NCBI GenBank assembly: GCA_951406725.2
Contig: OX597824.1
Location: 97,030,001 to 97,094,000, forward strand
DNA length: 64,000 bases
Source of the DNA: Octopus vulgaris
Taxonomy: Eukaryota
Reading direction: 5' to 3'
Shown: one piece after another, positions 1 through 64,000 of the stretch
Numbering within the stretch: position 1 is the first letter of the stretch
Layout: the number at the start of each line of letters is the position of its first letter
Position numbers and translations under genes: made by a program
The notes under the pieces: model-generated
Told to the model about the DNA's origin: nothing
What the model saw: the letters and a program-made list of their open reading frames with translations, nothing else
Database searches by the model: none

Positions 1-13979: not shown

Positions 13980-14590
13980 GAGCTTTCATGCATAAGACAT
14001 TGAAATGTGGTTCCATTTTAAAGAACTGGGAATTTTCTCAGTCGAAATCCACATCACGATTTACCTGGTATTTCTAGCATGCTAGTTTACCTTTTTTAAA
14101 GATCATATTGTGTCTACCATTACGGTTTTATGGCACATGGAATTGGAAAGGTCAACGTTGGCACGAGTTGGATTTGAACTCAAAACGTCTCGAGACAATA
14201 TAAAAAATCCGAAATATATAAATTAATGTACCCGACACTCTACCGATTATATTATCTCTACCCCTCAGTTGACACAGAGAATGTTTTGGAGCGTACTGTA
14301 GAGGAAGGATTGTCTGGTCCCCAACATAGCAGCATGCACGATACTCGTGGTAAGATTTGAACCTGTGAAATTTGGCATTGCGTGTAAAATATTGCCGTAA
14401 CCATTCGACCATTGTTCGACTGTGTATTAGAGCTAGTCTACTTCATCATTGGCGAATAAATTAAGATATACTTGCAGCATGAGAATCTTGGAATTATGCC
14501 AAGTTAGCAGGCGAGCAAAGAGCTACACTGCATTACTCGAGGTAGGTTTGTATGCGTGAAAGTGGAAAGACAGTTGGATATATGTGTGTG

Positions 14591-14639
<49 letters not shown>

Positions 14640-15513
14640 GTGTGTGTGTATATATAAATACATGTGTACATACATAGATTCATACATACATATATACATG
14701 TACAAACACACACGCGCACGCACGCACGCACACACACATGTACACAAACACATGTGCATACAAAATATACACATATATGCACAATATATATATATATATA
14801 TATAAGAATAAAGGCATGTATGTATATTCATATTGCTATACATATTCAATTATTTTTATTTCATAAACCTTGCAACAGATACATCATCACCATCATCATC
14901 TACTACATCGTCATCACCGTCGTCGTCGCCATCATCATCATCATCATCACCACCACCACCAATATCAACGACAACAGCATGGAAAGCGGCCACAATAAAA
15001 AAAAAGATTCCATCAACAACTATCTCTGCTGACGCCATGATGAACATCAGTCAACAACGAGCCACATTTGGAGCCTTCATATAGACGCTTGACCTTCTAG
15101 AAATAACAACCAAATGCTCTTGGATAAAACACCGAGCGTCTTTAATGCTGAGAGCCACGTTGTGCTATGTGGTCCTTGATTTACAATGTCCAAGATAGAA
15201 GGGGAATGTCAAGGCTGGAATGTCTTCAGTCAGGACTGCTCAGTTGGTGCAGCAGTATCAACAGCAACGAGAAGCCTCTATTTCGTCACTGGAATAGCTA
15301 AAAATAACAGCCAGTTCCCACTCACATCATGCACGAAACATTTTTTTCTTGAAAACAAGGACAACGTATATATTTTCCTTTATTCTGCACGTGTTCCAAT
15401 TATCAGATTGTAGCCATACTGGGGCATCGGTTTGGAGAATTTTTGTCGAGCGACATAAAGACACACACACACACACACACACGCACGCACACACACAAAC
15501 ACACACACACATG

Positions 15514-15577
<64 letters not shown>

Positions 15578-15589
15578 CACATATGTACA

Positions 15590-15746
15590 TACGCCGGGCT
15601 TTGAGTTTCCGTGTTCGATATCCAAGGCTTTCATCGGCTCGAGACTATAGAAAAAGACACGTGTCCAAGGTGCCACGCAGTGGGTCTGAATCTGGAATCT
15701 TGTGGTCAAGGAGCAGACATCTTACCATTCAGCCACACCTGCACCT
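15590..15746 (-). mobile_element. SINE type A head
   Basis: ccaaggtgccacgcagtggg...cttacca..cagccacacctgcacc. Confidence 0.8.
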
Positions 15747-16334
15747 GCTCAGATTTTAAAAAAGACTGGATGGTTACAATAGAAATAACTTTGATCATGT
15801 GACTGGTCGATCAGGACTGACCCTTGGGCAAACAACAACAACGATCATTGATACCATCGTTAGCACTTTTGTCCTTACTAACATCTTGACCATTCTGCAG
15901 TTTGGTTATGTGTTCCAAATCCACGCCCTCCTTAGAACTACATATGCAGAGATCTTTTAGACCTTAGGTATATTTAAAACACTCCAAGAACCAAAGAAAT
16001 ATCCTCAAAGAAGTCAGTTGATTCTTCAGAACAAGTAGCCTCCTTCTCATAGAAGACCATTGTTTTAAATAAAGAAGCACATTAATATTGTCCTACGTCA
16101 CAGTAAGGAATTCTTTGGTCGTAGTTCTGTTGGATGAGAGGGGAATGGGACTAGAAATAAACAAACCCACTCAAACAAGCCCTTGTCTACAGCCGCTTCC
16201 TAAAACGTTGTACCAATCCCTTTCAGCGAATATCTTCAAAACTCCAAAAACACGATTACAATATGATCAAAGACTTAAAAGAAGAATCTGCGTGTGTGCA
16301 TGAGATATCTTTTTTTGTTTTTGTTTTTGATTGT

Positions 16335-16540
16335 TTCAGACATTAGACCGTGGCCATGCTAGAGCACCGTCTTGAAGAACTTTTAGTCGAGCGAACAGAC
16401 CCGAGTACTTCTGTTTTCTTTTAAGACAAGTACTTATTCTATCGGTCTCTGCTAAGTTACGTAAACACGCAAACACTGGTTGCCAAGTGGTGGTTGGGGT
16501 CAAAGAGAGAGACAAAGACACATACACACACACGCATACA
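16335..16540 (-). mobile_element. SINE type A tail half
   Basis: ggccatgctagagcacc...tacttattctatcggtctc..gctaagttacg. Confidence 0.75.
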
Positions 16541-16546
16541 CACACT

Positions 16547-18160
16547 TTTATTCTTTTATATGTCTCAGCCTTGAGACTGCGGCCATGCTGGGGCACCATT
16601 AGTGTAATCACCTTTTAATAGGTCAATTCTATGGGTTTGGCTTTTGGTAAAGGAGGGTGTTCGATACTGTTGCCCTCTTTTGAGTTTCCTGTCTTCATAT
16701 TGGTTCATGTCGGATCTTGGATAGTAAGAGGTCAAGTTGTTTCTTGAAAACAACTCCTCCCACTCCATGGATATCTCTCAGATGTTTGGCAAGGAGTTAA
16801 ATAGCCGTGGGCCCTTGAATCCCAAGCCGTTGCAGTACATGGTCTTCGCTTTAGATGACACAGCTGGGACTTTTGGAAAAGTGAAGCGACATCTATTTTG
16901 AGGTCTGGTTTAGCACTCAATTCCAAAGTTTGATGCCAGCTCCTCCAGTATCTTCCATACATATATCACTGCATATCTCTCCCGTCTTCGCTCCAGGGAG
17001 TAGAGTCGTGGCTCTTTCAGTCTCTCCCAGTTGCTCAGCTGTTCCATTGATGCAACCTTCCTCATGTAATATCATTGAACCGCCTCAAGTTCTACTATTA
17101 AATCCTACAGTGTAAGATGACCACAGTTGAGAGCAGTAGTCTAGACGGCTAGGGACAAATGTCCTCCACAGGACCGGCATAGTTTCCTGGTCCCTTGTTC
17201 TGAATCCATCCGACCATTCGCCTGCATGCTGCCACCATCTTGGTGACATGCATGTGAAACAAGGCATCCTTGCTCATATCAAGATCACGCACCGTATGTG
17301 ATTCTAGGATTTCCGCTCTTTATGGTCCGAAGTATCGTTGTTGTGACTACTGAGCACCAATTAGCTGGGAGCGGAGGGCTGGGAATTTGCCTGCATTAAA
17401 TTGCATGTTGTTGTCCTAAGCTCATTTATATAAGGTATCTTGGTCTTTCTGTAGAAGATTAGCATCAGAAGGTTCCTTGACTGTTTGTACTACTTTCGTG
17501 TCGTCAGCATAGCTAGTAAGTGTGGATGTCTGTGTAACTGGTGGTATGTCTGAAAGAGCGACCATGAACAGTAGTGGCCCCAGTACAGATCACTGATGCA
17601 CTCCACTTTCTATTAATGTCTCCACAGAGAGGGCTCTGTTGGCTGCTACAGCTTGGCTTCTGTCTCTTAAGAAGTCATGCAACCACTCTCCAATTTCCCC
17701 TGAGTATCTGTAGTTTGTGACATATCACTCCATCATCCCACGATCAAACTTATCAAAGGCCTTTGTAAAGTCAAAATGTATCCCATCTACATTTGAACGA
17801 TTCATTAATTCCTTCAACACCCAGTCATAGAGTTGCAAAAGCTGTGTAAGGCAGCTTCTGCCTGAGCGGAAGTCATGCTGGGTGTCCGGAAGCAAGTCAT
17901 TATCTTTAAGGAACGCAATTAGTTTCTTTCTGACAATCTGCTCCATGACTTTGCTGACATGGGAAGTTAGAGAGACAGGTCTATAATTCTTAGCGTCTGC
18001 TCTGCTAACTACCTTATGGATGGGGCATATTATGCCTTTAACTTTTTGGGAAGTCTCCTTATTGTGTGGAAGCTCTAGAAGAGAATCGAAAGTCGTCTAG
18101 CTAGAGTTCCTTTGCATTTCTATGGGAGGATTCCTGGGAATCCATCAGGGCCTGTTGCTA
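16547..18160 (-). pseudogene. 5'-truncated CR1-group LINE ORF2 (reverse transcriptase) with 3' tail
   Basis: GPDG, NYRPVSLTSHVSKVMEQIV, QHDFRSGRSCLTQLL, DFTKAFDK, VLGPLLF, YADDTK (YADD at 17500-17511), SRLDYCSQLWS; stops and frameshifts present. Confidence 0.93.
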
Positions 18161-18957
18161 AGTTTGTCCGCCGTTCAGAGGTAACCTGGGGTTAAACAGC
18201 AACCACAAAACAACAGCAGCAACAACGACAACAATGATGACGATAACAAGGACAACAACAACAACAAAGGTTAGTACTGGCACAGGCTGACGAAGTATAG
18301 TCAATACGCTTGTTTGATATGCGAGAAATAGCTGCCAAATACCCCTAAGATTACAATATTCTGTCTTCAATAGCGAAAGGGCAAATTAATACTATCAACA
18401 ATATTGGTTGGTTATAGGTGGAATGTTTTTGATCAGAGGTCTGTTCAATCAAATCCACCTGGGGCTAAGCAACAACAAAATCAATATACAACTCCGCCCA
18501 CCACCACCAGCACCATCACCCTAACAGCAACAACAACCATTAACACCATTACGAAATGTCACGTTAGCATTTGCAGCATCTGTAAACTTGCCAACTCCAT
18601 CTTTGCGCATCATTATCTTTCAACAGTGAAGTTAGCTGCCACAGTTTTTACCCTGTATGTTTGCTTGATTGTTTGCATTAATGTCCACTTTGCTATCGAC
18701 AGAAATTATTAATAAATTAAAGCAGTATTTGACAGAAATGGAAGTGGATGTATTTAGGTATATTATATTACTTTCTGAGCTCAAATCATGCCCACACCAA
18801 ATTTGCTATTCATCTGTGCAAAGTCATTAAGATAAAGCACTGGTCAAGTACTGAGGTCAGTGCAATCAAATATATTTTCTTCACGCCAAGCGAAAACCAA
18901 GAGTGTCACAGTGTACCTTGGTCTGAAATTAACATTCATATCAAAACTTTATGATGC

Positions 18958-19022
18958 GTATACTGGGCTTCGTATATTTGTACCCCAGTGACATTTTGAT
19001 GGCATGAGCTGCTCTCTTGCTC

Positions 19023-19081
<59 letters not shown>

Positions 19082-19360
19082 ATGCCCTGATGCAGTACCA
19101 GGCACTGCCTCTCATGGCTTCTGATATTAACTGATTGGATGTCTAATCATGTACAATATTTTGTTTTGGTATAAAAGATGGGCTACAGCAAATATTCTGC
19201 TCAATACCATGGACTTGCTTGTCAATTGCTTGACCATAAGAAGCTGAGTATGTCAGTTGAGCTGGCTGACAATATATGCACCTCTGATCATCGCCATTTA
19301 TTGAGAAAGGAATTTCTTTGGAGTTTGAATAATTCGCCTCTGGAAACATGGGTGGTTCGT
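18958..19360 (+). mobile_element. Two older fragments of the (AAT)n-element family in tandem: 3' end 18958-19022, (AAT)n, then 19081-19360
   Basis: Homology to 5466-5962; 19081-19175 extends 5' of copies 1 and 2; the hairpin is absent. Confidence 0.85.
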
Positions 19361-19432
19361 TCATTGATACACCCCCTCCCACCAAAATGGCTGTCCTTGT
19401 GGCAAAATTTGAAACCGTTATTATTATTATAA

Positions 19433-19650
19433 AGGTGGTGAGCTGGCAGAATCGTTAGCACGCCGGGCGAAATGCTTAGCGGTATTTCGCCCGTCGCTAA
19501 GTTCTGAGTTCAAATTCCACCGAGGTTGACTTTGCCTTTCATTCTTTCAGAGTCGATAAATTAAGTACCAGTGAAATACCGAGGTAGGTGTAATCGACCA
19601 GTCCCCTCTCCCCAAATTCCAAGCCTTGAGTAGTAAGGATTATTATTTTC
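19433..19650 (+). mobile_element. SINE type B
   Basis: ggtggtgagctggcagaatcgttagcacgccgggcgaaatg...gagttcaaattcc; (ATT)n tail. Confidence 0.9.
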
Positions 19651-19695
19651 TCCCCAAATGTTAGGTGTCTTTAGTAGAAAGAATTATTATTATTA

Positions 19696-19772
<77 letters not shown>

Positions 19773-20268
19773 GAGTGAGAGAGCTGTGTATGCCATCAAA
19801 GTGACACTGGGGTAAAATATACGAAGCCCAGTATACCCATCATGACTACCCGTCTCATAAGGTACACCCGGCACATGCATCACAACCATATGTGTGCGAC
19901 ATGGTGACCTCATATCAAGATAAACAGCGCATGACCTTGTAGGTGGGGCCCAGTTAGAATTTTCTTCTGGTCGAGTAACCCATCCTGCTCAAATGGTCCC
20001 TGAATAAGGGCTGTTTAAGGATGTTAAACGAAACACCCATGTTTCCAGAGGTGAATTATTCAAACCCCCAAAAATCCCTCTCAACATATGTGCATCTCTG
20101 ATCACGAGCAGAAGTAGTGGGGGAGCATCATAGCTCCCCCACTACTTCTGCTCGTGATCAGAGATGCACATATCGTCAGTCACTAAGGGACATGCTCAAC
20201 TGGTTAAGGTCAAGCAACTGACAAGCAAATCTGTGGTACTGAGCAGAATATTTGCTGTGGCCCATCTT
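19773..20268 (-). mobile_element. (AAT)n-embedded element, copy 2, with perfect 41-bp hairpin at 20086-20173
   Basis: Reverse complement of 5466-5962 with the same two end points. Confidence 0.9.
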
Positions 20269-20281
20269 ATTATTATTATTA

Positions 20282-20336
<55 letters not shown>

Positions 20337-20692
20337 GCACCACTTGTTGTAATGACATCTTTTGAGTAGCTGCAGTATTAGTAATAATAGCATTGCTACT
20401 ACACCAACATCACCGTCACTCACACATACACACCCCACCAATACCACAACTTGTACATTACCTTCACCATCTCTCAATAACCGAAACCGCCACCGAAACA
20501 TACCACTGAAACCATCAAATGAGAACAACACTAACAATAACAGCAAGAACACTAGCGTTAGTAATTGTTGTCGCTAAGGTTCCTTCTCGCAAAACCAATC
20601 ACAAGCTTACATACGCTACCACCAAAATATATCACCACCACCATCACCACCATCATCACTAACAGCAGTAGCACAACAAGCACAAATAATTG

Positions 20693-20727
<35 letters not shown>

Positions 20728-21559
20728 GTTCGTTATAACAACACTGCAGAGACCACCCCAAACAGGAACGCCGCATACCCCTGCATGCAGACGTTGCAAA
20801 ACAAAATATAAATAAACAATAAATATAAACGAAACAAAATGTCCGACTTTGGCTTCCGGCCCGACATTCGCTATGACCCATATCGAAATTGCAAAAATAT
20901 AAAAAAATGTAAATCAAATTACAAAAAAAAAAAAAACGTAAATAAATATAACAAAATCAACAACGAAACAACCATATTTCTCTTCCTTTCTCTCTCTCTT
21001 CTTTCTCTCTCTCTCTTCATTTCCATTCTTTCTCTCTCTCTCTCTGTTTCCCTCTTTTTGTTTTCATATTTTCCCCTTGCCTTACGATACTTGGCGAATC
21101 GCCACACAAACTTACTGTCTTACCAATACGAACAACGAACCACCCGACCAACCGACTAACCGAACAGCTGAACAACCGACCGAAGCAAGCAGCCAATCAG
21201 CCAACCGGTGGTCGCCATTCCTTTTACTCCTCCCACTTCCCGTCGTGCATTTACGATCAGGTATGGAAGGATGCATGCGTGTATGTGCGTGTAGGCATGT
21301 GTGCATGCGTGAATTCATGTGCTTGCGTGTGTGCGTGTGTGCACAAACAGATAGGGAGATAGATAAAGGTAGATAAGCGTATGTCTGGGACCTTTCACGT
21401 ACACGGTCAGAAAGACTCGCGCAAGCACACGCACTCTCCCCTTTCGCTCTTATGCACACGCGCACACACAGGCATATATATATATATACAGAGATAGAGA
21501 AAGAGAGAGAAACAGAGAGGCAGAGTGATAGCGGCAGAAAATTGTTACATATATATATA

Positions 21560-22000
<441 letters not shown>

Positions 22001-22519
22001 AGAGAGAGAGAGAGAAGAAATTGGTCGTCCTGTTGAGAATTCGGGATGTATACTGCTATTGACTCTAAGGCAGGAAATAAATACAACCTAATTAGCAGTT
22101 TTATGCAAAATAAGAAACTTATATGTAAATTATATGAGGTTGTGTGAATGCACAAGCGTTTCCAATATGGCGTTTAATAGTTTCCGGAATTACGTTGATC
22201 AGAGGCGAAGATTCTATGAAAAGAAGGAAAGACATCGAATATCTGGATTGTGTTCCACATCTGACTGCGATGAGAAGATTAAGGAACGGGTGTATATCAG
22301 ATGAGTAGCGTTTCACATAATGTTCACGTGTCTATTGAACGCAGACTTATATACATCTACCTATAAATAAACAGACACACACACACACGTGTATGCGTGT
22401 GTTTGTGAGTGTATATGTATGTGAATTTATATTAATGTGGTGCTCCAGCATGGCTGCAGTCAAATGTCTGAAACAAGTAAAAGAATATATATACATATGT
22501 ATGTAAGTATGTAAGTATG

Positions 22520-23427
22520 TATGGTCATCCCATAACTAATGCGGTTTTTTCAATTGTATGGACTAGACTAAGAGTCAGATGGGGACGGGATAAGCTTCCT
22601 GCATCAACTTGCTACAAATGCGGGTAGTAATTTTATTTTGGTCTTATTCTTAGTGCAAGTTCTAAAGAGTGCTGTTCGATTTTATCGGTTATTTTTTCAA
22701 AGCTATAATGGAAGTGACTAAGGAGCATATTCGACATATTTTTCTTCATGAGTTCAATAAAGGCAACAGCGTAACGGAAACTGCAAGGAATATTAATGCA
22801 GTATATGAAGATCGGACAACATGTGTAAGCCAGTATCAGCGGTGGTTCCAGAAATTCCGAGCCGAAAACTACAGCCTAGAAGATGAGCCACGTCGTGGAA
22901 GATCTGTAGAGCTTGATGAGGACAGCTGGCAAACCCTGGTGAAACAAAATCCCATTGTAACTGTTGAGGAACTAGCAGAGAAGCTTGGATTTGGTTAGTC
23001 AACCATTCATTGTCACCTGTATGCTATCAGAAAAGTCAGCAAATTGGGTCAATGGGTTCCTCACAAACCTTCTGAGTCTAATCACATGCAGATAGTGAAT
23101 ATGTGCTCTTCTTTGCTGCCACATCTCATGAATGAACCTTTTTTTGTGACTGGTGATGAGAAATGGGTTCTCTATAAAAATGTCAAGTGCCGAAGACAGT
23201 GGGTAGGGAAAGGAGAAACACTGGCACCCCAGGCTAAAGAAGATCTTCACCCACATAAGGAGTTATTATCTGTTTGATGGGATATGAAAGGTTTAGTTGA
23301 CTTTGAACTTTTAAACCCAAACCAAATGATAACAAAGGAGATCTACTGGGAACAGCTTGAGTGGCTTAAGTCAGCTCCTGAAGCAAAATGACCATATTTG
23401 GTTTCAAGATGAAAGGTGTTCTTCCAT
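22520..23427 (+). pseudogene. Mariner element: probable 5' TIR from ~22522 and transposase pseudogene from ATG 22708, 3'-truncated
   Basis: HTH (ETARNINAVY..QRWFQKFR..LEDEPRRGR), WVPH, VTGDEKW and LLSV*WDMKG; one frame with in-frame stops; breaks off before the second catalytic Asp. Confidence 0.93.
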
Positions 23428-24352
23428 CTCCTCTCCAGAGGTCCAGTCCGTCTCGAAGTTTAGGCAACCAGCAGAAGCAGTTTGCTAGAGAGTGGCTCAG
23501 GTTGGTCTCGGAACCAAAAGTAAGGGTCAGGCGAGAACCAGATTATTCATCCGTCCCTAAGGATGTTGATGTCGGAAATTGAGGTATAACCTCTACCCGA
23601 ACACCCTATTCGCTGTGTATAATATGTATGTGTCTAGCAACACATGTGTGAAAATAAGTTGTGATGTATTGATGGAAAGAGCGAGGGGGAAAGAGATAGA
23701 GTGGTTGATGGATATTGAGAAATGGTGTAACATTCTTGTCTTCCAGCATCGCCGCCGACGCCGCCACCTCCAACCCACCATCGTTATGACCATTAGCACC
23801 ACCAGCACCGCCACCGCCACCTCGACCGCACCCATCACAATCGCAATAATTAGCTACACAAATGCCACGACACTATCGTCATCACCGCAACCGTTATCGC
23901 CAACACCATATTCAAGCTTAAATTTTTGCATCATCGTCATCATCATCATCATCATCATCATCAACAACAACACTCCAGCCGTGAATAACACCACCACCAA
24001 CAACAACAACGGCGACAACAACACCAGCATCACCACTAGCATCACCAAATAGCATCACCAAGAACACTAAAATCAACACTGTCACCACCGACACCGCCAT
24101 ACTGACAATCTTCATCATCATCATCATCATCATAGGCATATCTTTTTCCCAGATTATTTCTTTTATATCGATCACCTATCATCTCTAATTTATCCACTTC
24201 TGTATTATATTGATATATTATGTAGATATATGAGGACTTTATAAAAAAAATTCTGTGTTAACATAAGCGAAAGCAATCAACAACATGAACAGCAAAAAGA
24301 AGATGAAGAAGGAGGAGAAGGAGGAGTTCGATATTATGTGTATATATTATCG

Positions 24353-24438
<86 letters not shown>

Positions 24439-24685
24439 CATTCACATTCTACGAGTGAAATATAGATCATAAAATGATATAGTCCGTTAATGAAAATACA
24501 TTGTAAGTACAAATTTGATGCACATTAATTGTTCAGCATTCTTCAGAAGACAAATGTCTTTCCGTTACTTCGTTTCATACAGAGAACACGCAAAGCAATC
24601 CTAACATGACAACCATCCATCAAAAAGTTTGACTGACGTTAAATGCAGTGGTACAGAAAGAATTGTAACTGGTCATTGAATCTCT

Positions 24686-24885
24686 ACATACATGCATACA
24701 TACATACACACATTAACACACACACATACATACATACATAAATACATACATACATACATACGTACATACATACATACGTACGTACATACATACATACATA
24801 CATACATACTTACATACTTACATACATACGTACGTACATACATACGTATATACATACATACTTACATACATACATACATACATAC

Positions 24886-24916
<31 letters not shown>

Positions 24917-24930
24917 CATACATACATACA

Positions 24931-24964
<34 letters not shown>

Positions 24965-25020
24965 CATACATACATACATACATACATACATACATACATA
25001 CATACATACATACATACATA
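24686..25020. repeat. (ACAT)n microsatellite
   Basis: Direct reading. Confidence 0.95.
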
Positions 25021-25022
25021 GT

Positions 25023-25345
25023 TGCCCAGTGGATTTTAACATAAAACTGAAGATCAGTGCAAAAGAGAACATCTATGTTGATCTGTAGAGAAATCTGCGG
25101 TTACTCTATCCATATTACAAGTTCAAGTTTATACCAGTAGTTATTGGGGCCCTGGGATATGTAAAGCACTGCCCAAATACCAATCTTGAGAAATTAAGCT
25201 TCTCAAAACCTGAAAGGAGAAAACTAATTCGAAGACTACAGATCCAATCCATCAGTGGAACGGTAAAAATCTGTAGGACTTTCCAGAAGTTTATCATTTA
25301 AATATAAATGAGCATGTCTAGATACGCAACTATATGCAAGATGTT
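25023..25345 (+). pseudogene. C-terminus and 3' UTR of an RLE-type (R4/Dong-like) non-LTR element
   Basis: CPVDFNIKLKISAKENIY..L*..YKFKFIPVVIGALGYV...LQIQSISGTVKICRTF, stop at 25299-25301; the KE..Y..L and PVVIGALG motifs are typical of the RLE domain. Confidence 0.85.
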
Positions 25346-25696
25346 TCTTAGAGAGAAATGCATTTAAGGAATTGTCTTGCCCGATCACGAGTCGTCTTAC
25401 ACCATGTGTGTAGGTATTTATATATGTATGTATGTGTGTATGCATGTGTGTGAGCGTGTGTGTGCGTGTGTGTGCGTGTGTGTGTGTATGTAAGTATGTA
25501 TATATGTATTTTTATATCTATGTACGTATGTATGGAAGTCAGACGTGACAGGATACTCTGTATAGCAATGAAGTGAATTGCGAGTAACCACCCGTTTTCT
25601 GGTAAGTATAATATTCTGGTACATGTGTTGGATTCAGTTTCTTTCGTTTGTACACATAGATCTCGACAGATAGAGCTAGCCAGCAAGTTATCTGGG

Positions 25697-25754
<58 letters not shown>

Positions 25755-26349
25755 AGAGATAACTCTATCGATGTAGAGATATGAAGTGATTGGTGTGTCC
25801 TCGTAAAGTCTACTAAACGAACTGTGTTGGTAGTGACGTTGAAACAATGAGACGGATATGAGCTTTGAAGGAAATTTATTGAATTCATCGAAGATTCGAT
25901 CAGAAATGAAGAATTATGAAATAGGAGAGGGTGAGGCACCATTCGCAGCGCTTCTCTATCTCACTGGTTCACCCGGGCTTTCTTTCTACTCCATCTTCTC
26001 TTTTACAACATCGCCTTGTCTAACACCGCACTGCCCACATTCTCAACCGCCACAATACCTTTAATCATCACCCAACCACCCCAACCACCACAACTACCAC
26101 TCCATTTCCATCAACACCCCATAGCGCTCCCCACCACAATATCAACGCGATTATCGTCAAGTCATCTCCCCCACTGAACCACTGGCGCCATCATCATCGT
26201 CCCACCACATCCAACAAAACCACGCCACCGCCTCCAAAGAACTTCATCCTCCCCACATCTTCAGCACAGCTCTACTTCCATCACCATTACGACTACCACC
26301 AGCACGTCAATCACCATCACCGCAACCATCACAACCATTACCATCACTA

Positions 26350-26467
26350 CCATTGAAAAGGTTGCAAGACGCAGCGAAAATTTTAGAAAAATAAATAAAT
26401 GAGTGGAAACTTTACCGGTGAGTGTGTTAAATAATAAGGCACTAAAAGAGAATGACCCTCCCCAGAC

Positions 26468-26478
<11 letters not shown>
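26350..26478 (+). mobile_element. PLE-like remnant with hammerhead-like motif at 26350-26386
   Basis: UUGAAAA-G-GUUGC aagac GCAGC-GAAAAUU-U-UAG; ends at (TA)n. Confidence 0.6.
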
Positions 26479-26524
<46 letters not shown>

Positions 26525-26642
26525 TAGTTACCGTACCGCTGCCGTAGTCTCCTTTAGAGAGACTTAGAAATATTAATATATATATATATATATATGTTTA
26601 TCTATCTGTCTATCTGTCTGAGTGTCTATGTCTGTCTGTCTG

Positions 26643-26685
<43 letters not shown>

Positions 26686-27169
26686 GTCTGTTCTTTGCCA
26701 AATCTATTTACCACTCAATCAATGATTTGATATTCTAGTTCACCTTAGAGAGTAGAGCTTCTCAGATCAGACATGAAACTCATGGGGCAGCGTTGGTTAG
26801 CGTTTCTGATGCAAATTTAGTAATGGATACCTTGACATTAAAACACATGAGAAATCCAAGTTGAAACCGGAAACCACATTCATAATTACTTGAAGAGAAA
26901 TTGGAGAAGATATTTCGATGACTGTTTTGTCTTATAGGAAGAAGGTTTGGAGAGAGACTTTGCATTGGAGACAAAAACATATAGCTTGCTATACAATATC
27001 ACGTGATCACGTGATCGACCAGATTATCGAATGTTGTTAAACATCATTGGCCACTATGCGCTTTGCTCCGTTTTAGCCTTTGAATGATACCACACAGCTT
27101 TATTATTGACAGCAATATTAAAGGAAAAACAAATTCTATTATTATTTTTGCATATCTTCTGTCTTGGAA

Positions 27170-27520
27170 TATTTGGAATATTTTCAACCCTAGCACTTAT
27201 TCCATCGTTCTCTTTTGCAGAAGCGTTAAGTTACGAGGATGTAAACACACCAGCATCGGTTCTGAAGCGGTGGTGGAGAATAAACACGGACACAAAGATA
27301 TCCCCACCACAAACATGCATATATGTGACCGCGTGTGTATCGTTGGCGATTTTCTTTCTCCGCCTTCCCTTCCCTGGATCTTTCCTTTTTCTATGTTTCT
27401 GACGAAGAGCTCCGCTCGAAACGTTAAATCCTCCTTCTTTCTTTCCTTTCCTGAACGTCCAATAACACTATACTGGTTCCACGCCCTCGCGTTGTGTTTT
27501 CTTATTGTTCATGTTTGGAG

Positions 27521-27584
<64 letters not shown>

Positions 27585-27748
27585 AGGGGATTCTTTCAAA
27601 TTCTGCCAACCATATCCACTCACAAGAAGCTTTGGACGGCTCGAGGCTATAGTCAAAAAACACATACCCAAGTTTACCCGTAGTGGGATGGAACCGGGAA
27701 CCATGTAGTTGGGAAGCAACCATCTTACCACGCAGCCACGCCTGCGTC
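27170..27748 (-). mobile_element. SINE type A interrupted by a PLE-like insert
   Basis: Head at 27585-27748 and tail at 27170-27320 both match 53245-53658. Confidence 0.75.
27395..27429 (+). ncRNA. Minimal type-I hammerhead ribozyme in PLE-like remnant (~27345-27525)
   Basis: GUUU-CUGACGA-A-GAGC ucc GCUC-GAAA-CGU-U-AAAU: intact core with palindromic stem III. Confidence 0.7.
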
Positions 27749-27962
27749 TATACACACATACATACATACATACATACATACATGCACACAAGAAATTCCA
27801 ATGAAGGAGCCTTGAATCTCGGTTAGAAACCGGCTCTTTCTCTATTGGCAAGAAATTTGAGATAAAACTGAACAATGACATATATACATGGATGCATATG
27901 TATATATATGTATATGTATAATACATATATATACATATATATATACATATGTTATGTATATG

Positions 27963-28086
<124 letters not shown>

Positions 28087-28443
28087 CGCAACTTGTTGCT
28101 TAATGTCGAAGGAATGAGAAAAGATTGCACTATACATAGTTGTTTTGTTTCGATGAGAACTGAAGGTGAGCATTTGTCAGGGAATCTGGGAGTTTTGAGT
28201 ATGAAGAAGACGATCAGGCGAAAATGGCAGCGGTGTAAAACACGAGTCGCGAAACAAACCCTCAGCTTCAGCTGTATTCCAAGACAGTGTAAAGCCCAAA
28301 AGAAGGATGCGACGAAGAGAGGTGAGACGGAGCCTCGAGCACCGATGTTGCTGTTCATCTTTTCCTTGTAAAAGTTTAATAAACATAGTCTCCCAAAAGT
28401 ATTGACTGACCTTCCAGTTATATATATATATATATATATATCA

Positions 28444-28474
<31 letters not shown>

Positions 28475-28597
28475 GAACAATCTTACTTAGAAAGGGATGC
28501 GTGCGTTCCGTCATATAATATATTAATAAATAAAACATATGCATATATATATACATATATGTACGTACCTACCTCTACATGTATATATACACGCATA

Positions 28598-28776
28598 TAT
28601 GAGTACAGGACACCAAAAAAAACGTCGAACACAATGAGAAACGAAAACATAGACACAAACCCAAGGAACTGGACATTTTTCTTAAACAACAAAAAAATAG
28701 AGTACAGGACAAATAACACAAGGAAAAAACCCCTTCTTCAGTCGCCATGGTTTCATCTACTCTACGTTTCGAAGGT
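28598..28776 (-). mobile_element. PLE-like remnant with the 3' half of a hammerhead (ccuucGAAACGUA)
   Basis: Microsatellite-flanked, U-rich 3' region on the minus strand, truncated inside stem II. Confidence 0.45.
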
Positions 28777-28971
28777 GATATGTGTGTGTGTGTGTGTGTT
28801 TGCATGATTTGACTTAAATACCTGCACTTAAAAATATTGGGTACCTCTGTACATACACACACACACACATACTCACATACACGCGCACATACACACGTGG
28901 GCACACGAGCTCAAGCATACATGTACTTCAGCACATCTGTGGCAAATACATTTTACGTTTTCCTTGCTTGC

Positions 28972-29840
<869 letters not shown>

Positions 29841-30376
29841 TCATCTCCACACAAAATTCCAAGAATATCTTTAGAGAATGACCCAGTTTAAAAACAAATG
29901 TGTAGAAAGAGAGAGATAGGTAGATAGATAGACAGAGAGACGGAAAGAGAGAGAGAGAAAGAGAGAGAGAGAGTGAGTGAGAGAGAGAGAGCCCTGAAAG
30001 CCGCATGATCTACAGGAAACGGCGGCCATGTTTAATATTCCAATATAGAACTGGTTTAGTTTAGCAGGAGAATGGTCTGGCAGCGAGGTTGGCTCCACGT
30101 TGTCCTCGCCTCTAACAATGCTCTTTCTTGTTCCAGCTATTAATCTCGACCAACACCTAGCAAATAATACGCTAATGATGCCGTAATGTTTTATCTTTGC
30201 GAAGTGATATACAAACACATACACACACACACACACATACACACGCATATACATACGTAGGCACACAAATTATACGCGCGCCCGCCCGCGCACACACACG
30301 GGAGCAAATACCCACATTATATTGGTAATTACATATTAATTTCTCCGCGTGTAAGTGCGCGCAGGCGCTTGTTTGC

Positions 30377-30411
<35 letters not shown>

Positions 30412-30553
30412 AATATACACACATATATATATATATATCGTGTAAATAGATATAATATGCATGCATATATAATTTTGAATTTATACATACATACAGACAC
30501 ACACCACACACACATACATACATACACACACACACACACATATATATATATAC

Positions 30554-30593
<40 letters not shown>

Positions 30594-30927
30594 GCAGATG
30601 TGTATGTGTATCTGCGCACACGCATGCGCACATACATGTACATGTAGGTACATATATGTATATATGTATGTATATATATATATACACATACATACACACA
30701 CACACCCACACGCACACACACACACATATATATATATGTATAATATATGTATATATATGAGTGTGTGAATGTGTGTCGGTCTATACATATATATTTGAAT
30801 ATATGTATATGTATATATGCATATATACCTGCGTGTGTATATATATATGTATATATATATATTTATTTATATATATATGTGTGTATATATATGTATTTAT
30901 ATATATATATATGTATATATATATATG

Positions 30928-31007
<80 letters not shown>

Positions 31008-31491
31008 AATGTATGTGTATATGTAGGTATATCCTCATGTATATATTTGTGCGTGTATTTCCACTTACTACACGTCTGAAACGAAGAGACAGACCAGTGT
31101 CAGTCGAAGCAGCAGCCATTGCAACGCAGTTCCCACCACCCCACCCCATCCCACCTCACCCCACCCCATCCCACCTCACCCCCACCCCATCCCACCTCAC
31201 CCCACCCCACCCGTTTCCTTGTAAGGTATTTTCATGTGCAACATATTACCATAACGGATAACCTACGAAGCTTCTATATCTACACAACATGGCGTCCATC
31301 AAAATACCTTAGATGGAAGCGGGTGGGGAAATGGCGTTAGAATGAGCGGTTCTTAAAACTCAATACATGTATCTTTCTTTGTTCCCCTCACAAACCTGCC
31401 AAGTGTTTTTTGAATCAAGCTCTGATTGGTTCTTTTTTCTTTTTTTTTATCTCCAACTCAAGTAGCAACGGTAGTCGCTGCAGTAGTCGTT

Positions 31492-31530
<39 letters not shown>

Positions 31531-31656
31531 TTAATCGTAGTAGTAGTGCTAGTGGTGGTGGTGGTAGTCTAAATGATATTGTACAAATAGATGTTGTGCA
31601 AATAGTAATAGTAGTGGCAGCAAGAGCAGCAGCAGCAGAAGTAATAGTTGTTGTAA

Positions 31657-31709
<53 letters not shown>

Positions 31710-32871
31710 ACCGTGGTGGTGGTATTAATTGTAGTAGTATTTGTAGTGGTAGTAGTAGTAGTGTTGGTGGTGGTGGTGGTGGTAGTAGTTGTGTGGTATT
31801 ACTAGTAGAAATAATAGCTGTAGTAATAATAGTAGTAGTAAGAGCAACAGCAGCAGCAGCAGCAGTAATAGTAGTAGTGGTAGTAGTAGTAAGAGAAGTT
31901 TTAGTAGTAGTAGTGATGGAAGCCATAGTGGTAGTATTAGTAGTAATCGAAGTAGTAGTTGTGGAAATTGTAGTAGTAGCAGTAGTAGTAGTAGTAGTAG
32001 AGGTGGTAGTGGTTGATATTGTTTAGCCACCATTCAACACTGACCATTCATGTTTAGAGACCTCCTGCCCTGACTGACTTATTTTTTTTTATTCATACCA
32101 CTCGGACTCTATAAACAAAATCGCAGCCGTTGCTGAGTGGTTAGAAGCTTATAGACCGAGAGCCAGTCCCGGTTTGATTAGACTCGAAGCTCCAAAATAC
32201 TGGCAAGGCACAATATGTGTACAAATGGGCCTAATACCATGAAACGGGATTCTTTAATATGCTTAGGTATGGATTAATTCATTATGAGATAATCAACTTG
32301 CATAAATAACTAAATTAATTAGACTTTAAGCTCCAGTAATGAATCACATTGAATATTACTCCTTAGACACAAGTGATACTTAAATGAAAACTTAAGAAAA
32401 AACGGGTATTGAAAAATAAATTAAGAAGTTTTAATTAGACACTTAATTAGGAATTGATTAGACTTTCTGCTCCAACGTCAATTTCTTCGCAGAATTGTTC
32501 ACTAAACCTAACTGAATCTATTCATGTCACTTAAGAACCATTTTAGGTATGGATTTATAATTTAAGAAGCATTTTCTACTAATCACTATACACTAATTAA
32601 GGAGAAATATACACCTATTTTTCCACAATCAGGGTTTTCATTTCACGTACGTCAGAATGTGACGGACTTAGATTCACGTGCGTCACTTTTTTCGACAGAG
32701 TTTGTCACGTTTTTTAACGCTTTATCCAATTCTTTACTCATATTCATTCGCATTCAGATCATCAGAATACGAACACGCCTGATATTCGTCTTCCGCTAGT
32801 CAACACATTCAGTAAGGGGACATTAAAAATAAATTATCACGGAGGACCATTTCTCACGCGATCCTGGGCAA

Positions 32872-33068
32872 CTTGAGAAGTACATGGAACAAATAGGGGC
32901 TGCAATAGGGTGGAGCACTTGCAGTAAACATCACTCCTTGGAACTGCTCGAATACTCTGGATTGTGCTCGAAAATAAGGGGTGTTACCTTAGTTCACTGG
33001 TTGTGAACAGCTGACACCGCAGTACATCTCCAGCGTTAGATGCTGTGCGAAGACAATAAAATAATACT
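32872..33068 (+). pseudogene. 3' end of a second RLE-type LINE family
   Basis: LEKYMEQIGAAI/VEHLQ*TSLLGTARILWIVLE resembles the terminal LQK.ALLGTARILR motif; A/AAT-rich tail. Confidence 0.75.
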
Positions 33069-33082
33069 AAAATGTGGAGGAG

Positions 33083-33405
33083 GGGACTAGTCGATTCACT
33101 GGTACTTAATTTATCGACCCTGAAAGGATTAAAGGCAAGGTCGACCTCGGCGGGATTTGAACTCAGAACTTAGCGGCGGACGAAATACTTGTTTCGTTAC
33201 TACCTACAAGGGGCTAAACATAGCGGGGACAAACAAGGACAGACAAAGGGATTAAGTCGATTATATCGACCCCAGTGCGTAACTGGTACTTATTTAATCG
33301 TCCCCGAAAGGATGAAAGGCAAAGTCGACCTTGGCGGGATTTGAACTCAGAACGTAGCGGCAGACGAAATGCTGCTAAGGATTTCGCCCAGCGTGCTAAC
33401 GATTC
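33083..33405 (-). mobile_element. Two adjacent or nested SINE type B copies
   Basis: Two copies of tcgacc.cggcgggatttgaactcagaac. Confidence 0.85.
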
Positions 33406-33774
33406 GAACAACAGAAGCCACAAGAACACTAACAACAACAAAAGCTGTAGTTTCTTGCCTTCTTTTACTGGTTTCGTTCATTGACCATGTCGGTGGTGGT
33501 GGCGGCGGCGGGGCGCATTCAGTGTTCTCAACGATTTTATCGACTCCTATGCGTCACTGGTACTTATTCTATGGAGCTCAGATGGGTGAAATGCAAAGTC
33601 GGTCAGTGTGATCAATTATATAATACAACAGAGTAACCAACAGTGTTCTTACATGAAAAGATTCGGGAAATAATTATGGACATAAACGAATCCCAAGGGA
33701 TTTGTTCAAGACAAACGCATCCTTCATAAACTGATGTTGAATTAGATCTGCAATCAATATAAAGAAATCAATCC

Positions 33775-33825
33775 ATCAATCAGTCAGTCAGTCAATCAAT
33801 CAAGCAGTCAATCAACCAATCAGTT

Positions 33826-33902
<77 letters not shown>

Positions 33903-33912
33903 ATCTATCTAA

Positions 33913-34008
<96 letters not shown>

Positions 34009-34012
34009 TTAA

Positions 34013-34094
<82 letters not shown>

Positions 34095-34095
34095 C

Positions 34096-34159
<64 letters not shown>

Positions 34160-34215
34160 CTCTTTCTTTCTATCTTTCTTTCTCTCATTCTATCTATATG
34201 TCTGTCTGTCTGTCG
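33775..34215. repeat. Compound (TCAA)n-(CT)n-(CTAT)n-(CTTT)n tract
   Basis: Direct reading. Confidence 0.95.
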
Positions 34216-35591
34216 GTTTGCCTGTCTGTCCCTGTATCTGTCTGTATCTTTTATACCTCCTTTTACTTGCTTCAGTAAGTAAAAGTTGCTGGGGGTACAA
34301 ACACACACACAAAACACACAAACACACAAACACCACACACACACACAGACACAGACACAGACACAGACACACACACACACGCACACACACACACGCACAT
34401 ATACACACGACGATCTTCTTTCAGATTCCGTCTACCAAATTCATTCTCATAAGGCTTTGGTCTTTTCGAAGGTTTAGTAGGAAACACTTGCCGAAGAAAG
34501 AGCGTAAAGAAATTCTGCTGATCACTGAGTACCCCCTTGAGTACCCCCTTGCCATGGTTGTTCAGGTAGCTTTATATTTGATTCGAATTGGCCACTTCAA
34601 TGCAGGACTTTTAGCAGAAACTGCTTAGTGTTTGTGGAAACTTCGGCATTGATGGCTATGTAGGTAGCGTGTGTTTCCCATGTAAAGAGGTCGGCTGTTG
34701 TCTTAAGTCTGCATTCACATCACATGATTCTAAAACTGAAGCTACATGTTCAGCTGAAAACAGAAAGAAAGTCAGCCACGATGGCGCTGTCGTCTGCAAG
34801 CACGGAAATAAAACTCCATTTGTAAAAGTAATAAACTTGAAGAAAAGACATGAAATAAAATGTAACACTTTTCTCTCTCCAAGGAACATTCGAGATAATA
34901 AAATGCAAATAAGATTAAGATAGATAAAATATAAAATAAAACTAAATTGCTCACAAAAACGTTGACATATGGAGCGGAAAATACACGTAATAAAAAGAAG
35001 AAACCACTTTAATTTCTGGTATGGGATACTAAAGTGTTTATAACATATCACTTGGGAGAATGCTGCCATACATTGAGGAGGATGAAGTCCCTGCCAAATT
35101 GTTTCTACTCAAAAGACAGAAAGCATCTGCTAATAACAAGTCTAGACCCTGTAAAAGCAGAATTGGAGAAATTAACCAGATCCCTGCCTTCTGTGAAGAA
35201 ATGTCTCTTAACTAACTTCGTAAAAGTCATGATATGGTAGACAGAGAATTCTGTAACAAAGTAAGACCGAAAAACTATGAGAATAAATGAAAATGAAGAG
35301 AAGATAAATGGCTGAAAAAAAGTTTGGTGGAATCTAAAAATAAAAACAGCAATCGAATTAAAACAAAACTGATTAATAGTGTTGTTTGGGACCACAAATT
35401 ATAAAACCTGCACCGTTGTGTTACGCCAGCTGCCTATTTGCTATGAGTGTGGTAAAATATACAAGGGGAAAGAAGAGATCTATCGACGAGAAGTTCGCTT
35501 TCTGCGTATCTACTATTATGAGAGCGAGTGGTTATGTTCCAGCCGCCTGAGTGGATATAGTTGATCTTTGACTCCTTGAGAACATGGCTTA

Positions 35592-35811
<220 letters not shown>

Positions 35812-36213
35812 TATGCTTCAAATAGCAGTTATGGAGCTCATTTCAGAGATTTTAGTATTATTTTAAAAATACATGATTCATCAATATTCTTGGCTCCATT
35901 CCTCTCCTTCGGCTTCTGCATTTTTACCGTTACTGGTCACATTTTCTCTTCCTGTTTTCCGTTGGAGAGAACCACATACGATACATTTTAAACCGAGTTT
36001 TCTCAAAAACGAGTGTGTGTCCAGAGATTAATATATAAATATTGTATGTATCTATTTTAATATTTATTTGCAAAATTCAGTCTTAGCCAACTCTATATTG
36101 CAATATATCATTCTTGAATCCTTTATCGCTGTTTGTGATTGTTAAGAAAACAAATTTATTAATATTGTTAATACATGTGTGTGTATATGTGCGGTATATG
36201 CGTGCATATATGA

Positions 36214-36279
<66 letters not shown>

Positions 36280-36865
36280 GTATATATGTATATATATATG
36301 TGTGTGTGTATATGCATAATTATATATATACATGTATATATAAATGTATATCTATATAATATACACACGCGTACATATATATATATGTATGAATGTGTCG
36401 GTTGCATATTTATGTAAATGGTACTTTGCCAATAAAAGACTTTCAAGAAAGGCCACACGATGAAGCCAACACAACACAGCGCCTCGTTCTTCCTCAAGTT
36501 GTTTGTTGCTGTCCTGGCTGCTGTTTCGTTCGAGATTCTAAAAGGACAGCCAGACTTAACACGTCATCGTTTCAGCGAGCACTCTACTTTAGTTGTTTTT
36601 TTTCCCACGAGACTTAACTATTTCACTCTGCAAATGTCTCACATACAATATTTGTTGAAGTATTCGCACTGCGTACCACTGATCTTTAGTCATCTATTCG
36701 CTTTCATGAATACTCTCACAGACAGACTCTTAGATAGAGGTGAATGTATGTACATATATTATGTCTGGGCCTGCATAATGCATGCATACATACATACATA
36801 CATACATACATACATACATACATAAATACATTCATAATGCAAGCACAAATATATATATGAATATA

Positions 36866-37120
36866 TAAGTTCATCAAAATTTAGATCAGTTGAATATGGT
36901 ACTTAAGTTAAAGTCACCAGAATTTGGTATGGTATTATCCATATAAATCAAATGGGGTGATTATAATCAAAATAAGCAACAAGGATATCCAAGGTAGTGT
37001 AGTACAATCGTTTCATGCTACTTCATTTTATTAAACACTGTAAGTATTTAATAAAATGAAGTAGCATGAAACGATTGTACTACACTACCTTGGATATCCT
37101 TGTTGCTTATTTTGATTATA
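36866..37120. mobile_element. PLE-like remnant with a 74-bp perfect inverted repeat (36962-37035 / 37047-37120)
   Basis: Arms are exact reverse complements; same family as 41757-42031 and 47661-47920. Confidence 0.85.
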
Positions 37121-37865
37121 TGTATATATATGTATGTATATACGTGTTTATGTATATATATTAAATATACGTATATAGACATACACGAATGCACAAGTAC
37201 ATATCTGTACGTATATTTTGTTTGTGTGTTTGTATATGAGCAGATGTGTGTATATGTGTATGTATAGAATATCGACATGGCTTGTTCAATATAAACCACT
37301 GAATTATATCTCAAGCAAGTTAGGGCAACTTTTGCTTAGACTCTCACTGTGCTAAAATGCCGGCTATTGTTCTCATACTTAACTTCTGAAAAAAATTGCA
37401 AAACGCATTTGAAGAGTGTTGTCCTCATGTACAAAAGTAAAGGGTGGGAGAAATGTTAAATGAATTTGTTTCTAAACTTCTTCGATCGGAATCGAGGTTG
37501 GTCAAAACAACAACAATAATCGAATGAAATCTCCAATAAAACCGAGAAAATGTAATTACGGCTTCTTCTGTTTGTCATACATCCCCCTGGCGGACAGAGA
37601 GTGTAGACGTTGCTCTTTCTCAGCCGTGTTCTATATATTCCAGGGCCTCTCAAGTTCTTTCTTCTTTGCAGCCATGCCATCACTTTCTAACCGTCCAATC
37701 CGACACAGATGTTACCATTATTTCGACCTAACATCCGTTTTAAGATGCCATACACATGTAATCTAGACATCTCATCCAAACCTTCGTCGATTCTATGGAA
37801 GGACACCAAGAAAACCTCTGACAACGGAGGGTAAGGGTTGTTGCTGATACTGTGGAAAAATATTC

Positions 37866-37937
<72 letters not shown>

Positions 37938-37940
<3 letters not shown>

Positions 37941-38121
37941 TTTCAAATATTGGCATAAGTCAATTACATTGACCCCAGTGCTCAAATGGTACACATTTTA
38001 TCGATCTCGAAGGGTGAAAGGCAAAGTCGACATCGGCTGGATTTGAACTCAGAGCATGGAGATGGACGAAATGTTGCTAGGAATTTTGTCCGGTGTGCTA
38101 ACGTTTCTGCCAGGTCACCGC
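37938..38121 (-). mobile_element. SINE type B, diverged
   Basis: gaaaggcaaagtcgac...atttgaactcag...gtgctaacgtttctgccag. Confidence 0.8.
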
Positions 38122-39701
38122 GTTATTTCCTATATAAATAAATAGAAAAAAATGACACCCTAACACATCTCACTTCAAGAGGAACAAAAAAACTCTCGAT
38201 ATCTTGTATTGTAAAACCTCATTGACATCTTCTTTCGGACGTACGAACCCAACATGCAAAGATAGCGCAGACAGCATAACAGTTGACCTTCCCTGTCGAG
38301 GGCCAGAAATCTATTATCGCCGTCCAACAACTAATGACATTCTCTAAAACACAGTTGGGAGTCACACTTCTCAAATCTGCGACACAGCTGGTGGCACATC
38401 CTGGCCAAAGGCCTATATACTGACTAGTATGAAGTCGGTCACTCTCAGACTCCAGCCTCTGCTCTACAGCCGAACCGTTTTCCTCTTCACCTTTTCCATT
38501 GCTATGGTGGTTTGCGCTTGATGCAGTTGGCAGATTTCCCTCTAGTACTTCAGATCTTTTCGTTTATCCCCCATTTGTTCTTTCTTTCCAGAACGACGCC
38601 TTCCCAGGAATTCCATTTGTGCCTATGTTATTTATCGTGTTGTCATCAATTTGCAGTTTTTCAATGAAAACCTCAACTATACCGACCCTTTCACTGATAT
38701 CGGTGCAACATCTCAACCCTACGACCAAAGCAAGAAAATCGTTTGTTTAAAATTATAGTAACAATCTTATTACTAATTTCAAATTACAATTAATTAGTTT
38801 AATATATGACTATTGAAGTTAATCATCTCCAGTCTTAATCTAATTTGAGAATTTCAATAAACAACCGCGGCATTTGAGTCGATGTACCCGCTCGGTACAA
38901 GAACTCGCGTAAGCAGGTCCCCTCAAACACACACGCACTCATTCACACAAGAGAGCAACAGTAAATATAGCAGTGTGTATTTGTGTGTGTATTTGTTTGA
39001 GGGTGTGTGTATGTGTGTGTGTGTGTGTGTGTATGTTGTTTTTGTTGCTTTCTACGGCAATCGAAAAGCACACGATCTCATACAGAATTGTGAAACACAA
39101 CACATATACATACACATATATATATGTATATATATATATATATATACATACATACACACACACACACACATATATATATATACAGCATCTTCATTATGAT
39201 CAATATCACTATCATCATCATCTTCATGATCGTGACCAGCAGGGTCACTTTAGTTTCTCCACAGTTGTTGATACTCTACACAATTCACGTGGGTCCCTTG
39301 ATAAAGAGAGGCATCACATCCTAAACCGTGTCTAGAAATGAGCCACCCGGACGTTTGGCATAAAGTCCTTCACCAACAAGCCGCAACCTCTGCACCACAC
39401 CCGTGCCGTGTCCCCTCTGTCTGTCTGCCAATTTGTCTGTCTCTCGCTTTCTCTTTCTCTCACCTACCTAACACCAGCTTTTTCAATCTGGCTGAGTACA
39501 TGCCAACACATCATTCAAATATTTTCCCAACCCATTCATCACTTTCCTTACACCATCCATATGTTCAGAATCTGGGGCCTCGCATGAACCACCAAGTCTA
39601 GTACCCTTCTTCTGAAGGTTGGCCCCTTTTTGCGTGTTGACATAGAAATATTTGCTAGGAGTATTATTGACCTCCATGTCATCCTGTGGCACGGCGTGCT
39701 A

Positions 39702-39800
<99 letters not shown>

Positions 39801-39896
39801 GCACACAAATGTATATATACACACACATACATACATACACAAGTAAATATATATATATATATGGTATCTACGAATAGTAGTACCCTCAATATAATA

Positions 39897-39933
<37 letters not shown>

Positions 39934-40010
39934 TTATATATATACATACAAGCATATGCACACGCAAATATATATGTATATGTATGCATGTATGTATGTA
40001 TGTATGTATG

Positions 40011-40041
<31 letters not shown>

Positions 40042-40544
40042 ATACACACATATATATATATATACATATATGTGTGTATATATGCAACTTTTTTTTGTAA
40101 AATCTCAAAGTAATTGTGTGTGTTTTTGTTGGACTGTTTCGGTTTTTCTTTTTCTCCTGCACCACTTTAGAAGCTTGTTCAATATTGATAATGGCGTTAT
40201 GCAAATCCCCTTGACTAATAGCGCGCGCACACTCACAAGCACGCACACACAAATGCTCATACTGTGAATATATGTATATGCAAACATACATGTATGCATA
40301 TATATATATATATATGCATATGTGTATAAATATATATGTATACATATGAATATAATCATGCATATATATGTGTGTGTGTATGTGTGCGTGTATATATGTA
40401 TATAAATACGTACATTTACATATATATGTGTGTATATATATACAAAGATGAATGTTTACGTATAGATATAGTAATGCATATATGTATATGCATTTACATG
40501 TGTGTGCGTGTCTGCGTATATATATATATATATATATATATATA

Positions 40545-40627
<83 letters not shown>

Positions 40628-40748
40628 GTATGTGTGTGTTGTTGCGTATTCGATCGTAACTGATAATTTATTCTGGCTCAATTATCTATGCATATATACA
40701 GTCACCCCCATGTACATATATACACGCATATATTATATATTAGTCAAT

Positions 40749-40863
<115 letters not shown>

Positions 40864-41509
40864 CCTATTTCTGACCACGTGCTGCTATACTCTCTTTCTA
40901 TTTGTCCTCATTTACCCCCTTCTTCCGGTGCTGCTATGCTGCCACTTAGCTCATACATTTACCATTTTACCAGTTCAACATTCCACCATGTTGCTAACGC
41001 TATTCACGATGTCTCATCGCTCTGTGGCCGAATTATCAGCATTAGCAGCTCACCAATTCCTAATCGATTTCTTCAGAGATAGATATATGGACTCTGCAGT
41101 TGCTGAGACCATATTCCATACATTTGCTTTCATTATTGGTTTCCTTGCGGAAATGGCAACAACGAGAGTATAGAACCGAGCCCTTCTGACGTCACTAATA
41201 TCTATTAGAAAGGTACAAATCCTTGCCAGCAGTGAATTCTAAGATTGGCGCAAGGCCACACATTAAAGCGACTCCAATTCTTGACTGGAATTCTATTTTA
41301 TCGAACTGGAAGGATGAAAGGCAACTCTAAGAACTGCGGAATTCCTTATAATATTATTTCCTTCTTCTTTGTTTCTTTTCAGTTAGTTTTGGTAAGTGTT
41401 GCCATGGTGTAGGAACTGCAGAAACTAACACTCTCGACCCGATGGGGTCGCCAAAAAGTTTCGTTTCATTTCCATTGGAAGAGACTTCTTTATGCGGACG
41501 AGAAATAGA

Positions 41510-41680
41510 GGCGCAGGCGAAGCTGTGTAGTAAGGACCATGTTTCCCAACCGCATGGTTCCACGTTCAGTGCCACTGCGCCGTACCTTGGGCAATTGTCT
41601 TTTACTACAGCCTCGAGCCGACCAAAGCCTTGCAAGTTTATTTAGTAGGCGGAAACTAAAAGAATCGCATCATTTGTATG
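41510..41680 (+). mobile_element. SINE type A head
   Basis: ggcgcaggcg...ccaaccgcatggttcc...gccgaccaaagccttg. Confidence 0.8.
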
Positions 41681-41704
41681 TATGCATGTATGTATGTATA
41701 TATG

Positions 41705-41756
<52 letters not shown>

Positions 41757-41760
<4 letters not shown>

Positions 41761-42030
41761 TTCAGCAAAATTTAGATTCAAATGAATATGATACTTAAGT
41801 CAGAGGCACCAGAATTGCGTATGGTATTATCCATATAAATCAATGGGGTGATTGTTGGCAAACGGAATGGAAATAAGTATATGTATTGTCCGTTTGATGG
41901 AAGACTTCTATAAATGGCTGAAGATTGCTCAGCATTTTAAAACTGATCTAATACTTACAATGTTTAATAAAATGAAGTAGCATGAAACGATCGTACCAAA
42001 TTACCGAAGATATACTTGTTGCTTTTTTTA

Positions 42031-42031
<1 letters not shown>
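41757..42031. mobile_element. Third member of the inverted PLE-like family, with a different inversion junction
   Basis: Left part matches 36866-36960 and right part matches 37047-37110; (TA)n on both sides. Confidence 0.75.
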
Positions 42032-42111
<80 letters not shown>

Positions 42112-42429
42112 AGAGAAACGACTTGTTTTAAATCTCTCAGTGAGAGATATAAAGCAACAGTACGGAATAGTAAAGTTATTTGCTAACAGAATGTGGCGGT
42201 CCTATAGAGGACGATGTTACTGTCGTCTGAGCCCCAGGAAAACATCTTTTCCAGCTGGCTATCGACACACAGAACAAACACGGAAACAAGGAAAAATTAA
42301 GGCATGTCTCAAGAAATGTACCTTGAGAGCAAGTTGACCACTTACACCTACCAGGTGTCATCCGCAGCGAGTGCACTTTTGTCACAGGATCTACGCAAGG
42401 AATTCCTCGGTACCCGTTTAGTATATCTC

Positions 42430-42675
42430 CAGAATGTACTGGAAGCTTTATTAACCACTACGATCGTTTCGGCAGGGTGGTGTTGTTACCACCCTGCCAC
42501 ACGTGTAGCGAAATGAACATATTATAACACTGAAGCCTTTTTATGCAATCTGAGGAAGTTTCTTCTGCACCATGGGTGCATTCGGTCCCTGCATTTTGTT
42601 CCACACCCATCAGGGAACAGTGCAAAAGTAAACCGAAACGATCGTTGTGCTTAACAAAGCTTCCAGTACACTCTG
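42430..42675 (+). mobile_element. PLE-like remnant with inverted termini and a long-stem-II hammerhead at 42545-42650
   Basis: 42430-42472 is an imperfect reverse complement of 42633-42675; CUGAGGA...GAAACGAUCGUU. Confidence 0.65.
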
Positions 42676-42717
42676 TATGTATATGTATATATATGTATAT
42701 ATATATATAAATATATA

Positions 42718-42767
<50 letters not shown>

Positions 42768-43162
42768 TCTGACTATAATTCTTTCTATTTTTTTTAAGAT
42801 AGTAGAATATAATTCAAACAATATTTATCTGTGTTCGCAATGGCGAGTGGGTAGGGGCTCCCCCATCGTGTGGGGGATATACCAGTCATATTATAAGGTC
42901 AATAACAATTGATTTTGTTATTCACTTCCATTAACAATTGGTCACGTCCGACATGAGAAATCGATACGTGATCTGTCTGTTATATAGATTATCTCTTGTA
43001 TCGATTCCTGATGACACACGTCACTACTTGCCAACATCCCTCCCCACCCACCTCTCTTTCTCTCTCTCCCTCCCTCCCTCTCTACTTCTCTATAGCTCTA
43101 TCATACTACATCTCATTGCCTTTCTTTTTACCTCATTACCTCTCCCTACCTCTCTCCCTACC

Positions 43163-43194
<32 letters not shown>

Positions 43195-43867
43195 CCCCCT
43201 CCACATCTACCTCTCCCAGATGCACTTCGCTGTCAATTAGCCTTTTACTAAAAGGTCTCTTTTCAACACAAATTTTAATTATTCAAATCTGTCACGTGAC
43301 CTTCTCATTTACGAGTTTTAAAAATTTCACAGCGAAACTGAACGAAAAGCCAAGGCTGGAGGTGGGGATAAGAAAACGTGTATCAATGTAGTGGTGGTGG
43401 TGGTTGTGGTTGTGGTTGTGGTGGTGGTTGTAGTGGTGGTGGTTAAATAGGGCGGATATCATAATCGCAACATTATGGAAAGGAGATTTGATGTTCTGGA
43501 ACCCCAGTTAGATGTTGTCGATCCAAGCTGCTTTATAATCAAAAATATTCCAGAAGTGACCATCCTGTCTTTCTCCGATATACTGAAATCCCAGAACCCC
43601 ATCAGTCAAAGTGTTCCTTTCTGGTGTGTGGTGGTCATTCCGTCGCTTTCAGCCATAGTTCACCTCAGAATGCAATATCCAAGGTGCTCTCTCGATTTCA
43701 AAAGATGGAGAGGAGCTCATGATTTTCTCTCAGAAAAACACTTCCTGTTAACGCCTCGTCGCAATCGATGGAGGCTCTGATGATCAAATGAATCTAATCG
43801 AGAATAACTGATCGAAGATGCCTTTTGTTAAATCGAATGCCAGGTTCCTAATTATTAATAAGCAGGT

Positions 43868-44030
43868 AGAGGTCTGATCAATAAGTATCCGGACTGTTGC
43901 CTATAGTAACGAAACTAAAGTACGCAGAGTAAAGCCGCTTGGCGTAGATTGACCTTGGACTCTGCTGAGCATGCGCACTGTTTCAACGTTCTAACTCACT
44001 TCCGCTGTTTACAGCAGTGCTTGGAAATAA
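43868..44030 (+). mobile_element. Tc1/mariner-type terminal fragment
   Basis: gaggtctgatcaataagtatccggact resembles mariner TIRs; no partner end seen. Confidence 0.5.
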
Positions 44031-44164
44031 CTCAGGGATGGTGATTCGACAATTTTACCTCACAGCGGCAATTTAAAAGATGTTTATTTACTTTACCGGT
44101 TTCACTCTTTGGAAAAAGATTGTCAAAAGTAACATGTAGAAGTTTGGTTGTGTTAATTATTGGT

Positions 44165-44226
<62 letters not shown>

Positions 44227-44554
44227 AGACTACATCTTCAAGACGTGCTTATTACAGAATTACGCTCATTAAATTTACTTTAGATTCCAATCCGACACGT
44301 GTTTCTGTTGCGTAAGTGTCCTAAAGCCCTTTGATGTAGCATTCACGTGCTTTTAGTTGGTTCACTTGCACTACGTATTCATCCGAGGTGGACATCCCCA
44401 CGCAACTTTGTTCAAGGTTTTACCCATGGGGTGGGGGGGTATGAAGCGAGTATATGCAACATACGCAATTGTGTACATGCGTGTGCGTATGTGTTTATAT
44501 ATGAGAATGCGAGGATACATACATAATATTCTATACTATACTCTCTCTCTCTCT

Positions 44555-44599
<45 letters not shown>

Positions 44600-45544
44600 C
44601 ATACACACACACACACACATATATATATACATACATATATATATATACATACATATATATATATACATATATATATACACACACACATATATATATACAC
44701 ACTTATACATATATATATACACATATACATATATATTTTCATACGTATATATATATGTATATATATACACACACACAACCACATCAAAAGAAAGTATTTG
44801 TAGTCGTATTCTAAGAGCATTAAGAATTTATGTATATCACTTCATGCGATCTTCTTAAAATTCTAATCTACACCATTCCATGATTTATGAGGCAACGAAG
44901 TAGCCTGTAGATTTTCATTCGATCTGCGAGAAATAGCAGCCAAATTTAATTGAACCAACACGCAGTTGCATTAAGCAAGGATGGGCAGATTAGATAACCT
45001 CTGTTGCATATAGAAAGAATCCTTGGCAGCCTTGGCTGGAAATTTTGCCCCTCAAGTTCTGACTCCAACCAAAAAACAACAATAATTGGATAATGTATTC
45101 TAATTGAGATAAAGAGAGTGAACGAGAGAAAGGGAGAGAAGTAGTGAGGGTGAGAAAGAGTCGAAGAGCGTTGAGGAAATTACATCGAGTGTAGACGAGA
45201 GCTAATAAGTCCGAACATCTGCATGCTCCTTACTTTCTCTCTCGTTATCGACCACATAAAGCAGCACGTATATAGATGCAAATATATATGTGTACATTCA
45301 TGGTTATCTACACACACATCCATACATACATACGTACATACATACATACATACATACATACATACATACGTTTCATATATAAGATGCATATATATATATA
45401 TCTCACGTGACCACGTGACCGACCAGACCATCAGATGTTGTTACACATCGCTGGTCACAATGCGTTCGTATTGTTTTAGCCTTCGAATGACGCCACCCCG
45501 CTGGCTAAGCGAGCAGGCCAATATATATATATATATAAACATGC

Positions 45545-45590
<46 letters not shown>

Positions 45591-45594
45591 ATGC

Positions 45595-45666
<72 letters not shown>

Positions 45667-45825
45667 TTATATATGTGTATGTATGTGTGCATATGTATAT
45701 TTATATTAAAATATATGTACGCATATTAACATATATAAAGCCGTCCATATATATTCATATGTACACAGCTAAGCCCGCGCAAGCGCACGCACACACAAAC
45801 ACACATAAACACACACACACTTACT

Positions 45826-45861
<36 letters not shown>

Positions 45862-46139
45862 TATATATATATAAAATACATACACCTGCACATATATATA
45901 TATATACATGTACGTACATACAAATGTATACGCTTTTATATATAGACATATAGACGTGCGCGTGTTTGTGTGTGTGTGATTATGTGTGTGTGTGTGTGTG
46001 TGTGTGATTGTGTGTGCGTATGTTAATATATATTTATGTTTCCTTGAAACTCAACTCATATGCTTTCACACACCGAATTGGTTTTCCGACACTCTATCAA
46101 TTTTCATGGCTACAATATATTTGAGTTAACCGCTTTCTC

Positions 46140-46905
46140 AGATATACGAGAAGACAGATAGATAGAGAGAGAGGGGGAGATGGAGGAGAAGGCAGAGAAC
46201 GAGGAGGGGAGGAAAAGAAAAAGTAGGGAGAGTAGGAGGAGAAGAGAAGAAGAAAAAGATGAAGCGAAGGAACAACAACAGCAATATGATGAAACAACAA
46301 CAAGAACAACGACAAAATGATGAGAAGTATAATATGGAGAAAATAAGACAAAGACGAAAAAGAGAGAAGGAGGAGGAGGAGGAGGAGGAGAAGAAGACGA
46401 AGAAGAAGGAGAAGAAGAAAAAGAAAAGAAGAAGAAGAAGAAGAAGAAGGAGAAGGAAAAGAAGAAGGAGAAGGAAAAGAAGAATAAGAAGAATAAGAAT
46501 AAGGAGGGGAATAAGAAAAAGAAGAAGAAGAAGGAAAAGAAGAATAAGAATAAGAAGGAGAAGGGGGAGAAGGAGGAGAAGAAAAATAAGAATAAGAATA
46601 AGAAGGAGGAGGAGAAGAAGGAGAGGAAGAAGAGCAACAATCAGACAAACACACAAAACATTTATTATAAAACTTAACCACAAAGACATAAACTGCAGTA
46701 AAATAGAAAAAAAAAAGACAAAAACAAGAACCAAAGTAAAAAATACAACAAAAGCCTAAAAGAAAGCCAATTTAAAAAAAATAATAAATAATGATTATAA
46801 ATGGAAGAAAGAAGAAGAAGAAGAAGAAGAAGAAGAAGAAGAAGAAGAAGAAGAAGAAGAAGAAGAAGAAGAAGAAGAAGAAGAAGAAGAAGAAGAAGAA
46901 GAGAC
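46140..46905. repeat. Polypurine (AAG/GAG/AAGAAT)n tract
   Basis: Direct reading. Confidence 0.9.
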
Positions 46906-47595
46906 AGAAGCAAAAATAATGGTAAATGTAGGAGTCTTAAGTCTTCGAGTTTTTATCGATCGATTTGGAAATTGTGAAATTGTCTGAAGTATATAGTTAC
47001 TACTAACTGGAATATTGTGCCGTATGTTGGTGCTACACCTTGGAATGGTAAAACAGGAAAAATCAATAAGAGAAATACTTTCTGTGGCATTGAACAGGAA
47101 AAATAGAAGACGGATAGGAAACATTGAAAAACTCTACACTGTATTAGAAGCGATTACAATTGATGAATCTACTAGAAAACACTACAATATGTTGCTACAG
47201 TTCATATACACTTCAATACTGTACACCATCGATGTTAAGATGCTACATTACACTACGATAGACAAACAAAGAAAAGGCACTGCGATAGGCTACGATGCAG
47301 TAGATAAAACACTTGGATAGACAATACTACCCTGCAAAGGTTAATAGACACTACGACACTGCGATACACTGCTTTACATAAAATACTTCAACCCACAGCC
47401 TGTATGGAGAATAGTAATACAGAACAACAGTGTAATACAGCGCAAGAGGTGTATGACTACTTACAATAAATCACACTGCCGCTGTTGAAGCACTACTATA
47501 CGCTACGCAACAAGATAAAAGACCCCAACATTGCGAAGCACTGAATTAGATCTCTGTACTACGGTATGGGAGATAAAAAAATGCATAAGCACTGC

Positions 47596-47660
<65 letters not shown>

Positions 47661-47662
<2 letters not shown>

Positions 47663-47917
47663 CAAAATAAGCAACAAGTATATCCAAGGTAGAGTAGTAC
47701 AATTGTTTCATGCTACTTCATTTTATTTAAACACTGTATTTAATAATATGTTTAATAAAATGAAGTAGCATGAAACAATTGTACTACACTACCTTGGATA
47801 TCCTTGTTGCTTATTTTGATTATAATCACCCCATTTGATTTATATGGATAATACCATACCAAATTCTGGTGCCTTTCACTTAAGTACCATATTCATCTGA
47901 ATCTAAATTTTGCTGAA

Positions 47918-47920
<3 letters not shown>
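47661..47920. mobile_element. PLE-like remnant with a ~72-bp inverted repeat (47661-47733 / 47749-47820)
   Basis: Same family as 36866-37120 in opposite orientation, with a different loop. Confidence 0.85.
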
Positions 47921-47977
<57 letters not shown>

Positions 47978-47994
47978 TAAAACGTTATACAATT

Positions 47995-48390
47995 ATTAGT
48001 TTCGTCCGTCGTTGTCGACGATGACCATGGACACCACAAAGGAGAAGAAGATAGAGAACGGTGTGTCTGGCTGTGGTCAATTAGTCCGATGTATGATCGG
48101 AAGGCTTTGCCACAAGTTGAGCTCTGGTGGCCTGTTGGCACTGAGGGCAAGGAGGTGGCACTGGACTGGCACAGTTCGTGTGTGCTCTGTGCCGCCGCTG
48201 AAATCCTGTTCTGTTCGTACGAGTTGGCACCTCTGTTTGAACAGATTCGCCAGGTAGGGCGGTCTTGTGCTTGCGTTGCCCAGCTGTCGGGGTTGACCAC
48301 AAAGCCCTTCGATGAGGCTTTGATTGTATCCCCGACACGCCTTTCCTGCCCACCTTGCGTGAACTCGCCCTCCGCCTGCTCTACATTATA
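47995..48390 (-). pseudogene. RTE/BovB-clade LINE C-terminus
   Basis: GGQERRVGDTIKAS..F..NPDSWATQAQDRPTWR..GANSYE...CGKAFRSYIGLIDHSQTH, a decayed terminal C2H2. Confidence 0.88.
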
Positions 48391-48908
48391 ATGAAAACGC
48401 TACAATACATCGCAAGAATAAAACACTGCGCTACACTGCAACACAATAGAGAAAAGGAGAGAAAGCACTACACGATAATCCTTCCTGGGGTTATCACGTG
48501 GCTGACAATTTTGAGGGGCGGGGAATTCGATCATTTCAGCCCTCTTACTTCGTGCTTATTTAATCGACCCCGAAAAGATGCAAGGTAAAGTCGATCTCGA
48601 CGGCATTTGCACAGATGAAACACTGCACCTCAGCAGATAAAAACGCTAAATTACAATACACTGCAATACACTGCATTATACACTGCAACACTGTTATTAT
48701 GCTTCCACTTTGAATAACGCAGTACGTTGCACTACGTCTGCACTGTGAGACACGGGATTAAGTGCGCACGTAAACACCTGTTTATGTACATATGCACATG
48801 CACACACTCGGACACACGTATACACGACACACACACACACACATGTATGCATGAGTATATGTGTATCTAATATGCATACCTATCTATCAATCTGTCTGCC
48901 TGCCTGCC

Positions 48909-48949
<41 letters not shown>

Positions 48950-49162
48950 ATCTGTCAGTCTAGCTATTCTCTCTCTCTCTCTCTCTATCTGTCTGTTTGT
49001 CTATCTGTCCGTCTATGTATGTATGTATGCATGTATGTATTATGCATGTATGTATGTATGTATGTATCTCTCTATCTCTCTCTCTATCTCTCTATCTATC
49101 TGTCTGTGTGTCCGTCTCTGTCTCTCTGTCTCTGTATATATATATATATATATATATTTATA

Positions 49163-49238
<76 letters not shown>

Positions 49239-49356
49239 CATCTGTTTATCTGTGTCTATATTCAATATTCACTTCTTTTTTCCCATAAATGCCAACCCGC
49301 AATATAAAAGATGTGAGCTCAACACTGGCCAATTCGTTTCCGCTATTATTCCTTCT

Positions 49357-49400
<44 letters not shown>

Positions 49401-50025
49401 TTGTGTCTAAACATGTATGTATTTGCGCGCGTGTGTGTGTGTGTGTATGTTTCTAAATAAGACGGTTGGAAGGACACTAAATTATAGTTGTAAAGTGGTA
49501 ATAATATTAGTTATGAACGAAAGCAAGAATATATTTCTTGTATTAACTCTGGAATCTATCGAATTACGAATATTGCAGTAACTGATAGCCGAATCGTTGA
49601 TGGTTGAGACGATAAGATTGTAACCAACTCAAGGAGGATGTGAGGAGGGCGACGGGGGAAATTTTGTTGTGTGATTTGTATTTCTCTGTCCAGCTCAGTT
49701 GTGTCTACAGGCCATATTTCAATAATTTTCCACTACTACCGCCAGGTTAATATTCTGTTGATCTATGCTAGGGCTAACATATCTATAATATTGCCAAAAT
49801 TGCAGTACAAAGGCTAGTCTAGTTCTTTGCAGCCAGAAAATTCTTCAGTTTAAAATCAATTCCTGTAACTCTAACTAGTTCCAAATTCTGTCTGATATAT
49901 TTAAGTAATAATGAGTCAGGTTAAAAAAATCTGGTTCGTCACTGATACAACAGAAGCAGCAGAACAGTCAACGTAACTTGTAAAGCTTGGAAGACACCTG
50001 CTCACTGTGTGGTAGGCTTAACTTA

Positions 50026-50259
50026 GCTATTTCTTTACTACCCACAAGGGGCTAAACACAGAGAGGATAAACAAGGACAGACACACGGATTAAGTCGATT
50101 ACATCGACCCCTGTGCGTCACTGGTACTTAATTTATCGACCACGAAAGGATGAAAGGCAAAGTTGACCTCGGCGGAATTTGAACTCAGAACGCAGCGGCA
50201 GACGACATACAACTAAGCATTTTGCCCGGCGTGCTAACGGTTCTGCCAGCTCGCTGCCC
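50026..50259 (-). mobile_element. Full-length SINE type B with 13-bp TSD
   Basis: TSD taggcttaactta at 50013-50025 and 50260-50272. Confidence 0.93.
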
Positions 50260-50770
50260 TAGGCTTAACTTACCATCCTGTTTACCATCACCGTCTGGGT
50301 GCTTTTAGTTTGTATAGTAGCTTAATCTTTTGCTTGTCCAAAGCATTTTCATAAGTTTCTGAAAAACATTCAAGCTTTTTTTCAGATTTGCTAACATCCC
50401 CACTTTTTAGTTGCGTTACATTAAACGGGTGGCAGCCCACCCACCACCATCACCGAGCTACCTGTTTCAACAGAACCACATGATTGTTGTGTGGTCTTAG
50501 TAGGGTGATAGACTAAACACATCCCCTAGTTCAACTCGACCACTTGGTCCCTGGATGCTGTTAGCAGGGTGGCTGGCCATGCACCCCATTCGGTTTAACG
50601 CCTCAAGTTGATTGCTTTCTTAGTGTTTTTAGAAGAGTTAAGTTTGCAACAAGTAATCCAAACTGATACTCAGACCCTGTCCCACAATTATTTCCACATA
50701 TAGGACATCGGATGTTGTAAGGGCCTGGCACTTCTTTCCTTCGACAAAATAGGTTATATAAAAACTCTTA

Positions 50771-50860
50771 TCAGACGGGTAGTCATGATGGGTAAACAGG
50801 GCTTCATATATTTTACCCCAGCGTCACTTTGATGGCATGCACTGCTCTCTCATACAATAG
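50771..50860 (+). mobile_element. 3' fragment of the (AAT)n-element family
   Basis: gacgggtagtcatgatggg...gatggcatgcactgctctctca matches 5881-5960. Confidence 0.85.
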
Positions 50861-50876
50861 TGATAATAATATTAAT

Positions 50877-51246
50877 AGCAAGAGCACTCAGAGAGCGCAA
50901 ACCTCCACCAAGGCAACACCAATGTCCTCTCAATGATTAGCCGGAGATGATTTTTAAAATGAGAATATTTGAAATAAACTCGACTGTTCTCACAGACGAC
51001 AATACTAATAAATGAACCCGACCGGTCTCAAAAATTAAGTAAAAGAGACAACGGGAAAATAATCCAGAATCCTTGTCCGGTACCAGATCAATCCCGAAAT
51101 CTAATCAGTTTGTGCCAGTCACGAGGCCAAGCATCCCTGAAGGTTTAATCTGAATCCATCCAGCAGTTCTTGAGAGATCTTGTCCACGGACAAAAAAACA
51201 AACACAACTGAAAACAGTACCTCTGCCTTTGCTAAGGCGGAGTTAA
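50877..51246 (+). mobile_element. Helentron/HINE-like non-autonomous element
   Basis: caagagcactcagagagcgc start, subterminal acctccaccaaggc inverted to the terminal hairpin acctctgcctttgctaaggcggag; sits in an AAT-rich tract. Confidence 0.65.
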
Positions 51247-51951
51247 TAGTAATAATAATAATGATAATAATAATAAATATATGTGTGGGGGATGTATGCA
51301 TCGATATCTATAGGTATTATCTACATGTTATAAAATATATAATATATATGTATGTATATGTGTGTATATACAAATACTCACACACACATATGCTCGCCCG
51401 CCTGCACACACACTCACACATTCACTCACACACACACACACACACACATACACACATATATATATTTGTGTACGTGAAACTGTTTGTCATGTGTTTTACG
51501 TTTTTGGTTATTTGAACCGTGAGGCAATGTTGTCCAAATATTTAATAGCTGGCTTTTACCATGGAATCACTTGAAAACTTCGTGTAGTTTGTGTGTAATT
51601 GGGAAGTAGTTATGAAGCAATGACAAAAACGGTTCCAGCTCTGTTAGGCTTCAGATTTACAAACTATTGATAGTTGAACCATAGAGAATTTATCTTTCTC
51701 TGCTTTCTATTAGCCGAGATAAACCACTTCTTCGTTAAATCCACTTACCGAGGCAATACTGTAAATGGTGCCGGGTCGAAGATATATCTATTGCAGGTTA
51801 ACTTAGATATTCTTCTGCTTCTTCTGTTTACTAAATTCTTCATAATATCACGCCTTGAAGTGATTAGTCTTAACGCCGAAAGAACTATATTCAAAGACAC
51901 TCGAAACCGTAACAATTATCTCTGTTTTTTTTCAGATATTGATTATCTTCC

Positions 51952-52260
51952 GACACTCCGTCGGTTGCGACGATCAGGGTTCCACTTGATCCGATCAACG
52001 GAACAGTCTTCTCGTGAAATTAACGCACAAGTGGCTGAGTACTCCACAGACAGCTGTACTCTTAATGTAGGTCTGAGGGGGATTCAATGTAACATAGAAA
52101 GTGACATGGTTGGCCCTTTGAGATATAGGTACAACTCATTTTAACTCGGTGAGTGGACTGAGGCAACGTGAAGTAGAGTGCCTTGCTGAAGGACACAGCG
52201 CGCCGACCGGAATCAAACTCACGACATTACGATTGTGACCCGTTTACTCTAACCATTAAA
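51952..52260 (-). mobile_element. SINE type C-related, diverged
   Basis: cactccgtcggtt..gatccgatcaacggaacag shared with 53730-53790. Confidence 0.8.
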
Positions 52261-52264
52261 CGGC

Positions 52265-52880
52265 GGAGGGGGTAAATTGATTACATCGACCCCAGTTCTC
52301 AGCTGGTATTTATTTTAATCGATCCCGAAAGGATAACTGGTAATGTAGACCATGGCGGAATTTGAACTCAGATCGTAAGGGCGGATTGAATAGCCATTGC
52401 GCATTTAACCCAGAGGTGCTAACGATTCTGCCAGCTAACTGCCTTCGCAAGGTGATACTTATTTCTTTACTACCCACAGGGGGCTAAACACAGATTGGAC
52501 AAACAAGGACAGGCATTAAGTCGATTACATCGACCCCAGTGCGTAACTGGTACTTAATTCATCGACCCTGAAAGGATGAAGAGCAAAGTCGACCTCGGCA
52601 GAATTTGAACTCAGAACGTAGCGGTAGACGAAATATCGCTAAGCATTTCGCCCGGCGTGCTAACGTTTCTGCCAGCTCGCCACCTTCTCGCAAGGTGATA
52701 CTATTAAACGCGTTTGATATTTTCTATGCTTGTAAAGTGCAACTTTTTTACATTCTGAATTCAAATTCCCTTGAGGTTAACTTCGTCCTTCTTCCATCTG
52801 AGGTCGATAAAATAAAGTACCATTCAAGTACTGATGGTGGGTGAGGGGATATCATTGACTATACCTCTCGTTAAAATTCA
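52265..52880. mobile_element. Cluster of three SINE type B copies; 52460-52687 (-) is full length with a 15-bp TSD
   Basis: TSD tcgcaaggtgatact at 52445-52459 and 52688-52702; older copies at 52265-52444 (-) and 52745-52880 (+). Confidence 0.9.
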
Positions 52881-53244
52881 AGACCAACCTGCTATGGAAA
52901 TTAAGTCTAACATCGAGTCTAGTACTCACATGCGATAAAGTATATTAAATATTTTGTTCGCTTTCTATGCTTCAAATAAATCTTTTCTTTTTTCTTTTTC
53001 CTTCCTCAGTTCACTAAAATGTTTGGTTAGCGGGATGCAGAGTTTTCTTTTTAATTTTGGGTTGTTTTTATTTTTGGTGACTTGTCTCTGTCATTATACA
53101 ACATGGTGATTTATTTGTTGCAGCGTTTTTGGTAAGACATGTAACATGCACACGTACGTTTGGTGGAGATCTCCAATAAGTTATGAAAATTGTAGATAAG
53201 GTTGTAACAACATATGTGACTCGCATAAAAAGAACTCAGTAATA

Positions 53245-53658
53245 GGTGCAGATGTGGGTGTGTAGTACGAAGCCTGCTTCCCAACCACATGGTTCTGGGT
53301 TCAGTCCCACTGCGTGGCACCTTGGCCAAGTGTCTTCTACGATAGCCTCGGCCCGACCAAAGCCTTATGAGTGGATTTGGTTGACGGAAACTGAAAGAAA
53401 CCCGCCGTTTATATATATATATATAGACATGTGTTTGTTTCTGTGTTTGTGTTTGTGCCCCCCCCCCAACATCGCTTGACAACATCGATGATGCTGGTGC
53501 GTTTATGTCTCCGTAGCTTAGCGGTTCGGCATAAGAGGCTAATAAAATAAATACTAGGCTTACAAAGAATAAGTCCTGAGGTCGACTGAGGGTGGTGCTC
53601 CAGCATGGCCGCGGTCAAATGACTGGATGATGAGACTGGATGATGCTAGTAAAAGTAA
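53245..53658 (+). mobile_element. Near full-length SINE type A
   Basis: tRNA-like head gggttcagtccc, internal (TA)n and tail ggtgctccagcatggccgcggtcaaatgactg. Confidence 0.9.
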
Positions 53659-53718
53659 ATTATTTTAGCTAAAGACATACCATTAGCTATGTGACGTTTT
53701 CGTTATAAAAGAAGCTAT

Positions 53719-54097
53719 GGTGCTGGAAGCACTCCGTCAGTTACGACGATGAGGGTTCCGGTTGATCCGAATCAACGGAACAGCCTGCTCGTGAAATTAA
53801 CGTGTAAGTGGCTAGGCACTCCACAGACACGTGTACCCTTAACGTAGTTCTCGGGGATATTCAGCGTGACACAGAGAGTGATAAGGCCGGCCCCTTGAAA
53901 TACAGGTACAACAGAAACAGGAAGTAAGAGTGAGAGAAAGTTGTGGTGAAAGAGTACAGCAGGGATCACCACCATCTCCTGCCGGAGCTTTTAGGTGTTT
54001 TCACTCAATAAACACTCACAACGCCCGGTTTGGGAATCGAAACCGCGATCCTATGACCGCGAGTCCGCTGCCCTAACCACTGGGCCATTGCGCCTCC
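53719..54097 (-). mobile_element. Full-length SINE type C with 12-bp TSD
   Basis: Minus-strand head ggaggcgcaatggcccagtggttagggc...ggtttcgattccc (A and B boxes); TSD aaaagaagctat at 53707-53718 and 54098-54109. Confidence 0.93.
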
Positions 54098-54607
54098 AAA
54101 AGAAGCTATATTCTGTATATGTAAAGGGAGAGAAAAAGTGAGACGCAGGTTGCGATAGTTAAATGGACATATTTACGCATTTACGTGTATATAAATATAT
54201 ATGTGTGTGTGTGTGCGTGTGTGCGTGTGTGTGGTGTATAAATTTAAACAATAGAGAACTCAATACATGCATGCAGTCTAATAACATCATTCCAATATGT
54301 AAATGATCGTTAATCTAGCATTTCATTCAAGTTCTACGCATATATACGTATACACAAACGCACGTATATATATTTGCTGAGCTCTTCGTTGAATGCTGCT
54401 GTTATGGCGTTCCATAGAAATTCCCTATTAACGTCTATCGATTTTTCTGCGAGTCGTTATTTAACAGAAGAAGTTAAGCTTCATTGGATTAGAAGGTAAT
54501 TTATTTCGGTTGGGTTTGATATAAAGAAAACATTACATGTGAAAGGTGACAATAGTCTGAAGCCAGAAACGATATTTAATTATGAAATATTAACAGGATT
54601 ATAATTG

Positions 54608-54647
<40 letters not shown>

Positions 54648-54724
54648 ACACACACACACACACATACATACATACATACATATGTGTGTGTACATATGTG
54701 TGTATACATATATATGTATATATA

Positions 54725-54776
<52 letters not shown>

Positions 54777-54849
54777 TATATACATATATATGTGTTTATA
54801 CACACACACACATACATACATACATACATACATACATATGTGTGTGTAC

Positions 54850-54897
<48 letters not shown>

Positions 54898-55126
54898 GTG
54901 TTTATACACACAAACACACACATAGATATATATACATATACATACATACGTATGAATATATATTTATATATATATATATATGTGTGTGTATAAATATATA
55001 TTCAAGTGAATGTATGTATGTAATATAATATATACATATAATATATACATAAATATATACATAAAAATATATATATATACACACAGACACACACATATAT
55101 GTATGCATGTATGTGTGTATGTGCGC

Positions 55127-55162
<36 letters not shown>

Positions 55163-55582
55163 ATGTATGTATGTGTGTATGTATGTATGTATGTATGTAT
55201 TTGTGTATGCATGCGTGTATGCATGTATATATATGCAGTTTGCTTGGTATGTAGGTTGAAGAAACCTTAGTGTTTTTCGCTGAAGACTTTAGACTGCAAT
55301 CCCAGTTACCTGCTCCTGGTCAGTCGATGATTACATCGGTGAGATTATGAAGTCAAGTCAAAATTAAATATTGATTTCTTGCTCTGGCACGGAGCCACAG
55401 ATTTATAAAGTTGAGATTCGTGTAATTGGAGTTTTATTTGCGTCTCTCTTTAGTCGACTGAATGTGACGAGGGCGGTGAGAGCAACCACAAGGATCCCTT
55501 TCAGGATCACCAAGGCTGATGGCAGGGAGGTAAGGGGTTACCGAAAGACCGGAAGCCTGGCCTGTATCGCCTGCTATAAAAT

Positions 55583-55623
55583 CCTCCCCCTCCTCCTCTC
55601 CTTCTCCTCCTCATCATTATCAC

Positions 55624-55658
<35 letters not shown>

Positions 55659-55860
55659 CCACCGCCACCACCGTCACCATCATCCCCACCACCACCGCCA
55701 CCACCGCCGCCACCACCACTACCACCACCACCACCACCACCACCACCACCACCACCACCACCACCACCACCACTATCACCACCATCACCACCACCACCAC
55801 CATCACCACCATCACCACCATCACCACCATCACCACCACCATCACACCACCACCACCCCG
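55583..55860. repeat. (CAT)n/(CAC)n compound microsatellite
   Basis: Direct reading. Confidence 0.95.
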
Positions 55861-56329
55861 AATGAGACACCAGTCCGTTATAACAGTTCCACTCTTTTAT
55901 AAGCTGTGTGGCCTGAAACAAAGTGAAGTGAAGAGTCTTGCTCAAGAACACAATACGCCGCTCGGTCTGGGAATCGAAATTACGATCTTTAGGATCGCAA
56001 ATGCAACAAGTGAGGCATGTTATTTTATTGGAATGGAGACGAAGTAACAAAACAGCAGCTCTTCTCTCAAAATACAACATTGGTTAAACACCAACCACCA
56101 ACTTCGTTACCTTTATGCCTCCAATGATCGGCACAACCGTTTTCATAGAACCACATCTGCCAGATAAAGGTTCTCATTATTCCTGGATTCTTTAACTTTT
56201 CGCTCTTAACATCAGCAAAAGTTTTGTTGTCATCCTTGATATTAACGAAATCTTCCACACTCTCAGATACGATATTCTCCAAGAGTAATGGCCTCTTGTT
56301 GACTGAATCTGTTTCTTACATATTTGAAT

Positions 56330-58450
56330 CAAGGGCTCCTTTCACTTCGTTCAGTCGCTGCAGGCACTGATAGGGGCCTCGATCATTCACACTCTTTTAA
56401 CTCTAGTCTTTCCTCAGACATTCTTGTTTTCACTATCAACTAATTAATTAACTTAAACTTTCAAATAAATTTTAAAATTCATTATAGGAATTCCACAGCA
56501 CATTCGCAACTCTAGCTTCTAAATTTGACTTGAATTATTCATTTCTGGAGACTAAATACTACAAATTGAGTAAAACATGGAATAATTTTGGACTTCATTT
56601 TTTTCTCTCCTTTTTCTTGTAAAGAAAATTTGAAATCATTTCCTTCGCAACGGAAACTCGTTGTATTTAAGGCAAAAGGTGTTAAACCTGTTCGCTTCCA
56701 AGTGTGAGAATCTAATCTGAAGTGGAAGAGATATCAAACATTCGCTATTCTTGTTCTTCAGTCTTAGGAAATCCGTTCTCTATATGGGAACAGGAGACTA
56801 GTACAAACAGCTTCAGTTTCTTGTTCAAGTAAAGTATTAAGTTCCTCATTCCAGCGAGCGGAACCCTCCAAATTCTGTTTCCTGCTTTTCTTAATATTCC
56901 CTCTACCAGATTACTTTTGACACAGGGAAGTCTGTTCTTCAAGGACATCACTTAACACACGAACAGCTACCTTGAGTATCCCGTTAGGTAACTTATTGTA
57001 ACAATAATTAACCATAGGATCATGTGATCAGTCCCTCACAGCTTTTTTTTTTATCATTGCCGTTAATACAAAATTTCTGGGTAGCCACTGCTCTTCATTG
57101 TGGAGCTTGAATGCAATAACACAATTTTCAGAAAGTCCATTAATTTCCTTAGACTCATAGACTCACGCCTTTTCTCTGTGGACCGAGAAAACCGTTCGCA
57201 CATTGTTCTTAATGTATCTGATTAGTCTAACTTCCTTCCAAGTATCAGAGATTCTCAAAACCGCTTGCGCAGCCGCACAGTGTTGCTGGACAAAATATTT
57301 AACTTTAAATTTAAGTTTTGCAGCGATCGCAGTAATTTTACTCAACATCCCTAAGAATCTATCAGAGGTAAACATAATTAGAAAATTACTATTTGTAAAT
57401 CTCACAACGAGAGATATTCAGCAAAAGTACTTCGGAGTAAGGATTGCTTGCCAACATAACATGGCAGTCCTGGTTGAGGACGAATGTTGCTGTAGTTTAG
57501 CCCCAGAAGACATCATCTCCAGCTGACTGTACGACACGATCTGTTTCCTTATATTTTCGAACAAGGGAATCTAGCACCCTAACATAATTTTTCAGGAGAC
57601 CAAGCCTTCTTTACTGAAAACTATTTAATATCAGTCACGATAGAAGATACATCACAAACATGCAACTGGATTATTCCACGAAAATGTTTTATACTCACTG
57701 CAATAATTACGTCTGAACTGGAAATAGAAAACAAGATATTTATCAACAGGTAATTTAGTGTTTTCATCAATTGTCAAGGTGTGAAAATTTGCAGATGCAG
57801 TTTGTTTAAACATGTATATTTCAACAACGAAGTTGCATCATTCTATAAATTCAAGCACATAATTATTGCCTCACCAGCTGTCAAAAACTTTCAACATCTT
57901 TTTACATACGGCCATTAAAATGCTGAACTGAAATTAAATAGTTATTTATCTGAAAGGCTAAAACGGGATTATAAATAACTTTAATCTGCTCTCAGTTTGA
58001 TTATTTTCGCTCTTGATCACTCGAAATCTCACGTAGCAAGTGCAGTACTCTGTTCACAAGCAATAGTTGTTTTCCAAGTTTATGGAAGTCTTGCTTCTAA
58101 GTGTCTTCAAATTTCTTTCCATTAGCAAAACTCCTAGCAATTATTGTATCACGACAATAAACACAACGCAAACCACTCCACATGTGACCATCAGACATAA
58201 ATATTTCATGCAGCTTTTGCGATTTTGAAGCGGTTTTTCGCTACTTCATCCCGCTGTTCATTTACTCAAGCAACTCAAAGTTCGTTTTTGCCTCCCTATC
58301 TTTAAATGTGGTATGGTTCATCAGTTCTTGACAAAGTTTGTTATCAGAATTATAAGACGAAATACTTTTGTAAATTTACAAATAGATGCAGTTTGCAAAC
58401 CAAATTTATGTGTACCAGAAATAATATAGAATGCTAGAAAAGATGATATA
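56330..58450 (-). pseudogene. Decayed hAT-family (ZNF862-like) transposase
   Basis: Collinear minus-strand motifs TLTIDENT..VDKYLVFY (~57790-57715), MFTSD..MLSK..IAAKL..QQHCAA..DTWKEV (57163-57405) and IAFKLHNEEQWLPRNF (~57120-57070), matching DESTD, TSDGA, HC.AH and RWLSR; boundaries approximate. Confidence 0.75.
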
Positions 58451-59169
58451 AAAATGATATCAAAGATGAAGCAATAGATTTGAGCGCGTTTCATCGCGAC
58501 TGGTTTCTCACTGGTGGGGGGCAGGGCGTCTTGTTAAGTCAAGGCGATCTGCTGACGCCAGTTCCCCTCAACATTAATTTATTATGGCTTGTTGTGGTGC
58601 ATAAGGGAGCTGTATTTAATACAAAAATTAAATACGATTTGCGCCATCCCACTGGGGCATCCAACTGGTCATCCACCAGGGGCACCCCACCTCTGCTAAT
58701 TTAGCGTTTATTTCTCGTACAAAAGAAAAAGATCGCTTACGTTACCATCCCACCTTCACTCTTAGGAAAATAATCAATTAGCAGTTTGCCTCTGGATTAT
58801 CTAAAAATCGGGCAATTTAAGAGATGTAACTCAGAAGGAAAAGAGCCGAAACGAATACTGCAAGTTATTCCATCTATAATGATATATATATATTTATATA
58901 TATATTAGGCAAAAGGACACAAGGCCCCATCTATTCGGTTATATCGATCTCATCAATTGATTCTAGTGTTTATTTTGATGATTCTAGGAAGATAAAATCA
59001 TTGTGGCTATTGACAGGGTTTGAACTCCGAAATTATGAAGTGCGAGCCTAGATATGGTCAGGTGTTTCGTGAGGGGTGTTACAGGTACCATTGCCCCCCA
59101 TCGCTATCTATAGATTTCTTTTCATTGATAAGAAGAATATTAAAATATTGTAATAATAATAATAATAAT

Positions 59170-59202
<33 letters not shown>

Positions 59203-59329
59203 AAGAAGAAGAAGAAGAAGAAGAAGAAGAACAACAACAACAACAACAACAATATCGATGGATTAGATCGACCAAATCGGAACCATAGATAGGTTTATCG
59301 ATTTGAGGATTTCATCGATTTTGTTTTTT

Positions 59330-59568
59330 CTCCCCCACCCTCACTTCCTGCTACCTTACATTCCCCCCACTTCCTTCATTCTTTCCTCCTCCCCCGTTTC
59401 ACGCTAACCTCCCGCCTCTCCTCCCCATCGCTACCAGCAGTCATCGTCTGTTTGTGCAAGTTAAGTTTCGACGCTGAGCGAGCGGAGAGGACGAACGCCG
59501 GCGAAAACATGGCGATCGGCATTAAGGCGAACGAAGCGAGGCAAGAGCTGGAAATATGAAAGGTAAAG
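59330..59568 (+). promoter_or_regulatory. Candidate promoter/first exon (CpG-rich patch ending at a splice donor)
   Basis: Local CpG density, AAAACATGGCG at 59504-59514 and AAG|GTAAAG after 59562. Confidence 0.35.
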
Positions 59569-59959
59569 AGAAGAAGAGTTGCTTATGTAGGGAAGCAGTG
59601 AAGTGGTTTATCTGAATCTATCTCAATGACTCGACCAGATTAGCAAAAACAAACAAACAAACAAACAAATAAATAAATAGAAACTAGGTTGGAAATAGAA
59701 ATAAACCAAATGTTTTGTGGACCTCTTGTCTTTCTTCCCCCCATTAATTGCTTTCTTTTCTTTTTTCTTTCCCTCTTTCTTTCTAGCTTTCTGCATTTCG
59801 TAATTCTTTCTATCTTTATTCCTTTTTCTCTTTCAAATATTCTCGTCATTATTTCTTTCTTATTCTGACCTGTTTTTTATCTTTTTCGAATTTCTTTTAT
59901 TTTTTTTTCCCATTCCATACTTCATTCTTTCTCCACTTCGTACTTTTGCTGCACAATTG

Positions 59960-60150
59960 AGGACAGCTATGTGCACCTCGGGTATACGCAGTGTCACGAT
60001 TGGGCTTTTGGTTTCTGTCAATTTGAAAGAGGCCAAAAGTATGTGTGTGGTGCCTTCTAAAGCTACGTTCTATACATTGTGTAGATTTTTACAATCCTGG
60101 GCTATAACACATGAAATGTATGCAGTACCTAGTTATGCCATTTTCTGTTT

Positions 60151-60192
<42 letters not shown>

Positions 60193-62170
60193 TATATGAA
60201 AGTCTGATATACGCCACATAATATGTCTGTCATTTCCTTGTTCCCTTAAAGTTCCGCACAATATTGTCAAATTAATGTAATTCCAGTATCTTCATAAATC
60301 AGTCTGGGAGAATCCAGGGATATGACAGGCTCTGATTTCTCACTGTCGCATCGTCCACTACCATATTTTTGAAAAGAAATCGATCAATTCTCCTTCAGGC
60401 ATCGATCCTTTGTGCTCTACAGAATTGTATTTTATCCAGTTTTGGATCGTAATTTGAAGAGTAGTTTATCGCTCACCGTCAAAGAAATGATGTGTGTCGT
60501 AGGATGTGGGGTCAGCTGGTGATCTTGCCTTTGAGGCCGTTCTTGCCCTCGTTAGTAAAAGGGCCCTCTAGGTGCTTATTTCAAAGTCTTGCTGAAGGAT
60601 GTTCTGAAGCAGTAGAGTATCAAACGGTATCCTCCCCATCCCTAACATTTAAAGGAAGTGGATGTTTTATTTGAACTTCCATAATCATATTCCAAAGTTA
60701 CGAATAATCGTTTGTTTTTCTCAGAAAAACCGTTTGTAGAAGTGTGAACAGAGCGGCAACAAAACAAAGAACTCCGTCTGAGTAAAAGAAATGAATTTCA
60801 AGTCATCCGATGCCATTTCAAGTTTCACTTTTAAATATTATCAATGCCGCGACTTTTACAGTTCCTAAAGCTATCAAAAAGAAAATCTCAAATTTGTATA
60901 TATTTGATGTAAACCTTACCCATTTCTTTGCTTTAGTCTCCTCTTTGCCTCATAAAACTATTGCAGGTTGTTTGAGGGCGAGGTTTCCACTGAGCCGTTT
61001 TATGCAAATGCTTTTCTTTTTCAGTAATGGTATACTTCAAATGCTATATTAAATCAACCATTGAAAGCAAATATTTATGCTTTAAGCTTTCGAGATTTTA
61101 CAGTCGTGTTCAATTAATGTTGTCATAAGCATCATACAGTACAATTTTGTTTTCGAAAGGGTTACATACCAATATCTACGCTTTCTTCACTGCGTAAGAT
61201 TTTAATTTGTCTTTCATTTGTCTATCCTATGTTTGTAACTTCTATCTTTTGTTACGAGGCGTCGTCTAGTTAATCCCGTATATATTGTTGTGACTACACA
61301 AACGATTAAGAAATTGTTTAATTGGATAACAGAGTTGGATATGTAAATGTTGTAAATTATCTCCCATTTTAATCGCTGATATTGTCCCTTATGAACACGA
61401 AAAAAGTCCACTTAAACAAATTTCCTCCAGCTCGTGGAGATTGCTTCGGCCTGACCGAAATATCTTAACATTCTGTTCCTATATGTTCCGTCAACTCTTC
61501 ATCCGTAACTACAGAAAATTGTCGAACAGCAGATTGGCTGTCACTGAAGAATTACAATGTCCGGAATTGGTAAATATTGTTTATTAATACGGCAACCTTC
61601 TTCTTATAACAGTAAAATTACTATTGTTATCAATTCTATCATGTTTAGTATTATTGGTATCCCAATCAGAACTTTCCCGGTTTCCACGCTTATCAAACAA
61701 AATACAACCACTTCTCTTTATAGCCTCCACTTCCAGCTCCATCAACCAATGTGTCTTGTCATTGTGTCAACATGGCTGCATACTTGTTTTCTTTTCTTCT
61801 GAACATTGTTGTCCCGAGTAAGTTGTATCTTTTTTTTTTTTTTGTTTCGTAGTCATTCTTTTGATTTCCTGGATGAAGTCGGATTACATGTAACTCCCTT
61901 GAAGCAGCATCGGAGAAAAGTTGAAATTCATTTCTTTTGTCCAAACTGGTCATTCTTTTGCCTCGTTCTTCCCTTTTCTTCAAGATTATCTTGAGGAAAC
62001 AAACGGCTGTTCGTAACTCTGTATACATTTGGTAATGTTGAACTTCAAATATCTATCTGATAGAATCTACTCAATGTGTATTTCGAAGGATCTTTTCTTC
62101 ATATGAATAGGAATCCTGCCAACAGGTTGTGTTGAACATCCTGTTGGTGAGATAGTCCCAATAGATTTTC
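59960..62170 (-). pseudogene. Heavily decayed RLE-type (R4/Dong-like) LINE
   Basis: Minus-strand remnants LLGLSHQQDVQH, HKGQYQR and terminal NV*NVALEGTTHIL (cf. IQKIALLGTAHIL), in the expected order. Confidence 0.45.
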
Positions 62171-62239
62171 TTCTTCTTCTTCTTCTTCTTCTTCTTCTTC
62201 TTCTTCTTCTTCTTCTTCTTCTTCTTCTTCTTCTTCTTC

Positions 62240-62277
<38 letters not shown>

Positions 62278-62342
62278 TGTAATCGTCGTCGTCATCGTCA
62301 TCGTCGTCGTGGTCGTGGTCGTCGTCATCATCATCATCATTA

Positions 62343-62376
<34 letters not shown>

Positions 62377-62420
62377 GGTGGTGGTGGTGGTCATCATCAT
62401 CATCATCATCATCATCATAA

Positions 62421-62454
<34 letters not shown>

Positions 62455-62471
62455 GGTGGTGGTGGTGGTGG

Positions 62472-62531
<60 letters not shown>

Positions 62532-62565
62532 TGGTCGTCGTTGTCGTCATCAGCATCGTCGTCAC
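62167..62565. repeat. (TTC)n-(TCA)n-(TCG)n-(TGG)n compound array with ~70-80-bp higher-order units
   Basis: The block catcgtcgtcatcgtcatcgtcatcgtcgtgg recurs about four times. Confidence 0.9.
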
Positions 62566-62752
62566 CTTCCTGCTCCACCTCATCGACGGTTGAATATCAA
62601 TCGAAAAAAATGGGACGGTTGCGCAAGAATTTTCGGGTTTGCGTAATGTTTTATGATAGGTTGAGGAATGTTCTTTGGATTGGTAGTAAATAACTATTGG
62701 AACACTTGCGTAGTGATGTTTTTAGCTATCCATCGTTTTTGCCTACTATCTC

Positions 62753-62838
<86 letters not shown>

Positions 62839-63305
62839 GTATGTATTTATACAGTGTTTGACTACAGATGCAGACGATAACCGCATTTCTCTACAATTAA
62901 CAGTCTGTTTGTATAATCAATTGCAATCACGTGACAATTGACTCTCAAATTGGAATTGCAATTCAGACCATAAAAGAAGTGCAACAGAGACGGCACGGCA
63001 TCATGCCCGACATTGCAGCATTTACAGTCAGTGCACGACTACTTTATTTAACACTGGTCCTTTTTTTTTACTCATTTGTACCTTATTTATCGAACCGAAA
63101 CGATGAAATGGAATCTTAGCCAACGTGAGTTTCGAACGCAGGGAGCCGGAACCAATGAGTTACATCAATTGCTGGATGCTCAACCGATTATGCTGATTCA
63201 GTACCTTTGTGTATGTGTGCATGTATGCATGTATGTATGTAAGTATGAATGTATGTATGTATGTGTATATAAGTCTATATGTGTGTACTTATATGCATGT
63301 ATACA

Positions 63306-63357
<52 letters not shown>

Positions 63358-63437
63358 GTGTGCATGTACATATACGCACACACATATCACATAAATTGAA
63401 GCACACACACACCAAAAACGCACATGCGCACACACAT

Positions 63438-63468
<31 letters not shown>

Positions 63469-63566
63469 CATACACACACATTAAGAGAGAGAGAGAGACA
63501 GAGAGAGAAGTAATGAGAGGCATTACTATTCTCGATAAAGTTGATGTGGTCTGAGGATTACTGTGG

Positions 63567-63648
<82 letters not shown>

Positions 63649-64000
63649 GTAGTGCTACTGCTGCTGCTGCGGCTGCTGCTGCTTGCTGCTGTAGCTGTTG
63701 GTGCTGTTGGTGCTGCTGCTGCTGCTGCCCCGTAGTGGCGTGAAATTTGATTGAAAGGTATGTCAGCCGCATAAAGTAGGGCTGCAGCGTCGGAGAGCCG
63801 GAGCTGAGCGTCGTTTGATAAGCAATGTGTTCAGAGAAGCATGTGGAAGCGTTGGCTGCTCGCACTGGCTTGAAGGGAGTGGTTATGGGTGGTTGGATGG
63901 TTTGATGGTTGGATGGTTGCGGCCTTGGTGGTTTAAAAGTGCTGTAGTGCTGGTGGTGGTGGTGGTGGCGGTGGCGGTGGGTGGTGGGTGGGTGGGTGGT

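Follow-up and report, generated by a model that had tools for sequence, protein, structure and literature searches.

The window analysed here, a stretch of 64,000 nucleotides from Octopus vulgaris, raises the question of whether a short motif at 26350–26386 is a hammerhead ribozyme with an altered core and, if so, what kind of element it belongs to. The sequence-only reading had described two such motifs, and the letters at both places (26350–26386, plus strand, and 10962–10928, minus strand) are as it gave them and occur well above shuffle expectation. The hammerhead topology that it proposed is likewise supported, both by a descriptor match and by the fit to the published consensus of the metazoan minimal hammerhead (min-HHR). 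We consider it highly probable that the repeat bearing this U3-A8 motif at its 5' end is the terminal repeat (pLTR), in truncated form, of a Penelope-like element (PLE), with a source that was once functional and with both copies in the window now inactive. The coordinates of the features are collected in the table.

Features of the two copies of the hammerhead-bearing repeat in the window
Feature	Position	Strand	Basis
Copy 1, minimal type I hammerhead motif with U3-A8 core	26350..26386	+	sequence read, descriptor scan and dimer fold
Dispersed repeat, copy 1, an end-piece likely derived from a PLE pLTR and made up of the hammerhead motif, a linker rich in A and an AC-rich 3' end	26346..26473	+	
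(AT)n microsatellite directly 3' of copy 1	26474..26521	.	sequence read
Copy 2, hammerhead motif with mismatched C3.A8 and with 2 nt deleted where stem II meets loop II	10928..10962	-	
Copy 2, 5' part of repeat	10876..10968	-	
353-bp insert interrupting copy 2, starting TC, ending CTAG, between A and T	10523..10875	-	
Copy 2, 3' end of repeat, running into (AT)n	10505..10521	-	
Inverted last 8 nt of element with 3' extension (tail), joined to the 5' end of copy 2, ending (AC)n	10969..11039	+	

In copy 1 the core heptamer UUGAAAA (26353–26359) places U3 at 26353 and A8 at 26358, and is followed by an extra G at 26360. Stem II is formed between GUUGC (26361–26365) and GCAGC (26371–26375), giving 5 bp with one U.G wobble that enclose a loop at 26366–26370. 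The GAA of the 3' box (26376–26378) leads into an AAUU palindrome (26379–26382), which would act as a loopless helix III, and then to U17 at 26383, with the predicted cut between 26383 and 26384. The strands of stem I are CCA on the 5' side (26350–26352) and UAG on the 3' side (26384–26386), so that the middle pair is a C.A mismatch, a point that the sequence-only reading had passed over. Copy 2 reads CUA, CUGAAAA, G, GUUG, a 5-nt loop, CAAC, GAA, AAUU, U and UAG from 10962 to 10928 on the minus strand; its stem I (CUA/UAG) is intact and the complementary 3-8 pair is absent (C3.A8).

To gauge how often such a motif would be met by chance we used a minimal-hammerhead descriptor, consisting of the core heptamer, a stem II of at least 4 bp, GAAA, a palindromic helix III and UH. 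Within the window this matched twice with U3/A8 (at 26353, in copy 1, and at 58328), once with C3/A8 (copy 2), once with C3/G8 (27399) and never with U3/G8, while the respective expectations per window from 100 local Markov resamplings were 0.04, 0.06, 0.06 and 0.09; since the descriptor was composed after the motif had been seen, these rates flatter the motif. The match at 58328 is weak, has no stem I pair and was discarded. The stability of the monomer fold is unremarkable (z -1.10 and -0.31), and copy 1 on its own folds as the stem II hairpin alone. A search of Rfam with 26280–26470 gave no hammerhead family among its five matches at E <= 10. With the whole window the best 150 of 513 matches were all to microRNA families, and the six alignments listed were of microsatellites. 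Exact-pattern scans for the motif gave no match in viral contigs (0 in each of two scans) or in GTDB genomes (0); the one locus found in metagenomes lies in coding sequence that looks bacterial and was rejected as a coincidence.

The state of the wider family was examined in four public runs, three of contigs and one of RNA, aligned at 80% likeness to 26330–26479, 150 nt of copy 1. The contig runs gave 4610, 8231 and 8529 aligned records and the RNA run 653 of 12.9 million reads, numbers which for 150 nt imply that the repeat family is very abundant. The ratio of summed to single-contig depth is ~10,000–40,000, which is to be taken as an order of magnitude only and not as a copy number. In a sequencing-run search parts of the repeat occurred under six coded organism labels, and there was no RNA run among the matches listed.

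Position 26374 is A in 215 of 217 RNA reads and in ~99% of the contig depth, so that stem II of the family is fully Watson-Crick over its 5 bp and the wobble of copy 1, where a change at 26374 turns a U-A pair into U.G, is private to that copy. Each contig run has two places with A>G at 3% or more, both fully explained by 26387 and 26395; none therefore falls at 26358, and A8 is not commonly G. Places with T>C number 1, 0 and 0 in the contig runs and the single one is at 26443 rather than at U3. At the 5' edge 110 RNA reads start their alignment at 26352, the mean RNA depth over 26352–26354 is ~170 compared with 193 in the next bin, and the contig depth drops towards the edge of the aligned region. 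The consensus of the loose ends 5' of 26352 ends in ACT in all four runs. This gives a majority of CUA followed by U3, from which it follows that both the CCA of copy 1, where the private change at 26351 breaks the middle pair of stem I, and the C3 of copy 2 are private. Since position 3 is just one base away from where the homology ends, a C there may be clipped rather than counted, and the frequency of C3 is possibly underestimated. Reconstructed from these alignments, the family majority is U3 and A8, a 3-bp stem I of CUA/UAG, a Watson-Crick stem II of 5 bp and the AAUU palindrome; the expectation that U3/A8 would be the modal state is thus borne out.

No compensatory change in stem II was seen among the 40 of 86 differences listed, though copies deriving from a single source are not expected to covary. 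The changes listed near stem II are C>T or G>A at 26370, 26372 and 26376, and CpG sites account for two of these. The C>T at 26372, which would convert a G-C pair of stem II to G.U, was found in 56 of 216 RNA reads and at less than 1% of the depth in the three contig runs, and this excess in the RNA probably comes from a small number of strongly transcribed copies.

Homology between the two copies extends past the motif (in a within-window comparison, 86% identity over 94 columns at E 6e-26) and resumes beyond the 353-bp insert, where 26457–26473 matches 10521–10505. Both terminate at the identical base and then run into (AT)n, which in the case of copy 1 is likely to have been the insertion target. 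By this comparison each motif forms the start of the same dispersed repeat, which is 125 nt or longer. By the terminal rules (TC...CTAG with A/T flanks) the insert would be Helitron-like. A segment within it, 10737–10717 on the minus strand, matches 26369–26390 of copy 1 at 21 of 22 nt (within-window BLAST, E 0.004), including the private G at 26374; this may be chance or capture.

Loose ends are also found behind 26473, in 104 RNA reads and in 60, 144 and 119 contig records of the three runs. The sequence at 10977–11006 (plus strand) agrees in 29 of 30 letters with the consensus of those 104 reads as they continue past 26473, which means that copy 2 bears the last 8 nt of the element and a 3' extension of ~63 nt, inverted, at its 5' end. 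Inverted arms lie at 10499–10512 and 10969–10982. At the 5' edge of the repeat 11 of the 15 joints listed (of 33) switch strand at 26352–26357, and the family sequence upstream is heterogeneous, with an agreement between loose ends of 0.46–0.55. PLEs are described as leaving inverted 5'-truncated copies, often with the tail at one end only, and as using (TA)n targets (Craig et al, 2021, PMC8557442), and in the Poseidon element PAc the tail was traced to two internal starts of reverse transcription in an AC-rich stem-loop (Frangieh et al, 2024, PMC11167929). The inverted tail on copy 2, the strand-switch joints at 26352–26357 and the common 3' end running into (AT)n are all traits of this kind. 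It would seem likely from this anatomy that the repeat is a truncated pLTR of a PLE with the motif at its 5' end, and not a free-standing ribozyme.

Of 68 open reading frames within ~4 kb of the copies, 63 were scanned against Pfam after low-complexity filtering, five over a mariner remnant being left out, and none of the 63 had any Pfam match at E <= 0.001, a reverse transcriptase (RT) or GIY-YIG domain included. From an ATG at 26452 a frame would remain open through the tail (~28 codons; 26452–26473 joined to 10969–11039, plus strand). That this might be the start of a PLE ORF entering the tail was considered and is unsupported, as the protein searches gave no real homologue: the frame across the inverted tail had none at E <= 10 in one search (none of four candidates), and in another its three matches were all to repetitive proteins and judged spurious. 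With no PLE ORF found near the copies, it is the structure of the repeat that points to a PLE origin.

Given its stem I C.A mismatch, copy 1 is likely to be inactive. Copy 2, with its C3.A8 mismatch and 2-nt deletion, is decayed and likely dead. The sequence-only reading had called the C3.A8 copy probably dead, and for that copy the judgement stands, C3 being private and C.A a mismatch; it does not set the two apart, however, since copy 1 appears to have been lost as well.

As helix III is loopless, a monomer cannot form the hammerhead junction. In the published model two copies in a tandem transcript pair by their palindromes and cut one another (Cervera and De la Pena, 2014, PMC4209133). For the source of the octopus repeat we would envisage a tandem transcript in which two motifs pair through the AAUU palindromes to give a double hammerhead, U3-A8 retaining the 3-8 tertiary pair, and in which each half cuts its partner after U17 (26383). 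Cleavage would be slow and would probably need help from the protein of the element. Reverse transcription, primed at an AT-rich nick, may then begin within the element, either at the AC-rich site (26473) or at a point farther along the tail, and often halt just past the hammerhead, and such early stops would leave thousands of short copies, which decay. The nearest-neighbour energy of the double-hammerhead fold, in which tertiary contacts are ignored, is +3.8 kcal/mol for copy 1 and +2.4 kcal/mol for copy 2, while the best competing dimers are at -15.6 and -10.5 kcal/mol. For copy 1 the best dimer is an 8-bp A4U4 duplex that covers A13, A14, U17 and U1.1, and with them the cut site. In this model the positive energies and the competing dimers speak against efficient cutting. 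Across the predicted cut, too, the RNA depth stays level (221, 222 and 233 in successive bins), with both strands equally read, and no pile-up of RNA starts or ends at the cut was seen among those listed, which in a fragmented library is a weak test. The copies in the window, 15 kb apart on opposite strands, cannot share a transcript.

The repeat could be derived from a PLE and the motif nevertheless be vestigial, non-catalytic even in the source and serving as a protein-binding or RT-stop structure, or as nothing. This would sit well with the UUU triplet, the 3-bp AU-rich stem I, the lack of a visible loop I/II contact, the competing A4U4 duplex and the RNA reads that run across the predicted cut site. 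In published work, moreover, hammerhead mutants of PAc leave insertion in vitro unaffected and its RNA-seq is without cleaved ends (PMC11167929), and PLE min-HHRs cleave weakly even as dimers (PMC4209133). We nevertheless regard it as unlikely, because no core position is lost from the family majority, in which 3 and 8 remain complementary, and two changes that preserve the tertiary pair would be easier to explain had catalysis been under selection in the lineage of the source. The shuffle rate of 0.04 per window for the U3/A8 descriptor, the repair of both defects of copy 1 in the family majority, which is unexpected for a chance match, and the inverted tail and (AT)n ends as independent PLE-type traits make it highly improbable that the hammerhead likeness is a chance feature of an unrelated SINE, MITE or other repeat, even though there is no link to an ORF, no Rfam match and nothing unusual in the fold z-scores, the two copies represent one evolutionary event and so count once, and the 353-bp insert carries its 21/22 nt match to part of the motif.

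A unit of a non-autonomous hammerhead retrozyme, with tandem repeats and circular RNA, would account for the high copy number and the lack of a nearby ORF, and animal retrozymes are reported to derive from PLE pLTRs (bioRxiv 10.64898/2026.07.22.740005). However, within the 64 kb the copies are dispersed, solo and 15 kb apart on opposite strands rather than in tandem, the upstream sequence is heterogeneous (agreement 0.46–0.55), the strand switches at the joints along the 5' edge, and retrozyme hammerheads are described as canonical with a 6-bp helix I (PMC4209133); we therefore hold it very improbable that the repeat is a retrozyme unit rather than a truncated pLTR. It is also very doubtful that the family represents terminal repeats of a Naiad-type PLE with (TA)n as its target, with a U3-A8 ribozyme that escaped searches for CUGAnGA and an A4U4 palindrome that locks the default dimer off until the protein of the element refolds it. 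The Naiad clade is reported to be without canonical hammerheads. The short motifs searched for were absent from the portions covered of the Naiad supplement (PMC8557442) and of that of PMC13282606.

The window as a whole is rich in microsatellites and eukaryote-like, with many dispersed repeats. A second, unrelated minimal hammerhead lies at 27395–27429 (plus strand), with a canonical C3-G8, stems I and II of 4 bp each and an ACGU palindrome; its double-hammerhead fold is at -0.3 kcal/mol, (AT)n follows ~100 nt downstream, and it likely represents another PLE family. A mariner-type transposase remnant, split by a stop, is found at 22666–23277 (plus strand), where two frames were scanned against Pfam (HTH_48 E 2e-18, Transposase_1 E 7e-5). 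The reverse transcriptase fragment at 17725–18096 (minus strand; RVT_1 E 2e-8) is presumably LINE-like and has no link to the hammerhead repeat. An inverted pair, 5399–6051 and 19684–20335, of 653 bp and 97% identity represents a dispersed repeat of recent origin that contains a palindrome.

Returning to the likely truncated PLE pLTR, its motif had been put forward as an under-annotated ribozyme variant, and in this the sequence-only reading is not supported. Perreault et al (2011, PMC3088659) had described natural hammerheads with U3-A8, citing Przybilski and Hammann (2007) for covariants that were already active in vitro, and Cervera and De la Pena (2014, PMC4209133) gave it a descriptor of its own, with ~1,300 mostly solo matches in S. 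mansoni, and found it also in a Cercyon PLE. The expectation of the sequence-only reading that CUGAnGA descriptors miss the family proved correct, since the published standard descriptor requires ^cuganga (PMC4209133) and Rfam misses the motif too; as both pass over such families, counts of hammerheads in animal genomes are underestimated. In the literature searched on hammerheads in octopus and cephalopods, largely open access, there was no description of this family, and neither "ribozyme" nor "hammerhead" occurs in the main text of the O. vulgaris repeat paper (PMC13282606); existing repeat libraries could already contain the element. The octopus repeat likely adds an ordinary example to a published subtype, with both copies in the window dead remnants, and its significance as one more high-copy family in a described class is modest. 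If the source element were recovered, a U3-A8 core with a UUU site would offer a natural test of the need for protein in PLE hammerheads.

Comparison with known systems places the motif among the PLE min-HHRs. Positions 3 and 8 are complementary in copy 1 and in the family, stem II falls within 3–8 bp, stem I has at least 3 bp in the family and in copy 2, and G10.1-C11.1, a single extra base after position 9 and a loopless palindrome followed by UH are all present. On its sequence, then, the motif at family level agrees with PLE min-HHRs in each of these respects. It shares with the metazoan min-HHR, as described in PMC4209133, the extra base after position 9, G10.1-C11.1 and the palindromic 15.2-16.2, together with the lack of a loop III, the short stem I, the AU-rich 3' flank and the dispersed, mostly solo copies. 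The PLE-linked row S. mansoni(4) of Figure S3 in that paper shares with the octopus motif the heptamer UUGAAAA, a stem I of 3 bp and U17, and in the Crassostrea gigas row helix III is likewise AAUU-U; U3-A8 and an all-AU helix III, combined in the octopus motif, are not found together in the legible rows of the figure. It differs from the U3-A8 families given there (S. mansoni families 3 and 4 and the Cercyon PLE) in belonging to another sequence family and another host and in having G as the extra base after position 9, and from the PLE families in that the O. vulgaris repeat has no linked ORF among the frames scanned within ~4 kb of its copies. With the covariants in the relevant passage of Perreault et al (2011, PMC3088659) it has in common the replacement of C3-G8 by U3-A8, although that passage does not deal with the loopless dimer type to which the octopus motif would belong. 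The resemblance to PAc, the Poseidon PLE of Anolis carolinensis (PMC11167929), extends to a hammerhead near the junction of pLTR and ORF, AC-rich 3' end points, an optional tail, AT-rich targets and RNA-seq without cleaved ends. PAc, on the other hand, has C3-G8 and a known RT-EN ORF, its hammerhead cuts only with the protein of the element, and its tail is described as 30–40 bp, compared with the segment of ~63 nt seen in the octopus.
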